Shown in pieces: positions 1-64,000 of a DNA stretch of 64,000 bases. Origin of the DNA: Desulfobacterales bacterium. GTDB lineage: Bacteria; Desulfobacterota; Desulfobacteria; Desulfobacterales; SURF-7. The translations under genes were made by a program, and so were the position numbers. Position 1 is the stretch's first letter, and the number at the start of each line of letters is the position of its first letter. A model generated the notes under the pieces. The model had not been told where the DNA came from. It did not search any database and was given only the letters and a program-made list of their open reading frames with translations. The stretch spans positions 38,615 to 102,614 of the forward strand of contig JANQFQ010000035.1 in NCBI GenBank assembly GCA_028277765.1, read 5' to 3'.

Positions 1-142
1 ATTGGAGGTAGATCTTACTTCAGGATGTAAGATCGAGACTGATTCGTTTGCCCTTTGTATGGCCAGTAATGATGGCAAGGAAGGGACAACAGCGTTTGTG
101 GAGAAAAGGGATCCGGTGTTTAAGGGAAAGTTAAATAGTTGA
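1..142 (+). CDS. Enoyl-CoA hydratase/isomerase (crotonase) family protein, C-terminal fragment running off the 5' edge
   Basis: Frame-2 reading frame is open from the window edge to TGA at 140-142. The tail ...SNDGKEGTTAFVEKRDPVFKGK fits the crotonase C-terminal EG..AF.EKR.P.F.G signature. Confidence 0.6.
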   Translation, partial: LEVDLTSGCKIETDSFALCMASNDGKEGTTAFVEKRDPVFKGKLNS

Positions 143-163
143 TTATATGCTTTATATGGTAAT

Positions 164-335
164 GAAATCTGAAATCCGAAGCACGAAATCCGAAACAATA
201 TTAAATGACCAAAAACTAAATGTTCGAAACGCTAGTGACTTATTTTATCAATAATTTTTCTTAGAGTTTTGAACATTTGGACATTTGATATTCGGATTTG
301 TTTCGGATTTCGATATTCGTGCTTCGGATTTATAT
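164..335. repeat. Family-1 (AATCCGAA-word) imperfect palindromic element, copy A
   Basis: The left arm carries the core CGAAACAATATTAAATGACC. The right arm is GTTTTGAACATTTGGACATTTGATATTCGGATTTGTTTCGGATTTCGATATTCGTGCTTCGGATTT. The arms are mutually reverse-complementary around a ~30-nt non-conserved loop. The same element recurs at 762-918, 18421-18590 and 19968-20166. Confidence 0.7.
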
Positions 336-369
336 CTAAATTAATTGAATTATAACAAAGGAGATATCA

Positions 370-765
370 GTGACGACTTATAAGCCCAATACACATCTAG
401 AGATAAACCATGACTTATCAGGTACACCTGTAGAAATTAATGAGACAGGCAGCAGGGTGTCATTTATTGCCACACAAGACATGGCTGCTGATGACAAGGG
501 GCTGGTCCACGGCGGCTTTGTGTTTAGTCTGGCTGATTACACGGCAATGGTGGCCATCAATGATCCAAATGTGGTTTTAGGAAAAGCAGATGTGAAGTTT
601 TTAAAACCGGTTAAAGTGGGGGATGAGCTTGAGGCTGTTGCGGAAAAACTACCAGAAGATGGAAGGAAGCTACCGGTTAAGGTGAATGTGATGCGTGGAG
701 ATGATACAGTGTTTGTGGGGGAGTTTATCTGTATGATAACACCCAAACATGTATTAGACTTATAA
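370..765 (+). CDS. Hotdog-fold thioesterase (PaaI/4HBT-like)
   Basis: 131-aa ORF with a GTG start after GGAGA. The segment GLVHGGFVFSLADYTAMVAIN and a beta-rich C-terminus are typical of PaaI-type hotdog thioesterases. Confidence 0.7.
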   Translation: MTTYKPNTHLEINHDLSGTPVEINETGSRVSFIATQDMAADDKGLVHGGFVFSLADYTAMVAINDPNVVLGKADVKFLKPVKVGDELEAVAEKLPEDGRKLPVKVNVMRGDDTVFVGEFICMITPKHVLDL

Positions 766-918
766 ATCCGAAATCCGAAGCACGCCAAATCATAAAATCT
801 GGCCGAAACAATATCAAATGACCGAAATCTAAATTTTCAAAACCCTTGTAATTTCTTTATTGGGTAAAACTACTTAAAGTTTTGAACATTTGAGCATTCG
901 ATATTCGGATTTTTTTCG
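762..918. repeat. Family-1 palindromic element, copy B (right arm truncated)
   Basis: Left arm is ATAAATCCGAAATCCGAAGCACG...CGAAACAATATCAAATGACC. Right arm is GTTTTGAACATTTGAGCATTCGATATTCGGATTT. It fills the whole gap between two convergent genes and overlaps the TAA of the thioesterase gene. Confidence 0.65.
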
Positions 919-919
919 T

Positions 920-1462
920 CTAGAATGTTTCCTTGTGCGTAAAATCTTCGATCTCTCTCCTTTTAGGCGCAGACGGAATTTTAGCAGGATACCCTACCGG
1001 TAGTATGGCAACCACTTCATGACCTTCGGGAATATTGACGACCTCATTTGCCTTGTTGTGATCAAACAGGCCGACGATGACGGTACCTAGCCCTAAAGCC
1101 TGGGCGGCAAGGCACATATTCTGGGTGGCTATGCCAAGGTCAAACATGAACCAGTCACCGAATTTGGTGGGAGTTTCGCCCTTGTAATAACCTGAGCTTT
1201 TCAGCTTGCCGCAGATAACAAGAACGACAGACGCGGCGGTTATTGCTTTTGTGGCAGGGTTTTTCATGATCATTGTCCCCTGCAGCTCTTCTTTTTTGGC
1301 CTGGTCCTTTACGACAACGATTTCCCAGCACTGGGTGTTGGTCCAGGAAGGGGCCCATTGTGCTGCTTCGAGAATCTGGTTGACCATTTCATCTGAAACA
1401 TCTTTGTCTTCAAAATTGCGGACACTCCGTCTCTCTTTTATCACATCAAATATATCTGGCAT
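920..1462 (-). CDS. Nitroreductase family protein
   Basis: RRSVRNF near the N-terminus and VGYPA near the C-terminus are nitroreductase-fold hallmarks. The start was moved to the ATG at 1462 because the first ATG lies inside the GGAGGA RBS (aaATGGAGGAAACCATG). Confidence 0.8.
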   Translation of the reverse strand: MPDIFDVIKERRSVRNFEDKDVSDEMVNQILEAAQWAPSWTNTQCWEIVVVKDQAKKEELQGTMIMKNPATKAITAASVVLVICGKLKSSGYYKGETPTKFGDWFMFDLGIATQNMCLAAQALGLGTVIVGLFDHNKANEVVNIPEGHEVVAILPVGYPAKIPSAPKRREIEDFTHKETF

Positions 1463-1490
1463 GGTTTCCTCCATTTATATAATTATGGAA

Positions 1491-1609
1491 CACGGATGAC
1501 GCGGATTAAATGGATTTACACGGATTGATTGTTTAACAAAAAAACCCCGTGCAATAGCACGGGGTTTTATCAGTGAAAATCCGTAACATCCGTGTCATCC
1601 GCGTGCTAT
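1491..1609. repeat. Family-3 (CGGATGAC-word) palindromic element with a central terminator hairpin
   Basis: Left arm is CACGGATGACGCGGATTAAATGGATTTACACGGATTG. Right arm is GAAAATCCGTAACATCCGTGTCATCCGCGTGCTAT. Related copies lie at 19147-19329 and 28581-28616. Confidence 0.55.
1538..1569 (-). terminator. Rho-independent terminator downstream of AOR-1 (usable on both strands)
   Basis: Stem CCCCGTGC / GCACGGGG (8 bp, loop AATA) is flanked by an A7 run on one side and TTTT on the other. It lies 40 nt past the AOR stop. Confidence 0.6.
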
Positions 1610-3471
1610 CAAAGCAGTTCAGCAAGGTCCCCCAGGTTCAGTTCTTCAAGCTTTTCCTTGGTCGGTTTGCCGTCAGAGTCAATTCCGCGGATCTTATAGT
1701 ATTCCTTGAGCATCAGGTCCATATCAGGCACAGAGCCTGCTGTGGGACCGCTTTCCATTGCTGTCATGATCCGCTTGGGAAGTTTTTCATCCTCGGCAGT
1801 CATGCCCATGAGGTTTGAAAGGCCCCGTTTAATCAGAACAAGGCGTTCAGCGGTCTGGAGAAGCTCTTCCTGTGTAAAGTCTTCGCCGGTTATGGTTTTG
1901 TGCGCGGCAACCATATCATCAAAACTGAGCGTGCCCATTACATAAAGGCACATTGAGGTGGCGTTACAGATATTTGCAAGGCCTTCTGATTTGGTGGTCA
2001 TTTCAGCTTTGCCTTCGCTTTTCTGTGCCTCGTAATCACCGGTCAGGCCGAGTTCAGGATATTTGGCGAAATTCTCTTCAATGAGAAAATGGATGCTGTC
2101 CGTGTGACAGCTGCCGCGGGCCGGTATGACCTGGCAGAGACCCTGGCCGTGAAATCCGCGCGGGTCATGCATGGGAACTTCCATCCCTTTTACTTCAATG
2201 GCAAAATCAGCGGCATTCCCGCCGATTTTTTCAGCAGCAATCCGCGTCCCTTCGGCCAGTACATCACCGATAGCTTCACGTTTGCCGATTTTATGGATCA
2301 TTTCAATGATCGCTTCAGCATCACCCCAATTAAGTTCAATGCCGCCGGTGTCTTTTGTTGTGATCAGACCGTTTTCAAAACACTCAAACGCGAATGCAAT
2401 GGTAGAACCACAGGAGCATGTGTCCAGGCCGTATTTGTTGCAGAGCTCATTCGCCTTGAATATCGATTCAAGGTTATCGTTCATGAGCATCAGCCCAAAG
2501 TTCAATACCGTCTGGAATTCAGGCCCAGGGCCTTCATCCATCTGGAACGGGCCTTCGTCAACCTTGACCACTCGTTTACACCCGATTGGGCACGCATGAC
2601 ATGACTGGTTCCGGGTCAGATGGTTTGTTATGGCAAAACCGCGGATCGGTTTTGCGAAAGCATAGAGTTCACCCTGTTGCCAGTTCTTGCCGCAAACTCC
2701 GCCGTGCTTTGTGCCGGCGACCATGCCGATAGCAGTACCGTGATTGCGCCATGCCTTGGAAAGGTCAGCTTCAGCAATTCTCGCCATAGCATCATCCATT
2801 GCTTTTTTAAATCCTTCAGGATCGGCGATGGTAATACTATTGGTCCCTGTGACCACGATGGCTTTCAGGTTTTTGCTTCCCATAACAGCGCCCAAGCCGC
2901 ATCTGGCTGCGAAATCGCCTTTGTCACCGGCGATCCCTGCAAACTTCACGAGGTTTTCACCACCCTGACCGATGGAGAGGATCTGTATGTCTCTCCCAAC
3001 CCATTCATCTGTCATCTCGGCCCTGATGGCTTCGTCTGTTTCATATACATCCTTACCCCACAGGTGTGACGCGTCCCTGATTTCAACCTCGTCATCATCT
3101 ATCATGATATAGACAGGATCATCTGCTTCACCACTGACGATTATGCCGTCATATCCCGCGAATTTTAGCTGGGCCCCGAAATGGCCGCCGCAATTTGCTT
3201 CACCCCAAAGGTTGGTCAGGGGTGATTTTGCCGCAACACCAAAACGGCCGGATCCAGGGAAGCCGGTTCCGGCAAGGGGGCCTGTCATAATGAACAGATG
3301 ATTTTCAGGAGATAACGGTTCTACATCCTGCAGGCCGCGGTCCAGAAACAGTTTTGCCGCAAGCCCTGATCCCCCGAGATATTCGCGAAGTATCTCATCT
3401 TCAATCTCGAAAGTATCATGTTCCTCTTCACTCAGGTCGATTTCTAAGACCTGTCCTTGATAACCCTCCAT
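1609..3471 (-). CDS. aor: Tungsten-type aldehyde:ferredoxin oxidoreductase (AOR-1)
   Basis: 620 aa with an AOR N-terminal domain (GGSGLAAKL, GPLAGT, KSPLT) and Cys-containing motifs (CHACPIGC). It is a full-length paralog of the ORFs at 9495 and 21824. A GGGAGGA RBS precedes the start. Confidence 0.9.
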   Translation of the reverse strand: MEGYQGQVLEIDLSEEEHDTFEIEDEILREYLGGSGLAAKLFLDRGLQDVEPLSPENHLFIMTGPLAGTGFPGSGRFGVAAKSPLTNLWGEANCGGHFGAQLKFAGYDGIIVSGEADDPVYIMIDDDEVEIRDASHLWGKDVYETDEAIRAEMTDEWVGRDIQILSIGQGGENLVKFAGIAGDKGDFAARCGLGAVMGSKNLKAIVVTGTNSITIADPEGFKKAMDDAMARIAEADLSKAWRNHGTAIGMVAGTKHGGVCGKNWQQGELYAFAKPIRGFAITNHLTRNQSCHACPIGCKRVVKVDEGPFQMDEGPGPEFQTVLNFGLMLMNDNLESIFKANELCNKYGLDTCSCGSTIAFAFECFENGLITTKDTGGIELNWGDAEAIIEMIHKIGKREAIGDVLAEGTRIAAEKIGGNAADFAIEVKGMEVPMHDPRGFHGQGLCQVIPARGSCHTDSIHFLIEENFAKYPELGLTGDYEAQKSEGKAEMTTKSEGLANICNATSMCLYVMGTLSFDDMVAAHKTITGEDFTQEELLQTAERLVLIKRGLSNLMGMTAEDEKLPKRIMTAMESGPTAGSVPDMDLMLKEYYKIRGIDSDGKPTKEKLEELNLGDLAELL

Positions 3472-3499
3472 ATTGTCCTCCCTTTATATATTTTATATT

Positions 3500-3609
3500 A
3501 GTGCCTAAAGTTATAAGTGCCTAAAGTTGATGTATCGCTTCGCTCTATCATTTTTAAACAGGCAGAATTCCACAACTTAAGGCACTTGTAACTTGTAACT
3601 TAAGGCACT
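3500..3609. repeat. Family-2 (GTGCCTAAAGT-word) imperfect palindromic element inside the operon spacer
   Basis: Left arm is AGTGCCTAAAGTTATAAGTGCCTAAAGTTGATGTATCGCTTCGCTCT. Right arm is CCACAACTTAAGGCACTTGTAACTTGTAACTTAAGGCACT, its imperfect reverse complement. Confidence 0.65.
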
Positions 3610-3615
3610 TTTTTA

Positions 3616-5208
3616 CTACCAGTCCTTTTTCGCTTTCAAAACAGGTATCCGGTCAATAACCGTATCTATCCTGTCAAGAATTCCCGGTGGATTTGCCAGA
3701 CCTTCTGGATCGAACGCATCCTTTACCTTTTTTGCATAAAGGTGGAAGTTCGGACCGTAGTTGGGGCCGTCAAGGGATGCTGGAGAAATCGCTTGGTTAA
3801 AGAAACTCAAAGCGCCCGCATCGATGACGATCTTTGGCCCAGCAATAGCATAATAGTCTAAAATCTTTTCAACATTTTCTTCGGTTTCATATGGTTCTGC
3901 GTAATTCATGAATTCCAGGTAGCCGTTGTGACCGAAGTCGTTGAGCTGAAACCATCCTGGATCATGATGGTCATCCATGAGGGGCGGTGTATATTTTTCT
4001 TTAAGGTCAGCGAACTTTTCACCCATCTTGACGCTACAGTCCAGTGAATCAAGCTGGCCGGTAACTGACATGTTGGCGCCGGTTAGCCACCACATGGTTA
4101 CCGCGTCACAGCTCTGCATCCAGGAACCATCCACCTGCCGTGTCCGCCGATGCTCACACCCGTGGTTTTCCGCGATCTGCATCAATACTTTTTCTTCGTA
4201 CTGAAGCTGTTTTCGGGAAGTATACCCGATGAGCATAACCCGGAGAATCGCTGTTTCCGCCACCTCTTTACGTTTCTGTTCACGGTCTTCCATCCAGATC
4301 TCATGGAATTTTTCCTTGTCCCTTGCCCGAGCCATGTACCGCCAAGAGATAGGGACGCGGGTATTGGCTGCCCCGATTTCACAATGGCCAATATCATACA
4401 TAAAGTCGACCATGGTCTTTTTGTCAGGGCATGTAAAATTGTACCATTTCATTCTCTCTTCAGGGAAGAGGAAGAATGTCCATGGGGTTGTACCCACAGG
4501 AACAAGTTTCTCTTCATGAAATGGAAAGAGCTTAACAGTCATTTTTGTAACAATGCCCATGCTTCCGTGCCATCCGATACTCCCCCTTAAGATACCTCTT
4601 AAGTCAGGGCCGATACCTTCTCCCCAGAATCCGTCTTCTCCAGATGCAAGGGAGCCGATCTGTACGATTTCGCCATCAGGAAGGATCCACTCAGCACCCA
4701 TGATCCTGCGGTTGGCAAGGCCGGTCCTGTATGTCAGGGGGGAGTAACCCCAGATCAGTGTGTTCGCGATAACACCTACTTGTGAACCCCCGCCCGGAAC
4801 CATGGTATAAAGCCCATTATTCATGGCTTCAGCCTGGAGCTGTCCGAAATTTATTCCCGGACCGACAGTGGCGTTCATGTTTTTCGCGTCAATTTCAAAA
4901 TGCTTCATCCGCTTGAGATCAAGCAGGAGCGCGTCTTCATTTGACGGGCTTGCAGTGGGGAACCAGAAGGTGCTTGAGGGTGTGTAAGTGATCTTGTGCT
5001 TACATGCCACCTTGACAATCTTCTGTACTTCCTCTGTTGATCCCGGGAGCAGGACAATTTCGGGTATGGTGGAGAGGGCTTTAGCGTCTGTATTGTGCCA
5101 CGCCCTGTCACCGCCCATTACATAAGCCTGGCACACATCCCTGTCCTGGGAGATGTTATCCGGCCCGACGATTTCTTCAAGTTCTTTATATATTTCTTTA
5201 GATATCAT
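3616..5208 (-). CDS. FAD-binding oxidoreductase (PCMH-type FAD_binding_4 / FAD-linked oxidase C-terminal)
   Basis: 530 aa. It has a PCMH-type FAD-binding region (LLPGSTEEVQKIVKVA) and a C-terminal KDAFDPEGLANPG motif typical of GlcD/VAO-type flavoproteins. Its start overlaps the upstream stop by 1 nt. Confidence 0.75.
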   Translation of the reverse strand: MISKEIYKELEEIVGPDNISQDRDVCQAYVMGGDRAWHNTDAKALSTIPEIVLLPGSTEEVQKIVKVACKHKITYTPSSTFWFPTASPSNEDALLLDLKRMKHFEIDAKNMNATVGPGINFGQLQAEAMNNGLYTMVPGGGSQVGVIANTLIWGYSPLTYRTGLANRRIMGAEWILPDGEIVQIGSLASGEDGFWGEGIGPDLRGILRGSIGWHGSMGIVTKMTVKLFPFHEEKLVPVGTTPWTFFLFPEERMKWYNFTCPDKKTMVDFMYDIGHCEIGAANTRVPISWRYMARARDKEKFHEIWMEDREQKRKEVAETAILRVMLIGYTSRKQLQYEEKVLMQIAENHGCEHRRTRQVDGSWMQSCDAVTMWWLTGANMSVTGQLDSLDCSVKMGEKFADLKEKYTPPLMDDHHDPGWFQLNDFGHNGYLEFMNYAEPYETEENVEKILDYYAIAGPKIVIDAGALSFFNQAISPASLDGPNYGPNFHLYAKKVKDAFDPEGLANPPGILDRIDTVIDRIPVLKAKKDW

Positions 5209-6503
5209 TATAAACCACCCTTTCCAGTTAATGCTTCACATAATATCTGTGTAATATCATATGTTTTAACTGACTTACCGCCGTCTTTCACCGCTTCTGA
5301 CAAGTTGTCAACGCAGTATGGACACGCGGACACAACAGCTTCAGCACCAGTATCTGCAATTTCGTTCAGTCTGTCATTGGCCGTGTCCTGGGCAAAATCA
5401 GGATAAGCATCAGCCACACCGCCCCCAGCACCGCAGCATAAAGCATTCTCTTTTTTGCGGCTGATTTCCTTAAACTTCAGTCCGGGGATACTCTTTAAAA
5501 TAGCACGGGGCTGTTTGTAGACACCGGTATCACATCTCCTGTACTCCTTGATCGGCTCTGTACACCCGAACCTGCCGCGTGTTCCGTGCCATGGGATCCA
5601 GTTGTCGCTAAGCCGAGCCAGGTTGCAGGAGTCGTGATAGGTTACCGTCATGGGGACCTCATGGGAGGGCTTAAGAGTTCCATCCTCTATCTTTTCAGCT
5701 GCAAGCTCTGTGATATGAATGATCTTGTAACCCATTTCATCCGTGCGTTTATCCATGATCTTGGGATAATCTACCTTCCAGGTTTTGTAGCATTCGGCAC
5801 AGCTGGTCACAATGGTGTCTGCTCCAGATGCCTTGAGTGTGTCAATGTTCTTTTGGGCTTGTTCAATTGCCGCATCTAAAGCACCGCTAACGTAAATAGG
5901 ATTTCCGCAACATTTTTCATCCGGGAAAAGAGCGTAGCCTATATTAGCAGCTTCAAGGATACCGATGGTTGCCTCAGCAATTGCTTTGTTTTTATAAGAA
6001 CTGTTGCACCCGACAAAATACAGCATTTCCGGATTCTCAGAGAATTTGGCATCCGCGGGGAGCCAGTCAGCCCTCTTGTCATGGGGGGCACCATACCGAT
6101 TTTCGCTCTCCGCGATAGTGTCAGTGACTTTTTTCAGGCCTTCAGGGGGCTCATGGCCATTGTCAATCGCCCAGATCCTGAATGTTTCCATGACCATCAA
6201 CGGATCAAGGTCAAGATTTCTCTTGCATCCAGCGTCACAGGCACCGCATAGGTTACACTTGTAAAGGATGTCACGGGTTGAATCTGTAAACTCACCCTGC
6301 TTATTGAGCATCCTCAGTGCGACTTTTCCGCGTCCAAGAGCTGTATATACGTCAAAATTATAACGGATCAGGCTAGGGCACCTGAAGGGGTTTTTTGCTC
6401 CTTCGCAAAAGACGTAGTCAACATAGATACACCCCCTGCAGCCGCAGCAGCCCTGCGCGTCCCAACGATAATCTTCTAAACTCAGATTTGTTCTTTCAGT
6501 CAT
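5208..6503 (-). CDS. (Fe-S)-binding protein with two CCG domains (GlcF / HdrD-like)
   Basis: N-terminal ferredoxin-like Cys motifs are present (CCGCRGC...CP, CNLCGACDAGC). Two CCG cysteine-rich repeats follow (VGCNSSY...CCGNP; YHDSCNLAR...CCGAGGG). An AAGGAGG RBS precedes the start. Confidence 0.8.
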   Translation of the reverse strand: MTERTNLSLEDYRWDAQGCCGCRGCIYVDYVFCEGAKNPFRCPSLIRYNFDVYTALGRGKVALRMLNKQGEFTDSTRDILYKCNLCGACDAGCKRNLDLDPLMVMETFRIWAIDNGHEPPEGLKKVTDTIAESENRYGAPHDKRADWLPADAKFSENPEMLYFVGCNSSYKNKAIAEATIGILEAANIGYALFPDEKCCGNPIYVSGALDAAIEQAQKNIDTLKASGADTIVTSCAECYKTWKVDYPKIMDKRTDEMGYKIIHITELAAEKIEDGTLKPSHEVPMTVTYHDSCNLARLSDNWIPWHGTRGRFGCTEPIKEYRRCDTGVYKQPRAILKSIPGLKFKEISRKKENALCCGAGGGVADAYPDFAQDTANDRLNEIADTGAEAVVSACPYCVDNLSEAVKDGGKSVKTYDITQILCEALTGKGGL

Positions 6504-6518
6504 AGCTGTTTAACCTCC

Positions 6519-7958
6519 TTAAAAACAGAGCGCGCCGGGTTTCATCACGCTGTTGGGATCAAAAATAGATTTGATCTTTTTCAGCATTCCGGCATAGCCG
6601 CTGGCGTTGTCATAAATCATTTTAGACATTACTTTTCCGTAAGGCCTTGTATAATGGGCTTTCAGCTTCAGGGTCTCTTCAATGGCAGCAGTATATACTT
6701 TTTCAGCCGCTGCTTTTTCATCAGCATTCTCCTCATCATAGAAAATATTAAATTCCACATGAGTACCTGAAGCAAAATCGATCGGCTGAATGTATACGCC
6801 AATATCATCGGGATTGTATCCATTGCTGTCTGCTGCTTTCATGACCGCGTCAACAAAAGCTGGCGTTTTTTCAAGCTTGGCGATAAAAAACAGATCCTGA
6901 CAAGCGCCCTTTGGCTGGTCTTTCCAATAAGTCTTCTCAGCCGGCCATGGATTTCTCAAAAGGCTGGGCAGGATATCAGTGGATCCCGCACCCGGTATTT
7001 CTTCAAGAAGCTTGGAAGAGGAGAACTGACTGGCCCGCACTTCATTGAGGGCCTCTTCTTCATACGCGATTTTTTCTTCAGGGAACAGCCTTCCGCCTGG
7101 CAGAACAATTAAAATAGACCATGGCGGCATAGAACTTTTAATGCCTGGGTTTTCCAGAACAGTCGCTAGATTCTGACTGTTCAGGACAACACACTCTTTA
7201 CCCAGCTTTTTCAGCTGTATAGCATAAAGGGCATTAACCAAGTCTTCGAGTTTGTCAAACGGTATTAAAAAGGCTTTGTCAATTTCAGGCAGAAGTTCAG
7301 TCTTAATATTAGTCCATGTACACACACCCATTGTCCCCTGGGCGCATTCAAGAAGCCTCATGGGATCAAGTGGTCCTGGTCCGTAAGGATAACACCCACT
7401 TGCAAGACTGTCAGGGTACTTGATGGAGCTTGCGCTTCCTGTCCTAAAAAGTTCGCCTGTTGGCCAGAACATCTCTAAAGACATGATCCGTTCACCGAAT
7501 TCAAACTGGGCGTTCAGCATCGGGTCTCTTTCAAGGATGCTTGTTAGCACAGAACTGTTTGCACGCGGGAGAAAAGGATTATTTATCATCAGGTTATCCT
7601 TTTTCAGTACAGCACCCACTTCGGCCCATGTCACGCCTGCTTCGACCTTTACTTTCCTGTTCCTGTTGTCTGGTTCTTCAATATTTTTCATATTACTGAG
7701 ATCCAGTAGAATGCCATCTTCGCAGGGCGTTATACCTCTGCTATGGTCGCCTGAACTGGAAAGAGTTACCGGTGTTTTCTGATCATTTGCCAGCTGTATG
7801 ATTTTTCCGACTTCATCAGAACTTTTAACCGAAACCTTAACTCCCGGCATCTGGGTCGGTTCAAGGGACTGCCCCTTGATCAGGGGCGCGATATCGTCCT
7901 GACTGTCTGAAACGCCGCTGTCACCCACTATTTTAATTAAATCTTCCTTTAAACTCAC
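6519..7958 (-). CDS. FAD-linked oxidase (GlcD-like)
   Basis: FAD_binding_4-like N-terminal half and a C-terminal KSIFDPNSVMKPG motif. The start was moved to the GTG at 7958 because AGGAGG sits 7 nt upstream of it, inside the longer track ORF. Confidence 0.75.
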   Translation of the reverse strand: MSLKEDLIKIVGDSGVSDSQDDIAPLIKGQSLEPTQMPGVKVSVKSSDEVGKIIQLANDQKTPVTLSSSGDHSRGITPCEDGILLDLSNMKNIEEPDNRNRKVKVEAGVTWAEVGAVLKKDNLMINNPFLPRANSSVLTSILERDPMLNAQFEFGERIMSLEMFWPTGELFRTGSASSIKYPDSLASGCYPYGPGPLDPMRLLECAQGTMGVCTWTNIKTELLPEIDKAFLIPFDKLEDLVNALYAIQLKKLGKECVVLNSQNLATVLENPGIKSSMPPWSILIVLPGGRLFPEEKIAYEEEALNEVRASQFSSSKLLEEIPGAGSTDILPSLLRNPWPAEKTYWKDQPKGACQDLFFIAKLEKTPAFVDAVMKAADSNGYNPDDIGVYIQPIDFASGTHVEFNIFYDEENADEKAAAEKVYTAAIEETLKLKAHYTRPYGKVMSKMIYDNASGYAGMLKKIKSIFDPNSVMKPGALCF

Positions 7959-8447
7959 AATGTTTCCTCCTAAATTAAATTTATTCAAAAACTATATTTT
8001 TATTGATACTGAATTCGCAGTGGTTCGGTAAAAAAAACGTAATGTAATATAATAAATTATGTAAATCAAGACAAAAAAGTTTCCTTTCTCAAGAAGTACA
8101 ATATTTATGCCAAGGAGTGTTTTAGAGGAGTAAGTGTTTATTTTTACATTAGATAGTTTAATTCTAAAAAGTGCTATCAAAAAGATATTGATTATGGATC
8201 GGACAGTGGTGGCAAGCCATGGGCCTGGAAATATATTTATATAATTGAAATGATAGAATAAAAACCCAATCGGGCAATAATGACTGAAAGCAGGGCGGTA
8301 AAAATTGAAGAGATAAGGACCAGGAGACCAGGGTTCTAAGTTCCTTTACAGGTAAGTCTTTTCATTTTACTAATCCTTGCTGATCAGTTCAATCTATGTC
8401 ATCTGTTTTCCATTGGCGGTATTTGCTGATTATGCAACAAGAATTCC

Positions 8448-8476
8448 TTGACATTTTTTAGGCCCGCCAATATAGA
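8448..8476 (+). promoter_or_regulatory. Possible sigma70-type promoter for the thioesterase/AOR-2 genes
   Basis: TTGACA (8448-8453), a 17-nt spacer, then TATAGA (8471-8476), about 58 nt upstream of the ATG at 8534. The -10 element is imperfect. Confidence 0.3.
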
Positions 8477-8533
8477 CTGTAAATTTCAGGAATATTTATA
8501 TTAAACAAGAAACTATAATAAAACCAAAAGAAT

Positions 8534-9355
8534 ATGACCTCAATATACCTGGAAGACATTAAGACTGAAAAGATTTCAGATTTAACAAGAATAACTGACA
8601 TTACAGACAATTGGAGTTTAGGCGGAATTCCAAACGGCGGTTATTTGATGTCAATGGCAGCAAAGGCAATGGCAGAGGACCTTTCCCATAAGGACCCGGT
8701 TACGGTGACAGGACATTTTCCGGGCAAGGTAGCACCGGGTGAGGGTGTCCTGAAAAATGAGATCATCAGTGAGGGCCGCAGTTTTTCAACAGCTGCCGCA
8801 AGACTAATTCAGGATGATACTGAAAAAGTAAGATTCACAGGGACTTTTACTAATCTTAAAGACAAAGGCTTTAATTATCTTGAGCATGAATCTCCGGTCA
8901 TACCGGGGGTGGATGAATGTTTTCCGTTTGAGGCGGATGTTCCGATAAACCATCGGTATGATTTGTTATATACACCGGAAACGGGAGGATGGCTGTCAGG
9001 GAAGACCACTGAACGGGCCGAGGTGCTTGGCTGGATCCGGTTTTCCGATGGCACTGAACCGGACATATACAGCCTCCTGCTGATAGCTGATTCGGTTCCG
9101 AGGGCTATTTTTGCACGGATCGGTCCGATAGGGTGGATCCCAACCATGGAATTTACCGTCCATGTAAGACAACGGCCCGCTAAAGGCTGGCTTAAATTTC
9201 GCTTTTCCACACGGTTTGTCACCAACGGTTTTCTTGAAGATGACGGGGAACTGTGGGACAGCGAGGGTAAACTCGTGGCGATTTCACGGCAGACAGGGAA
9301 GCTGATACTGCCGAAGGATACCGGGACATCATTTCTTGCGGGTTCAAAGATTTAA
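8534..9355 (+). CDS. Acyl-CoA thioesterase, double-hotdog (TesB-like) family
   Basis: 273 aa. The N-terminal GGIPNGGYLMSMAAKAM and the overall length fit TesB-like thioesterases. The call is by pattern only. Confidence 0.6.
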   Translation: MTSIYLEDIKTEKISDLTRITDITDNWSLGGIPNGGYLMSMAAKAMAEDLSHKDPVTVTGHFPGKVAPGEGVLKNEIISEGRSFSTAAARLIQDDTEKVRFTGTFTNLKDKGFNYLEHESPVIPGVDECFPFEADVPINHRYDLLYTPETGGWLSGKTTERAEVLGWIRFSDGTEPDIYSLLLIADSVPRAIFARIGPIGWIPTMEFTVHVRQRPAKGWLKFRFSTRFVTNGFLEDDGELWDSEGKLVAISRQTGKLILPKDTGTSFLAGSKI

Positions 9356-9494
9356 AGAAGTGACTTGAATTTCATTGAAAGTGCCTTATGTTATCTATAA
9401 GTCTCTTTAGGCATTTATAACTTTGTTAAAAAAATCCTTTAAGAGGTAAACAATTTGGGTCCTATGGGCCGGAAGATTTTGGGAGACAAAACAT

Positions 9495-11315
9495 ATGAAC
9501 GGGTGGATGGGAAATATATTGAGGATAAATTTGACGACAGGAAAAACAGGTTTAGAAGATCTTGATCCTGAGGCTGCCAGGATGTTCATAGGGGGACATG
9601 GCCTTGGAGCAAAAATACTCATGGATGAAGTTGACCCTAAAATCGATCCTTTATCAGCAGAGAACAAGCTGATTTTTTCCACTGGTCCACTTACAGGTAC
9701 GGCTGCACCAGCAAGCTCAAGGTACATGGTTATTGCCAAATCACCCCTTACAGGACTGCTTGGATTCGCGAACAGCGGCGGTTTTTTTGGGCCTGCCATA
9801 AAAACTGCTGGATATGATCATATCATTATTGAAGGGAAGGCCGACAAACCGGTTTATATATGGATAGATGACGATACTGTTGAGATCAGGGATGCCGATC
9901 ATATCTGGGGTAAAGATACCCATGAAACAGAAGATATTATCCGTGGAGAAGTGGAAGGCACCGGCAAACGCGCAAGGGTGGCATGTATAGGACCTGCGGG
10001 TGAAAAACTGGTAAAGATTGCTGCGATTATGAATGACAAGCACAGGGCAGCTGCCAGGTGCGGCCTGGGAGCTGTGATGGGTTCCAAGAATCTCAAAGGA
10101 ATGGCCGTGCGGGGGTCAAAAAAGCCCAGCATTGCTGATCCAGATCGTTTTAAAAAAATCAATAAATCATCAAGGGAGAAGATCAAGGCCAATCCTGTTA
10201 CAAATGAAATCTGGCCGGCAATGGGGACCGCGTCAGGTGTGATGATGTTTAAGGAGCTGGGTGTTATTCCATCAAAGAATTTCCAGGATTCCTACAATAA
10301 AGACTACGGGCCGATAAGCGGTGAAGTCCTGTCTGAGAAATTCCTGAAAAAACCGAAGGCCTGTTTTTCCTGTCCTCTGCGATGCGGCAGAGGTACGGAA
10401 GTGACAGAGCCGGGTTTTGAGGGCGAGGGTGAGGGGCCGGAATATGAGACCGTGGGGATGTTCGGGCCTAACCTGGAGATTAACAGCCTGGCTGCTGTGA
10501 CAAAGGCGAATTATATCTGCAATGAGCTCGGTATTGACACGATTTCTTTTGGCGGAACGCTTGGATGCGCGTTTGAGCTATATGAAAAAGGATATCTTAC
10601 AAAGGAAGATACAGGTATTGAACTGACATTCGGAGACGGCCACCTGCTTGTAAAACTTGCTGAGATGACAGGGAAAAGAGAGGGCTTTGGCGACATGCTC
10701 GCTGAGGGCGGATACCGCATCGCGGAAAAATACGGTCATCCTGAACTGTTCATGGGGGTTCATAAAATGGAGATCCCTTCATATGATCCCCGTGCTGTAA
10801 AAGGGATGGGGATAACATACATGACATCTTCTATCGGACCGAGTCATGGCAGGGGATATACGGTTGCCCTTGAAGTATACGGTTCGCCCGAAATGCTGGA
10901 CCCGGTCGCGGAAAAAGGGAAAGCAGCAGTGGCTATAGAAAAGCAGAATCAGTCATGCGCCTGGGACGCTACAGGACTGTGTATTTTTGTCTCCATGGGT
11001 ATTGAAGATAATGATGCACTGGCGCTGCTGTCAGCAGCCACCGGAGAGACGTTTGACGAGCTTGGCTTTATAAAAGCAGGAGAGAGGATATTTAACCTTC
11101 AACGTCTTTTTAACTTAAAGGCCGGCATTAAAAAGGAAGATGAAATTCTCCCGGAAAGATTATTAAAGGAACCGTTGCCTGACGGTATGAATGCTGGTTC
11201 AACACTTTCTCTTGAAGAAGAATTAAAAGCGTATTATAAGTTGAGGGGTTGGGATGGGGATTATGTGCCGACGAAGGAGAAACTGGAGGAGTTGGGATTG
11301 TCTGATTATATTTAG
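9495..11315 (+). CDS. aor: Tungsten-type aldehyde:ferredoxin oxidoreductase (AOR-2)
   Basis: 606 aa. It begins MNGWMGNILRINLTTGK and carries GGHGLGAKIL, GPLTGT, KSPLTG and CFSCPLRCGR. It is collinear with AOR-1 and AOR-3. Confidence 0.9.
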   Translation: MNGWMGNILRINLTTGKTGLEDLDPEAARMFIGGHGLGAKILMDEVDPKIDPLSAENKLIFSTGPLTGTAAPASSRYMVIAKSPLTGLLGFANSGGFFGPAIKTAGYDHIIIEGKADKPVYIWIDDDTVEIRDADHIWGKDTHETEDIIRGEVEGTGKRARVACIGPAGEKLVKIAAIMNDKHRAAARCGLGAVMGSKNLKGMAVRGSKKPSIADPDRFKKINKSSREKIKANPVTNEIWPAMGTASGVMMFKELGVIPSKNFQDSYNKDYGPISGEVLSEKFLKKPKACFSCPLRCGRGTEVTEPGFEGEGEGPEYETVGMFGPNLEINSLAAVTKANYICNELGIDTISFGGTLGCAFELYEKGYLTKEDTGIELTFGDGHLLVKLAEMTGKREGFGDMLAEGGYRIAEKYGHPELFMGVHKMEIPSYDPRAVKGMGITYMTSSIGPSHGRGYTVALEVYGSPEMLDPVAEKGKAAVAIEKQNQSCAWDATGLCIFVSMGIEDNDALALLSAATGETFDELGFIKAGERIFNLQRLFNLKAGIKKEDEILPERLLKEPLPDGMNAGSTLSLEEELKAYYKLRGWDGDYVPTKEKLEELGLSDYI

Positions 11316-11340
11316 TTATTAGTTTCCATGTTAGGGGTTT

Positions 11341-11431
11341 TCTAGGCTCTAGATGCTGGATGCTAGATCCTGGATGTTTGGTTCGGAATTCTGATCGGTT
11401 TTTTATCCAGTATCAAGGATCTAGAAACTAG
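11341..11431. repeat. Family-4 (GATGCTAGAT / CTGGATG-word) palindromic element
   Basis: TCTAGGCTCTAGATGCTGGATGCTAGATCCTGGATG ... ATCCAGTATCAAGGATCTAGAAACTAG. A second copy lies at 61791-61940. Confidence 0.5.
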
Positions 11432-11439
11432 TAAAAATC

Positions 11440-11514
11440 GTAGGGTAGGCTGTGCCCACCAAACAAGTCAGCATACATGATGAATCAGTAGATGGTGAGC
11501 ACAGCCCACCCTAC
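11440..11514. repeat. GTAGGG-family inverted pair (REP-like)
   Basis: GTAGGGTAGGCTGTGCCCACC (11440-11460) and GGTGAGCACAGCCCACCCTAC (11494-11514) are near-perfect reverse complements. Confidence 0.75.
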
Positions 11515-11530
11515 ATTTTATTTTAAGAAA

Positions 11531-11593
11531 GGCAGAGCGAAGCGATACCACAACTTTAGGCACTTTAGCGCACTTTAGCGCATTTTAGGCACT
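11531..11593. repeat. Family-2 half element (reverse orientation)
   Basis: GGCAGAGCGAAGCGATACCACAACTTTAGGCACTTTAGCGCACTTTAGCGCATTTTAGGCACT is the reverse complement of the GTGCCTAAAGTTGTGGTATCGCTTCGCTCTGCC arm seen at 43185 and 48776. Confidence 0.6.
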
Positions 11594-11654
11594 TCTATTT
11601 ATAACATTAGACAGTTGAGCTCACTTAAGACTTTTAACAAAAAAGGAGACAGGA

Positions 11655-12656
11655 ATGAAGACCATAGACGTCCACAGTCACTTATACCCACAGGAATGGG
11701 TTGATTATTTAATCGGGAGAACAGAGTGCCCGAAAATTGAAAAAAAGGGGGAAAACGCACTGATCTTTTTTTCGCATGATGTGAGATGCTCCAGTGCGGA
11801 CAGTTCTGTATACTTTGAACCCCAGGACAGGATAAATGACCTTGACCAATGTGGAATTGATGTGCAGATTCTCAGCTTGACAGCACCGGGTGTTGAGGAG
11901 CTTCCTGTTAAGGAAGGGGTGCACTGGGCGAAAAAGGTTAATGATTATTTCGCGGATGTCTGCGCGAAATTTCCAGGGCGGTTCTATGCCTATGCGTCAC
12001 TTCCATTCCAGGATGTGGATGAAGCATTAAAAGAATTGGACCGGGCATATAATGATCTTGGGGTCAAAGGGATTGCGATGCTGTCTCATGTTAATTTTAC
12101 GCCTCTTTCTGATGATCAGTTCCTGCCTATTTATGAAAAAGCATCTGAGTATAATCTGCCGATATTGATTCATCCTGGTGTTCCATATACTGGTAAGCTC
12201 ATGCTCCAGCATAAAATTATACCTGCCCTGTATGGTTTTCTGCTGGATACAACTATGGCAGTTACCAGCCTGATCTGGAGTGGTGTCCTGGAGAAGTGCC
12301 CGGGTATCAAAATCATTCACGGTCATCTTGGCGGTATGGTTCCTTATCTTGTCAAAAGAATTGAAGACTGCTGGCAGTTTTATTTAAAATCATTTGGAGG
12401 GCAGGAACTTCCGCTAACACCAACCGAATATTACAAGCGTCAGGTTTATACGGATATTATTTCTGGTTATATGCCGGCGGTAAAATGCTGTCTCGAGTTT
12501 ATGGGGGCTGACCATATGATACTCGGTTCAGACTATCCTTTCAGTGTGGGCGGGTGGGATACGGCCGTTGATTTTGTAAAGCAGATAGGGCTTTCTGAAG
12601 ATGAGACCAACATGATTCTCGGGGATACAGCTGCGAAGATTTTTAATATTACTTAA
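11655..12656 (+). CDS. Amidohydrolase-2 family protein (ACMSD/LigW-type non-oxidative decarboxylase or hydratase fold)
   Basis: It starts MKTIDVHSHLYP (HxH metal motif). An internal HPG, GHLGG and a C-terminal GSDYPF are typical of amidohydrolase_2. An AGGAGA RBS precedes the start. Confidence 0.8.
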   Translation: MKTIDVHSHLYPQEWVDYLIGRTECPKIEKKGENALIFFSHDVRCSSADSSVYFEPQDRINDLDQCGIDVQILSLTAPGVEELPVKEGVHWAKKVNDYFADVCAKFPGRFYAYASLPFQDVDEALKELDRAYNDLGVKGIAMLSHVNFTPLSDDQFLPIYEKASEYNLPILIHPGVPYTGKLMLQHKIIPALYGFLLDTTMAVTSLIWSGVLEKCPGIKIIHGHLGGMVPYLVKRIEDCWQFYLKSFGGQELPLTPTEYYKRQVYTDIISGYMPAVKCCLEFMGADHMILGSDYPFSVGGWDTAVDFVKQIGLSEDETNMILGDTAAKIFNIT

Positions 12657-12848
12657 AAACCAAAAGGGATCACTTGATGAGCGTAACCTGATACCTCTTG
12701 ATATACTGTTTTTAAAAATCTTTTACTCAAAGATGGTTAAAACCTTTACATAAGATTTGGCAGTTACCCATTGGAAGATATTGTATGTTGTATACTAACA
12801 ATAATAATACTAATAATATTGTATAGCCAGAATCGTCTTTTTATTTAA

Positions 12849-13535
12849 ATGGGTTTGACTGAATTCAGAACAGCACTATTAATGGGAGCTTCCGGCCTTG
12901 TGGGTGGTCATTGCCTGGAATATCTGCTGGCAGCATCTTGTTATACACAGGTTAACGTCCTGGTTCGGAAATCACTCGGTATTGATCATCCCAAGCTGAT
13001 AGAACATATCATCGATTTTGAAAAACTTGGTGATGATGCGGATCTTTTTCAGGTGAATGACGTCTTAAGCTGCCTGGGAGTTAAAGGCGCGTTGTCAGCA
13101 TATGAGTTTGAGCAGGTGGAATACGGATATCCAGTGACAGCCGCAAAGGCGGCTTGTAAAAAGGGCGCTGACCAGTTCCTAGTGGTAACTGCCATGGGTG
13201 CCAGTCCATGGGCGCCGTCAGCCCTGTTTAAGTACAAGGGACGCTTGGAAAAAGCATTAAAACAGATCCCTTTGAAAGGATTGCATATTTTCCGTCCATC
13301 GTTGATCGTCGGTGACCGTCAAACACGAAGACCTGATGAAGAGGCGCTTTATCAGTTGTTTAGAAAAATTACCTTTATCATTAAGCCATTGAGAAAATGG
13401 TTGTATATCCATGGGCAAACCATTGCATTCACCATGGTTCAAACTGCCAGCCAAGGCAGAACAGGCATTCATATTTATAACACAAATAAAATACTAGCTG
13501 ATTATAATCGCAGGCAAAACAATTTTAGCTGTTAA
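12849..13535 (+). CDS. NAD(P)H-binding (atypical SDR / HTATIP2-like) protein
   Basis: An N-terminal Rossmann motif LLMGASGLVGGH is present and the ORF is 228 aa. There is no clear RBS. Confidence 0.6.
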   Translation: MGLTEFRTALLMGASGLVGGHCLEYLLAASCYTQVNVLVRKSLGIDHPKLIEHIIDFEKLGDDADLFQVNDVLSCLGVKGALSAYEFEQVEYGYPVTAAKAACKKGADQFLVVTAMGASPWAPSALFKYKGRLEKALKQIPLKGLHIFRPSLIVGDRQTRRPDEEALYQLFRKITFIIKPLRKWLYIHGQTIAFTMVQTASQGRTGIHIYNTNKILADYNRRQNNFSC

Positions 13536-13539
13536 TATT

Positions 13540-13866
13540 TCAGATAATTTTTGCTGAAATTTTATCCATCAATTGTGCTGTACTGTTTCTCAGTTTTTTT
13601 AGAACAGGGTTGTTATGAATAACGATTAACTCATCCAGTTCTTCATCTGTAAACATTTCACTATAAACTTCTTCAGCAATACCAATACTCTTTGCAAATT
13701 CTTCAGGATACGCATCTTTAATCTTTTTCAGGCCTTCAGCCACCTGACTGTCCATTGCTTCTGCTTTTTTTACAAAATAATTAAATGAAAAGTCGATGAC
13801 GGTCGCGTAATGATTACTCGCTTCTGATGCTTCCAGAAATGCCTTTGCTTTTTCTTCTGATCCCAT
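13540..13866 (-). CDS. Small helical hypothetical protein (possibly DUF2059-like)
   Basis: 108-aa ORF with an AAGGAG RBS. The MFTDEELDELIVIHNNPVLKKL segment resembles the DUF2059 core. This is a weak call. Confidence 0.4.
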   Translation of the reverse strand: MGSEEKAKAFLEASEASNHYATVIDFSFNYFVKKAEAMDSQVAEGLKKIKDAYPEEFAKSIGIAEEVYSEMFTDEELDELIVIHNNPVLKKLRNSTAQLMDKISAKII

Positions 13867-14032
13867 TTGTTTCTCCTTGTGTTGATGTTTTAATACTAAA
13901 ATTCTTCAGTTGGCTTATAAATTATTCTTGGCCTAATTGCCAGTGTTTTTAAGATAAATTTTCAGCTGGGTCAATTTATAATATATCTATTATTAACAAT
14001 ATATCTGTTTTTTGTAAAAAAGAATCTCTTTT

Positions 14033-15025
14033 CTATCTTTTTTCAAATTTCTTTTTGGAATCAAAACCTGTTGTTATTCCATAAAATGCTCCTAATCCAG
14101 GTGTGAATACAGTTAAAAAAATATTCAGGGAAGTGATCATGCTGTATAAAAAACTGCTTGACGTTCGAAATCCTTCAACCAGACAGATGAGAGCAAGAAG
14201 GATAATTGTAAATGCATAAAATTTTAAAAAAGATGCTGAAAAAAAACATATTATGATGCCCAGAAATAGATAAGCGGTTACTAGCGGTGGCAAAAGAAGA
14301 TAAGTATTTTTCAGGCAAGGTTCTTTCTTGAACAGATTGAATATACTCATGCCATAAACAAACCGCTGTTTCAAAAAAGACCTAAAAACCTTTCTCCTGT
14401 GATGATACACAACGACATCTTTTGAATAATAAATCTTTTTTCCCTTTGATATGATCCTGTGACAAAGTTCAAGGTCTTCACCGGTAGTCAGTTCAGGATT
14501 AAACTTGCCGATCAAGTCGATCATGTCTTTCCTTATAAAAAGATTGCAAGTAGGTAAATCCTCTACAAACCTGTTTTCTGATATTTTGTTCTGATAACAT
14601 TTCATGCCTGAGACAATTGGCGATTTAATTGAATTAGAAGCGCAGGTTTCTCTGATATCCGCGTCTGGTGGGAGTATGTGCGGTCCTCCGACCGCGTCAA
14701 TGTCGTGATTTTCTAAAAATATTTTAACAGCATTATCAAGCCAGTTCTTTTGCGGATATGCATCAGAATCAATAAAAGCGAAAATTTCAGTATCCTGGCT
14801 GGCATGCATCATGGCAAGATTCCGCTTTTGCGAAATGGTTTCTGCGCCGCTAACGAGATGCTTTACTTTGTTATTTACAGGTATGTTTTGTGGTTCATCA
14901 GAAACGATAATAAGTTCATACTCCGGGTAATTCAGACTTAAAATTGTTTTAACACATTTTTCCATGAGTCTGTCATGGTCTACAAAAGGCACAATAACTG
15001 ATACAAATGGTTTATCTTTTAACAT
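14033..15025 (-). CDS. Family-2 glycosyltransferase with C-terminal transmembrane helices
   Basis: N-terminal VSVIVPF, a DSDAYP (DxD) motif and a hydrophobic C-terminal third. It overlaps the upstream radical-SAM gene by 14 nt. Confidence 0.8.
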   Translation of the reverse strand: MLKDKPFVSVIVPFVDHDRLMEKCVKTILSLNYPEYELIIVSDEPQNIPVNNKVKHLVSGAETISQKRNLAMMHASQDTEIFAFIDSDAYPQKNWLDNAVKIFLENHDIDAVGGPHILPPDADIRETCASNSIKSPIVSGMKCYQNKISENRFVEDLPTCNLFIRKDMIDLIGKFNPELTTGEDLELCHRIISKGKKIYYSKDVVVYHHRRKVFRSFLKQRFVYGMSIFNLFKKEPCLKNTYLLLPPLVTAYLFLGIIICFFSASFLKFYAFTIILLALICLVEGFRTSSSFLYSMITSLNIFLTVFTPGLGAFYGITTGFDSKKKFEKR

Positions 15026-16085
15026 ATCTCAGCAGTTTGAAATATTCTATGGGATTAAACAATATATTTATATAGACAAAACAACCATGATCACACCAGC
15101 AGTTTTTATTTTTAATTTCACTTCTGACTTTTTCAGCGGTTTCAGAGAACCATATATCCCTGAAATCAGCATTTTTCAAATTTCCAAATTTTTTATAAAT
15201 TTCACAGGGCCATACATCGCCGTAACAATCCACATAGGCGGTTAGTTGTCCCGCGTAACAGGGCCAATCTCTTTTTTTGTCTTTATTTGTTTTGCAGGCG
15301 ATGTCATAATACCTTGCTTTGGTCGAATGAAAAAAGCCTAGAATATCAAATTGATAACCTTTATTATCTAGTGTGATTTCCTGTAGTTTTTTTTTGTTTT
15401 CCTGAAAAAATTGCTGATCAGGCGGTTTAACGGTTTCATCAGGCGGGCGGCTCCGCATAAAAGAAAAATTATGCGTGCTCAATCCGGGAAAATGTTTTCT
15501 GACATAGTTATATATTTTTAGGTACTTGTCCATATTAAGCGAACTTAAACAGGTGGTTATACTTATTTCGAAATGATCACTCTGAATTCTGGATAATTTA
15601 TTATAAGTTTCAACTACTTTTTCAAAAATTCCGTCTATCCCCCTGATCTTATCATGATCCTTTCCGATACCATCCAGGGACAATAATACAACAAATCTTT
15701 TTTTATATACATCCAGGATTTTCGTAACGGTTTCAAATATCCTGTCAGGTAAAAGCGCATTTGTTGGAATGCTGAGATGATTCATGGCTGTATTTTTATT
15801 AAAGATATTAATAACTTCCGGGAGGTCTTCTCTTAAAAAAGGTTCGCCGCCGCTTAATGCAAGAGCCAATAGTTTACTATCCATAGACCGGGTGAACCTA
15901 TCAATTTCATCAAGGCTTAGTTCATTTTTTTTGTCTTCAACTGTCTGCCAGTTATAACAAAAAGAGCACCTGGCATTACACAAGGATGTGGGTTCAAAGA
16001 TCATATAGATCGGAAGAGAGCCCTTTTTTTTTATAATTTTCTTGGCAAATTTTAGATTGTTTTTGATGATATTAAAAGGATTCAT
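15012..16085 (-). CDS. Radical SAM protein with a SPASM/twitch-like Cys-rich C-terminus
   Basis: A CNARCSFC (Cx3Cx2C) motif lies at about residue 35, so there is no N-terminal RRE-sized extension. The C-terminal cysteines are WPCYAG...CYGDVWPC...CWCDHGC. The start overlaps the upstream stop (TAATG). Confidence 0.8.
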   Translation of the reverse strand: MNPFNIIKNNLKFAKKIIKKKGSLPIYMIFEPTSLCNARCSFCYNWQTVEDKKNELSLDEIDRFTRSMDSKLLALALSGGEPFLREDLPEVINIFNKNTAMNHLSIPTNALLPDRIFETVTKILDVYKKRFVVLLSLDGIGKDHDKIRGIDGIFEKVVETYNKLSRIQSDHFEISITTCLSSLNMDKYLKIYNYVRKHFPGLSTHNFSFMRSRPPDETVKPPDQQFFQENKKKLQEITLDNKGYQFDILGFFHSTKARYYDIACKTNKDKKRDWPCYAGQLTAYVDCYGDVWPCEIYKKFGNLKNADFRDIWFSETAEKVRSEIKNKNCWCDHGCFVYINILFNPIEYFKLLRYVKR

Positions 16086-16684
16086 TAATCTGGTATGCTA
16101 AAGCATTCCAGAAAGTATATTGCTTTTTTATCTGAGCCGATATTCTCCGACCAACTACCAACACCGTATAAAAACAAATCATTACCATATGTATAAACGT
16201 CCACGATACCCCAGTAATCTTTACCCAGGTGTTTCATCTTAATTTTTAGTGTAGGGGTGACCACGCCCGCACGTTCGATACGGCTTTTACTGATGACTTT
16301 ACCTTCCTTTTCTTGAAAAACGTTTTCCGCTAAATTTGCAGCCATAAGATCCTGAAATTCTTCCACGGACATCGTTTCTCTTACAATGCCGTATAGTCTT
16401 TCACATACGACCACAAAAAATTCGGTAACCTTACCTTTGCCTAAGGCTTCATAATGACGGACGGTTATCATAAAGCCGTTACCTAGGTTTTCATCCGAAA
16501 CCATTTCTTTAAAATTATAACTTTTAGGGATTTCAACTTCAAAGGTCCTTTTGGGGTCAATATAGGATTTGAAACCGCCGCCGTAAGGGCCAAAAGAATC
16601 GCATCCAGAAAGGGGCATAAAGATGAGCGTAGCCAGAATAACTACTAATGGTAAAGTTGTAAAATATAATCTAGTTTTATTCAT
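16085..16684 (-). CDS. Lipoprotein, function unknown
   Basis: A signal peptide with lipobox PLSGC and a GGAGAAG RBS. It is the first gene of the 3-gene low-GC operon. Confidence 0.6.
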   Translation of the reverse strand: MNKTRLYFTTLPLVVILATLIFMPLSGCDSFGPYGGGFKSYIDPKRTFEVEIPKSYNFKEMVSDENLGNGFMITVRHYEALGKGKVTEFFVVVCERLYGIVRETMSVEEFQDLMAANLAENVFQEKEGKVISKSRIERAGVVTPTLKIKMKHLGKDYWGIVDVYTYGNDLFLYGVGSWSENIGSDKKAIYFLECFSIPD

Positions 16685-16954
16685 TGTGACTTCTCCATAT
16701 CAAAGTTAGTTTTTTTCAAGAATAAGTTTTAAACAGATAAAACATCTACTTTTTTTAGACAAACAAAGTTGCTGGATTATAAAACTATATATCATCTATT
16801 TAGCTTCAAGTACAATGAATTTTTGTTTTTATTTGACATTTTATTGGCTATTAGGTTATTCGGATAAACTGGCTTATTTATATAGTTTGATAGACCATAC
16901 AGGTATATGCAAAAATTTTTTAAAAAAAATAAAAAAGAAGGAAAGGAGAAAAAG

Positions 16955-18415
16955 ATGGCTTATAATGATTTTCGTGAATACATTGACAGCCTTGATGAAG
17001 AAGGGGAACTGGTCCGCATCAAACAGGAGATAGACTGGAACCTTGAGATGAGCGCCATAACAAGACGATCGTATGATCTTAAAGCGCCAGCTCCCTTTTT
17101 TGAAAAGATTAAAGATTATGACGCGAGTTTTCGGGCCATGGGAGCCCCTGCAGGAGTCAGCAGCAGACCTGACCGGTTTTACGCAAGGCTTGCCCTGACG
17201 CTGGGAATGGATCCAGGTGCGACCGGTACAGAAATTATTGAAGAATATATCAAGAGGAGGAACAATCCGATTAAGCCAGTTATGGTTGATACCGGCCTCT
17301 GCAAAGAGAATATTGACACCGGAGATGATATTGATCTCCTTAAATTTCCAATACCTTACCTCCATGAAGGGGACGGTGGCAGGTATATTGGCACATGGGC
17401 CAATATTATCACAAAAGATCCTGATACTGGTTGGGTAAATTGGGGCATGTACAGGGTGATGATACATGATAAAAAGACCATGGGGATATCTATCCTTCCG
17501 CATAAACATATCGGCATGATGTATTACCAAAAATATGAGGCAAGGGATAAACCGATGGAGTTCGCAATGACCATGGGTGATGATCCTGTGCTGTCGATTG
17601 TTGGATGTGCCTTTCTGCCGCCACAGATGAGCGAAGTAGATGTGGCAGGCGGATTAAGGGAAAAGGCCGTTGAACTGATCAAGTGCGAAACAGTCGACCT
17701 GGAAGTTCCGGCAAACTCGGAAATTGTTGTTGAAGGCATTATTCCTCCTAAAGAGCGGATGGATGAAGGACCTTTTGGAGAATATACAGGCTATGTGGCA
17801 GGCGGTGTTCAACCGAGGCCGATATGTAAAGTGTCAGCGGTTACTTATAGGAATGATCCGATTCTTCCGATTTCATGCATGGGAATGCCGATAGATGATT
17901 GCCACGCTGTCATGCCGGTAACGATTGCTGCAGAGCTTTTAAGTGATCTGAGAAAACAGCAGCTCCCGGTAAAAGATGTTTATCTTCCGCCTGAAGGATT
18001 TAACCATATGGCGGTCGTTTCGACCAGAGTGAATCCGTTTGGCGGTTATGTCCAGAAGCTGGCCCATTCTATCTGGGCATCTAAGGCAGGGACTAACCTA
18101 AGCTATGTTGTTATTGTTGACGGTGACGTGGATGTTACCAATATGGAAGAAGTAGTTCACGCCATGGTCGCAAAATGCCATCCTTATAAAAATATATACA
18201 GGTTCAAGGATTCTTCATGCAGTCCGCTGATGCCATGGCTGTCTCCTGAAGACCGGAAAAAAGGTGTAGGCGGGGCATATGTGCTGTTTGATTGCACATG
18301 GCCGAAAGACCTGCCGCCCGCGGCAATTCCAAAGAAGGTAACCCTGGATGTGGCATGGCCCAAAGAGGTTTATGATAAGATCGTGGCTAACTGGAAAGAG
18401 TATGGATATGAATAA
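16955..18415 (+). CDS. UbiD-family (prFMN-dependent) decarboxylase/carboxylase
   Basis: The N-terminus is MAYNDFREYIDSLDEEGELVRIKQEIDW, and the length (486 aa) and EGPFGEYTGY motif are typical of UbiD enzymes. The start was moved to the ATG at 16955, behind GGAAAGGAGA. Confidence 0.9.
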   Translation: MAYNDFREYIDSLDEEGELVRIKQEIDWNLEMSAITRRSYDLKAPAPFFEKIKDYDASFRAMGAPAGVSSRPDRFYARLALTLGMDPGATGTEIIEEYIKRRNNPIKPVMVDTGLCKENIDTGDDIDLLKFPIPYLHEGDGGRYIGTWANIITKDPDTGWVNWGMYRVMIHDKKTMGISILPHKHIGMMYYQKYEARDKPMEFAMTMGDDPVLSIVGCAFLPPQMSEVDVAGGLREKAVELIKCETVDLEVPANSEIVVEGIIPPKERMDEGPFGEYTGYVAGGVQPRPICKVSAVTYRNDPILPISCMGMPIDDCHAVMPVTIAAELLSDLRKQQLPVKDVYLPPEGFNHMAVVSTRVNPFGGYVQKLAHSIWASKAGTNLSYVVIVDGDVDVTNMEEVVHAMVAKCHPYKNIYRFKDSSCSPLMPWLSPEDRKKGVGGAYVLFDCTWPKDLPPAAIPKKVTLDVAWPKEVYDKIVANWKEYGYE

Positions 18416-18420
18416 AGGCT

Positions 18421-18590
18421 AAATTCGAATATCGAATATCGAAATCCGAAACAAATCCGAAATTCAAATTTCCAAATGTTCAAAGCATTTTCGTTTTATC
18501 ATTATAGATACCATTCATTTGTTTTGGTTATTTGAATTATGGTCATTTGATATTGTTTCGGATTTCGTACTTCGTGCTTCGGATTTATAT
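18421..18590. repeat. Family-1 palindromic element, copy C (inverted relative to copies A, B and D)
   Basis: The AAATGTTCAAAGC-type arm is on the left. The GGTCATTTGATATTGTTTCG core (reverse complement of CGAAACAATATCAAATGACC) is on the right, ending ...GTGCTTCGGATTTATAT. Confidence 0.7.
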
Positions 18591-18669
18591 CTGCGCAAGG
18601 TTATACAATTTTTCCGGCAAATGAACCTTTGGCTAAGCATGATTTAAAGACATTGTTGAGACCCGGGCC

Positions 18670-19155
18670 ATGTCAAAAGAGACGTTAGAAAAGATTATCC
18701 TTGAGTATTTGGAGAGTCATAATACGGTTTCGCTTGCCACGGAAAAAGACGGAAAACCCCACGCAGCCACTGTTTTTTATGTGAACGATGGGTTTGATCT
18801 TTTTTTCCTGAGTAGCCCCACAAGCCGGCATGGTGAGAATTTTACGCTTAATCCAAAAGTTTCCGGGACAATTAATGAAGATTATTCTAACTGGCTCACC
18901 ATTAAAGGGATTCAGCTGGAAGGTGAAGTCAAAGAAGCTGGTAGTATCATGAAAAACAGTAAACTTGCGAAAGACTATGTGAAGAAATATCCTAGTGTGG
19001 CAGATTTTCTCCTTTCACCCCAGAAACTCGGGCAGGCAATCGTAAAGAAGATCGCCGGGGTAAGGTTTTACAGACTTGAATCTTCCAGAATATACTTTAT
19101 CGACAACGAACAGGGGTTCGGACATAGAGAGGAACTTTTAATAGAACGCGGATGA
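18670..19155 (+). CDS. Pyridoxamine 5'-phosphate oxidase-like FMN-binding split-barrel protein
   Basis: 161 aa. HNTVSLATEKDGKPHAATVFYV and the overall pattern fit the PNPOx-like family. Confidence 0.7.
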   Translation: MSKETLEKIILEYLESHNTVSLATEKDGKPHAATVFYVNDGFDLFFLSSPTSRHGENFTLNPKVSGTINEDYSNWLTIKGIQLEGEVKEAGSIMKNSKLAKDYVKKYPSVADFLLSPQKLGQAIVKKIAGVRFYRLESSRIYFIDNEQGFGHREELLIERG

Positions 19156-19329
19156 CACGGATGCTGCAGATTTTCACGGATGAATTTTTATAATGCTGCA
19201 CGCAGAAATAACAGAAAGAATCATAAAAGCTTTTTATAAAGTTAACAATACCCTGTAATCTGCGTCATCTGTGTGCTATTCATTATTTTCAGCGAAAATC
19301 GATTGAAACCGCACCGTTCGCGTGCTATT
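19147..19329. repeat. Family-3 (CGGATGAC-word) element
   Basis: CGCGGATGACACGGATGCTGCAGATTTTCACGGATG ... CTGCGTCATCTGTGTGCTATT ... CGCGTGCTATT. The left arm includes the last codons and the stop of the PNPOx-like gene. Confidence 0.5.
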
Positions 19330-19340
19330 AAGTGAATATT

Positions 19341-19928
19341 ATGAAGAAAAGACTTGTTATAGGGATATCAGGGGCGACCGGGCCGATATACGCTATCCGG
19401 ATGCTTGAAGTGCTGAAGGATATTGATGATATTGAAACCCATCTAATCATATCCAATGCTGCGGAGTTAACCATAAAGCTGGAGACAGATTATACGGTTG
19501 ATTATGTGAAAGGGCTTGCGGATGTTACTTACAGTAATGAGAATGTCGGTGCGTCAATTGCCAGTGGATCGTTTGAAACACTAGGAATGGTTGTCACGCC
19601 GTGTTCCATAAAGACACTGTCCGGCATTGCCAATTCTTTTAATGTGAATCTCCTGATCAGGGCGGCAGATGTTACCTTAAAAGAGCGAAGAAAGCTTGTG
19701 CTGATGGTCAGGGAAACGCCATTTCATAAGGGGCATATCCGTTTGATGCTACAGGCCGCAGAAATGGATGCGATCATTGTTCCGGCTATTCCCAGTTTTT
19801 ATCAAAAGCCGAAAACCATAGATGATATCATAAATCAGAATGTGGGCAGAATCCTGGACATTTTTAATATAAAAGTGCCGGGTCTTTTTAAACGCTGGGA
19901 GGGTGATGATAGTCTGGTTAAAACGTAA
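19341..19928 (+). CDS. ubiX: Flavin prenyltransferase UbiX
   Basis: MKKRLVIGISGATGPIYAIRMLEVL, TPCSIKTLSGIA and the ~195-aa length are classic UbiX/Pad1 features. The ATG at 19341 is preferred over the GTG at 19332. Confidence 0.9.
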   Translation: MKKRLVIGISGATGPIYAIRMLEVLKDIDDIETHLIISNAAELTIKLETDYTVDYVKGLADVTYSNENVGASIASGSFETLGMVVTPCSIKTLSGIANSFNVNLLIRAADVTLKERRKLVLMVRETPFHKGHIRLMLQAAEMDAIIVPAIPSFYQKPKTIDDIINQNVGRILDIFNIKVPGLFKRWEGDDSLVKT

Positions 19929-19967
19929 AAAATTTATACATTACAAATTATTTAAGGTATAATTAAA

Positions 19968-20166
19968 GAATCCAAAATCCGAATATCGAAATCCCCCGGC
20001 GACGGGACAGGCGAAACAATATCAAATGACCAAAATTCAAAATCAAAAGGCAATTTGATTTGAAATTTTAAGCGGTTATGGTTTCGAGCATTTGAACATT
20101 TGTATTCCGAATTTGTTTCGCCAAATTTTATGATCGGGTCGGATTTCGATATTCGAATTTAAATCC
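19968..20166. repeat. Family-1 palindromic element, copy D
   Basis: Left arm is GAATCCAAAATCCGAATATCGAAATCC...CGAAACAATATCAAATGACC. Right arm is GGTTTCGAGCATTTGAACATTTGTATTCCGAATTTGTTTCG...GGATTTCGATATTCGAATTT. Confidence 0.65.
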
Positions 20167-20240
20167 TTAAAATAAAATTCTATACAGAAATTATCCTATA
20201 CTGCATGTGAAAACAATTAGTAGTCAGATTCTGTAATTTA

Positions 20241-20639
20241 TTAAGCTGCTTCTTTTTTCTCTTCTTCTACACCAGTCAGTTCCAGGGCGCCTGAGATACA
20301 AACATTGACACACTTTGGATCTGGTGGATCACCGCAGAAGTCGCATTTCAGCGCCACATCTGTATCTGGTTCCCTGAACCAGGGCCTGGTGGGGCAGGAA
20401 GCACGACACAGGGTACATTCATCATACTCCTCTCCATGAAGCACATAATCAATTTTACTAGTGCATTCTGCATCTGTAGGTGGTCCAGATATTACCGGAT
20501 AGAATCTTTCCCCTTCAATAAAAATCCTTATTCTCGACTTTTTGGGATTAATGGAGCCATCATAATGCTCTGATGAACATGCTGCTTCGCAATGCCGGCA
20601 ACCAGTACATTTTTTATGGTCTATCTTTATCCTGGGCAT
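20241..20639 (-). CDS. Cys-rich 4Fe-4S ferredoxin-like protein (AOR-associated), paralog 1
   Basis: CTGCRHCEAAC (CxxCxxCxxxC) plus CTLCRASCP and CDFCG...CVNVC. It is 88/125 identical (hand alignment) to the ORF at 21047. An AAGGAGG RBS precedes the start. Confidence 0.75.
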   Translation of the reverse strand: MPRIKIDHKKCTGCRHCEAACSSEHYDGSINPKKSRIRIFIEGERFYPVISGPPTDAECTSKIDYVLHGEEYDECTLCRASCPTRPWFREPDTDVALKCDFCGDPPDPKCVNVCISGALELTGVEEEKKEAA

Positions 20640-20758
20640 TTCTTCCTCCTTATGTTTAGTTCGTTTCGTTCTCGAAATTTTTTTGTTTCATTCGAAACAT
20701 TAAGTTGCAAATAACAATAATTAACGCTCTATAGGGCCGATAACATTTTAAAGGAGCT

Positions 20759-21013
20759 TCATCCCCCAGCTACAGTGGCGTAAAATGTAACACTTTCACC
20801 ATCTGCCAACACATAAGAATCTTCTATCTCTTCGTTCTTGGCATCAATTACAATGCCGTCAAACGTATCAACCGGAATGTCAAGAAACTTCTTAAGATCC
20901 TTAAGGGTTGCCCCTTTTTCTATCGAAATTATAGCTGTATCACCAGTGGAACCCGCAGGCAGAAACTTTTTTAGTTTCGAAAACATTTTTACTTCAATAT
21001 CAATCTTATCCAT
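20759..21013 (-). CDS. MoaD/ThiS-family small beta-grasp protein, paralog 1
   Basis: 84 aa ending in ...VAGG (C-terminal Gly-Gly). It shows a beta-grasp-like pattern, as does the ORF at 21512. Confidence 0.7.
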   Translation of the reverse strand: MDKIDIEVKMFSKLKKFLPAGSTGDTAIISIEKGATLKDLKKFLDIPVDTFDGIVIDAKNEEIEDSYVLADGESVTFYATVAGG

Positions 21014-21046
21014 ACCCGCAGTTTCTTTGCTGATATATGCTTAACG

Positions 21047-21424
21047 TTATTGCACTTCAACCATGGTCAGGGCTTCAGCCGCGCAGACCTGGACACAGTG
21101 CGGTTCCGGCGGATCACCGCAGAAATCGCATTTTAATGCAATATCAGTGTCGGGCTCTCTGAACCACGGCCTGCTTGGACAGGCGGCACGGCAGAGCGTA
21201 CATTCATCATGTTCCTGGCCTTCAATAATGACATCAACCTTGCTGGTGCATTCCGCTTCAGTAGGCGGACCGGAAATAACAGGATAAAATCTTTCTGCTA
21301 CCATGCAAACCCTGATTCGAGATTTTTTTGGATTGATTTCATTCTCATAATGTTTTAATGAACATGCTGCCTCGCAGCTGCGGCACCCTGTACATTTTGC
21401 CTGGTCTATCCTTATCCTTTGCAT
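21047..21424 (-). CDS. Cys-rich 4Fe-4S ferredoxin-like protein (AOR-associated), paralog 2
   Basis: CTGCRSCEAAC, CTLCRAACP and CDFCG...CVQVC (13 Cys in total). A GAAGGAGG RBS precedes the start. Confidence 0.75.
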   Translation of the reverse strand: MQRIRIDQAKCTGCRSCEAACSLKHYENEINPKKSRIRVCMVAERFYPVISGPPTEAECTSKVDVIIEGQEHDECTLCRAACPSRPWFREPDTDIALKCDFCGDPPEPHCVQVCAAEALTMVEVQ

Positions 21425-21511
21425 TAAAACCTCCTTCTTTGTAAGCTTTGCTTACTATATATATTCGCTATACTTTTATTCTACGCTCATCCTTGACGGG
21501 GTAACTTGCCC

Positions 21512-21757
21512 CTACCCTCCGGCTACTGAGGCGAAAAATCCGACACTGTCTCCGTCCTTTAGTTTATGAACGCTGTCTTCAGGGTAAGCAACACCATCTA
21601 TTACTGTTCCGCCGTGTTCGTCCGGTGGTATGCCGAGAGCCGCCCTGAGATCCAGAAGTGTTGCCCCTTCCTCTAAGGTGATAACGGCCATGTCATTCTT
21701 TGAGTCTGGAGGAAGATACTTCCTGAATTTCATAAACATTTTTACTTCAACTTGCAT
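21512..21757 (-). CDS. MoaD/ThiS-family small beta-grasp protein, paralog 2
   Basis: It ends ...SVAGG. The start was moved to the ATG at 21757 (GGAG 5 nt upstream), which aligns MQVEVKMF with MDKIDIEVKMF of paralog 1. The two are 39/81 identical by ungapped hand alignment. Confidence 0.7.
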   Translation of the reverse strand: MQVEVKMFMKFRKYLPPDSKNDMAVITLEEGATLLDLRAALGIPPDEHGGTVIDGVAYPEDSVHKLKDGDSVGFFASVAGG

Positions 21758-21823
21758 ACAAGCTCCGTCAAACTTTTGTTCACTTACGCTCACGTTATTA
21801 AAGTTGTAAATAACAATAAATTT

Positions 21824-23671
21824 TTACAGCCCTTGTCCTTCCAGACCTAACTCCGCGAGTTTCTGCGGTGTGGGAACGCCTTCCTCATCCCATCCGCGAA
21901 GCATGTAGTAATACTTCAGCATTGTTTCGACATCCGGGTTCTTTCCTTTACCCGGTCCTGCAGTGGCCGGTTCTTCCCGCAGCCGCTTGGGCAGAACGTC
22001 ATCAGCTTTTGTGATACCCGCCTTCAGGTTGAACATCTTCTGCAGGTTCCATATTCTTTCCCCGTTGATGACGACTTCCGGCATGGTGTAGTTCACACCG
22101 GTAGCTGTGGCAAGCTGGGGGAACAAGAGGGGCGGCGGCTGTCCCGACATGCTGAACTGGCAGAAGCCGGCACAGTCAACAAGGGCTGTCTGCATGTTCT
22201 GCATCATCATGAGCATCTCGGCCTTCCCCTGCATTGATACCGGATCGACCGCCATCTCTTTGGGCCCGAACGCGTGGGCAAGGGCTTCCCTTACCAGTGT
22301 ATATGCGCGACAATGACATCCGCCCCTTGTGGACGTGACAACCCCGAGGGCCATGCCATAAGCGTTTCTGGCGTCATACCCGGCATACCCCATCTTCTTT
22401 ACGCCGATAAAAAGATCGGGCTGGCCGTATTTCTCAGCTAGTGTTGCACCACCTTCGGCAATGAGCTCACCAAGGCCTTCACGGTATGCGGTCTGCTGGA
22501 TAAGTGTTACAAGCGCTTCACCGTTGCCGAAGTTCAATTTCATGCCCGCGTCTGACTCCGGCAGGTGTCCTTCTTCATAAAGCTCCATGGCGCAGGAGAC
22601 CTGGCAAGCCATATCCATTGTGTCAATACCGAGCCGGTTGCATTCATTATTCCCTTTTAAAAGTGCTTCCGGGTCATAAATACCGCAATTGGGTCCCATC
22701 AGCGCGTGGGTTTCATATTCAGGCCTGTGGGAAACGCCCTCAAAAGGACCTTCTTTAACTTCTGCCGGACCGCCGCAGCTCATGGGACAGCTGAAACATC
22801 CCTGGTTCCTGATAAGATAACCGTCAGCAACCGCCTGCCCGCTGATTTTATGGGCTTCCGGAAGGGCCATTTTCTTAAAATTCATATGGGGTAACAAGCC
22901 GACTTCATTGTAAAAATTAACTAGCCCCGCAGATCCGTATGCTGGAAATACCTTGCTCGCTCTTTCACTGGCTCTGATTGCGCCAAGCGCGGCATTAACA
23001 GATTTGTTAAATGCTTCAGGAACGGCCACGGAAACGTCTTTTGTTCCATGGGCCACAACCGCTTTCAGGTTTTTTGACCCCATAACAGCGCCGATACCGC
23101 ACCTTGCTGCAGCCCTGTGCTTGTCGCTCATAATGGCGGCAATTTTTACAAGGTTTTCTCCTGCAGGACCGATGGAGGCAATCCGTGTGTCCATTGCTTT
23201 CCATGGATCATCAATTTCAGACTTGATGATGTCTTCAGTTTCAAAAACATCTTTCCCCCAGAGATGGTCAGCATCCATTATCTCAATTTCATCATCATCG
23301 ATCCACAGCATTACCGGGTCATCCGCAATGCCTTCAAAGATGATCATGTCATACCCGGCGAACTTTACTTCAGCCGGGAAATAACCGCCAACATTAGAAA
23401 ATGCGATACCTCCTGTCAGCGGTGACTTGGCTGCCCAGACACTCCTGATACCGGTTACAGCACCGGTACCGACAAGGGCGCCTGTGCTGAAAATCAACTT
23501 GTTCTCTTCACCCAGAGCGTCGATTGTTGGATCAACCTCATCATAGAGAATTCTGGTGGCTGTTCCCTGGGCTCCTATATACATCTTGGCGAAATAGGGA
23601 TCCAGATCCTCGATGTCGTATTCCCTTTCGCTCAAGTCAACTCTCAGGATTTTCCCTGCCCATGCATGCAT
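21824..23671 (-). CDS. aor: Tungsten-type aldehyde:ferredoxin oxidoreductase (AOR-3)
   Basis: 615 aa. It begins MHAWAGKILRVDLSE and carries GAQGTATRIL, KSPLTG and CFSCPMSCGG. An AGGAGG RBS precedes the start. Confidence 0.9.
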   Translation of the reverse strand: MHAWAGKILRVDLSEREYDIEDLDPYFAKMYIGAQGTATRILYDEVDPTIDALGEENKLIFSTGALVGTGAVTGIRSVWAAKSPLTGGIAFSNVGGYFPAEVKFAGYDMIIFEGIADDPVMLWIDDDEIEIMDADHLWGKDVFETEDIIKSEIDDPWKAMDTRIASIGPAGENLVKIAAIMSDKHRAAARCGIGAVMGSKNLKAVVAHGTKDVSVAVPEAFNKSVNAALGAIRASERASKVFPAYGSAGLVNFYNEVGLLPHMNFKKMALPEAHKISGQAVADGYLIRNQGCFSCPMSCGGPAEVKEGPFEGVSHRPEYETHALMGPNCGIYDPEALLKGNNECNRLGIDTMDMACQVSCAMELYEEGHLPESDAGMKLNFGNGEALVTLIQQTAYREGLGELIAEGGATLAEKYGQPDLFIGVKKMGYAGYDARNAYGMALGVVTSTRGGCHCRAYTLVREALAHAFGPKEMAVDPVSMQGKAEMLMMMQNMQTALVDCAGFCQFSMSGQPPPLLFPQLATATGVNYTMPEVVINGERIWNLQKMFNLKAGITKADDVLPKRLREEPATAGPGKGKNPDVETMLKYYYMLRGWDEEGVPTPQKLAELGLEGQGL

Positions 23672-23714
23672 AACATAACCTCCTGACCCGGATAAAACCG
23701 GAAATCATAAAAAT

Positions 23715-23742
23715 ATTATAACCTATTGATTATTATGTCTAA
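23715..23742 (-). promoter_or_regulatory. Possible sigma70-type promoter for the AOR-3 operon
   Basis: On the minus strand: TTAGAC (23742-23737), a 16-nt spacer, then TATAAT (23720-23715), about 45 nt upstream of the ATG at 23671. Confidence 0.3.
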
Positions 23743-24074
23743 ATAAATCTTTTTCCATATTAAATATAAATAAATAGTAAAAGGTCAATTAATACCTGTC
23801 TGGAACAGAGAATGTCAATGTTTTTTTTAAAAGAATTAAGTGATTGTAAGGATTGGCCCCAAAGATGTGATACTCGCTTTAAAATAAAGTCAAATCTGAT
23901 TTTTAGATATTATAAAAATTTATTGACTTTTTATGAAAACTCTTTAATAAACAGAAATTTAAACTATGCTCATCAGGCAAAAAGAATGCATGGATTATTT
24001 TTTGCGTTTTGGTAGCCCTGGAAAATCAACATATTGGTAATGATTATATATAGTTTTGCCTAAGGAGGTAACAA

Positions 24075-25757
24075 ATGGCGGATAAGGTATACGACCTGGT
24101 CTATATGGGCGCAGGGAACAAGAACCTGGTTAACGCAATGTATGCGAGCAAATACGGCGGACTTAAGGTCGGTTTGTTTGACATGAGACATGAAGCAGGT
24201 GGCGGTTGGTGTTCTGATGAAATTCCCGCGCCTGGTTTTATCGCTAATCAATGCTCCCACATTCACACATACTGTAACCACCACGCTCCCATGTGGGAGG
24301 ACTTTCCGGAATGGTCTGAATACGGGGTTAAATTCGCGAAACCGAGGCTTGCACAGTCTTCGGTGTTCGGTGAAGATGATCAGTGGTGCGGGGTTTACTC
24401 TATCTGGGAAGAAAACTACAGAGACAAGTCATATGAATTGTTGAAACGGTTTTCTGAAAAAGATGCTGACACATATCTTCATTTTGAAGAAAAATTCAGA
24501 AAATACATTTTTCCTGCTGCCCTTGAATTCTCATTCAATCCACCGCCTCCTCCGGGTGAACCGCATGCCATGCAGAAAATGTTCATGGAAAACCCTGACT
24601 GTGGCGTTGACATGGCGTGGCTGGGGATGAGCCCCATTGAATGGTTAGACACGATGTTTGAGAGCTCTGAGGTTCAGACCTTCGGTGTTTGCGGTGTACA
24701 GTCAGCTGGTGTGAATCCAACTGCCAAGGGATCTGCCATGGCAGCCCTTATCCTAATGATGGCCTATATGGATACCATCGTTATAAAAGGAGGGACCCAC
24801 CAGTGTGCTCACGCGTCCCAGAGGGTGATTTATGAAAATGGCGGTGAGATATATCACGGCAAACCAGTGGAAAAAATCATTATTGAAAATGGGAAAGCCA
24901 AAGGCCTTAAGCTTGTGGACGGAACCGTGGTAGAAGGGAAGCTCGGTGTTGTATGTGGTGCGAACCCCATCGACCTGGTCCATGATCTTACGGAACCGGA
25001 TATGTGGTCACAGACGATACAAGACGGTGTTAAGGCGCTTAAAAGGGACTTTGTCTGTATCACATGGTATACCTGGGCATTGAGAGAACAGCCAGTATAT
25101 AAGGCAGCAGCGTTTGATCCCAATTTAAAGGATTCCTGCTGGATCAATCTGACGCACAGGGGGCTTGATTTAATTGCAAGTGAAGTTGAAAGGCGTTTTG
25201 CGGGCAAGTGGCCGAAACTTGAGGATTTTCATCTGGGTATCGCCAACTGGTCCAATTTTGCCCATGACTATTACGCACCTCCTGGAGGAGAAAAAGCAGC
25301 CATCCTTACGGAGCATTTTGTACTACCTGCCACAAAGATGACAGACGCTGAGTGGAAGGCCATGGAAAAACAGCACGCTGACGAAGTTATTGAACACTGG
25401 GGCAAGTATACAACTAACGTAAACTGGGACAATGTTATCGGTTATGTTCCGGTGACACCATATTACGCAGCGAAACACTCGCCAAATTACGCGCCTGAGG
25501 GAAACTGGTGCGTTATTGACCAGGACGGGCCCCAGTTCGGCGTGACAAGGCCGATACCGGAACTCGCTGATCTAAGAAATTTTCCAATTGAAAATTTATA
25601 TCCATGTTCGTCAGGATGGCATCCGAGGGGCGGCGCCACATCACAGCAGGGCCGCTGGGTCTATAAAGTTATTGCTGAGAAAAACGGGCTCACACCGCCG
25701 CCGGAAAAGGATTGGACGAGTATTGTTATGAACTCTTCTGAACATATAAAATATTAA
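24075..25757 (+). CDS. Phytoene-dehydrogenase-like (COG1233-type) flavoprotein, paralog A
   Basis: 560 aa with an AAGGAGG RBS. The N-terminal dinucleotide-fold region is YDLVYMGAGNKNLVNAMYASKYGLKV...EAGGGW, in which the GxGxxG is degenerate. Confidence 0.7.
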   Translation: MADKVYDLVYMGAGNKNLVNAMYASKYGGLKVGLFDMRHEAGGGWCSDEIPAPGFIANQCSHIHTYCNHHAPMWEDFPEWSEYGVKFAKPRLAQSSVFGEDDQWCGVYSIWEENYRDKSYELLKRFSEKDADTYLHFEEKFRKYIFPAALEFSFNPPPPPGEPHAMQKMFMENPDCGVDMAWLGMSPIEWLDTMFESSEVQTFGVCGVQSAGVNPTAKGSAMAALILMMAYMDTIVIKGGTHQCAHASQRVIYENGGEIYHGKPVEKIIIENGKAKGLKLVDGTVVEGKLGVVCGANPIDLVHDLTEPDMWSQTIQDGVKALKRDFVCITWYTWALREQPVYKAAAFDPNLKDSCWINLTHRGLDLIASEVERRFAGKWPKLEDFHLGIANWSNFAHDYYAPPGGEKAAILTEHFVLPATKMTDAEWKAMEKQHADEVIEHWGKYTTNVNWDNVIGYVPVTPYYAAKHSPNYAPEGNWCVIDQDGPQFGVTRPIPELADLRNFPIENLYPCSSGWHPRGGATSQQGRWVYKVIAEKNGLTPPPEKDWTSIVMNSSEHIKY

Positions 25758-25784
25758 ATTTTAATATAAAAGGAGTTATTTGTT

Positions 25785-27416
25785 ATGGACAGGAATTATG
25801 ATGTTGTAATAATCGGCGGAGGGCCTAACGGTCTTCTGTCCGCTGCATATCTTGCCAAGGCCGGATTAAAGGTTATTGTCCTTGAGCGGAGACATGAAAT
25901 GGGGGGCGGCGCCCTTACCGAGGAAGTTAGCGGTTTCGCGCGTCTTAGGGTAAATTCACACGCTTACTTCATGATGATGACCGATTACGCGCCTGCTTAC
26001 GCTGACCTTGAACTTGAAACAAAGTACGGTCTCACACATCTGTATCCTGAACTCCAGTGTGTACTCCCTACTGAGGATGGCAGATCTCTGTGTATGTACA
26101 GCGACATTGAAAAAACATGCGAGTCCATAGCACAGTTTTCTCAGAAGGATGCTGATACCTACAGAGAGTTTGTCACAAAGAGCGAACGCTATATGAAAGC
26201 GTTTATAGGGCCCGCGACTTATGCCCAGCCGGTGCCGGCCCTGGAACAGCTCCCGGTCCTTGAAGCAACAGAAATAGGAAGGGAAATTGGTGAATATACA
26301 ACCATGAGTCCAAAAGATGTTGTGGATGAGCTGTTTGAGGATCCCCATGTTAAGGCGATGATGATCCACAACTGCTGCATGTGGGGCCTTGGGCCAGAGC
26401 AGGACGGAATCGGTTTTTTAATTCCGCTTTATTTTGACAGAATGTATAAATACAAGGTGTGCGAAGGGGGGACACACACACTCGCGCAAGCATTGATCAA
26501 AGTGGTCCTTGAAAACGGCGGCAAGCTTATTACCTCAGTCATACCTGAAGAGATCATTGTTGAAGATAATGTGGCAAAGGGTGTCAAGCTTGAAGACGGC
26601 AGGGTTTTTGAAGCAGGCACGGCGGTTGTCAGTACTATTGATCAGCAGCAGACTTTTAATGAACTCGTGGGGCAGGAAAAGCTGGATGAGGATTTTACAG
26701 GTACCATGGGCATGTGGCAGTGGGAACACTGGGGGCTCCTGGGTGTTCACCTGGCACTTGAAGAACCGCTTAATTTTAAGTGCGCTGAAAATGATCCGAA
26801 CCAGAACAAGGGGCTTTACTATTTAATCGGGTATGAAAGCTCGGAAGATTTTATTAAGGATTATGACAGGATCGGTGAAGGGAAATGCGATCTTGACGCG
26901 GGTTTCTACTGCACGATCCCGACGGTTCATGATCCATCCCAGCAGACGGAAAACAAGCATGTCTGCAGTATCTATAAAATGGCACCGTTTAACCTGGACG
27001 GGGACAGTGAGAACTGGTTTTCCTATAAAACAAAGAAAGAACACGCTGAAGGTTGCATTGAGATGCTGAAAAAGCATGTGACCAATTTAAATGATGATAC
27101 CATAAGAAGCTATTATGTTTCAACGCCTGCTGAATATGCGGGCAAGTTCCTGGATATGGTCGAAGGGTCTATTAAACAGGGTGCCTATTTGCCGTTGCAG
27201 ATGGGTTATATGAGGCCAAATCTTTACTGCTCAACACATAGAAGCCCTGTTGACCGTCTGTTCATGGGCGGGGCATGCACGTATCCAGGCGGTACCATCC
27301 TGCTGGCAAACGGTTATCTTGCTGTTGACGCAATGGCTGAGGATCTTGGTATAAACAGATGGTGGCCCGAACCGGACATCATCAAAGAGGCGAAAGAAGC
27401 CGGCTTGATGCAGTAA
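25785..27416 (+). CDS. Phytoene-dehydrogenase-like (COG1233-type) FAD-dependent oxidoreductase, paralog B
   Basis: 543 aa. It has a canonical [38 protein letters not shown] motif and a C-terminal [11 protein letters not shown] motif typical of CrtI-like enzymes. Confidence 0.8.
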
Positions 27417-27474
27417 ACGGCTTTTAGATAAGATATTTAACTTAATAAATTAATATATATGAAGGAGGAACAGC

Positions 27475-28566
27475 ATGGAAATTAAGGCTGCTGTTGTACG
27501 AAGGAATTCCGGAGAATTTATGATTGAAAACCTGGAACTTGATGATCCCAGGGAAGATGAAATACTGGTTAAGGTCGTTGGCGTCGGTATCTGCAGTACC
27601 GATCTTTCCGGCCAGACACAGAAGATACCGGCCAAGCTGCCGGCTGTTTTCGGACATGAAGGATCGGGTATAGTTGAGAAGGTAGGTTCGAATGTAAAGA
27701 AGGTTGCACCTGGTGACCATGTGGTGATGACATACTGGTCTTGCGGAACCTGCAAAACCTGCAGCAACGACGAGAGTGCTTTCTGTCTCGGCTTTTTCCA
27801 AAATTTCCGCGGTACCCGTCCGGACGGCTCAATTACACTGAAAAAGGACGGAAACGTGGTCCATGGCAATTTTTTCAACCAGTCTTCATTTGCGAGCCAC
27901 TGCCTTGTTACAGAGCGGAACATTGTCAAGGTTGACAAAGACGTGCCGCTTGAGATTATCGGACCGCTTGGATGTGGCATTATCAGTGGTGTGGGTGCTG
28001 TGATGAACTGCCTCAAGCCCAAAGAAGGTTCTTCAATTGCGATATTCGGCGTCGGTTCAGTCGGTATGGCAGCTATTCAGGCAGCTATTGCGTGCGGATG
28101 TGAAAAAATAATTGCTGTTACCCGTAAAGATGCGAGACTTGACCAGGCCATGGAACTTGGCGCGACACATAAGATTAATCCGACCAGGGACGCGGTTGTT
28201 GAAGAGCTTATGTACATTACCGGAGGCGGGGTGGATTATTCTCTTGAATGCGCCGGCCATCCTACGGTCTTGAGACAGGCTTTTGACTCTTTGCACCGCA
28301 GGGGGGTATGCTGCCTCGTGGGTGCTGCGCCAAGATTTACTGAAGTCAGCCTGGACATGATTTCCATTATGCAGGGCAGGACACTTGTCGGGAGTGTGGA
28401 AGGGGATGTCAATCCTGATGACTTCATCCCGACCATGATTGAAATGTACAAAGAAGGGAAACTACCCTTTGACAAACTGATTACCACTTACCCCCTGGAA
28501 GATATCAATCAGGCAGTTGCTGATACCCAGTCAGGTAAAGTGCTCAAGGCAGTGCTGACGCCGTAA
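27475..28566 (+). CDS. Zn-dependent medium-chain alcohol dehydrogenase (aryl/allyl-alcohol dehydrogenase-like)
   Basis: GICSTD, GHEGSGIVEKVG, structural-Zn cysteines (CGTCKTCSNDESAFC) and a GVGSVG Rossmann motif. A GAAGGAGG RBS precedes the start. Confidence 0.85.
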   Translation: MEIKAAVVRRNSGEFMIENLELDDPREDEILVKVVGVGICSTDLSGQTQKIPAKLPAVFGHEGSGIVEKVGSNVKKVAPGDHVVMTYWSCGTCKTCSNDESAFCLGFFQNFRGTRPDGSITLKKDGNVVHGNFFNQSSFASHCLVTERNIVKVDKDVPLEIIGPLGCGIISGVGAVMNCLKPKEGSSIAIFGVGSVGMAAIQAAIACGCEKIIAVTRKDARLDQAMELGATHKINPTRDAVVEELMYITGGGVDYSLECAGHPTVLRQAFDSLHRRGVCCLVGAAPRFTEVSLDMISIMQGRTLVGSVEGDVNPDDFIPTMIEMYKEGKLPFDKLITTYPLEDINQAVADTQSGKVLKAVLTP

Positions 28567-28580
28567 TTTTTTTATGGCAT

Positions 28581-28616
28581 ACGGATGACGCTGATTGGGC
28601 GGATTTTTGCGGATTG
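28581..28616. repeat. Family-3 (CGGATGAC-word) half element
   Basis: ACGGATGACGCTGATTGGGCGGATTTTTGCGGATTG lies directly after the ADH stop and before the terminator hairpin. Confidence 0.45.
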
Positions 28617-28628
28617 TTAAACTAAAAA

Positions 28629-28664
28629 ACATCCCGGTTACAGATGTGACCGGGATGTTTATTT
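28629..28664 (+). terminator. Rho-independent terminator after the alcohol dehydrogenase gene
   Basis: A 10-bp stem ACATCCCGGT / ACCGGGATGT with a 10-nt loop, followed by TTATTT, 63 nt past the stop. Confidence 0.6.
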
Positions 28665-29025
28665 GCAGGATGCAACGATCACTCATTTCCTCTTTTTATC
28701 TCACACACAATAATGTAAATATTCTTGACATGTACTGGCGCTTAACATAATTTATTTGCATCTAAAGAACTGATTTTCCAGCTTTAAAACTGATTCTACA
28801 TATTTATTTGCCATTAATGCTGGTATTCTATCTGAAGCGGCAATCAAGTTCAGTTTTAATAGATTAGAGAAAGCCAAACCTTTTGAAAAAAAGGGACGGA
28901 AAACCACGGATTCGTTGTTTGGTGGATAGCCGGGTTGCCTGATTAATTTCTTGTTCGGCAAGTAAAGCAGGTCTATTTGTAACCCAACATTTTTCGTAAA
29001 AGAATAAACTATTAAGGAGGATGCC

Positions 29026-30120
29026 ATGGCAAAGAAAATGAAAACACCAGGTCAGAAGCGAAAATCGATACTTCGAATAGTAATTTTACTGCTGGCGCTT
29101 GTTTTAATTTGTTTAGGCGCGGCAATTAAAGGCGGTATGGCTGTGGTTTCAAAGCAGCTTATTGAAAAGCACGAAACAGTTATCGCGGATGTTACTGATG
29201 TGCAGGAGAAGAAAATTACCTATCGTAAGAAAAAAAGGAAAAAAACCAAGATGGTATACTCTGTCTCTTATCAGTTTCAGAGTGAGGGTAAGACATATAC
29301 AAAAACACTAATGATCTCTGAACCCGAGTATCAGGCTCTCAAAGATAAGAAACAAATGGAAGTGTGGTATGAACCAGGAAATCCAGAACGCAGCTCTTTT
29401 GAAGCGCATTTGCGCGCCAAGTCTTCGAAGAGGAGTTTCACTGCAAACGCTATAAGCGCAAGTATTGTTGTTGTGCCTGTATGCGCTGTGTTATACGTAA
29501 TCCTTGCTTTTCTGTTTGTTCGAGAGAAAGGAGGGGTGATACCGGAAGGGTTTGTTACAGATACAAGCTGGCTGGATGTGGATGACAACTTTCTGATTGT
29601 ACTTGAAGATGAGAATCTTGCTATCGTCAAGATCGACGAGAAACGAGTATCGCGCGTGCAGGACCTGTATCAGGAAAGCGCGTCACTTGAATCAATGGTT
29701 GATGAAGGTAAAGGCGTAGTAACTCGGGTGCCGCTCGCCAAGATAACATCAATAGAGAGTAAACATTATAGTGACAGCATTTATGTTAAGTACGAAAAGG
29801 ACGATGACAGTGACAGCGAAAGTGTCGAGTTTTTGAACCCCACCGTCAAAGAACACGCCCTGGAACGTATTGCACCGAAACTCTCTTCCGGGCTGACCAA
29901 ATCCGTAAAAGAGCTTACGAGGATACAGGCGGCCATACCATCTTTGATTGGCGCTATTATTTGCGGAGGCGCCATGGCTTTTTTCCGTGACGCCATTTTT
30001 GTTCTTATTCTTGGCGGTATTGGTCTGCTCTATGCGTTAAAAACACTTCTGACACGTGTGATTGATCCAACGGTTATTACTACATGGGAGGCTCCGGAAA
30101 AAGAAGGGACAGAGGAGTAA
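29026..30120 (+). CDS. Four-TM membrane protein with a DUF3592-like N-terminal module
   Basis: AAGGAGG RBS. The order is TM helix (ILLLALVLICLGAAI), a beta-rich ~110-aa segment, a second TM, a ~130-aa acidic soluble segment, then two C-terminal TM helices. Confidence 0.55.
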   Translation: MAKKMKTPGQKRKSILRIVILLLALVLICLGAAIKGGMAVVSKQLIEKHETVIADVTDVQEKKITYRKKKRKKTKMVYSVSYQFQSEGKTYTKTLMISEPEYQALKDKKQMEVWYEPGNPERSSFEAHLRAKSSKRSFTANAISASIVVVPVCAVLYVILAFLFVREKGGVIPEGFVTDTSWLDVDDNFLIVLEDENLAIVKIDEKRVSRVQDLYQESASLESMVDEGKGVVTRVPLAKITSIESKHYSDSIYVKYEKDDDSDSESVEFLNPTVKEHALERIAPKLSSGLTKSVKELTRIQAAIPSLIGAIICGGAMAFFRDAIFVLILGGIGLLYALKTLLTRVIDPTVITTWEAPEKEGTEE

Positions 30121-30218
30121 TGCAAGACAATCAGAAGATGACAGGTTGTGGTTTAAGAGCCAGAGGATTGGGAACACAATTTGTGATTTCTTATAAGGAT
30201 ATATAGGGGTAAAGAGTG

Positions 30219-32027
30219 ATGATGAAAAAACATTATTTGTTATTTATTATAGCTGCAGTTGTTTGTTTTTCAGGATGTGCCACAAAGCATGTAGAAGGGA
30301 CAGCAGATACATCTTCCGTTGAAATAAAAGAAGAGATAACATCTGATTCAGGGAGAGATGAAATGGCTCCGGAAGTTGAAGAAGAAGTTGAATCGTTTGT
30401 TGCCCCTCTTGAGGGTGATATGCCGGGAGCTCCTGCAGCTAAGCCCAAATCACGTTTTAAAACCGCGAAGAGAATTTCAAGCAGAAAGGTGCCTTCTGCT
30501 TCAGGTCTGAAAGCAGGATTTGCTGATGACAATAAACAGTTCAACTTTTTTTTAAATTTTCTGAAAAAATATGGCGGTAGTGTCAGAAAATATGACCTCA
30601 ATATTGAGGAGAGAATTATCCTGACAATAAAAGATGCTGAGGGGAAAACACTTCCGGATGCACAGGTCTGCGTGAAAGCTGGGAGGAAGGAACTATGTAC
30701 GGGCACAACCTATTCAGATGGAACCTTCATGATGTTCCCTTCAGAATTTAGTAAAAAGCATTCGAAGTATGATGTTGAAATGTCTTATGCGGGACATACA
30801 GAGAAATTACGCATTGATCGTCAGGGGAAACGGCATCTGGATATACAACTTAACTGTAAGAAGGAGACTGTCCAAAGCGTTCCTGTGGATATCCTTTTTG
30901 TCCTTGATACCACAGGGAGCATGGGAGAAGAAATCAGCCGTCTTAAGTCGACCATTGAGATCATTAAGATGAATCTGGCGTCCCTCCCGTCAAGTCCGTC
31001 TGTGCGATTTGGCATGGTTCTTTATAAAGACAGACGGGATTCATACGTTACCAAAGTAGTGCCCTTAACAGAAAACCTGGCGGATTTTCAGGCATCACTT
31101 AACAAGGTAAGGGCTTCGGGCGGCGGTGACGGCCCAGAGGATCTGCAGTCAGCACTGGATGATACGTTGAGAAAAATTGTGTGGAATGAAAAAGGGATAC
31201 GGCTTGGATTCATCATTACAGACGCTCCCCCGCATCTTGACTATGGACAGAAGTACACGTATATGGATGCAGCAAGGGACGCAAAGAAAAAAGGTATCAA
31301 ACTCTTTAGTGTCGGAACCGGTGGCCTGGATATCATGGGTGAGTATATACTCAGACAGATATCTCAGTATACTTACGCGAAATATATTTTTCTGACCTAT
31401 GGAGAAAAGGGTGAAAGCGCTGGTGGGAAACCCGGAAGTGTGAGTCATCACACAGGCTCAAACTTTCAGACAGATAAACTTGAAGCGATTATTATCAGGA
31501 TTGCAAAAGAAGAATTAGGGCATTTTACGGACAGCAGTCTTGACGAAGGTGAGGGTTATTTTGAGGCCAATAAAGATGATGATGAAAAGAGCCCCGAGAC
31601 ACTAAAAAAACTTTTTGATATGGCTGTTTCTCAACTGGTGGATTATTCTTCGATTAATATAGCGCCTGGGACACCCGCGGGGGTCATCCCGATTACCGCA
31701 ACAGATGATGACTTAAATGCAGATGCTGAATATTTCACAGAACATCTTATCGCTTCATTCAGCCAGAATAAAAAATTCAAAGCAGTTGAAAGAAAGGACA
31801 TCCAAAAAATTATGACAGAGTTAAAAATTGGGATGTCGGGTCTTGCTGATGATCAGACTGCCGCAAAGGTTGGAAAGTTAATCGGTGCTGAGATGCTTGC
31901 TGGGGGCAGGCTCTATGAAAAAAAACAAGGGTATGAAATCTTTCTGAAACTTCTACGCGTGGAGACAGGGGAGGTGCTTGCGGTTACAAAGTTGAAGATT
32001 GATAAGGGATTGGGGCTTTTGAAGTAG
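30219..32027 (+). CDS. Lipoprotein with a vWA (MIDAS) domain and a CsgG/LpoB-like C-terminal domain
   Basis: Lipobox CFSGC and an acidic linker. The vWA core is DILFVLDTTGSMGEEI ... ITDAPPH. The C-terminal segment KFKAVERKDIQKIMTELKIGMSGLADDQTAAKVGKLIGAEMLAGGRL fits the CsgG/LpoB-type pattern. The exact start (GTG 30216, ATG 30219 or ATG 30222) is uncertain. Confidence 0.75.
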   Translation: MMKKHYLLFIIAAVVCFSGCATKHVEGTADTSSVEIKEEITSDSGRDEMAPEVEEEVESFVAPLEGDMPGAPAAKPKSRFKTAKRISSRKVPSASGLKAGFADDNKQFNFFLNFLKKYGGSVRKYDLNIEERIILTIKDAEGKTLPDAQVCVKAGRKELCTGTTYSDGTFMMFPSEFSKKHSKYDVEMSYAGHTEKLRIDRQGKRHLDIQLNCKKETVQSVPVDILFVLDTTGSMGEEISRLKSTIEIIKMNLASLPSSPSVRFGMVLYKDRRDSYVTKVVPLTENLADFQASLNKVRASGGGDGPEDLQSALDDTLRKIVWNEKGIRLGFIITDAPPHLDYGQKYTYMDAARDAKKKGIKLFSVGTGGLDIMGEYILRQISQYTYAKYIFLTYGEKGESAGGKPGSVSHHTGSNFQTDKLEAIIIRIAKEELGHFTDSSLDEGEGYFEANKDDDEKSPETLKKLFDMAVSQLVDYSSINIAPGTPAGVIPITATDDDLNADAEYFTEHLIASFSQNKKFKAVERKDIQKIMTELKIGMSGLADDQTAAKVGKLIGAEMLAGGRLYEKKQGYEIFLKLLRVETGEVLAVTKLKIDKGLGLLK

Positions 32028-32214
32028 AAGAAAAAAAAGACAACAAATTCACCACGAAGAAAGGGAGTCTAACAATAACAGGGACGTTATCACGCAAAGA
32101 CGCGAAGGCGCAAAGAGGAGACTATGAAGATATTACAAATTGTGATATCCTCAAAAATTAAATATGTAAAACGGGTACTGGCATTCACAAATATAACAAA
32201 AAGCAGGAAGTATT

Positions 32215-33570
32215 ATGAGTTCATCAGCGGCCCTTGATTTTACATATCTATATCCGTTTACTTCATCTGTAGAAAAAACTGATCAGGGTGCGGGATTACG
32301 GTTAGCCACCTGTGATGCCAATCAGGATCATCCGCATTTCTTTGAAGGGCGGCTACTATATCCGCGGTTGATTGGTGATATGTTGACGGTCCTCAGCGAT
32401 ATCGTCCGTACAAATTATTTCATGCCTACTCCCTCTCTCCTTGATCCCGTTGTTACAAGCAATGAAGAAATGCTCCGTTTTGAGGGATTTAGCGGGTGTT
32501 GCGGTGTGTACGCCCGCGTGGATTTGCCGGAGAAATCTTTTGAGGGTGACCTGATGAGGCGGGGTACAACCAATGTGGATTTCAATAACCCCATGAGGGC
32601 CGCGCTGGTCCGCTTGCGAGATCATGATGATGCCCGTTTGTCAGTCGGCGCAGATGAAGTGGCGCTTTCCAGAAACGACTCTGCTGTTGTTGAAAAGAAA
32701 GTCAAGCTTCCGATCAGATGGATAAAAGGTTTTAGTGAAGTGCAGGCATATCAACCGTTAATGAAAATGAAGGTAGAGGTCCCCGCGCATGAGGGCCGTC
32801 GTTTTATACGTTCCCTGCCCCGGGGAGGTGGGGGTAAACGACCTTCCTTTATAAAGCAATGGGGGAAAAAAATACGGCTCACGCATCAGGAGAAATCAGG
32901 CGCTATTCGTGTTCTAGGTACAGAGAGAATCAGGGCCATTGAGCCTTTGCTTAATACAGCCGAGAAATTGAGAATCTGGTATGATGAAGAAGCTGGCACA
33001 AGCGGCTGGGAAATTGTTTCTGATGCAGGAAAACTTTTCCTGATGATCAGCCCTGAAGTCTATCGCGGTTTTTCAGGTGAAGGACAGGTCTTGAAAAAAC
33101 TGGCGATCGGAGATTGGAAAAAAGCGCTGCCCCAAGTGCAGGCCGGCCTGTCCTGGCAATCGCGTGTTAGTGTAACCGATCTTGAGAAGCAGACGGCATT
33201 TGACAGGGAGTCAATTGAAGCAGCACTGGCAGTTCTTGGTTCCCGGGGGCTTGCCGGCTATGATGTGACATCAGGGAAGTATTTTCACCGTATTCTCCCA
33301 TTTGAATTGGATAAAGTAGAGCAGCTTCAGCCGCGTCTTAAGGGGGCCAATAAATTATTGGAATCAGGAAATGTGGAGATTCTAAAAAGTATGGAAAAAA
33401 ATGAATTCGATCTTGGGGTGGGCGGTACAGATGTTACACACTATGTGAGGTTAAGAGCTGATCAGGATAAATGCACGTGCCCGTGGTTCAGCAAGTATCA
33501 GGGGCAGAGGGGGCCATGCAAACACATACTGGCCGCTAGAATGTTTGCTGAAAGGAAAAATGCCGAATGA
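32215..33570 (+). CDS. SWIM zinc-finger protein
   Basis: The C-terminal CTCPWFSKYQGQRGPCKHILAA is a CxC-x(n)-CxH SWIM signature. There is no signal peptide or TM helix. Confidence 0.75.
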   Translation: MSSSAALDFTYLYPFTSSVEKTDQGAGLRLATCDANQDHPHFFEGRLLYPRLIGDMLTVLSDIVRTNYFMPTPSLLDPVVTSNEEMLRFEGFSGCCGVYARVDLPEKSFEGDLMRRGTTNVDFNNPMRAALVRLRDHDDARLSVGADEVALSRNDSAVVEKKVKLPIRWIKGFSEVQAYQPLMKMKVEVPAHEGRRFIRSLPRGGGGKRPSFIKQWGKKIRLTHQEKSGAIRVLGTERIRAIEPLLNTAEKLRIWYDEEAGTSGWEIVSDAGKLFLMISPEVYRGFSGEGQVLKKLAIGDWKKALPQVQAGLSWQSRVSVTDLEKQTAFDRESIEAALAVLGSRGLAGYDVTSGKYFHRILPFELDKVEQLQPRLKGANKLLESGNVEILKSMEKNEFDLGVGGTDVTHYVRLRADQDKCTCPWFSKYQGQRGPCKHILAARMFAERKNAE

Positions 33571-36500
33571 CACCGGAAGAACTGGAAAAATTGGTCGCAA
33601 TGGCTGATACAGCTGCGTTGGTAAAAGCAGTTGAAAAACTATCCGAAACCGAGCGGAGAAAGCTTTCCAAAACCGCGGGCAGACTGTACCGAGACATTGA
33701 CAGGGTCCGTTTTGACTTTAATCCGCAAACCAACCTGCAGAAAGAGGAACCTCTTGAACGGCTCAAAAATCTTATAAAAGGTAAAAAGATCACCATACAC
33801 AACCAATACATTGCTGCTAAGCTGGCTGCTCTTGCGTGCTGTCCAATTTCAACCGTGCGTCGTGTTGACGGCAGAGGAGGACAAAAAGCGACTGATCATG
33901 TGTTGAAAATTTTAACGGATCGGCAGCCAGATTGGATTGATGAATGGATCGATGAAAAACTTAAAGGCGAATGGTTTAGTATCTCATGGCCTACTGTTCG
34001 TGCCCTTGTGAATAAAGGTATGTGTAGCAAACCTGCCTCAGATGGTTACATCAATTTAATGGTTCAGGACCTGCCAGGTGCTTACTATGAAAACAAAACA
34101 AACTATATCCCGACAAGCAAAAAGCTCCTTGATGATCCTGATCTGCTGGAGGATGAAGTGTGGCGGCTGTTCGAGGTTGAAACATATGCTTTTTGGGTAG
34201 ACTATATGGAAGACAGAGAGGGGGTTCCTGAAAACTATGAGACATGGCCAAAAACGCTAAAAAAATTGTCCGAAAACGGGCATTTGGACCGTCAGCGCCT
34301 GCTCGAAGCCAGCCTTTCCGGGCTGACAACCGGTTTCAAGAATAACGCTTTAACAGGCTATATAAAATTCCATACTTTTCTTGAACCATCAATAGATGAG
34401 ATGACTGCCCTGCAGGAGACATATATTGATTTACTGTCAAATAAGGCTTCTCATGTTGTTACGTTTGCCCTTAAGATGCTGAAAATGATCGACAAAGAAA
34501 AAAAACTGGATGACCGCGCATTTATTAGTGCGGCAAGTTCGGTTTTAAATATAAAAACAAAAGGACAGCCAAAAACAGCAATTATGTTTTTGAAACGGAT
34601 CATCAAACGTAATCCAGACCTTAAGAAGGATATTCTAAAAGGGGCTGTTAACGGGCTTATCCATGAATCCGTGGATATACAGGATCAAATCATAACACTA
34701 ATAGAAGCTCACGCGGATGTTATTGATGAAGAAATGCTTTCTTCTATTGCCAGTAAGGCCATGGATATATCTGCTACTCATCAATCAAGGATTGATGGTA
34801 TTCTTGAAAAGACCGGCCTTGAGAAAGAAGATAACCTGTCAAGCTCTTTAGATGATTTAGAAGAAATCTACAGGGGGCTATTAGAAAAGGTCTCTAAAAT
34901 AGATCCTGTTTTCAGTAAATACACGGGGCTGAATCTCGCGCCAGACACATTCAGTTCCATGTCATTTTTGCCTGCTATGACGTTTAATATCTCTGAGGTA
35001 CCGTTACTTACTGGTTTGCAGAAAATTGAACCGATTGAAACAATAGATGAACTGATCGACGCTGTTGCTCATGCAGTGGAGATAGTTGATTCAGCCGATG
35101 AGGTAGAACGGATTCTTGACGGAATCAGCAGGCTTTGTGATCAAAAACCAGATGATTTTGAAAAAAGAACCGAGCCGATCTTGAAACGAATTAACAAAGA
35201 CACCGCCTCTGAAACTTCGCGTGGATTGGTTCACAGCTGGGGGGCACCTTTTGCCATTTATCAGCTTTTAATCGCATGGCTGACAGGAAAAAAAGTTACA
35301 GGCCAGGGACCGAACAAATATGCTTCAGATGTTTGGCTGCCGATCACTGCAAGGCTAAATGAACTAACTGACCGCGTTCTGAAAAAAGAGGCTGTGGTAA
35401 TGTTGAGTTCACCGACACATGAACATGGGTGGATAGATTCTTCTGTACTGGTAGACCGGTTGCTTTTGTTACAGGAAAGGAATATTGATCTGCCAAAGCA
35501 TGATTTTCTTCAAGCGCTTCTGCGTATAGCGCCTGACCGGAAAGATAAAGCGTTTATAGCCTGTTCATCCCTAAAAGGTATGCTCAGACATATAATGACA
35601 TGGATCCTCAACGGGGCAGAAAGCTCTCCTAATAACGATAAAGAAGTTGAAAACAAAAGTAAAATAAAAACCTTAACAAAGAAAGTGGTCGCATTGTTTA
35701 ACCGGGAACATGTCAGAAAAAAAGATGCGCCGTTTTGGCTTGCTGCGGGAAGAGCCCGTTTCCCATTAAGTGATCTCTCAAATCTGAATTTTCTTAAGCA
35801 TACTAAATGGGGCCCTGATGGTCTAGTGCCGGCTCAATATCATTGGGAAGCTGAGATTAAGAAACAGTATAACAAATGGTCCAAGAAGATTTATTACATC
35901 AACAGATTGGATCTGGCAATCAAACCTGAAACCATGGCACCGGATAAAACAGCCTATTATCCGACAATAGCTTTACATATGCGTAAAGAAAAGTGGTCAG
36001 CGTATGGTGTACATTCACCCTGGCTTTTCCAATGGATCAGCATGATGTGGCTTCAAAATACGGATCCGTTTTTTGCAACCGGCATACATTCTCTTGACCT
36101 AAGAATGGATGATAACTCATCCACTTTTGATCCCAATTTTACTTTTCTGGAACCGCTTCTTGAAACAGACCGACCGATTTCAGAGATGGGAAGTCTTGCT
36201 TTATGGCTGGGACTTGCGGGCCGTGATGCTGATGCAAGGGGATATGCATTAGATGTACTGGCAGAAGCCATAGAGGATGGAAGGGCGCATCCTGACATAC
36301 TCGGTCCGACACTGGTTAAATTAGGAAAGAATGGATGGCTCAAGCTTAACCGGTTGAAAGCAACCCTTGGGGATACTGCAAGGCTGTCATCATTACACGC
36401 TTATGTCATTGCTCTGATTCTTGATCAATGGCTGGCGGCACAAGATGAACTTCCTCGGGATGCACATTATTTGTTAACACTTATTCTTGAACTGAATATA

Positions 36501-36698
36501 AAACTTGGTATTTCACTTAGTGAAAATGCCTGTCTTCCCCTTGACAAAGTAAAAGGGTCCAGTAAGACGGCAAAATTGTCAAAAAAACTGCTTCAGCATC
36601 ATCCGGAAAAACCTGGTCATGCGGTTAACGAAGCCCTTTTGCAGCAGTTGGAACAGCGTGTTGCCAGGGCGGAGCGGTGGCAGGAAGTAGAAAACTAG
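33567..36698 (+). CDS. 1043-aa predicted all-helical protein of unknown function, translationally coupled to the SWIM gene
   Basis: Its ATG overlaps the SWIM stop (ATGA). The long ORF has coding-like composition, no TM segments and no catalytic motifs I recognise. Confidence 0.6.
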   Translation: MTPEELEKLVAMADTAALVKAVEKLSETERRKLSKTAGRLYRDIDRVRFDFNPQTNLQKEEPLERLKNLIKGKKITIHNQYIAAKLAALACCPISTVRRVDGRGGQKATDHVLKILTDRQPDWIDEWIDEKLKGEWFSISWPTVRALVNKGMCSKPASDGYINLMVQDLPGAYYENKTNYIPTSKKLLDDPDLLEDEVWRLFEVETYAFWVDYMEDREGVPENYETWPKTLKKLSENGHLDRQRLLEASLSGLTTGFKNNALTGYIKFHTFLEPSIDEMTALQETYIDLLSNKASHVVTFALKMLKMIDKEKKLDDRAFISAASSVLNIKTKGQPKTAIMFLKRIIKRNPDLKKDILKGAVNGLIHESVDIQDQIITLIEAHADVIDEEMLSSIASKAMDISATHQSRIDGILEKTGLEKEDNLSSSLDDLEEIYRGLLEKVSKIDPVFSKYTGLNLAPDTFSSMSFLPAMTFNISEVPLLTGLQKIEPIETIDELIDAVAHAVEIVDSADEVERILDGISRLCDQKPDDFEKRTEPILKRINKDTASETSRGLVHSWGAPFAIYQLLIAWLTGKKVTGQGPNKYASDVWLPITARLNELTDRVLKKEAVVMLSSPTHEHGWIDSSVLVDRLLLLQERNIDLPKHDFLQALLRIAPDRKDKAFIACSSLKGMLRHIMTWILNGAESSPNNDKEVENKSKIKTLTKKVVALFNREHVRKKDAPFWLAAGRARFPLSDLSNLNFLKHTKWGPDGLVPAQYHWEAEIKKQYNKWSKKIYYINRLDLAIKPETMAPDKTAYYPTIALHMRKEKWSAYGVHSPWLFQWISMMWLQNTDPFFATGIHSLDLRMDDNSSTFDPNFTFLEPLLETDRPISEMGSLALWLGLAGRDADARGYALDVLAEAIEDGRAHPDILGPTLVKLGKNGWLKLNRLKATLGDTARLSSLHAYVIALILDQWLAAQDELPRDAHYLLTLILELNIKLGISLSENACLPLDKVKGSSKTAKLSKKLLQHHPEKPGHAVNEALLQQLEQRVARAERWQEVEN

Positions 36699-36787
36699 CA
36701 AGATTGAATTTTTGTGTGTTGTTCCCCGGAGAATTGAGGCCATAACCATTGTTGACTTTGTACAGAAAGGATTAAAAAAAACCGAAC

Positions 36788-37954
36788 ATGAAAACGCTGA
36801 AAAAAATATTAGATAAACCTTTATTGATGTGGATGATTTCTTTGTTATTATGCGGCCATCTCCTGTCATTGCCGGCTTTTGCGGATAATATTAACGATTT
36901 ATTGAATAATGGCCGATACTGGAAAATTAAGGAGATGCTGGAAGCGAAAAAAAATAAGACAAGGGACGACCTGGCTGTGCTAAGTTTTGTTGAAGTTATG
37001 CTCACGAAGTCTCCGAAGGCCCATGCCATGGCAGCGCGTTCAAAAGGGCATTATCTCGCAGATTTTGCCATGATGGGAACATATGTTAAGGCTATTGGGG
37101 TTAAAACTGATAAAGAAAAAGCAATAATGCTCGGTAATAAACTATATAAAAAACTAAAGAAGGAAGCTGGTGATGATGGTTTCAAACTTTACCTTATTGC
37201 AGAGATCGCTGAACTCCTGGATAAGAACGACATGATGGCGGTTCTTCAAAAAGCGTGTGATAAAAATATTGCCGGCGCGTTGAATATGAGGGGCAGACTT
37301 TGCCAGTGGGAAAAAGATGATAAAAAGGCCTTAGAATATTATTTGAAGGCCGCCGATCTTGGCCTGGCAGAAGCTCAGAAGAATGTTTCGTTTTATTATG
37401 CCCGGGGAATCGGGTGTGAAAAAAACATGAAAAAATCTTTTGAATACAGCAGTAAAGCCGCACAGGGAGGTGATGTATACGGTATGGTCAATCTTGCCGT
37501 TATTTATGAAATGCAGGGTGAGTTGGAAAAAGCGAGGTCCTGGATAGAAAAAGCCGCGACTTCCGAGCATTGGATGGGGCCTTTGGAAAAAGGGTATGCA
37601 TTGATTAATGGGAAATATGGTTATGGTATTAATAAAAAGAAGGGATATGAATTAATAAAAAACTCTGCTGAATCAAGGGCGGGAGTATGCTTTGCCCGTT
37701 TGGGAGAGCTTTATCTGGAAGGTGAGGGGACAAAGAAAAATATTGAAAAGGCGGAAAAACTGTTTAAATGTGGGTATATCCAGGGTGATCATAGAAGCGC
37801 TTATGCGTTAGCGTATATCTATAAAAACATAAAGAAAGATGAGGATCTTATCGCCTTCTGGATATCCAAAGGTAAGGCTGAACCAGTGGACATCCGATTT
37901 GCGTTTTATGAATACCAGCTAAATATGATCGATCCTTTTACTGTTGAATTATAA
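36788..37954 (+). CDS. Secreted Sel1-repeat (TPR-like) protein
   Basis: An N-terminal signal-like segment ends ...SLPAFA. Repeated Sel1 units follow (KAADLGLAEAQKNVSFYYARGIGCEKNMKKSFEYSSKAAQGGDVYGMVNLAVIY...). Confidence 0.75.
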   Translation: MKTLKKILDKPLLMWMISLLLCGHLLSLPAFADNINDLLNNGRYWKIKEMLEAKKNKTRDDLAVLSFVEVMLTKSPKAHAMAARSKGHYLADFAMMGTYVKAIGVKTDKEKAIMLGNKLYKKLKKEAGDDGFKLYLIAEIAELLDKNDMMAVLQKACDKNIAGALNMRGRLCQWEKDDKKALEYYLKAADLGLAEAQKNVSFYYARGIGCEKNMKKSFEYSSKAAQGGDVYGMVNLAVIYEMQGELEKARSWIEKAATSEHWMGPLEKGYALINGKYGYGINKKKGYELIKNSAESRAGVCFARLGELYLEGEGTKKNIEKAEKLFKCGYIQGDHRSAYALAYIYKNIKKDEDLIAFWISKGKAEPVDIRFAFYEYQLNMIDPFTVEL

Positions 37955-38013
37955 TTCAGGAGTTAACTGACCTTACTTTCTCTTACGAAAAAACTAATTG
38001 AGGAATAGATTTT

Positions 38014-39243
38014 ATGGGATTATTTTCATTGTTTTTTGGGAAAACTCCTGAAGAGCTCGAAATCATTGGTGACACATTTTTCAAAGAAAACAACCTGGGC
38101 ATGGCGAAACTTGAATATGAAAAAGCGCTTTCCAGACATAAAGACAGCCCGGTACGGGATGTTAACTTTGAAGACCGTATCAAGGGAAAGATTGTTGAGG
38201 TAAAAGAAGGGCTTGCAGTTGAGCATATTAAGACAGGAAAGAACCTGATTGATGCGGAAAGTTATGAAGATGCAGAAGAACTTATTTCCCTTGCCATGGA
38301 ACTTTCTGAAGATGCCTCATTACACGATGAAGCGGAAGAACTACTAGATGCAATTGCAGACCTGGCCGTGCAACAGACTGATCTTCCTATGACAGATTAT
38401 AATCCTGTAAACACTCCTGAAGATGAGAAGCCCAACTTTTATTTTAACAGGGAGGAATACTTTGTCGCCTTATGTAATGCCTTGCCGCCTGAGGAGAAGG
38501 CAGCGTATATGGGGTACGGTGAAGCATTTATAGATGGTTATATTGCTCTGAACCAGGGTGATTTTACTGCTGCCGCTGAGAAGCTTTTGCTCGCCCTAGA
38601 GAAAAACCCGGATGATAAAAATCATATACCGCTTGAACTGGCCACATGTTATCTGAATATGGCTGAATTTGAAAAAGCCAGGGGCCTGCTTGAATCTTAT
38701 CTAAATGATTTTCCTCATTCAGAAAAAGCATACCATGTTTTGTCTGAAACGCTGTGGCACTTAAAAGAATTTGACGAAGCAGCCTCTCTCCTTCAATCAT
38801 GCCCCAGAGAGTTGGCTGATACTGTAATGATCAATATGCTCAAGGGAGAGACGGAGCTGCGCGCCGGAAGATTCAAAGAAGCGGAAAAAATTTATCTTCA
38901 GTATATTGATTCAAAGGGAAAAGATCATACAATCATGAGGGCACTTGCAAAAATATACGAGCTTATGGGCAAGCCTGAAACCGCAAGAAATATTTACACG
39001 GAGCTGATGAATGCATGCACAGGATGTGGAAGCAGGGCAGACGTCCACCTTAAACGGGGCTTCGCTGATACTAGTTTTAAATCAGGTGTGCACACAACGC
39101 AAATTCTTGATGTTTATCTTGAATTGCTTCAGGAAGATCCTGGAAACGCTTTTTCCTATGCGGACAAAATAAGCAGAATCTATGCTTTCATGGGCAATGA
39201 CGGCGAAGCAAGGAGGTTTAAATCCTTGATGGGTAGTATGTAA
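38014..39243 (+). CDS. TPR-repeat protein (cytoplasmic)
   Basis: Multiple 34-aa TPR-like units (for example GDTFFKENNLGMAKLEYEKAL and the AxxxY/AxxxL patterns throughout). A GAGGA RBS precedes the start. Confidence 0.65.
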   Translation: MGLFSLFFGKTPEELEIIGDTFFKENNLGMAKLEYEKALSRHKDSPVRDVNFEDRIKGKIVEVKEGLAVEHIKTGKNLIDAESYEDAEELISLAMELSEDASLHDEAEELLDAIADLAVQQTDLPMTDYNPVNTPEDEKPNFYFNREEYFVALCNALPPEEKAAYMGYGEAFIDGYIALNQGDFTAAAEKLLLALEKNPDDKNHIPLELATCYLNMAEFEKARGLLESYLNDFPHSEKAYHVLSETLWHLKEFDEAASLLQSCPRELADTVMINMLKGETELRAGRFKEAEKIYLQYIDSKGKDHTIMRALAKIYELMGKPETARNIYTELMNACTGCGSRADVHLKRGFADTSFKSGVHTTQILDVYLELLQEDPGNAFSYADKISRIYAFMGNDGEARRFKSLMGSM

Positions 39244-39320
39244 CTATTCCTATTGTAAAACAAATGTAATACCTCGAAAATCACCTTGTATCTTATGGCC
39301 GGTTGACCGATAATTAAGGT

Positions 39321-39965
39321 ATGGTTTTCTTAAAACCAAAAGATGCTGTCAGCGGGCTTACTCATTTCGCGGCCATTCCCTTGGCTATCACAGGCCTTGT
39401 GTTGTTGATATGTAAGTCGTGCGGCCCGGCACAGCCTTGGCATATTACAACCTTCTCCATTTTCGGCGCAGGCATGATACTGTTATATGTTGCCAGTACA
39501 TTATATCACTGGCTATATCTGTCTGAAAAAGGGACAAGACGATTAAAAAAATTTGATCATATTATGATCTTTATTTTTATTGCTGCCTCTTACACACCAG
39601 TATGTCTTATTTCTTTAAGGGGTGGATGGGGATGGTCCATATTTGGATGCGTATGGGGGGTGGCCGTCATCGGTGTTTGTATGAAACTCTTTTGCGGAAA
39701 TGTTCACAGGTGGTTTTCCACATCGATCTATATTTTTATGGGATGGCTGGTACTGGTAGGTATATGCCCGCTTATGCATGTTCTTAATACCACAGCTTTT
39801 ATATGGCTTCTGGTCGGCGGACTGGCATACACTTTTGGCGCCTTAATTTATGCGGTTAAATGGCCTGATCCATGGCCGGATGTCTTTGGATTTCATGAAA
39901 TCTTCCATATTTTTGTCATGACCGGCAGTTTCTTCCATTTCTGGTTTTTCTTTAAGTATATATAA
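39321..39965 (+). CDS. Hemolysin-III / PAQR family membrane protein
   Basis: 214 aa with 7 predicted TM helices. The STLYH, FDHIMIF and HEIFHIFV motifs are typical of HlyIII/YqfA proteins. Confidence 0.8.
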   Translation: MVFLKPKDAVSGLTHFAAIPLAITGLVLLICKSCGPAQPWHITTFSIFGAGMILLYVASTLYHWLYLSEKGTRRLKKFDHIMIFIFIAASYTPVCLISLRGGWGWSIFGCVWGVAVIGVCMKLFCGNVHRWFSTSIYIFMGWLVLVGICPLMHVLNTTAFIWLLVGGLAYTFGALIYAVKWPDPWPDVFGFHEIFHIFVMTGSFFHFWFFFKYI

Positions 39966-39986
39966 TAAAAGCTAGTAGCTTGAAGG

Positions 39987-40964
39987 TTATTCAAACCATT
40001 CAGCTTCTGCTTCAAAAAAATGATTCACTAAATCCGTGTACTGGTCTGGTTTTCTGGTTTTCTTAATTTTTTTCATAGCGATGTTGCAGTCCTTGAACGC
40101 AAGTGAAAAATAGCGCCATAGTCCTTTCATCCTGTCCAGGAGGTGGGACGGACCGCTTAGTATCTGGCTGTACTGATTAAACAGATCATCGTGAAAACGT
40201 TTCATTATAACTGTCTTGTTGCTGATACTGTCTTTCCCGGTTTTTATCATTAAAGGGAGAAATGGATTGACAAGAGCCCATCGACCGATCATCCACCTGT
40301 TGACAGTGTTAAACCTTTGAGACAATCTTTTAAAATCATCAAGACTTCTTATATCACCGTTATAGACTGTGGCATGAATGGTCATTGAGAGAAGTTTTTC
40401 AAAAGCCTCTAAATCAGTTGTTCCTTCGTACATCTGCTTCCCAGTCCTGGGATGTATAATGATCTCTTCTATGGGGTACTGGTTGAACAAGGGAATAAGT
40501 CTAAAAATATCATCTTTCGTTTGCCAGCCGAGTCTTGTTTTTATGGACAGTCTCCCTTTTAAAGCAGGGATAACATGGTCAAGGAACTCACGGATCATGT
40601 CTTGGTGCGGGAGCATCCCTGAACCGCGCTGTTTTTTTGCCACCATGGGATAGGGACAGCCAAGATTCCAGTTGATGGTTTCATAACCGATATTAAACAG
40701 ATGGTTTGCGAGGAGGATAAACTCTTTGGCGGATTTGCTTAGTATCTGAGGGACTACGGGCATGCCGGTGTTGTTTTCAGGGAGAAGACCTTTTATATAT
40801 TTTCTAGGGACTTTGTCTCCTTTTTTTCCTGTTATAAACGGCGCCACAGCAAGATCAAAGCCGCTGAAATGTTCTGAAAAGGTGTTCCTGTAAATATGAT
40901 CTGTAAATCCTCTCAATGGGGCCATATACAGGCTGGACGTGTGGTGTGTATCTGTACGGCTCAT
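39987..40964 (-). CDS. tRNA-dihydrouridine synthase family protein
   Basis: MAPLRGFTDHIYR, NLGCP and HPRT motifs match the Dus TIM-barrel family. Confidence 0.8.
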   Translation of the reverse strand: MSRTDTHHTSSLYMAPLRGFTDHIYRNTFSEHFSGFDLAVAPFITGKKGDKVPRKYIKGLLPENNTGMPVVPQILSKSAKEFILLANHLFNIGYETINWNLGCPYPMVAKKQRGSGMLPHQDMIREFLDHVIPALKGRLSIKTRLGWQTKDDIFRLIPLFNQYPIEEIIIHPRTGKQMYEGTTDLEAFEKLLSMTIHATVYNGDIRSLDDFKRLSQRFNTVNRWMIGRWALVNPFLPLMIKTGKDSISNKTVIMKRFHDDLFNQYSQILSGPSHLLDRMKGLWRYFSLAFKDCNIAMKKIKKTRKPDQYTDLVNHFFEAEAEWFE

Positions 40965-41027
40965 TATATCTGCCTTTGTTCTTGAAACAGGTTCATCATA
41001 AGGGGATGTTCAGGATGGTCCAGATGT

Positions 41028-41459
41028 TTATCCTGTTTTTACGATTTCTTTAGAAGTGACGGTGAAAGAACCAGAGCCGTAAGCGATAAGCCTGCTGTCT
41101 TCAGATGTAAGACGCATCTCAGCCACAGCAAGGTGTTTGCCCGGCCTGATAAGGTTGCCGGTAGCCAATAGGGCTTGTCGCTTTGCTGCTTCCAGAAGCC
41201 GGATATTCAGATCAGCGGTCAGCACAAAACGGTTGTAATGGGCAGCCACCGTAAACCACCCTGACGTATCTAGGAGTGTAGCGATAATACCGCCATGAAG
41301 GTCCCCGCCCTTCATGCCGTGATAAAAATTTTTATCTGCCGGCATACGGATCTGGACTTCTCCCATATCAGTAAACTCAAGGGTCATGCCCATGGTTTTT
41401 TTAATTGGAGCCCCTTCAAACATGGCGATTAACTTCTGAAAGATTTTATTTGAACTCAT
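41028..41459 (-). CDS. PaaI-family hotdog thioesterase
   Basis: HGGIIATLLDTSGWF and the ~143-aa length fit PaaI. The ATG at 41459 (1 nt after the upstream stop) is preferred over the TTG at 41480. Confidence 0.7.
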   Translation of the reverse strand: MSSNKIFQKLIAMFEGAPIKKTMGMTLEFTDMGEVQIRMPADKNFYHGMKGGDLHGGIIATLLDTSGWFTVAAHYNRFVLTADLNIRLLEAAKRQALLATGNLIRPGKHLAVAEMRLTSEDSRLIAYGSGSFTVTSKEIVKTG

Positions 41460-41460
41460 T

Positions 41461-42177
41461 TTATATGGTTTTTTCTCCAAAATTTAAATCACAGCCGAGG
41501 AAACGGCGACCGGTTTCCATGGCCGCGGTTAGCACTGAATAGGATCCAGCAGCCGGATCAATGATGATGTCACTTGGATTGCTGGTCGCTTCGATCAGCG
41601 CTTTTTGAAGTTCTAAAGGTTTGGGATGGGCATGGACCTCATCACGGGCGACTTTTTCTGACCATATATCTGGTATGTTATGTCTTGTCCAAACGCCTTT
41701 GGCTCTTTTGGGTTTTTTCTGCATGACCATCAAGTGTTCAGTCTGCCTTCTGGAGCGGTATCCCATCCCCATTTTTACCTTATTCCAGGTAATCAGGTCG
41801 ACAATTTCCAAATCTGTTTCCTTAATCCATGCCGGTATCCCTTCGCATAAATGAAACTTGTCTATCCAGAGGAAAAGGTGTCCGCTGGGTATTAATACTC
41901 TGTTTATATTTGAAATAAATTCAATTATCAGCTCACTGGGCATCTGCTCAAGCTGAGCCCTTTTAATCTGGCGGGCGCCTTCATTACCGTATTTCATTTT
42001 ATCCATAACTCCCCTATACTGGGGATCAAAAAAACAGACCGGTATACTGCTATCAATAAGGCAATCCATCAATTTGATGCCGTCCATTTTGTATTGGACA
42101 TTAAAATTGAGATTATTCCCATTTTTAAAGACATGTTCCGGACTGATGATTGTTCTTTCACCGCTAAAGACGCTCAT
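41461..42177 (-). CDS. Beta-class N6A/N4C-type DNA methyltransferase-like protein with divergent motifs
   Basis: A motif-IV-like FFDPQY lies near the N-terminus and a motif-I-like [12 protein letters not shown] near the C-terminus, which is the IV-before-I order of the beta class. No restriction partner is adjacent. The ATG at 42177 is preferred over the TTG at 42183. Confidence 0.6.
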
Positions 42178-42432
42178 AATCAATTTCCTGAGAAAAGTAG
42201 TTCGTTTAATAAAACTGTTTTATGAATTTCAGATTTTATATGAAAACTGTCAAGGTTTTTTTGATCAAATATAGTCTTTTTCATGGGAAGCAATATTTGA
42301 CATGCTAGGTTGAGTGACTAGAATATGACTAGATGCATTTTTGTTGACTGTTATAATGAACTGAAATAAATCCTACTATTGCATAAAAGCAGGATAAAAC
42401 GTTCTTTCATTATTATAGAAAGGAAAAAGAAT

Positions 42433-43179
42433 ATGCCATTTTCTATCGCACTTGCTGGCAAAGGGGGCACAGGGAAGACCACTGTGGCCGGTATGCTGGT
42501 AAAATATCTTGTAAAAACAAAGAATACGCCTGTTCTGGCTGTTGACGCGGATTCCAATGCCAATCTGAATGAGGTTCTTGGCCTTGAAGTAGCAGATACA
42601 CTTGGAAACGCCCGGGAGGACATGAAAAAAGGGGATGTACCAGGAGGGATGACCAAGGATATATTCATGGAGATGAAACTGGAGCAGGCGATTGTTGAGT
42701 CAAGCGGATATGACCTGGTTGTCATGGGACAGCCCGAGGGATCAGGATGTTACTGCGCCGCGAATACGCTTCTTGCTGGTTTCCTGGAAAAGCTTACCGG
42801 GAATTATCCATATATTGTCATGGATAATGAGGCGGGGATGGAGCACATCAGTCGTTTGACCACGAGAAATGTGGATATACTCCTTATGGTTTCAGATACA
42901 TCAAGGCGAGGGCTTCAGGCTGCTGTGAGGATTCATCAGCTCGCACAGGAATTAAACATAGGTGTTATCAGGAGCTATCTGATTATCAATCAGGCACGGG
43001 AAGAGCCATCAGAAGCGGTTCTGAAAATAGTTAAGGAGAGCGGGCTGGAAATTGCAGGTACTATCCCGGCGGATGATGAGATTTATGAGTATGACCTTGC
43101 TGGACGGCCGACAATAGAACTGCCTGATGAGAATAAGGCTGTACAGGCGGCGTTTGACATATTTGGCAAGATACTCTAA
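42433..43179 (+). CDS. CooC-like (MinD/ParA-type) P-loop ATPase, putative metallocentre maturation factor
   Basis: A deviant Walker A motif GKGGTGKTT sits at the N-terminus and a GSGCYC (CxC) motif is typical of CooC/AcsF. The start was moved to the ATG at 42433 (MPFSIALAGKGG). Confidence 0.7.
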   Translation: MPFSIALAGKGGTGKTTVAGMLVKYLVKTKNTPVLAVDADSNANLNEVLGLEVADTLGNAREDMKKGDVPGGMTKDIFMEMKLEQAIVESSGYDLVVMGQPEGSGCYCAANTLLAGFLEKLTGNYPYIVMDNEAGMEHISRLTTRNVDILLMVSDTSRRGLQAAVRIHQLAQELNIGVIRSYLIINQAREEPSEAVLKIVKESGLEIAGTIPADDEIYEYDLAGRPTIELPDENKAVQAAFDIFGKIL

Positions 43180-43184
43180 AACAT

Positions 43185-43319
43185 AGTGCCTAAATTGCGC
43201 TAAAGTGCCTAAAGTTGTGGTATCGCTCCGCTCTATCATTTTTAAAATGAGTCGTGATCGTGGTCAGCGAAGCGGTGATCGTGGTCGTGATCGATAATGG
43301 TGGGCACAGCCCACCCTAC
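43185..43319. repeat. Composite repeat block: family 2, then family 6 (CGTGATCGTGGTC words), then a GTAGGG unit
   Basis: AGTGCCTAAATTGCGCTAAAGTGCCTAAAGTTGTGGTATCGCTCCGCTCTATCA / GTCGTGATCGTGGTCAGCGAAGCGGTGATCGTGGTCGTGATCGATAAT / GGTGGGCACAGCCCACCCTAC. The same module order recurs at 48972-49066. Confidence 0.7.
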
Positions 43320-43434
43320 GAAATGATTGAATTTCCTGGTCCTCTGGGCCAGTATTTTTACTGGGAATGCTTGGTGTTGGTTAGTGAATGCGGTGTGGTG
43401 GTCCAGTACCTAGAAACCAGTATCCCGGTCGTAA

Positions 43435-44334
43435 GTGCTTAAAGAAACGATTGAAATGCCCCAGATTGATCAAGACCGACATAATTCTAACAGCAATATC
43501 CCCTACGAAAACCTATATATCTATTACCTGGAAGGATGTCTTGAACCGAATGGCGTTGATTTTGGTGAATCATTTATTGGCAACTGGGAAGAGGAGGGAT
43601 CTTCTTTTCTTTTTTTTAAAACACCGTCTGACAACAGGATTGAACAGCTCCTGAAGCAGCAGTCCCACCTTACACTTTTAGACAGTTATTTCATGACATA
43701 TGAAGATTGGCAGGGAGGACCGGTTCGACCTTTTGCTGCAGGTAATTTTTATATCGTACCTCCTTGGTTCATGTCTACTGAAAAAAAATCTGTTTTTAAT
43801 GAAAAATTGAAACTGATTCTTGATCCAGGTGTTGTATTTGGAACCGGTACCCATACAACGACTCATGATTGTATTGAAGCACTTGAACTCGCATGTGGGA
43901 TGGAAGAAGTTGGTTCTGTTCTTGATCTTGGCACTGGTACTGGTTTGTTAGCAATAGCAGCATGTCTTCTTGACTGCAAAAAGGTTCTGGCTGTTGACCT
44001 GAATTTCTTGGCTGTCAAGACTGCGGAAAAAAATGCCGCCTTAAACGGTTTTAATGGGAACATAGCGGCTGTGCAGGGACGAGCTGAAGAATTCGTTGGA
44101 TATAGAGCTGATCTCATGATAGCGAATATCCATTATGATGTCATGAAAGAACTTATTAGCAGTGTTCATTTTCTTAAGCACAAACAGTTTATCCTGTCCG
44201 GTCTTCTGCGAACCCCTGCCCAGAAGGTGGAGAAACAGCTTTCTTCACTGCCCGTCAGTATCATTAAGAAATGGAACACTGACGGTATATGGCATACTTT
44301 TTTGGGAAAAATATTGAAAAACGATTTTATATAG
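43435..44334 (+). CDS. prmA: Ribosomal protein L11 methyltransferase
   Basis: DPGVVFGTGTHTTT and LDLGTGTGLLAIAA (SAM motif) are PrmA hallmarks. The start is uncertain (GTG 43435 or ATG 43456). Confidence 0.75.
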   Translation: MLKETIEMPQIDQDRHNSNSNIPYENLYIYYLEGCLEPNGVDFGESFIGNWEEEGSSFLFFKTPSDNRIEQLLKQQSHLTLLDSYFMTYEDWQGGPVRPFAAGNFYIVPPWFMSTEKKSVFNEKLKLILDPGVVFGTGTHTTTHDCIEALELACGMEEVGSVLDLGTGTGLLAIAACLLDCKKVLAVDLNFLAVKTAEKNAALNGFNGNIAAVQGRAEEFVGYRADLMIANIHYDVMKELISSVHFLKHKQFILSGLLRTPAQKVEKQLSSLPVSIIKKWNTDGIWHTFLGKILKNDFI

Positions 44335-44349
44335 TTTAATAAGGTAGAT

Positions 44350-45189
44350 ATGAAAATTACCTGCTGGGGCTCAAGAGGGTCTATTCCTGTTTCCGGAAAA
44401 GAATATGTTAAATATGGTGGTGATACGACTTGCCTTGAGATAAGAACTAAATCTGATGAAATCATTGTCGTTGATGCTGGCACAGGGATACGTCGGCTTG
44501 GGAAAAAGCTCATAGAAGAAGAGCGGTATGAATATAATTTTATTTTTACTCATACCCATTGGGACCACCTGATGGGTTTCCCTTTTTTTAAACCCCTTTA
44601 TAATGAGAAGACTGAACTTAAGGTGTTCAGGTGCCCTTTTCCTGAAAAATACGTGGAAAAGATGGTGACCAGGGTGATGACTCCTCCCAACTTTCCTGTC
44701 AAGTATTCTGATTTAAGTGCAAGGATATTTTATGAGAATGGCTGTCCGGATCAGTTTGAAATAGGCTCTGTAAGTGTTATCCCGATAAGACTGAGCCATC
44801 CTAATGGGGGGAGTGGCTATAAATTTATAGAGGACGGTAAAACATTTGTTTTCCTTACGGACAATGAACTCGGATTTTTGCATCCAGGCGGACTTGAACC
44901 TGAAAAGTATATGGAGTTTTCCACTGGAGCTGACCTGCTGATCCATGACGCTGAGTTTACGCCTGAGGAGTATGGCACGACAATTGATTGGGGACATTCT
45001 GTATATACCGAGGTGGTCGATCTGGCGTTAAACGCAAATGTTAAAAAGTTGGGTCTCTTCCACCTGAATCAGGACCGGACCGATGATGATATGGACCGCA
45101 TCGTTGAAGAATGTAATAAGACAACATCTGAAAAAAACGCTGATCTGGAATGTTTTGCTGTTGGCACGGACATGGTGTTTGAATTATAA
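44350..45189 (+). CDS. MBL-fold metallo-hydrolase
   Basis: It carries a THTHWDH (HxHxDH) motif and a C-terminal FHL. Confidence 0.75.
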   Translation: MKITCWGSRGSIPVSGKEYVKYGGDTTCLEIRTKSDEIIVVDAGTGIRRLGKKLIEEERYEYNFIFTHTHWDHLMGFPFFKPLYNEKTELKVFRCPFPEKYVEKMVTRVMTPPNFPVKYSDLSARIFYENGCPDQFEIGSVSVIPIRLSHPNGGSGYKFIEDGKTFVFLTDNELGFLHPGGLEPEKYMEFSTGADLLIHDAEFTPEEYGTTIDWGHSVYTEVVDLALNANVKKLGLFHLNQDRTDDDMDRIVEECNKTTSEKNADLECFAVGTDMVFEL

Positions 45190-45265
45190 TTGCCATAAAA
45201 CAATATATCTTCTGCCCATTAATCCCTCAAAATTTTCATGCGATTGAAATCATAATTTATTAAAG

Positions 45266-46849
45266 ATGACTCCAGAAGAAAAAAATAATAGACGCTGGGT
45301 CAGGACGGTCACACTCACACCACCTTCACTGCAGGACAACACAGCAGATGCCGACAGACTTGCCGGCGCACTAAAGGTTCTTCTTAAATCCGACGAGATA
45401 GATATTGATATTACTCTTTTGAGAACCCTTCCGGATCTTCTTCGGAAATGGGGATATCGGGCGCGCTGTATTCTTTGTAAAAACAGGGGACGGTGGGTTT
45501 TGGCGGGCATTATGAATCCTGACAGCCGGTCCCCGGCAGCAGGACTTGCCGTGGATATAGGCACGACCACGGTTGTTGCTCGGGTAATCGATCTTTCAAC
45601 CGGAGCGACACTCGCTGAGTCATCTTTTGATAACCCGCAAATAAGTGAAGGACCTGATATACTTGCCCGGATTCATTTTTCCGCCCAGGATGGGGGCTTG
45701 GGGAAGCTGAACAGGCTCATCATAGATGGCTTGAACAGAGAGATTATAAAACTGTGTGAGACCTGTGGAATCAGTGCGGATGACATATACCTTGTCGCGG
45801 CAGCAGGCAACACCGCCATGACTCACCTTTTCTTGAAACTTAATCCCCAGTGGATCATCAGGGAACCATATATACCTGCTGTAAACAGCCCCGGTCTTAT
45901 TCCTGCTCATGAACTGGGCATTAAGGTGAACCAGCAGGCCCGTACGATTATATTTCCCAATATCGGAAGTTATTTTGGGGGTGATCTTATTGCGGGCATT
46001 ATTTTTTCTGGCTTACACAGGCATGAGGAAACAGCCATTTTAGTTGATGTTGGGACTAACGCAGAAGTCGTCCTTGGGAACAAAGACTGGATGATCGCTT
46101 GTGCCGGAGCTGCCGGACCTGCCCTGGAAGGCGGGGTAACAAAAATGGGGATGATGGCGGGTCCCGGGGTTATCGACAAGATAACCATTAATACTGATAC
46201 TGGCAATATAGTTATTCATATGATTGATAACGAACGTCCAAAGGGAATCTGCGGATCGGGGCTCATCGATCTTGCAGCAGGCCTTTTCCTGACTGGTATG
46301 GCTGATGTCAGGGGTAAGTTTAATCCATCAACATGCGGTAGCCGTCTAACAGAAAAGGAAGGGATCCCTCATCTTATTGTTGTGTCCGCGGAAGAGTCTG
46401 CCACAGGGAAAGATCTTACAATCAGCCAGGCAGACCTGGACAGCCTTGTCAGATCAAAGGCAGCCATGTACACAATCCTAGAAACAATTACGATGTCTGT
46501 GGGGATGTCCCTTACTGACCTGGCGACGTTTTATGTTGCAGGGACCTTTGGTTCATTTATAAATCCACGGTCAGCGATATCCATCGGTATGATACCCGAC
46601 CTGCCCCTTAATACATATAAAACCCTTGGCAACAGCTCAATTGGCGGCGCGACCATGGTGCTTTCCTCATCAGAATACGCGGAGGAGATTGAAATAATCA
46701 GAGACCGTATCACTTACCTTGAGCTGAACGTTAACCAGGAATTTATGAACCGGTTTTCCGCAGCCAAATTCTTCCCACACACGGATGTAACAAGGTTTCC
46801 GTCGGTAAAGAAGCGTAAGGTGAAAGGGCGAGGTTTCCCCGGCCAATAA
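45266..46849 (+). CDS. ASKHA-fold protein (DUF4445 / RACo-like corrinoid activase C-terminal module) lacking the ferredoxin domain
   Basis: AVDIGTTTVVARV (phosphate-1), DVGTNAEVVLG and a Gly-rich AGAAGPALEGG pattern fit the acetate/sugar-kinase-like fold of RACo-type proteins. No N-terminal 2Fe-2S cysteine motif is present. Confidence 0.6.
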   Translation: MTPEEKNNRRWVRTVTLTPPSLQDNTADADRLAGALKVLLKSDEIDIDITLLRTLPDLLRKWGYRARCILCKNRGRWVLAGIMNPDSRSPAAGLAVDIGTTTVVARVIDLSTGATLAESSFDNPQISEGPDILARIHFSAQDGGLGKLNRLIIDGLNREIIKLCETCGISADDIYLVAAAGNTAMTHLFLKLNPQWIIREPYIPAVNSPGLIPAHELGIKVNQQARTIIFPNIGSYFGGDLIAGIIFSGLHRHEETAILVDVGTNAEVVLGNKDWMIACAGAAGPALEGGVTKMGMMAGPGVIDKITINTDTGNIVIHMIDNERPKGICGSGLIDLAAGLFLTGMADVRGKFNPSTCGSRLTEKEGIPHLIVVSAEESATGKDLTISQADLDSLVRSKAAMYTILETITMSVGMSLTDLATFYVAGTFGSFINPRSAISIGMIPDLPLNTYKTLGNSSIGGATMVLSSSEYAEEIEIIRDRITYLELNVNQEFMNRFSAAKFFPHTDVTRFPSVKKRKVKGRGFPGQ

Positions 46850-46883
46850 CTCAATCCTTTCTGATTGGCCATTTTTGTTTTAT

Positions 46884-46949
46884 TTAACAAGGATAAACAG
46901 GATGGGCAGGATAAATAAACATCCTATATATCCTGTACATCCTTGTTAA
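46884..46949. repeat. Family-5 (ACAGGAT-word) nested palindrome between convergent genes; possible bidirectional terminator
   Basis: The outer pair is TTAACAAGGAT ... ATCCTTGTTAA (11 bp). The inner pair is ACAGGAT...ATCCTGT. Related words (ACAGGATTAACAGGATTGACTGGATT) lie at 48886-48916. Confidence 0.5.
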
Positions 46950-46967
46950 TTTATGTTTTTTAAGTCC

Positions 46968-48704
46968 TCAGTCCTGTGTTTTTACAAGAAACAGATGAAT
47001 ATACCGCGGATCAAGATCCTGAACTGCGATATCGTTGTACTCAGATTCTATCTCTAAAAAAAGATTTTCAAAGGTCTTTCCCAGTTTTCCCGTAATGTCA
47101 CTGTTTGCGAGTCCGGAGCGGGCTGTTAGCCAGTTTAGAAAAGATGTTTTTGCGGAGATATCTATTCTGTATCGATCAGCGTCTTTGGTTTTAGAAAAGA
47201 TTATTTTATAGAATCGCCTGAATTCATCAAGGGAAATGGGTCCTGGTGTGTCTGGTAGGCTGAAACTATGTTTAGACCACATGGTGAGTATATGGTTTTT
47301 CCATGTAAGGACGGTATTGGTGCTTGCCTCAGGCGTTTCATCTAATAGAGAGAGGAGGCGGTCAAGCTCGATAATCGCATCCAGTATCTCTTCAGTTTCT
47401 CTAATATCAGATTGTTTTTTAAATTCCCTGAAAAGAACGCCGGTTTTATAATTGTCATAATACAGGGGACGTTTTACAAGGAGCCCGCCTAGAACACCCA
47501 ACATATGCTCGCCCCAGAAACTTAAAGGGAGACCGCTTTCTTCAAACCAGCTGTTGTTCCGCCATTTTTCGGCTCTCCATTTCAGTTCAAGGGGAAGAGC
47601 GTAACCTGTTCGGAAGATATCCGCCAGTGTGTGTTTCTTCAAAAGGGGTGTAGTATCAGCTGGCTCAGGCCAGTCTTCTTTGCATAGACTCTGTAAACCG
47701 ATGCTCAAATAACTGCAGGCTTTATCAACAATATCCCTTAATTCATCTTTTCCCTTGATTACTTTCCGATCAGCTGAAATAAGACGGTTACAGAGAGCAG
47801 CAAACTCCGCCTGGAGCTGCATAAGGAGTTCATCGATGTCCATGGTCATGAGGGACCGGGCAAAAATATTGTCTTCAGTGAGCATCCCGGCTGAGTAGTC
47901 CGGAACAGGAAGAAGGGTGTTCCCTTCTGAATCTCTCATGACATTTTTCGTTTCAACCGTGCTTAGTGCTTTTGGCTTCAGGGGCTGATAAACGCCGATA
48001 GCCTCTTCAAAAGGGAGAAATCCTTTTTCAGCCAGCCGGATGTTCCTGAGCCGATACTCCTCTTCTTCCACTTCAGCCGGGATAACCGTTTGTGTCTCGT
48101 TAAGCATCGCCTGAAATATCAGATGGTCCTGTTCGGCTAGAAGTTTCAGCAGGTGCGCAAGAATGGTTCGTTTTTTTTCCTCCTTTTCTTTTTCTTCTTT
48201 TTCTTCAAAAGGGTAATCAATAAACCTGATATAATAGACATCATCAAAAGTGAAGAAATCATTTCCAAAAGTAGAAGGATCCTCATCATGTTCTCTCTTC
48301 CTGATTTCGATATTTTTAAAAAGAAAGAGCTCAATAAATTCTACCTTTTCACTGGTCAGCCAGCTGGTCAGTCTTGCCGGGTCTGCTTTGATTAAGAGGT
48401 CAATCCATTTAGAGACGGCAATACCGCTGACCTTGTCCTTGTCCCAAACTTCCTGATCAATCATATATTCCCATTGTCTGTTTGACGCCATCGCAAGGAT
48501 TTGTAAGGCATCGTGAATGCCGATTTCATTGATCAGAATATGTAGGTCCTGTTCGGGAAAGGAATGAACTAGAGGTAGTGCTTGGGGAGAATCAATGATT
48601 TCGCTCAAAGCTTTTTCAGGGGGAAGAGAAAGAAGCCGCTGCCGCTCGCCGTGCAGTTTTGCAAGCTGTTTCTCAATATTTTTCTGTTGAATCAGGTCAT
48701 TCAT
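46968..48704 (-). CDS. Conserved-looking hypothetical protein with an internal Glu/Lys-rich tract
   Basis: The 578-aa ORF has coding-like composition and an FEEKEEKEKEEKKR low-complexity insert. I recognise no motif. Confidence 0.5.
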   Translation of the reverse strand: MNDLIQQKNIEKQLAKLHGERQRLLSLPPEKALSEIIDSPQALPLVHSFPEQDLHILINEIGIHDALQILAMASNRQWEYMIDQEVWDKDKVSGIAVSKWIDLLIKADPARLTSWLTSEKVEFIELFLFKNIEIRKREHDEDPSTFGNDFFTFDDVYYIRFIDYPFEEKEEKEKEEKKRTILAHLLKLLAEQDHLIFQAMLNETQTVIPAEVEEEEYRLRNIRLAEKGFLPFEEAIGVYQPLKPKALSTVETKNVMRDSEGNTLLPVPDYSAGMLTEDNIFARSLMTMDIDELLMQLQAEFAALCNRLISADRKVIKGKDELRDIVDKACSYLSIGLQSLCKEDWPEPADTTPLLKKHTLADIFRTGYALPLELKWRAEKWRNNSWFEESGLPLSFWGEHMLGVLGGLLVKRPLYYDNYKTGVLFREFKKQSDIRETEEILDAIIELDRLLSLLDETPEASTNTVLTWKNHILTMWSKHSFSLPDTPGPISLDEFRRFYKIIFSKTKDADRYRIDISAKTSFLNWLTARSGLANSDITGKLGKTFENLFLEIESEYNDIAVQDLDPRYIHLFLVKTQD

Positions 48705-48775
48705 GTTTCAGTTTACCTTGTTAAATTGTTTAATAAACCAGTTGTAGTATAATAGTCAACATGTTCTAGGGTATC

Positions 48776-49300
48776 AAGTGCCTAAAAGGCCTTGTATAGT
48801 GAAAAACAAAGTGCCTAGAGTGCCTAAAGTGCGCTAAAGTGCCTAAAGTTGTGGTATCGCTTTGCTCTGCCATATTTATGTATTTTAGACAGGATTAACA
48901 GGATTGACTGGATTTCAGTAGGGTGGGCTGTGCCCACCGGGTAACTTTAAGTATCGTGATCGGGTTAGGAAAAGTTATAAGTGCCTTAAGTTGTGGTATC
49001 GCTTCGCTCTGCCAGTATTTAAGAAACGTGGTCGTGATCGAAAATGGTGGGCACAGCCCACCCTACAATGTACTAAATCCCGCCGCGGCGGGACTAAAGT
49101 TGATGTATCGCTCCGTTCTTCCTTTATATATTCGTGATCGTGGTCAGTCCTGCCAGCAGTGGGACGGTGATCGTGGTCGTGATCGAAAAGCTGGATATTA
49201 GGTGTTGGGTAGTGGATACGAAGTCTTTGTGAAAAGGCAAATCTCCCCCAGCCCCTCTTTACTAAAGAGGGGAGTGAATCTTTCCCCTTTTACAAAGGGG
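48776..49300. repeat. BIME-like mosaic of repeat families 2, 5, 6 and GTAGGG units, plus two CCCCT(C)TTT/AAAG(A)GGGG hairpins
   Basis: Family 2 lies at 48776-48871, 48972-49013 and 49093-49120. Family 5 lies at 48886-48916. GTAGGGTGGGCTGTGCCCACC at 48918-48938 has its perfect reverse complement at 49046-49066. Family 6 lies at 49027-49044 and 49131-49188. The hairpins are at 49252-49272 and 49284-49300. Confidence 0.75.
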
Positions 49301-49353
49301 AATTGTTATTGCTGAAAAGTGACAATTTTAAATTAGGACCTGACTGTCAATGC

Positions 49354-50601
49354 TTATTTTATTTTCGACGTATTGCCAGACCATGGGGCGAACTTAAGAA
49401 GGAGAAGCATGCCTGGTATGGCTATGACTGTACAAAGTATAAAGAACCACTCCCATCCCAGATACTTTGCGAAAAGACCTGTGGGTGCTGAAGCGAAAAC
49501 TCGTGGAATACCCATTAGACTGCTGAGAAGCGCGTATTGTGTGGCTGTAAATTTTTTATTGGTTATACTGGCCATAAAAGCCACAAATGCAGTTGTTCCC
49601 ATACCGCTGCTCAAGTTTTCAAAGGCTATTACAATTGAAAGTGCTGTAATACTGCTTCCGATTTGGGCCAGAATCGCGAAACCCGCTGTGGAAGCAGCTT
49701 GCAGAAAACCGAATATCCAAAGGCTCCGGTAAATACCCAGGCGCAGCATAAGTAAACCGCCTATAAGGCTTCCAGCTATTGTAGCCCAGAAACCAAAGAT
49801 TTTAACAACTGCGCCAATTTCTGTTTTGGAGAATCCAATATCCAGATAAAAAGGCGTTGTCATCGCGCTTGCCATGGTATCACCGATTTTATAAAAAAGG
49901 ATGAAAGCAAGAATCCATATAGCGCCAGAGCGGCTGAAATATTCTATAAGCGGATCGATAACCGCTTCTTGGATATTCACTGGAGGTTTTTCAGATACCA
50001 CAGGTTCGGTGGTAAAAATAGTTGTCATAACGCACGGTATCATACAGGCTGCCATGATCATATAGACCATTGAAAATGGCATATGGTCAGCCATTATCAG
50101 TCCTCCCCCGGAAGCAAGAAGCATTCCCAAGCGGTATCCGTTTACATAAAGTGATGAACCAAGCCCAAGTTCCTCATCGGAAAGATCCTCCCTGCGATAA
50201 GCATCAACCACTATGTCCTGGCTTGCGCTGAAAAAGGTAACCATAAATGCTGCCAGTGCAACCATCCAAGGTGAACGGGCAGGATTTGTCAGACCGAGGC
50301 ATATAATGGAAACGACAAGGGTAGCCTGGGCGATCAGTAGCCAGCCTCGGCGGCGGCCTAGAACGGGGAGCGTGAAACGATCGAGAAAGGGAGCCCATAA
50401 GAATTTTAGTGTATATGGAAGACCAACAAGTGCCATTAAGCCAATTACTGTAAGGTCTACTCCTTCTTCTTTCATCCATGCCTGAAGAACGGTAATAGTC
50501 AAAAGAAGTGGCAAACCGCATGCAAATCCCATGATAAGGGCTACAAGCATACGCCGGCTGAAAATTGTTTTTATGATGTCGATTTTTCTATCAGGCTGCA
50601 A
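49354..50601 (-). CDS. ampG: AmpG-family MFS permease (muropeptide transporter-like)
   Basis: 12-TM MFS pattern. The N-terminal IFSRRMLVALIMGFACGLPLLLTITVLQAWM parallels the E. coli AmpG N-terminus. The start appears to be TTG. Confidence 0.7.
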   Translation of the reverse strand: MQPDRKIDIIKTIFSRRMLVALIMGFACGLPLLLTITVLQAWMKEEGVDLTVIGLMALVGLPYTLKFLWAPFLDRFTLPVLGRRRGWLLIAQATLVVSIICLGLTNPARSPWMVALAAFMVTFFSASQDIVVDAYRREDLSDEELGLGSSLYVNGYRLGMLLASGGGLIMADHMPFSMVYMIMAACMIPCVMTTIFTTEPVVSEKPPVNIQEAVIDPLIEYFSRSGAIWILAFILFYKIGDTMASAMTTPFYLDIGFSKTEIGAVVKIFGFWATIAGSLIGGLLMLRLGIYRSLWIFGFLQAASTAGFAILAQIGSSITALSIVIAFENLSSGMGTTAFVAFMASITNKKFTATQYALLSSLMGIPRVFASAPTGLFAKYLGWEWFFILCTVIAIPGMLLLLKFAPWSGNTSKIK

Positions 50602-50712
50602 TATCTGGCCCTGGATATGGTTTCAGGATTCTTTTTTTGTAATTTGTTTTATCGGATATAGGATATTTCAGATTACAGGTGTAATAGACTACATCGATAT
50701 TGTTTTATTACA

Positions 50713-52692
50713 CTATTTTCCGTTTTGAATTCCTTCAAGCTGGTCTGGTGTTACTATCGCACCATACTTGTCTTTCAGCTCAAGAAGTTCTCCCTTCTGT
50801 GCTGCCAGGGTTTCAAACAGCTTAGACGGTATGTTCTCTTCTTTGCCGTAAGCTTCTGTTTGGAGATCAAACCTGGCGATAATATTGTCAATATATATTG
50901 AGAACTGTTTTGTATAAAGTTCTTTCGGATATTCCTTATTGATGATTTCCTTGAAAAGTTTTTTTAGATCCTTATACTTTGGAAGGAGGCCTACGGGTGT
51001 TTCGATGACGTCCACCTCCTTGTGTGCCCGCCTTTCCAGCCAGCCCATCCAGACCTTGACATCACGTTTTTGACCAAGGAGTTTTTTTGACGTTCCGCCC
51101 CTTGCCTCATCAGTTAAGAAATAGTTCAGACCTGCCATTATCGGTCTTTTGTCTTCAGCAATTTTATTACTTCCGAAAAAATCAAACTGGGCGTCCATAT
51201 AATCACCCAGCGCACCAGGTATAAACGGTTCATTCGCCCATGGCTGACGCCTGATTCCTGTGGCGCCGATTTCTGTTGCAGTGGCTGCGGATACAATACA
51301 CGCACCGATGACAACCCCTCTTTCCGGTGTTCGGGCCACCCAAACAGGCGGCATGGTGTCACTGTCCCTTCCGCTGTATGTGATAATTCTCGTTTCAACC
51401 CCTTTGGGATCTTCACCGTCTTTTTCAGAATAATTTTTAAGGGCGGTATTAGAAATGGTGCAGCGCGAATTGGGATGGGACATGGGTATTTCCTTGCCGT
51501 TTGCATCTGTCATCCCTCTTTTCCATTCTCCCTGGAAGTTAAACCCTTTTTCAGGGGGCGGATCTTCGCCGTTGCCCACCCACTGAGGTGTATTGTTTTC
51601 ATCAATCAGGACATTTGACCATATGACTTCAGACCCGGGGTTCCTGAGCCTGTCCATGAGGCTTGGGTCGCCTTCCCAGTTAACGTCCTGAACGATCCCA
51701 AATATGCCGCATTCAGGATTAATTGATCGGATTGTGCCGTCATCAGCAATCCACAGCTGGGCAAGGTCATCCCCTACAAAATATGAGCCTGCCATGGCAG
51801 TTGTGGTTTTACCGCATCCGCTGGGAGCTGCCCCAGCCCCCCAAGTTACCCGGCCACCAGGACCTTTAATGCCTGTAATGAACATGTGCTCTGCCAGTTC
51901 TGCTTCTCTCCCTTCATATACAGCCTTGTCCACGGCAAACCGATGATTCCCTTTTTTCATCAGTAGTGTATTGCCGGCATAGGTGCAGTTAAAGCTGTAG
52001 GTTGTCCAATGACTTCGGTCCATCAAGACTCTGGCGTTTGGCAAATCTTCAAGTCGATTTTTACCTTCACTATGGATATTACAGAAAAAATGACCAAGTT
52101 TATCTACTTCCTTTTCAAAATCTGCATACGCGTTCCTGTAAAGGATTTCAGCGGAGTGCATGACGTAGGTGGAGCTTGAAATCTCAAGGGCTGGATTCGA
52201 TACAGGCGCGCCCACTGGCCCGCGCATGTAAAATCCTATCATCATGGTTTTGCCACGCATGATCCCTGTCATATGTTCCCGGACGATTTCAAGGGCGTCA
52301 GCCCGGAGTACTTTTTTTGCAAGAGAGCTGATATCCTCCCCCTCATTCGCGATATAAAATGTCCGGTCAATAATTCGGGCTTGTTCGTCCTTGAGATCAT
52401 AATGGATAGTGTGTCCTTCCATTGGCAGTTTTTTCTCTTCTCCTTTTTTTATAGAGAGGTCCCTGATAAACTGTCTGTCTTCTTCAGAGCCGGTGTTGAT
52501 AAAAACATCGTCTGGTTCGCACATGGTAATGGCATTTGCTATCTTTAAAATTATTTCAGTGTTTTTAATATGCTTGATCCTGGACAGGTGCTCTGCATCC
52601 ATCTTTTTATTAAAAATTTCAGATGCTTCTTCAATGGTTTTAATACCGCCTATTTCCTTTACAATACTAATTCCAACATTTCTTTTTAACAT
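50713..52692 (-). CDS. pckG: Phosphoenolpyruvate carboxykinase (GTP)
   Basis: A kinase-1a-like APSGCGKTT motif is present. The C-terminal NYFL...KVWMGWLERR...TPVGLLPKY parallels the NWFR/...TPIGYIP region of GTP-PEPCKs. An AGGAGA RBS precedes the start. Confidence 0.8.
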   Translation of the reverse strand: MLKRNVGISIVKEIGGIKTIEEASEIFNKKMDAEHLSRIKHIKNTEIILKIANAITMCEPDDVFINTGSEEDRQFIRDLSIKKGEEKKLPMEGHTIHYDLKDEQARIIDRTFYIANEGEDISSLAKKVLRADALEIVREHMTGIMRGKTMMIGFYMRGPVGAPVSNPALEISSSTYVMHSAEILYRNAYADFEKEVDKLGHFFCNIHSEGKNRLEDLPNARVLMDRSHWTTYSFNCTYAGNTLLMKKGNHRFAVDKAVYEGREAELAEHMFITGIKGPGGRVTWGAGAAPSGCGKTTTAMAGSYFVGDDLAQLWIADDGTIRSINPECGIFGIVQDVNWEGDPSLMDRLRNPGSEVIWSNVLIDENNTPQWVGNGEDPPPEKGFNFQGEWKRGMTDANGKEIPMSHPNSRCTISNTALKNYSEKDGEDPKGVETRIITYSGRDSDTMPPVWVARTPERGVVIGACIVSAATATEIGATGIRRQPWANEPFIPGALGDYMDAQFDFFGSNKIAEDKRPIMAGLNYFLTDEARGGTSKKLLGQKRDVKVWMGWLERRAHKEVDVIETPVGLLPKYKDLKKLFKEIINKEYPKELYTKQFSIYIDNIIARFDLQTEAYGKEENIPSKLFETLAAQKGELLELKDKYGAIVTPDQLEGIQNGK

Positions 52693-52767
52693 CCGGGTTC
52701 TCCTTTTAAACTGATATTTTAAAGCTCGTAGCTAAAATGCAAACAGATTTTTAAAAAAACACATTAT

Positions 52768-52971
52768 TTAATAGCACTCCAGTATAATATCTTTCAAGTC
52801 TCTTTTGGGAACATGATGCGTCATGTCAGTATCCCGCCAATATTTTATATCATTATCCGGTCCAACCGGATCAATTACTGCTTTTTCTTTGGGCCTGCCA
52901 ATGGCCAAAACCAGGAGAACTTTAAATTTTGGTTTAATATCAAGGCGTTTTTTTATTAAGTCAACGATCAT
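52768..52971 (-). pseudogene. Nitroreductase-fold C-terminal fragment (67 aa), probable remnant
   Basis: LLVLAIGRPKEK...PKRDLKDIILE matches only the last ~60 residues of nitroreductase-family proteins (compare VAILPVGYPAK...PKRREIEDF at 920-1462). Its ATG overlaps the rdgB stop (ATGA). Confidence 0.3.
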
Positions 52972-53615
52972 TTCTCACATGGAAAATTTTCCTGCACAGG
53001 CATATTCTGCTTCAGCCATACAAGTATCCTCTCGAATTCATTAGCAATTTCAGCCATAGCCTTGCCCCTGTGGCTGACAATATTTTTTTCTTCTGTGCTG
53101 AGTTCCGCAAACGTTTTATTAAGCGGCGGGTAATAAAAGACCGGGTCATACCCAAAACCTTTTTCCCCTACCGATTTTTCTGTTATCAACCCTTCACAGC
53201 TGGCTTCATAAGTAAGGGCCGGCCCTGTTGGAACAGCAATGGATATCACACATTTAAATTCAGCATGACGGTCAGTTTTACCTATCATCTCCTTGAGCAG
53301 TTTCGAACAAAGCTGTTCATCAGTGGCGTTTTTACCGGCATATCGGGCAGAAAGGACACCTGGCGCGCCATCAAGAGCATCCACTATAAGGCCTGAATCA
53401 TCTGCCAGTGCTGGGAGGCCGAGAATTCTTGCTGTAAAACTCGATTTTTTATAGGCGTTTTCATCAAAGGTGTCCCCGTCCTCTTCAACTTCAGGAATAG
53501 GGCCGAAATCATCCAGATTTTTTATATCCACAGGGTAATCTTTAAGTATGCTCCGAATTTCAGCGGTCTTTCCTTTATTCCGGGTGGCGATTACAAGAGG
53601 GGTGTTGATCAACAT
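52968..53615 (-). CDS. rdgB: dITP/XTP pyrophosphatase RdgB (Ham1 family)
   Basis: VIATRNKGKTAEI, ALADDSGL, GFGYDPVF and SHRGKA motifs are present. Confidence 0.85.
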   Translation of the reverse strand: MLINTPLVIATRNKGKTAEIRSILKDYPVDIKNLDDFGPIPEVEEDGDTFDENAYKKSSFTARILGLPALADDSGLIVDALDGAPGVLSARYAGKNATDEQLCSKLLKEMIGKTDRHAEFKCVISIAVPTGPALTYEASCEGLITEKSVGEKGFGYDPVFYYPPLNKTFAELSTEEKNIVSHRGKAMAEIANEFERILVWLKQNMPVQENFPCEK

Positions 53616-53894
53616 AACTACTCTTTATAATTCAAGTTTATTACCAATATCAGTGATGAACTTCCAATTTTTGCAACCAGACATTATATAAAATGAAAGG
53701 GTGTCAATAATATCCTGAAATTTATAGTTCATGGGATCTGCTTTGTAAAGATAAAGTTTTGTTTCAATACCAGTCAAGTGAAGAAAATACTTTACTCTGT
53801 TGAAATTACTGGTATATTAACTGCATAAGTATGAAAAAAAGAGAGTATTTCCTGATCTCAAGTGCTGATGTTATCTTAGAAATGGATTGAATTT

Positions 53895-54911
53895 ATGGAT
53901 ATCAGAAAAAGGCTGTATGTTCTGGCAGTTGCCATTATCCTAGTTTTTATGGGGGGTAGTGTTGGTTATTACCTCCTGTTTGGAGGAAAACACAGCCTGG
54001 TTGACTGTGTTTACATGACGGTTATCTCTCTTACCAGTGTTGGTTATGGGGAAATCATAGAAGTGACCGGTAATGTCCCGGCACAAATTTTTACAATGTT
54101 CATTATTATATTTGGCATGGGGATTATTCTTTACGGTTTAAGTACCATGACGGCAATTATTATCGAAGGGGAACTTTCAGGTATCCTGAGGTTGAATAAA
54201 ATGAAAAAAAAGATAGAGAAGCTTAGAGGGCATTATATTGTTTGCGGCGGCGGTGAAACAGGGTTTCCTCTGCTTGTGGAACTCGCGAAAAACCATGAAA
54301 CAGCCGTTCTTATTGAGACTGAACAGGAGCATATTGACAAGATCGATGAAGCGATTAAAAATCTCCTGTATATAAAAGGAAATGCCACGGAGGATGAAAA
54401 ACTTATTGACGCAGGTATTGAAAGGGCTGCGGGAATCCTGGTCGGTCTTCCTTCAGACAAGGATAACCTTTATATAACCATGACAGCCAGGATGCTGAAT
54501 AGGAACATTCGTATTATTAGCAGGATGATTGATCCTAAACTTGAGCCAAAACTCAGGAACGCAGGTGCAGATGGTGTTGTTTCACCAAACTTTATCGGCG
54601 CCATGAGGATGGCGTCTGAGATGATCCGGCCAACAGCAGTGGACTTTTTGGACAGTATGCTCAGGAGTAAAAAAGGAAACCTGAGGATACATCAACTAAC
54701 TGTTTCTCAAAATGGCGGGCTTGCAGATAAAACAATCGGTGATTCCAGGATTGAACCTGAATTTGACATGCTTGTCCTTGGATCAAAGAAAGTTGATGAA
54801 GAAGAGATCCGGTTTAACCCACCGGACTCCATGAAAATGGATATAGGGATGATACTGATTATTATGGGGGATGCCGATAATATTATCAAGTTTAAGGATA
54901 AATATTCTTAA
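53895..54911 (+). CDS. Potassium channel protein with an RCK/TrkA-N domain
   Basis: Two TM helices flank a selectivity filter TSVGYGE, followed by the Rossmann-like HYIVCGGGETG of RCK domains. Confidence 0.75.
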   Translation: MDIRKRLYVLAVAIILVFMGGSVGYYLLFGGKHSLVDCVYMTVISLTSVGYGEIIEVTGNVPAQIFTMFIIIFGMGIILYGLSTMTAIIIEGELSGILRLNKMKKKIEKLRGHYIVCGGGETGFPLLVELAKNHETAVLIETEQEHIDKIDEAIKNLLYIKGNATEDEKLIDAGIERAAGILVGLPSDKDNLYITMTARMLNRNIRIISRMIDPKLEPKLRNAGADGVVSPNFIGAMRMASEMIRPTAVDFLDSMLRSKKGNLRIHQLTVSQNGGLADKTIGDSRIEPEFDMLVLGSKKVDEEEIRFNPPDSMKMDIGMILIIMGDADNIIKFKDKYS

Positions 54912-54914
54912 TCA

Positions 54915-54957
54915 TTTGGTTTGTTGGTTCGATTGGTTTTATTGGTTTGATTTGTTT
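54915..54957. repeat. TTGGTTT-word tandem array directly after a stop codon
   Basis: TTTGGTTTGTTGGTTCGATTGGTTTTATTGGTTTGATTTGTTTT. Confidence 0.4.
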
Positions 54958-55049
54958 TAATAATGATGTTTATCTATCTGTAGGGGTGAATCAGTGTGTT
55001 TGCCCGGCATTGGGCTGTCACATAGGTCTGCCTCAACACCCTAAGCTGT

Positions 55050-56690
55050 TCAAGGTACATATCCCTGGAATTTTGATTTGAAGATTTCTTCTTGTTCGTT
55101 AAGGATTTCATTTAATATTTTGATATCCGTCATTGGATTCATAATAACACATCTGAGTACAACGATTTCATTTTCAGGCCTGTTCCTTGGCATGAGGACC
55201 GTACGTGATACAAAACTGTTGCCCGCCTCTCTTTGTATCCTCTGAACGTTTATATTGATATCATTCAGCTTGTGGTTTATCCGTCTTTTTTTATCAGGAT
55301 TTCCTCGGTCAAGATCCAGGCGTATATTTTCAGGGCAGATACGATACGTCAGGATATTCAGTTCTGGTTCGGTTACGAGCTGAAAGACGGGCCTTGTTTT
55401 AATTTCATCCGCCATTTGGCGGGCAGTGTCAATGCCGTGTTCTATGAGCAGGGCATACCCCTTGCTCCCCATGATTTTAAGGGCGCTGTCAAGTATCAGG
55501 GAATTAGCTTCACGTGATCCTGATAATGATTTGATGCCGAGGTCCACTGAACCGAGACGGTTGACATAGTTAGCATGGTATTCAACTGCATCCAGGCTGG
55601 TAGGATCATTGAAATAAACCATACCGCATGTCATGGGCATGTAAAACTGCTTATGCCCGTCAATGGTTACTGAGTCAGCGGTTTCAATACCGTCAAGCAA
55701 GTGATTGAATTTTTCTGAAACAAGGACTGCGCCCCCAAAGGCCGCGTCAACATGAAAATGTAATTTTTTTTCAGCACAGATTTCTCCGATTTTTCTGAGA
55801 GGATCAATAGTTCCTGTTTCAGTGGCGCCGGCGATGCCGATAACGGCAAGTATCTTTGTTCGCCCGGCCTTCTGAAAGTAGTTTATTGTCTCAAGTAGTT
55901 TTTTCAGGTTTATCCTGTTGTCTCTATCCACATCAACAGGGACAATGTTTTGGTTTCCGATTCCTAAAATACCCCCTGCTTTTCTGAGGGAGTAGTGTCC
56001 CCGTCTTGATACGAGAACGACACTTCTGTCTACATTATAGGCTTGGTAAGCAGCCTGAATGCCTTCATTCTCAATTCCCGCAAAACCGTTTTTTGGAGCG
56101 AACGCCGTGTTTCTGGCGACCCAAAGCGCTGTCAGATTTGCTGCTGTACCACCTTCTGTAAAGCACCCCAGGGTAGTGTAAGTGTTCTGTACATGTTTAT
56201 AATAGAAGTCATCATCCTTTTTATATATGAGCCGATGTATCTTGGCGAGAACCTGTTTCTCCACCACAGAGAAAACTTTTGATGTTTCCAGCTTAACAAC
56301 GTTTTGATTCAGCGCAGCGATAATGGTTTTAAGGTGTACCATGAAAAAAGGGATTGCAGATGTCATATGACCGACAAAATAAGGTGACGCCACATTCACG
56401 GCATAAGGTGCCACATCTTCAACAATACCGGAGATCACATCAGCCAATTTCTTTTCAGGTGTTTCACTGATAAGGGTATTTGTAAAACCTGATGACAGTT
56501 TCATCAGGCTGATTTCCTCGGTTATACCGACATGTTTTTTGAGAAAACCCTGTAGACCGAAAAGTATCTGTTCCATGTATTTTACTAGGGTTGCTTTAGC
56601 AGCGTCATTTTCCGGTCTGATGAAGGTTCGCATTAACGCCTGCCAGTCAGCTACAAGTTTTTCCTGTTGTCTTTTTTCTTCTTTAGTCAT
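55050..56690 (-). CDS. Group II pyridoxal-phosphate-dependent decarboxylase
   Basis: 546 aa. HVDAAFGG and the DGHKQFYMP PLP-lysine motif are typical of the GAD/AADC/Ddc family. Confidence 0.8.
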   Translation of the reverse strand: MTKEEKRQQEKLVADWQALMRTFIRPENDAAKATLVKYMEQILFGLQGFLKKHVGITEEISLMKLSSGFTNTLISETPEKKLADVISGIVEDVAPYAVNVASPYFVGHMTSAIPFFMVHLKTIIAALNQNVVKLETSKVFSVVEKQVLAKIHRLIYKKDDDFYYKHVQNTYTTLGCFTEGGTAANLTALWVARNTAFAPKNGFAGIENEGIQAAYQAYNVDRSVVLVSRRGHYSLRKAGGILGIGNQNIVPVDVDRDNRINLKKLLETINYFQKAGRTKILAVIGIAGATETGTIDPLRKIGEICAEKKLHFHVDAAFGGAVLVSEKFNHLLDGIETADSVTIDGHKQFYMPMTCGMVYFNDPTSLDAVEYHANYVNRLGSVDLGIKSLSGSREANSLILDSALKIMGSKGYALLIEHGIDTARQMADEIKTRPVFQLVTEPELNILTYRICPENIRLDLDRGNPDKKRRINHKLNDININVQRIQREAGNSFVSRTVLMPRNRPENEIVVLRCVIMNPMTDIKILNEILNEQEEIFKSKFQGYVP

Positions 56691-56897
56691 AATTCGGTTC
56701 TAATAACATGGGCAGAACCTGATTCCAAGCGTTTCTTTCAATAATCCCTATTTATTCTCTTAGCATCGTATGTACACGGGATAGGGCCATCTTTTCTTGA
56801 CATAAAAAGTGTATTATTTTAAAAGGGTTAAGTTGCCAGTCCGTATTATATGGGATAGATTGGAAATCTTCATAAAATTGTATCAAGTTAGGTCTTT

Positions 56898-57476
56898 ATG
56901 AAAAGAAAATTATTAATTTTTATATTAATTGCTGCTATGTCTGCTGTTCTGGTATGGGGCCTGTTCAGGTCATTGTCAGAACGACCGACAGCCGGGAAGA
57001 GCAGACCAGTAGAAAATGAAACAACAACAGCAGAGGTAGCACGGCAGCACGCGGAGAGAGGTCCTGTTTTTTTATATTTTACGGGAAGTGACCGCTCTTA
57101 TCTGACCGGGGAGGAGAGAGTTATCGATATCTCCGATGATCCTGCAGTGTTTGCCCGTAATATTGTGAAAGCGCTGATAATGGGGCCCCGCGGGGAATTG
57201 ACAAGAACGGTTCCTGCAGGCACATCTATTAACGCGCTTTATGTAACGCAGGATGGTACGGCGTTTATCGATCTTTCAAGGGAAGTAACCGGAGAACATC
57301 CCGGTGGTATGCTTACTGAAATGATGACAGTGTATTCCATTGTGAATTCCATTGTTCTTAATGTTCCGCAAATAGATACGGTTAAATTCCTGATAAACGG
57401 TCGCGAAGCATCGACACTTGCCGGGCATATAAGCCTGCATTCTCCTTTTAAAGCGGATATGCTGATAATACGATGA
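56898..57476 (+). CDS. GerMN-domain protein with an N-terminal membrane anchor
   Basis: A signal/anchor helix is followed by a GerMN-like pattern (VFLYFTG..., [34 protein letters not shown]). Confidence 0.7.
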
Positions 57477-59506
57477 GTAAAAAGACTTCCATAGCTAGAA
57501 TACGCAATATCGGTATTATTGCCCATATTGACGCTGGCAAGACAACAGTCACCGAGAGAGTCCTTTACTATACTGGTCGATCACATAAAATAGGTGAGGT
57601 CCATGATGGTGAAGCTGTGATGGACTGGATGGTTGATGAACAGGAGCGTGGGATCACGATTACTTCAGCTGTAACAGCATGTCGGTGGAATAATCTTGAG
57701 ATACAGATTATTGATACCCCGGGTCATGTCGATTTTACGATTGAAGTTGAACGGTCACTGAGGGTGCTTGACGGTGTGGTGGGGGTTTTTTGCGCTGTTG
57801 GGGGTGTGGAGCCCCAGTCTGAAACAGTATGGCGTCAGGCAGATAAGTACCTGGTTCCTAAGCTCGCTTTTATCAATAAGATGGACAGGGTAGGGGCGAA
57901 TTTTTTGGGCACCATAGAAATGATGAAAAACAAGCTGAGTGCCAAGCCCCTGATTATTCAGCTCCCGGTTGGTGAGGAAGAAAATTTTGAAGGGGTTATC
58001 GACCTGATCACAATGAAACAGATTTACTGGGATGATGAAACACTTGGTGCTGAATTTACAGTAAGTGATATATCGAAAGACAACCTTGAAAAAGCTCGTG
58101 ATTATCGTGAAAAGCTGATTGAAACACTTTCTGACGCAGATGATGATATTATGGAGGCTTATCTGGCTGAAGAGGAGATTGATGACAAACAGATTGTTGA
58201 AGCGGTAAGAAAGGCGACCATCAGCCTGAAGCTTGTCCCGATACTGTGCGGAAGCGCGTTGAAAAATAAAGGGATACAGCCGCTGCTTGATGCTGTCACA
58301 AGTTTCCTGCCCAGTCCTGCGGACGTTCCGCCAATGACCGGTATTCATCCTGAAACAGAAGAAAAGATTGAATGTGAGTCAAAGGACAGTGCTCCGCTTG
58401 CTGCGCTAATTTTTAAAGTGTCCATGATAGAAGGGCGGAAGCTTTCTTTTGTAAGGGTATACAGCGGGAAACTGAAAGCCGGTTCAAGTGTGTTTAATCC
58501 TTTACGTGAAACCAGTGAAAAGCTTGCCCGCATCCTGAGGATGCATGCCAATAAAAGAGAACGGATAAAAGAAGCAGGCGCAGGGAGTATTGTCGGAGTC
58601 GTTGGCCTGAAAAAATCTTCAACCGGTGAGACACTCTGTGAAAGTGACAACCCGGTACTCCTTGAAGAGATGGATTTTTACGAGCCGGTCATATCTGTTG
58701 CCGTGGAACCCAAGTCCCATTCCGATCAGGAAAAACTGGACGTAGTGCTTGAAAAATACGTGGCCGAGGATCCGACGTTGAGAGTTAAACAGGATGAAGA
58801 CACAGGGCAGACTATTTTGTCCGGCATGGGTGAGCTTCATCTTGAAGTGATTATCAGCCGTATGCTTCGCGAGTTCAAGACAAGTGTTAACGTGGGGAAA
58901 CCACAGGTTGTGTACCGGGAAGCGATTGAGAAAGAGGCTGCTGCTACAGCTGTGTTTGATAGAGAAGTGGCGGGCCAGCAGCATTTTGGAGGTGTAAGTA
59001 TAAAACTGGCACCCTTGGAAAGAGGAACAGGAAACCGCTTTATTAATAAGGCGCCTGAAGAAAGCATACCGGAACAATTCATCCCTGCCATTGAGAAAGG
59101 TATAATGGAATCGTTTGAAAGTGGATCATTGATGGGATATCCGGTTGCTGATGTTGAAGCTGTGTTGACCGGGGTGTCGTTCAAGGAGTCCCTAGGTACG
59201 GAACTGGCTTTCAGCGTGAGCGCGTCAATGGCATGCAAAGAAGCCCTCTCAAAAGGGTCCCCATATCTGCTTGAACCGATAATGGCTGCAGAAGTGTTTG
59301 TGCCTGAATTGTTTATGGGTGATGTGATAGGAGACCTGAACGCGCGGGGCGGGAAAATAGAATCTCTTGTGGCCAAGACCGGCGTGCAGGTAATAAAAGC
59401 GGTTGTCCCTCTTTCAAAGATGTTTGGGTATTCCACTTCACTAAGGTCAGCAAGTCAGGGCAGGGGAACGTTTTCCATGCAGTTTTCGCATTTTGACAGA
59501 AGTTGA
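57473..59506 (+). CDS. fusA: Elongation factor G paralog (outside the str operon)
   Basis: [24 protein letters not shown] and NKMD G-domain motifs in a 677-aa ORF. No rpsL/rpsG/tuf neighbours are present. Its ATG overlaps the GerMN stop (ATGA). Confidence 0.85.
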
Positions 59507-59537
59507 TGGAAGTTGTTATAATCAAAAAGCTTTCCAA

Positions 59538-60404
59538 ATGCCTAAAGCAATACCTGATAATATGAAAGCGCTTGTGCCGGGGCCCATCAAAGATATTATT
59601 AAGGGCTGTTTTTTCCGCTACAGACTGTTGACCGTTTCAAAGCGGATGCTGCCTGGATTTATTATTATCGGCGGTCAGAGATGCGGGAGTACATCCTTAT
59701 ACCGTCTTCTTGTACAGCATCCGCGTGTTCGCTCTGCCTTTAAAAAAGAAGTTCACTTTTTCAGTTTTTACGTTAATAAAGGATTAAACTGGTATAAGGC
59801 ACATTTCCCTTTACAAGGCACTATCAGTGAAGAAGGGGAAAGGATTATTACCGGGGAAGCCACACCGTATTACATGTTTCATCCTGCAGTTGCAAGACGG
59901 GTTTATGAAACAATTCCGGACATAAAGCTCCTTGTCATACTCAGAAACCCGGTTGACCGGGCGTATTCCCATTATCAGCATGAAGTCCGAAAGGGCAGGG
60001 AAGAAGAGAGCTTTGAGGAGGCCATCAGGCTTGAAAGCAAAAGGCTTGAAGGTGAGAAAGAGAAACTCCTTAACGTAAGCGGCTATTACAGTTTTAACCA
60101 CCACCGGCATTCATATCTGTCCAGGGGGTTGTATTCAGAACAGCTGAAGGAATGGCTTGCCTATTTCTCTCTGGATCAGATGTTTATTATCGACAGCCGG
60201 GAACTGTTTGACAGTACCGCGGAAACCATGAACCAAGTGTTTAGATTTCTGGGATTGCCTGAACAGGATATTACTGATAGGCGGGCGTATAATGCCGCTA
60301 AATATTCACCGATGAAGCCTTCTCTTGAAAAGGAACTGGCTGATTTTTTTAAGCCAGCTAATGAAGCGCTGTTTGACCTGCTGGGCCGGCGGTTTGAATG
60401 GTGA
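59538..60404 (+). CDS. Sulfotransferase-family protein
   Basis: A PAPS-binding-like GGQRCGSTSL (5'-PSB) and RNPVDRAYSHY (3'-PB) are present. The start was moved to the ATG at 59538. Confidence 0.75.
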   Translation: MPKAIPDNMKALVPGPIKDIIKGCFFRYRLLTVSKRMLPGFIIIGGQRCGSTSLYRLLVQHPRVRSAFKKEVHFFSFYVNKGLNWYKAHFPLQGTISEEGERIITGEATPYYMFHPAVARRVYETIPDIKLLVILRNPVDRAYSHYQHEVRKGREEESFEEAIRLESKRLEGEKEKLLNVSGYYSFNHHRHSYLSRGLYSEQLKEWLAYFSLDQMFIIDSRELFDSTAETMNQVFRFLGLPEQDITDRRAYNAAKYSPMKPSLEKELADFFKPANEALFDLLGRRFEW

Positions 60405-60465
60405 TTCTGTAACATTATACAGTTGGAACCTGACAATAAGCAATAACAGACAAGGAGAACCTTTT

Positions 60466-61806
60466 ATGTTGAATTTAATAAGATTAGTATCGGTATTTTT
60501 TCTTTTTATTTTCGTGCTCCTTTGTCCTGATGTGCAGGAAAGAGTGCTTGGACAAACAGGAGACAGCAGTGTGATTATGGAAAAAGGGAATGAAACCGAA
60601 TCTAACAACACATCTTCCTTTGGAGCTGATAAAATTGACAGGGCAGGGGACACCCTCACAAAAGGGATTAACAGCATAGAGAAAAAGAGGATCGGCAAGT
60701 GGTTTAACCGGAATGTGTTCGCGGGTATCACTTGGCTGAAATTATGCGTGTGCTTGGGTTTGCTGGTTATTGTCCTGGCAATCGGACAGGCCCTAAAAAA
60801 GCTTTTCAACGTAAAACCCAAAGCCACCGGGGAAGATACTTATGCAGGGGCAGGGAGACGTTTGTTCTTCCGGGCTGCATCCGGACCGGTCTCCCTTTTT
60901 ATCTGGGGATACGGAGTGTACCTTTCGCTCTATCCGCTGTACATCCATTTCCAGGCAGAGGACGGTAGCAACCTCATTCATAGCGCAGCCCAGAAAACAG
61001 CCGGTATAATTGGCATAACCGCTATTGTCTGGTTCCTTTTCAGACTGATTGATGTGGCTGGCACACAGATAAAAAAATGGACGGCTGCTTCAGACACAGG
61101 GTTTTATGACATGAAAGCCCCGATTATCAGAAAGGGGCTCAGGATTTTTATATTAGCCATCGGCATCATTATTATCATCCAGAATTTGACGGATATTAAA
61201 ATCGGGCCCCTGCTCGCGTCGTTAGGAATCGGTGGTCTGGCGATTGCCCTGGCTGCTAAGGAATCTATCGCCAATTTTTTCGGGACTCTTACTATCATGT
61301 TTGACAGGCCGTTTAAGGTGGGTGAGCGGATCATCATCGATAGCCATGATGGTGTAGTGGAATCAGTCGGTTTCAGGAGTACCCGTATCCGCACACTGAC
61401 AGGGCACCTTTTAACCATACCGAATGAAAAAGTGATCAGCTCTCCCTTGGAAAACATCGGTAGACGGCCCCATATACGGTGGACAACAAACATTGGGATA
61501 ACATACGATACACCACCAGACCAGGTTGAAAAGGCTGTTCAGATTGTCCGTGATATTTTAAAGGATCACGAAGGGATGGATGAAGAATTTCCGCCCCAGG
61601 TCTATTTTAACAGGTTTAATGACTGGAATTTAAACATCGCTGTATTTGCGTGGTATCATCCGCCGGTTTATTGGGATTATCAGGCATGGGTCCAGAAAAC
61701 ATGCCTGGAGATCATGCGCCGGTTTAACGCGGAAGGGATTGAGTTTGCATTTCCATCGCAGACAGTTTATCTCTCAGAAAGCGAAGAGACGGATGCTAGA
61801 TGCTAG
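60466..61806 (+). CDS. MscS-family mechanosensitive channel
   Basis: TM helices are followed by the MscS beta-domain PFKVGERIIIDSHDGVVESVGFRSTRIRT. The start was moved to the ATG at 60466, behind AAGGAG. Confidence 0.8.
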   Translation: MLNLIRLVSVFFLFIFVLLCPDVQERVLGQTGDSSVIMEKGNETESNNTSSFGADKIDRAGDTLTKGINSIEKKRIGKWFNRNVFAGITWLKLCVCLGLLVIVLAIGQALKKLFNVKPKATGEDTYAGAGRRLFFRAASGPVSLFIWGYGVYLSLYPLYIHFQAEDGSNLIHSAAQKTAGIIGITAIVWFLFRLIDVAGTQIKKWTAASDTGFYDMKAPIIRKGLRIFILAIGIIIIIQNLTDIKIGPLLASLGIGGLAIALAAKESIANFFGTLTIMFDRPFKVGERIIIDSHDGVVESVGFRSTRIRTLTGHLLTIPNEKVISSPLENIGRRPHIRWTTNIGITYDTPPDQVEKAVQIVRDILKDHEGMDEEFPPQVYFNRFNDWNLNIAVFAWYHPPVYWDYQAWVQKTCLEIMRRFNAEGIEFAFPSQTVYLSESEETDARC

Positions 61807-61940
61807 ATACTGGATGCTAGATTGCTGGTCGGAGAGAAACGTAGATCCCGCTGGTTAATGAAGGACTGTGGACTGAGTGAAAGGAGGGATATGAGATTTA
61901 GGGCTCAGTATCTAGCATCTAGCAACCAGGATCTAGATTG
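61791..61940. repeat. Family-4 (GATGCTAGAT-word) palindromic element
   Basis: GGATGCTAGATGCTAGATACTGGATGCTAGATTGCTGG ... CTCAGTATCTAGCATCTAGCAACCAGGATCTAGATTG. The left arm contains the last 4 codons and the TAG stop of the MscS gene. Confidence 0.55.
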
Positions 61941-61988
61941 CCTATTGCTTTTTTTCCCAATATACGTCAGCATACATTAAAAAAACGG

Positions 61989-62675
61989 ATGATGACTATG
62001 GGAAGACCGGATAATTTAGCGTGTGATGAAAAACTGTTTGGGCATATCAGTTCGAACCTGAAACGGTTTAACGTGCGCGGTCATGATAAAAAAGCGGGTA
62101 AGCAGGCGGCTGTTGCCATAACCGTGGCAGATACAGCCTATGGGACAGGGGTTTACGGTTTATCCCGCCATGACCACTGGAGCGATGATGCGGCCCTTAT
62201 TCTTACGACAAGGGGCTCAAGGCTTAACAAACACGCGGGCCAGTGGGCGTTTCCCGGTGGGAGAATTGACAAGGGGGAAACCCCTGAAGAGGCAGCCTTA
62301 AGAGAACTTGAAGAAGAGGTGGGACTCAGTCTGGGGCATGACAGGATCATCAGCCGACTGGATGATTACACCACCCGTTCAGGGTTTACCATTACTCCGG
62401 TGGTTGTCTGGTGCGGCCCAGTTAAAGACCTGACACCGAATCCAGATGAAGTGGCAGCGATTCACCGGATCCCGTTTGACGAAATTCTCCGCCCGGACGC
62501 CCCCATCCTCGAAGATATCCCTGAAAGCCAGCACCCGGTCCTCCTCATGCCGATCGGATACAGCTGGATCGCATCACCCACCGGTGCTATGATCTACCAG
62601 TTCCGTGAAGTAGCTATTCTTGGGAAGGATACAAGAGTTGCGCATTTTGAGCAGCCGTATTTTGCGTGGAGTTGA
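61989..62675 (+). CDS. NUDIX hydrolase, CoA-pyrophosphatase-like
   Basis: The Nudix box is GGRIDKGETPEEAALRELEEEVGL, preceded by LILTTRGSRLNKHAGQWAFPGG, typical of the CoA pyrophosphatase subgroup. The ATG at 61989 is preferred over the TTG at 61938. Confidence 0.75.
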   Translation: MMTMGRPDNLACDEKLFGHISSNLKRFNVRGHDKKAGKQAAVAITVADTAYGTGVYGLSRHDHWSDDAALILTTRGSRLNKHAGQWAFPGGRIDKGETPEEAALRELEEEVGLSLGHDRIISRLDDYTTRSGFTITPVVVWCGPVKDLTPNPDEVAAIHRIPFDEILRPDAPILEDIPESQHPVLLMPIGYSWIASPTGAMIYQFREVAILGKDTRVAHFEQPYFAWS

Positions 62676-62770
62676 ATATCTAATTATGCCACTTCGTGTA
62701 GCAATGCGTGTAGATTGTAATGTCATTTATAGAAACATTCAATAAGCTTCCTTTGCAATAGATAAAAAAT

Positions 62771-62844
62771 GTAGGGTGGGCTGTGCCCACCAGCAATTGG
62801 TTAATAAGGCATTCTGACAATTTGGTGGGCACAGCCCACCCTAC
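62771..62844. repeat. GTAGGG-family perfect inverted pair
   Basis: GTAGGGTGGGCTGTGCCCACC (62771-62791) and GGTGGGCACAGCCCACCCTAC (62824-62844) are exact reverse complements separated by 32 nt. Confidence 0.8.
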
Positions 62845-62932
62845 GACAACTGTGAGAGGTTCTTTTATCCATGTAAAACCGAGAAATCAGTGACGTCAGT
62901 TTAAGCAGCGTGGGTAAAGTCACCCTATTACT

Positions 62933-63613
62933 TTATATCTTCTCTTCCAACGCTAAATGACTATTTGCTTCAGTAGAGTTAAGCGTTAAATACAATTTAA
63001 CAAAACGTCCGCCAAAATTTCCTAAAAATATTTTGTCGTCAGATGGTTGTATATAAAAGTTGTTTTCGAGTTCATCCAAACCATCCAAATCATTTTCCAT
63101 TAATAAGAGTGATGCGTTTTCAATATATACAAAAAAGTCATTAAATGTTTTATTTATCTTGAAACTGTATTTTCCCAGGACAAAAGGAGAGACCGCATCA
63201 CGAATTTTGCCGGACATACTTAAGCTTCTTGCAATAAAGAAATGATTTATGGTGTCATGTTTTTTTATGTATTCGTAAGAATGGATGGCTTCACATTTAG
63301 AAAGCCGAATTAGATTTTCTCTCCATTTGTTTTTCCAATGCTTATAAAGGAGATACACATTTTGATTGTCACTTTTTATTATGGATCCATGTTTTATGAT
63401 AATCGGTTTTAGAACATTTAAAGAAACAAAGCTGTCATTTCTTGATATACAATTGAGATTATGAGAACAAGATAGTTTTGTAATTTTATATAATGGGTCT
63501 TCATATTTTATATTATTAATTTTAAGATAGTCTATGTGCAGCAGATATAATTTTGAAATCGTTTTAAATCTATTGTAAAAAGTAAGTTCATCTTTAAAAT
63601 CAGGGTCATACAT
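62933..63613 (-). CDS. Hypothetical protein (low-GC orphan)
   Basis: The 226-aa ORF is Asn/Lys/Ile-rich, with no recognisable motif and no clear RBS. Confidence 0.4.
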   Translation of the reverse strand: MYDPDFKDELTFYNRFKTISKLYLLHIDYLKINNIKYEDPLYKITKLSCSHNLNCISRNDSFVSLNVLKPIIIKHGSIIKSDNQNVYLLYKHWKNKWRENLIRLSKCEAIHSYEYIKKHDTINHFFIARSLSMSGKIRDAVSPFVLGKYSFKINKTFNDFFVYIENASLLLMENDLDGLDELENNFYIQPSDDKIFLGNFGGRFVKLYLTLNSTEANSHLALEEKI

Positions 63614-63747
63614 TTTTTCTGGAAAGCCAATGGAATCATATTCACATACTTTATCTACAAGGTTTCTTATGTTTTCGGCTTTTATCCAGGCTTTATTAAC
63701 GTTTTCCCAAGAAGGTTCCTTATTACAACGTCCCGGGTAATTCTCTA

Positions 63748-63990
63748 TCAGGTTTGATATTTTTTAAAATCTTTGGTGATTTCACTTCTATTGTCGATAA
63801 ATAAACTTTCCCACAATTCACTTGTCTCTTTCCAGTTTTCAGGCAAAGGTGATATCTCTTCAAAATTGGTTGTAAAATTAATACCGGGATCATCCAAGTG
63901 TTTCAGAAATGCTCTTAATGAAAAATGTGTAAGAAATATAAGTATGGTGAATATAAGAATGGTGATGAAGGTGATTTTAATTGCTTTCAT
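63748..63990 (-). CDS. Small membrane-anchored hypothetical protein (low-GC orphan)
   Basis: 80 aa with an N-terminal hydrophobic helix ITFITILIFTILIFLTHF and no recognisable motif. Confidence 0.3.
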   Translation of the reverse strand: MKAIKITFITILIFTILIFLTHFSLRAFLKHLDDPGINFTTNFEEISPLPENWKETSELWESLFIDNRSEITKDFKKYQT

Positions 63991-64000
63991 GAATTATTCT

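Follow-up and report, generated by a model that had tools for sequence, protein, structure and literature searches.

A REP-bearing, BIME-like mosaic of small repeats between an AmpG-family gene and a DUF6178 gene in a Desulfobacterales bacterium

REP sequences are imperfect palindromes of 20-40 nt with stem-loop potential; a single-copy RAYT, an HUH/Y1 transposase, binds them in the form of single-stranded DNA hairpins, which it cuts and rejoins; in replicating REPIN populations, which are built from inverted REPs, the spacer is normally common to the members. To our knowledge, REP/BIME biology comes almost entirely from Gammaproteobacteria. Elhai and colleagues (2008) are said to have described, in cyanobacteria, small dispersed repeats (SDR) that sit inside heptamer STRR arrays. 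Intergenic heptamer direct repeats occur in Beggiatoaceae as well as in Cyanobacteria (MacGregor 2015, PMC4679880), and in other bacteria REP dimers have been found regularly inserted within specific longer palindromes (Di Nocera 2013, PMC3733652). REPIN-RAYT systems are, according to the RAREFAN publication, mostly lineage-specific and inherited vertically.

The locus described here is a 650-bp gap (48705-49353) in a 64-kb window, the term by which we refer to the whole stretch of DNA analysed. Both of its neighbours lie on the minus strand: a DUF6178 gene (46968-48704; Pfam PF19676, E 5e-154) on one side, and an AmpG-family MFS gene, ampG (49354-50601; TIGR00901, 511 bits against a cutoff of 350), on the other. 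The first-pass annotation, made from the sequence alone, had seen no credible ORF in the gap and had called it the densest repeat stack of the window. Both statements hold: the ORFs of 92, 48 and 62 aa gave no meaningful match in a Pfam search, and intra-window repeats cover 182 of the 650 nt, against 149 in the runner-up. Part of the locus is reproduced by an independent assembly, as Logan contig L001 (1.9 kb) equals 46922-48829 at 100% and stops within the AAGTGCCTA array, a typical assembly break at a dispersed repeat. An exact-protein look-up gave only this contig for the DUF6178 protein and no match for AmpG. The closest DUF6178 homologue is only 51% identical, which makes a comparison with an empty site or with related strains, for expansion or contraction, impossible.

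We read the gap as small non-autonomous repeat elements nested in a cluster that has the architecture of a BIME (bacterial interspersed mosaic element), and put the probability of this reading at roughly three in four. Its first component would be a REP, GTAGGGTGGGCTGTGCCCACC, in an inverted head-out pair, REPIN-like and mobilised by a RAYT; its second would be an independent, imperfectly palindromic element, which we call family 2 and which has three copies here; and short tandem arrays of 6- and 9-mers would join these modules, with tiny inserts of their own. Insertions one after another, duplication on the spot and slippage probably built up the stack. As a 'junk-DNA' mosaic it is real but for the most part ordinary, of a kind known from E. 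coli, and it is probably selfish or neutral in the main. Repeat modules occupy five intergenic sites of the window (3496-3610, 11440-11594, 43185-43319, 48776-49190 and 62771-62844), and the repeat families of the gap are also present in other genomes and in metagenomes, so that the dispersal expected by the first-pass annotation is borne out.

The unit that begins with GTAGGG is a classical REP of the GTAG superfamily. The 21 nt of GTAGGGTGGGCTGTGCCCACC consist of a GTAG head followed directly by GGTGGGC-TGT-GCCCACC, a 7-bp GC stem with a 3-nt loop, and head and stem are the same as in the Haemophilus influenzae REP GTAGGGTGGGCTTcAGCCCACC (Nunvar 2010, PMC2817692). GTAG stands directly before the stem in all seven window copies and in all fetched copies, and conservation ends sharply upstream of it. 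All seven copies are intergenic (dinucleotide shuffles expect 0.00), and their density, extrapolated from this window alone, would correspond to hundreds per genome. Six of the seven sit in three head-out inverted pairs. One of these pairs is in the gap, with a plus-strand copy at 48918-48938 and, 107 nt away, its perfect 21-bp inverted partner on the minus strand at 49046-49066, as had been reported; read along the minus strand, the second copy is succeeded by a terminator-like ATTTTC. This pair folds at -33.3 kcal/mol (z = -6.6 against shuffles), and across the three head-out pairs (48918/49046, 62771/62824 and 11440/11494) the folding z runs from -6.3 to -9.5. The two inverted REPs of each pair form one long hairpin, as in a REPIN, but the spacers of the window pairs (107, 32 and 33 nt) show no mutual similarity, unlike what is expected of a replicating REPIN population and unlike those of the same REP in Planctomycetota loci, which are conserved. 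The repeats also give rise to spurious small ORFs, such as VGWAVPT or VGTAHPT.

Among the matches listed, more than 117 genome stretches from many phyla carry the exact 21-mer, sharply bounded and usually paired head-out. In four lineages the REP flanks RAYT genes in inverted orientation: Nitrospirota (L006), Planctomycetota (L052), Phycisphaerae (L071) and Desulfobacterales (L076); at L071 the two copies immediately beside the RAYT differ from the 21-mer by 3-4 mismatches, and there is an exact one about 250 nt upstream. The proteins of L006, L071 and L076 score 177-190 bits against NCBIfam NF047646, 'REP-associated tyrosine transposase' (cutoff 80), and all three retain, without variation, the HUH histidines and the tyrosine of the DYIHxNPVKHG motif. 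The L076 protein also matches E. coli TnpA-REP (PDB 4ER8) with an E of 6e-36. When the 64-kb window was searched by tblastn with this RAYT, no RAYT was found and the sole match was a REP-encoded peptide stretch. The link between REP and RAYT is therefore, at this locus, one of identity with other genomes, and we infer that a RAYT is encoded elsewhere in this genome. The GTAGGG unit is a true REP, with identical copies beside RAYTs in other genomes, and the analogy with BIMEs is therefore closer than could have been known from the letters alone.

What had been described as family 2 is the left half of a separate, imperfectly palindromic element, laid out as a short tandem array, a core (coreL, GTGGTATCGCTTCGCTCTG), an AT-rich spacer of 13-17 nt, a second core (coreR, GAYAGAATWCC) and an inverted array. 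The three copies announced for the gap were found, as 36-nt units at 48837-48872, 48979-49014 (94%) and 49088-49123 (69%), and the window holds four such units where dinucleotide shuffles expect 0.00. In the first element the left tandem array (48776-48848, plus strand) is made of 9-10-nt units, AAGTGCCTA or AAGTGCGCTA, with one outlying unit at 48776-48789; TRF gives it a period of 9 and 4.6 copies at 48808-48849. The pattern AAGTGCCTAAAGT matches 11 times in the window against 0.09 expected, and arrays of the AAGTGCCTA type are also found in four metagenome loci (L146, L175, L195 and L224). The first coreL copy (TTGTGGTATCGCTTTGCTCTGCC, 48849-48871, plus) and a 16-nt AT-rich central spacer (48872-48887, plus) follow. 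The next segment (48888-48914, plus), formerly family 5, is a coreR-like half-site, GACAGGATT, triplicated into the 9-mers ACAGGATTA, ACAGGATTG and ACTGGATT, for which TRF gives a period of 9 and 2.9 copies at 48889-48914. Its position corresponds to that of coreR in 46 canonical elements; in canonical metagenomic elements a gap of mostly 13-18 nt separates coreR from the end of GTGGTATCGCTTCGCTCTG, 17 nt being the commonest value. No other close copy of it was found in the window. The family-5 array is thus present, not as an independent dispersed family but as a triplicated coreR variant at the canonical offset. The second coreL copy (TTGTGGTATCGCTTCGCTCTGCC, 48991-49013, plus) is identical to 11531-11553 on the minus strand, and the longer segment 48971-49010 is 92.5% identical to 3507-3546, while the third (TTGATGTATCGCTCCGTTCTTCC, 49100-49122, plus) is degenerate, at 69% over 36 nt.

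Among family-2 copies the array sequence varies freely and the cores are constant, coreL being conserved in more than 120 metagenome stretches; in many metagenome contigs the modules adjoin unrelated genes. The complete copy at 3496-3612 folds into a long hairpin (z = -5.0), whereas the first copy in the gap has no hairpin fold (z = +2.1), and some copies are chimeric, with non-complementary arrays. Like MITEs, the element has terminal inverted repeats, seen as inverted arms in 3496-3612 and in many metagenomic copies. We recognised no target-site duplication at 3496-3612 and found no autonomous version, neither of which fits a MITE with its autonomous IS. In three cases coreL and coreR stand 1.05-1.3 kb apart (L123, L148 and L158); the interval of L123 contains no ORF of at least 80 aa, and those of the other two contain ORFs that look ordinary to the eye. 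A literature search on the family-2 core found nothing, and family 2 is apparently an undescribed palindromic repeat family.

Within the REP pair, the linker at 48939-48990 (plus) holds what looks like the remnant of an array, AACTTTAAG, then a block of degenerate hexamers, CGTGATCGGGTTAGG, and lastly the units AAGTTATAAGTGCCTTAAG, which belong to the array of the second family-2 element. The hexamer linker array CGTGGTCGTGATCG at 49027-49040 (plus) is the first block of what had been named family 6; the same word is found at 49172-49185 and before a REP at 43280-43293, giving three matches in the window against 0.13 expected from dinucleotide shuffles, and GTGATCGTGGTC lies at 49134-49145 and 49167-49178. 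The words of this family are where they had been placed, but they constitute a linker array limited to two window sites, each beside REP tails. In the direct hexamer array CGTGATCGTGGTC ... GGTGATCGTGGTCGTGATCG (49133-49185, plus), positions 49146-49166 are taken up by an insert of 21 nt, AGTCCTGCCAGCAGTGGGACG, which forms a hairpin and splits the array, and the same array at 43252-43293 is split by AGCGAAGCG (43265-43273), the reverse complement of the centre of coreL. A perfect 14-nt GC palindrome, CCCGCCGCGGCGGG, lies at 49079-49092, without strand. Finally, two near-identical hairpins, likewise strandless, occupy 49252-49302 (z = -4.8), 52-102 nt beyond the stop codon of ampG: CCCCTCTTTA-c-TAAAGAGGGG at 49252-49272 and TTCCCCTTT-tac-AAAGGGGAA at 49282-49302. 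A T-rich tail, on the plus strand, is found only at the second. The hairpins had been counted among the repeats of the mosaic; they exist, but neither they nor CCCGCCGCGGCGGG nor the insert at 49146-49166 had another copy in the 1.6 Mb examined, and their status as repeat families is not supported.

The order family 2, family 6, GTAGGG unit at 48972-49066 does recur at 43185-43319, as the first-pass annotation had recognised: 49027-49066 matches 43280-43319 at 97.5% identity, and 48979-49010 matches 43203-43234 at 93.8%. This shared order, together with the 97.5% identity of the hexamer-REP junction, could mean that family 2, linker arrays and REP are one composite mobile unit moved as a block, for example by a RAYT, in which case the recurrent order would result from the copying of a single larger element and not from targeted REP insertion. 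The junctions coreL-4 nt-REP and REP-4 nt-coreR, conserved at several loci in two Desulfobacterales MAGs, point the same way. However, each partner is abundant without the other: none of 121 metagenomic coreL copies has a REP within 150 nt, and only one of 160 REPs in other phyla adjoins a family-2 half. Moreover, the distance between coreL and REP varies, from 4 nt at L070 to 32 nt (49014-49045) and 61 nt (43238-43298), the arrays in between differ, and the orientation of the REP relative to coreL is not the same among window copies. We therefore consider a single composite unit unlikely, and favour the nested cluster of separate elements. In Desulfobacterota loci, 17 of 48 REP tails have coreR or the reverse complement of coreL within the next few nt; the family-2 centre is the usual neighbour of the REP tail in this phylum and is therefore probably a landing site for the REP there. 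Two of the composites in the window depart from the arrangement seen in the MAGs, in that the REP turns its head, not its tail, toward the family-2 core.

A broader proposal, possible rather than likely in our judgement, combines two statements: that the array-flanked palindrome represents an undescribed class of tiny mobile elements linked to REP/RAYT, and that the REP has spread horizontally or is extremely conserved. Such palindromes would be widespread in sediment Desulfobacterales, with exchangeable arms and nested inserts and no enzyme of their own, and they would either be a preferred site of REP/RAYT integration or be co-mobilised by REP/RAYT. The 21-mer is identical in at least half a dozen phyla, yet the adjoining RAYTs are only 44-60% identical, which would imply either that a single REP-RAYT system spread horizontally time and again or that the recognition hairpin is extremely conserved.

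Effects of the stack on the transcripts of ampG and DUF6178 are possible. A minus-strand transcript running from ampG to DUF6178 would contain the REP hairpin with the U-rich tract after it, as well as the 21-bp duplex of the two REPs. These structures could reduce read-through, or they could instead form a site of processing or stabilisation. The native 5' leader of the DUF6178 gene and its promoter-like site lie at 48705-48775 (minus), outside the repeat stack. The site itself has a -35 box, TTGATA, at 48777-48772 and a -10 box, TATTAT, at 48754-48749 on the minus strand, and it was the one sigma-70-like site found in a promoter scan of the gap (10 of 12 matches); since shuffles expect 1.7 such sites, it is an indication only. 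The DUF6178 gene would seem to have retained a promoter of its own at 48777-48749. A AAGTGCCTA unit adjoins the -35 box of this only promoter-like site, the repeated 9-10-mers are similar to operator arrays, and the REP with its T-tract downstream of ampG is terminator-like, all of which would suit iteron-like cis-regulatory binding sites for a protein, recruited to control the DUF6178 promoter or ampG termination. The mosaic would in that case be regulatory and functional, not selfish. Such arrays and cores would hardly be expected, however, at four other, unrelated intergenic sites of the window in both orientations relative to genes, nor beside unrelated genes in many metagenome contigs. 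The free variation of the arrays between copies with constant cores also argues against regulatory sites, as does a promoter-like count no higher than in shuffles, and we regard this explanation as quite improbable.

A structured non-coding RNA is more doubtful still. The strong hairpins of the gap, and in particular 49282-49302 with its plus-strand T-rich tail, might suggest an sRNA or riboregulator for which the hairpins at 49252-49302 serve as a plus-strand terminator, and the GGA-containing 9-mers might act as a protein sponge, the ACAGGAT repeats having a superficial likeness to CsrA-binding motifs. A CsrA sponge was rejected, because there are only about three GGA units, they lie outside hairpin loops and their position is that of coreR. 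Against an RNA in general, the scan of the gap found no plus-strand promoter-like site, and the orientation of the elements relative to genes is not fixed. A search of the whole 64-kb window against Rfam 15 at the gathering score returned nothing relevant. At E<=1, 48600-49450 gave only a sub-threshold match to CRISPR-DR61 (48711-48747; 25 bits against a gathering score of 38), and 12 related loci plus one canonical metagenomic element gave none. That weak match and the three direct repeats of about 36 nt might bring to mind a CRISPR array that has degenerated, or else an artefact of assembly, but these have a negligible chance of being correct: a CRISPR array was rejected on spacing and context, as the repeats are irregularly and widely spaced (142 and 109 nt), the third is only 69% identical, the unit is single at other loci and lies within a palindromic element in many other organisms, and the CRISPR-DR61 match falls below threshold and outside the repeats, and the exact agreement of the Logan assembly over 46922-48829 speaks against an artefact.

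These observations place BIME architecture in a lineage of sulfate reducers, with a REP sequence exactly shared with distant phyla. They also couple that REP to another small palindromic element, apparently undescribed, which stands alone in many sediment metagenomes. If the coupling reflects targeted insertion, it would offer a natural system in which to study the choice of integration sites by RAYTs and the spread of tiny repeats that encode no enzyme. Horizontal spread or extreme conservation of the REP, if true, would be at odds with the picture of REPIN-RAYT systems as lineage-specific and vertical. On the practical side, the repeats break short-read assemblies, as where the Logan contig ends in the array, and yield spurious small ORFs, so that both MAG quality and annotation are affected. 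For DUF6178 and ampG themselves the consequence is probably minor.

Compared with the systems described so far, the locus shares with SDR/STRR and heptamer repeats an abundance of tandem 6-10-mers in intergenic DNA and the mutual nesting of units of about 20-25 nt inside short tandem arrays, which they interrupt, as at 49146-49166 in the direct hexamer array or with AGCGAAGCG at 43265-43273. The sequences and the host phylum differ, and no placement upstream and close to start codons, like that of the TAACTGA repeats (MacGregor 2015, PMC4679880), is evident here. The BIMEs of E. coli and other enterobacteria are likewise intergenic, often intra-operonic clusters in which REPs alternate in orientation with recurring short motifs between them; enterobacterial BIMEs are further characterised by their PU/REP types and extra-PU motifs and by binding IHF, DNA gyrase or Pol I. 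The gap shows the same clustering, with REPs at 48918 (plus) and 49046 (minus), with family-2 cores and arrays of hexamers found again at 43185-43319, 11531-11594 and 3496-3610, and with a module order repeated at a second locus. The earlier description of a BIME-like mosaic is thus supported by true REPs and recurring modules, although the non-REP motifs, an independently dispersed palindrome and tandem 6-10-mer arrays, have no sequence relation to the BIME motifs of E. coli. The REP itself resembles those of the GTAG-superfamily REP/RAYT systems of E. coli, Pseudomonas, Stenotrophomonas and Haemophilus in its GTAG head and the short GC-rich hairpin directly after it, in being extragenic, numerous within this window and arranged in inverted pairs, and in that identical copies flank RAYTs elsewhere. 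It differs in its loop, of 3 nt (TGT) where 4 are known, and in its Desulfobacterales-like host; by inspection, the window sequences show no relation to the REPs that Nunvar (2010) gives for E. coli. An exact 21-mer common to many phyla also contrasts with the lineage-specificity set out in the RAREFAN publication. A parallel to the coupling of REP and family 2 is found in the palindromic REP targets of Di Nocera (2013, PMC3733652), where the REP is regularly central in a longer conserved palindrome; the target palindrome of T. roseum, like family 2, also occurs unlinked to a REP. Family 2 departs from these targets in its sequence, in having about 8 additional nt (CGCTTCGC) in its left arm, and in its arms being variable tandem short repeats.

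We identify the intergenic interval 48705-49353 as a REP-containing, BIME-like repeat stack, with a probability of about three in four. It lies between two minus-strand genes, one (46968-48704) encoding a DUF6178 protein (PF19676, E 5e-154) and the other (49354-50601) an AmpG-family muropeptide MFS transporter (TIGR00901, 511 bits vs a cutoff of 350). The best DUF6178 homologues reach about 50% identity and, where their source is named, come mostly from Desulfobacterales, Thermodesulfobacteriota or plain Proteobacteria/Deltaproteobacteria MAGs, meaning that the host is Desulfobacterales-like and lacks a close sequenced relative. Self-comparison of the window confirmed the first-pass annotation in naming this gap its densest repeat stack (182 of 650 nt covered, against 149 for the next best). 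As first annotated, it also lacks a credible ORF, and the ORFs inside it have no meaningful Pfam match. Its repeat content is not due to chance; the family-2 unit, the GTAGGG unit and the hexamer word are seen 4, 7 and 3 times in the window, vs 0.00, 0.00 and 0.13 expected from dinucleotide shuffles.

The stack is built from a 21-nt GTAGGG unit, here called REP, and from a palindromic element with a left and a right core (coreL and coreR), whose coreL-bearing half is family 2. The DUF6178 leader (48705-48775), outside the stack, is followed by a first family-2 element (48776-48914) consisting of array, coreL, spacer and triplicated coreR; a sigma-70-like site on the minus strand (48777-48749; TTGATA, 17 nt, TATTAT) is indicative only. 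Next come a plus-strand REP (48918-48938), a stretch (48939-49045) with a remnant array and hexamers and then a second coreL with array, spacer and hexamers, a minus-strand REP (49046-49066), a GC palindrome (49079-49092), a degenerate third coreL (49100-49122), a hexamer array with a 21-nt insert (49133-49185) and unique sequence (49186-49251). Two similar hairpins (49252-49272 and 49282-49302, together 49252-49302), just downstream of ampG and without a U-tract on the minus strand, precede the ampG stop codon (49354-49356). All the features first annotated are found where stated: three family-2 units (48837-48872, 48979-49014 at 94% and 49088-49123 at 69%), the two hairpins, a perfect 21-nt inverted pair (48918-48938/49046-49066) separated by 107 nt, and three blocks of the family-6 words CGTGATCGTGGTC/CGTGGTCGTGATCG (49027-49040, 49133-49145 and 49167-49185).

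The GTAGGG unit, GTAGGGTGGGCTGTGCCCACC, consists of a GTAG tetranucleotide followed directly by a 7-bp stem (GGTGGGC/GCCCACC) with a 3-nt loop. All seven copies in the window (five perfect, two with one mismatch) are intergenic, and six of them form three head-out inverted pairs (11440/11494, 48918/49046 and 62771/62824) whose single-strand folds are far better than those of shuffled sequences (z -6.3, -6.6 and -9.5). An exact scan with the 21-mer of one genome per GTDB species matched at least 117 stretches. Among the matches listed, Planctomycetota account for more than any other group, and the other hosts include Desulfobacterales, other Thermodesulfobacteriota, Candidatus Schekmanbacteria, Nitrospirota, Gallionellales, Nitrosomonadales, Candidatus Thiosymbion, a Calothrix isolate and single MAG contigs from other phyla. 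In the aligned contexts conservation starts exactly at GTAG and stops at CACC. The head-out pair is the commonest arrangement among these listed matches, with a lineage-specific spacer of 3-60 nt that, within Planctomycetota, is conserved between genomes.

In four lineages, two REP copies in inverted orientation bracket a small gene: in a Nitrospirota contig (L006; REPs at 3895 plus and 4475 minus), in a planctomycete (L052, Planctomycetota; 1219 plus and 1904 minus), in Phycisphaerae (L071; variant copies at 4351 plus and 4989 minus) and in Desulfobacterales HOU_bin.0076 (L076). The products of L006, L071 and L076 match the REP-associated tyrosine transposase (RAYT) model NCBIfam NF047646 with 177-190 bits vs a cutoff of 80, and the L076 protein matches the sequence of the E. 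coli TnpA-REP crystal structure, 4ER8, with E 6e-36. The alignment shows no variation at the HUH histidines or at the tyrosine of DYIHxNPVKHG, the L052 copy has an internal stop codon, and RAYTs adjoining the identical REP are only 44-60% identical. RAYTs typically occur in about one copy per genome, so that finding no RAYT gene in the 64-kb window is expected; for the window's own genome, the REP-RAYT link is presumed from sequence. The REPs of Haemophilus influenzae, GTAGGGTGGGCTT(c/t)AGCCCACC, and H. parasuis, GTAGGGTGGGTCTTGACCCACC (Nunvar et al. 2010, PMC2817692), have the same head as the GTAGGG unit and nearly the same stem. The GTAGGG unit thus belongs to an established REP class of wide distribution.

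The L076 contig (CALNYM010000023.1) also carries a perfect REP in frame inside the RAYT coding sequence (1183-1203), read as VGTAHPT, in a linker that exceeds those of E. coli TnpA-REP and the L006 RAYT by 8 to 24 residues. Apparently the REP hit the gene of its own transposase and left the frame intact.

Scanning metagenomes with the family-2 core GTGGTATCGNTNCGCTCTG returned at least 120 stretches. About a dozen lie in ordinary-looking sequence without a flanking array and are probably chance matches. Most of the other matches listed have a common layout: a tandem array of 7-10-mers (ATTGAAG, AATGACG, ATTGCGG, AATGTCGAA and others), coreL (GTGGTATCGCTTCGCTCTG(TC)), an AT-rich spacer of about 15 nt, coreR (GAYAGAATWCC) and a right array, usually an inverted (reverse-complement) copy of the left array. 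The distance between the cores is exactly 17 nt in 28 of the 65 listed copies with coreR within 110 nt. If some 8 inserted nt (CGCTTCGC) are left out, coreL is coreR read on the other strand (GGWATTCTRTC), so that the unit is an imperfect palindrome whose left arm bulges. The cores are constant between copies and the arrays differ, with some copies chimeric (metagenome loci L171, L175, L195 and L211); the window's own array type, AAGTGCCTA, recurs at L146, L175, L195 and L224. A complete copy at 3496-3612 (array, TTGATGTATCGCTTCGCTCTATC, 11 nt, GGCAGAATTCC, inverted array) takes up nearly all of the 144 bp that separate two minus-strand genes and folds into a long hairpin (z = -5.0). No gene-carrying version was found among the metagenome stretches, no Rfam match to family-2 elements, and no paper containing the core sequence in a literature search.

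Small palindromic inserts split the cores at fixed points: cctgcccgcc...ggcgggcggg inside coreL (L047 and L051, both genome contigs), and cgttcgaccc...ctcgacgggt, sometimes with an internal tandem duplication, between GAT and AGAATT of coreR (L122, L123, L131, L143 and others). The result is a hierarchy in which very small elements are nested in one another. Many metagenomic copies (L125, L128, L156, L191, L221 and about 20 others) have an extra left hairpin, cccaaCCCGGacaaGCCGG, and a right tail, tggctatggcataaatcatgtgcaaacatgatgtgatttcaataaataggtac, followed by unique sequence, forming a dispersed unit of about 200 nt with no Rfam match. A further dispersed family of short tandem words, TTTGAACATTTGGACATTTGATATTCGGATTTGTTTCGGATTTCGATATTCG, occurs in the window at 177-337, 803-918, 18433-18592 and 20012-20041 (89-96% identical) and resembles the CGGATTT and ATATTCGA arrays flanking metagenomic family-2 cores. 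Two other repeats, a direct one of 100 nt (20326-20425/21111-21210, 80% identical) in two small minus-strand ORFs and an inverted one of 71 nt (9993-10063/23097-23167, 83% identical) inside two ORFs of about 610 aa, are probably paralogous genes, not intergenic repeats.

The palindrome layout changes the reading of family 5. Its array, ACAGGATTA, is present as described (2.9 copies, 48889-48914), but is not an independent dispersed family: a 16-nt AT spacer separates coreL copy 1 (48849-48871) from GACAGGATT, which stands at the canonical coreR position (48888), so that the 9-mers ACAGGATTA/ACAGGATTG/ACTGGATT are a triplicated coreR variant. The window has no other close copy of this array. 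The family-6 hexamers occur only in the gap and at 43252-43293, both times between coreL and a REP tail, and flank tiny inserts in direct orientation: AGCGAAGCG, the reverse complement of the coreL centre (43265-43273), and AGTCCTGCCAGCAGTGGGACG, 21 nt with a short hairpin in the predicted fold (49146-49166). This looks like insertion into a direct array that was already there. The module order of 48972-49066 (family 2, hexamers, GTAGGG unit) is indeed found again at 43185-43319, with 97.5% identity over 49027-49066 and 93.8% over 48979-49010.

Among the matches listed, 17 of 48 REP tails (…CACC) at Desulfobacterota loci have coreR or reverse-complement coreL about 4 nt further on, against 1 of 160 in all other phyla, and of 121 metagenomic coreL copies not one lies within 150 nt of a REP. 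REP and family 2 are hence independent elements; in places with both, the REP lies at the AT-rich centre of the family-2 palindrome. The window's copies are looser variants of this grammar, with coreL and REP tail parted by AT spacer and hexamers (48991-49066 and 43215-43319), the REP head facing the core (11440-11594 and 48849-48938), or a coreR variant, GTCAGAATGCC, in the spacer of a REP pair (62771-62844). That array, cores and REP form a single composite mobile unit is unlikely, given their independent distribution and variable junctions. A regulatory array is a weakened alternative, as unrelated loci carry the same modules in either orientation and the arrays are free to vary. A structured RNA finds no support in Rfam, either in the gap or in related elements; the window does contain a c-di-GMP-I-GGC riboswitch (RF03167) at 28864-28943 (+), upstream of ORF 29026-30120 (67.4 bits vs a gathering score of 59, E 9e-14). 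A CRISPR or an assembly artefact was rejected; an independent Logan assembly matches 46922-48829 without a difference, and its contig breaks off within the AAGTGCCTA array, as short-read assemblies do at dispersed repeats.

The stack probably arose as RAYT-mobilised REPs inserted one after another into family-2 palindromes or next to them, while short arrays duplicated locally and slipped, and it would be selfish or neutral DNA in essence. The sequence also makes side-effects on the minus-strand transcript conceivable: the REP at 49066-49046 followed by AUUUUC would be terminator-like, and the two REPs could pair into a perfect 21-bp duplex, which would be long enough for an RNase III-type substrate.

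The REP class and, in principle, the BIME-like architecture are known, and the GTAGGG unit adds a new member to that class. What looks new is the array-armed bipartite palindrome with its REP coupling in Desulfobacterota, as does a 21-nt REP identical across many phyla beside such divergent RAYTs. These findings concern specialists in mobile elements and those who assemble and annotate MAGs, and open no major question. Other REP families show the same kind of coupling: in Anabaena variabilis, Halothiobacillus neapolitanus and Thermomicrobium roseum, REP dimers are regularly found inserted in particular palindromes longer than themselves (Di Nocera et al. 2013, PMC3733652). In contrast, the RAREFAN abstract describes REPIN-RAYT systems as mostly vertically inherited, whereas here an identical 21-nt REP is found in many phyla.
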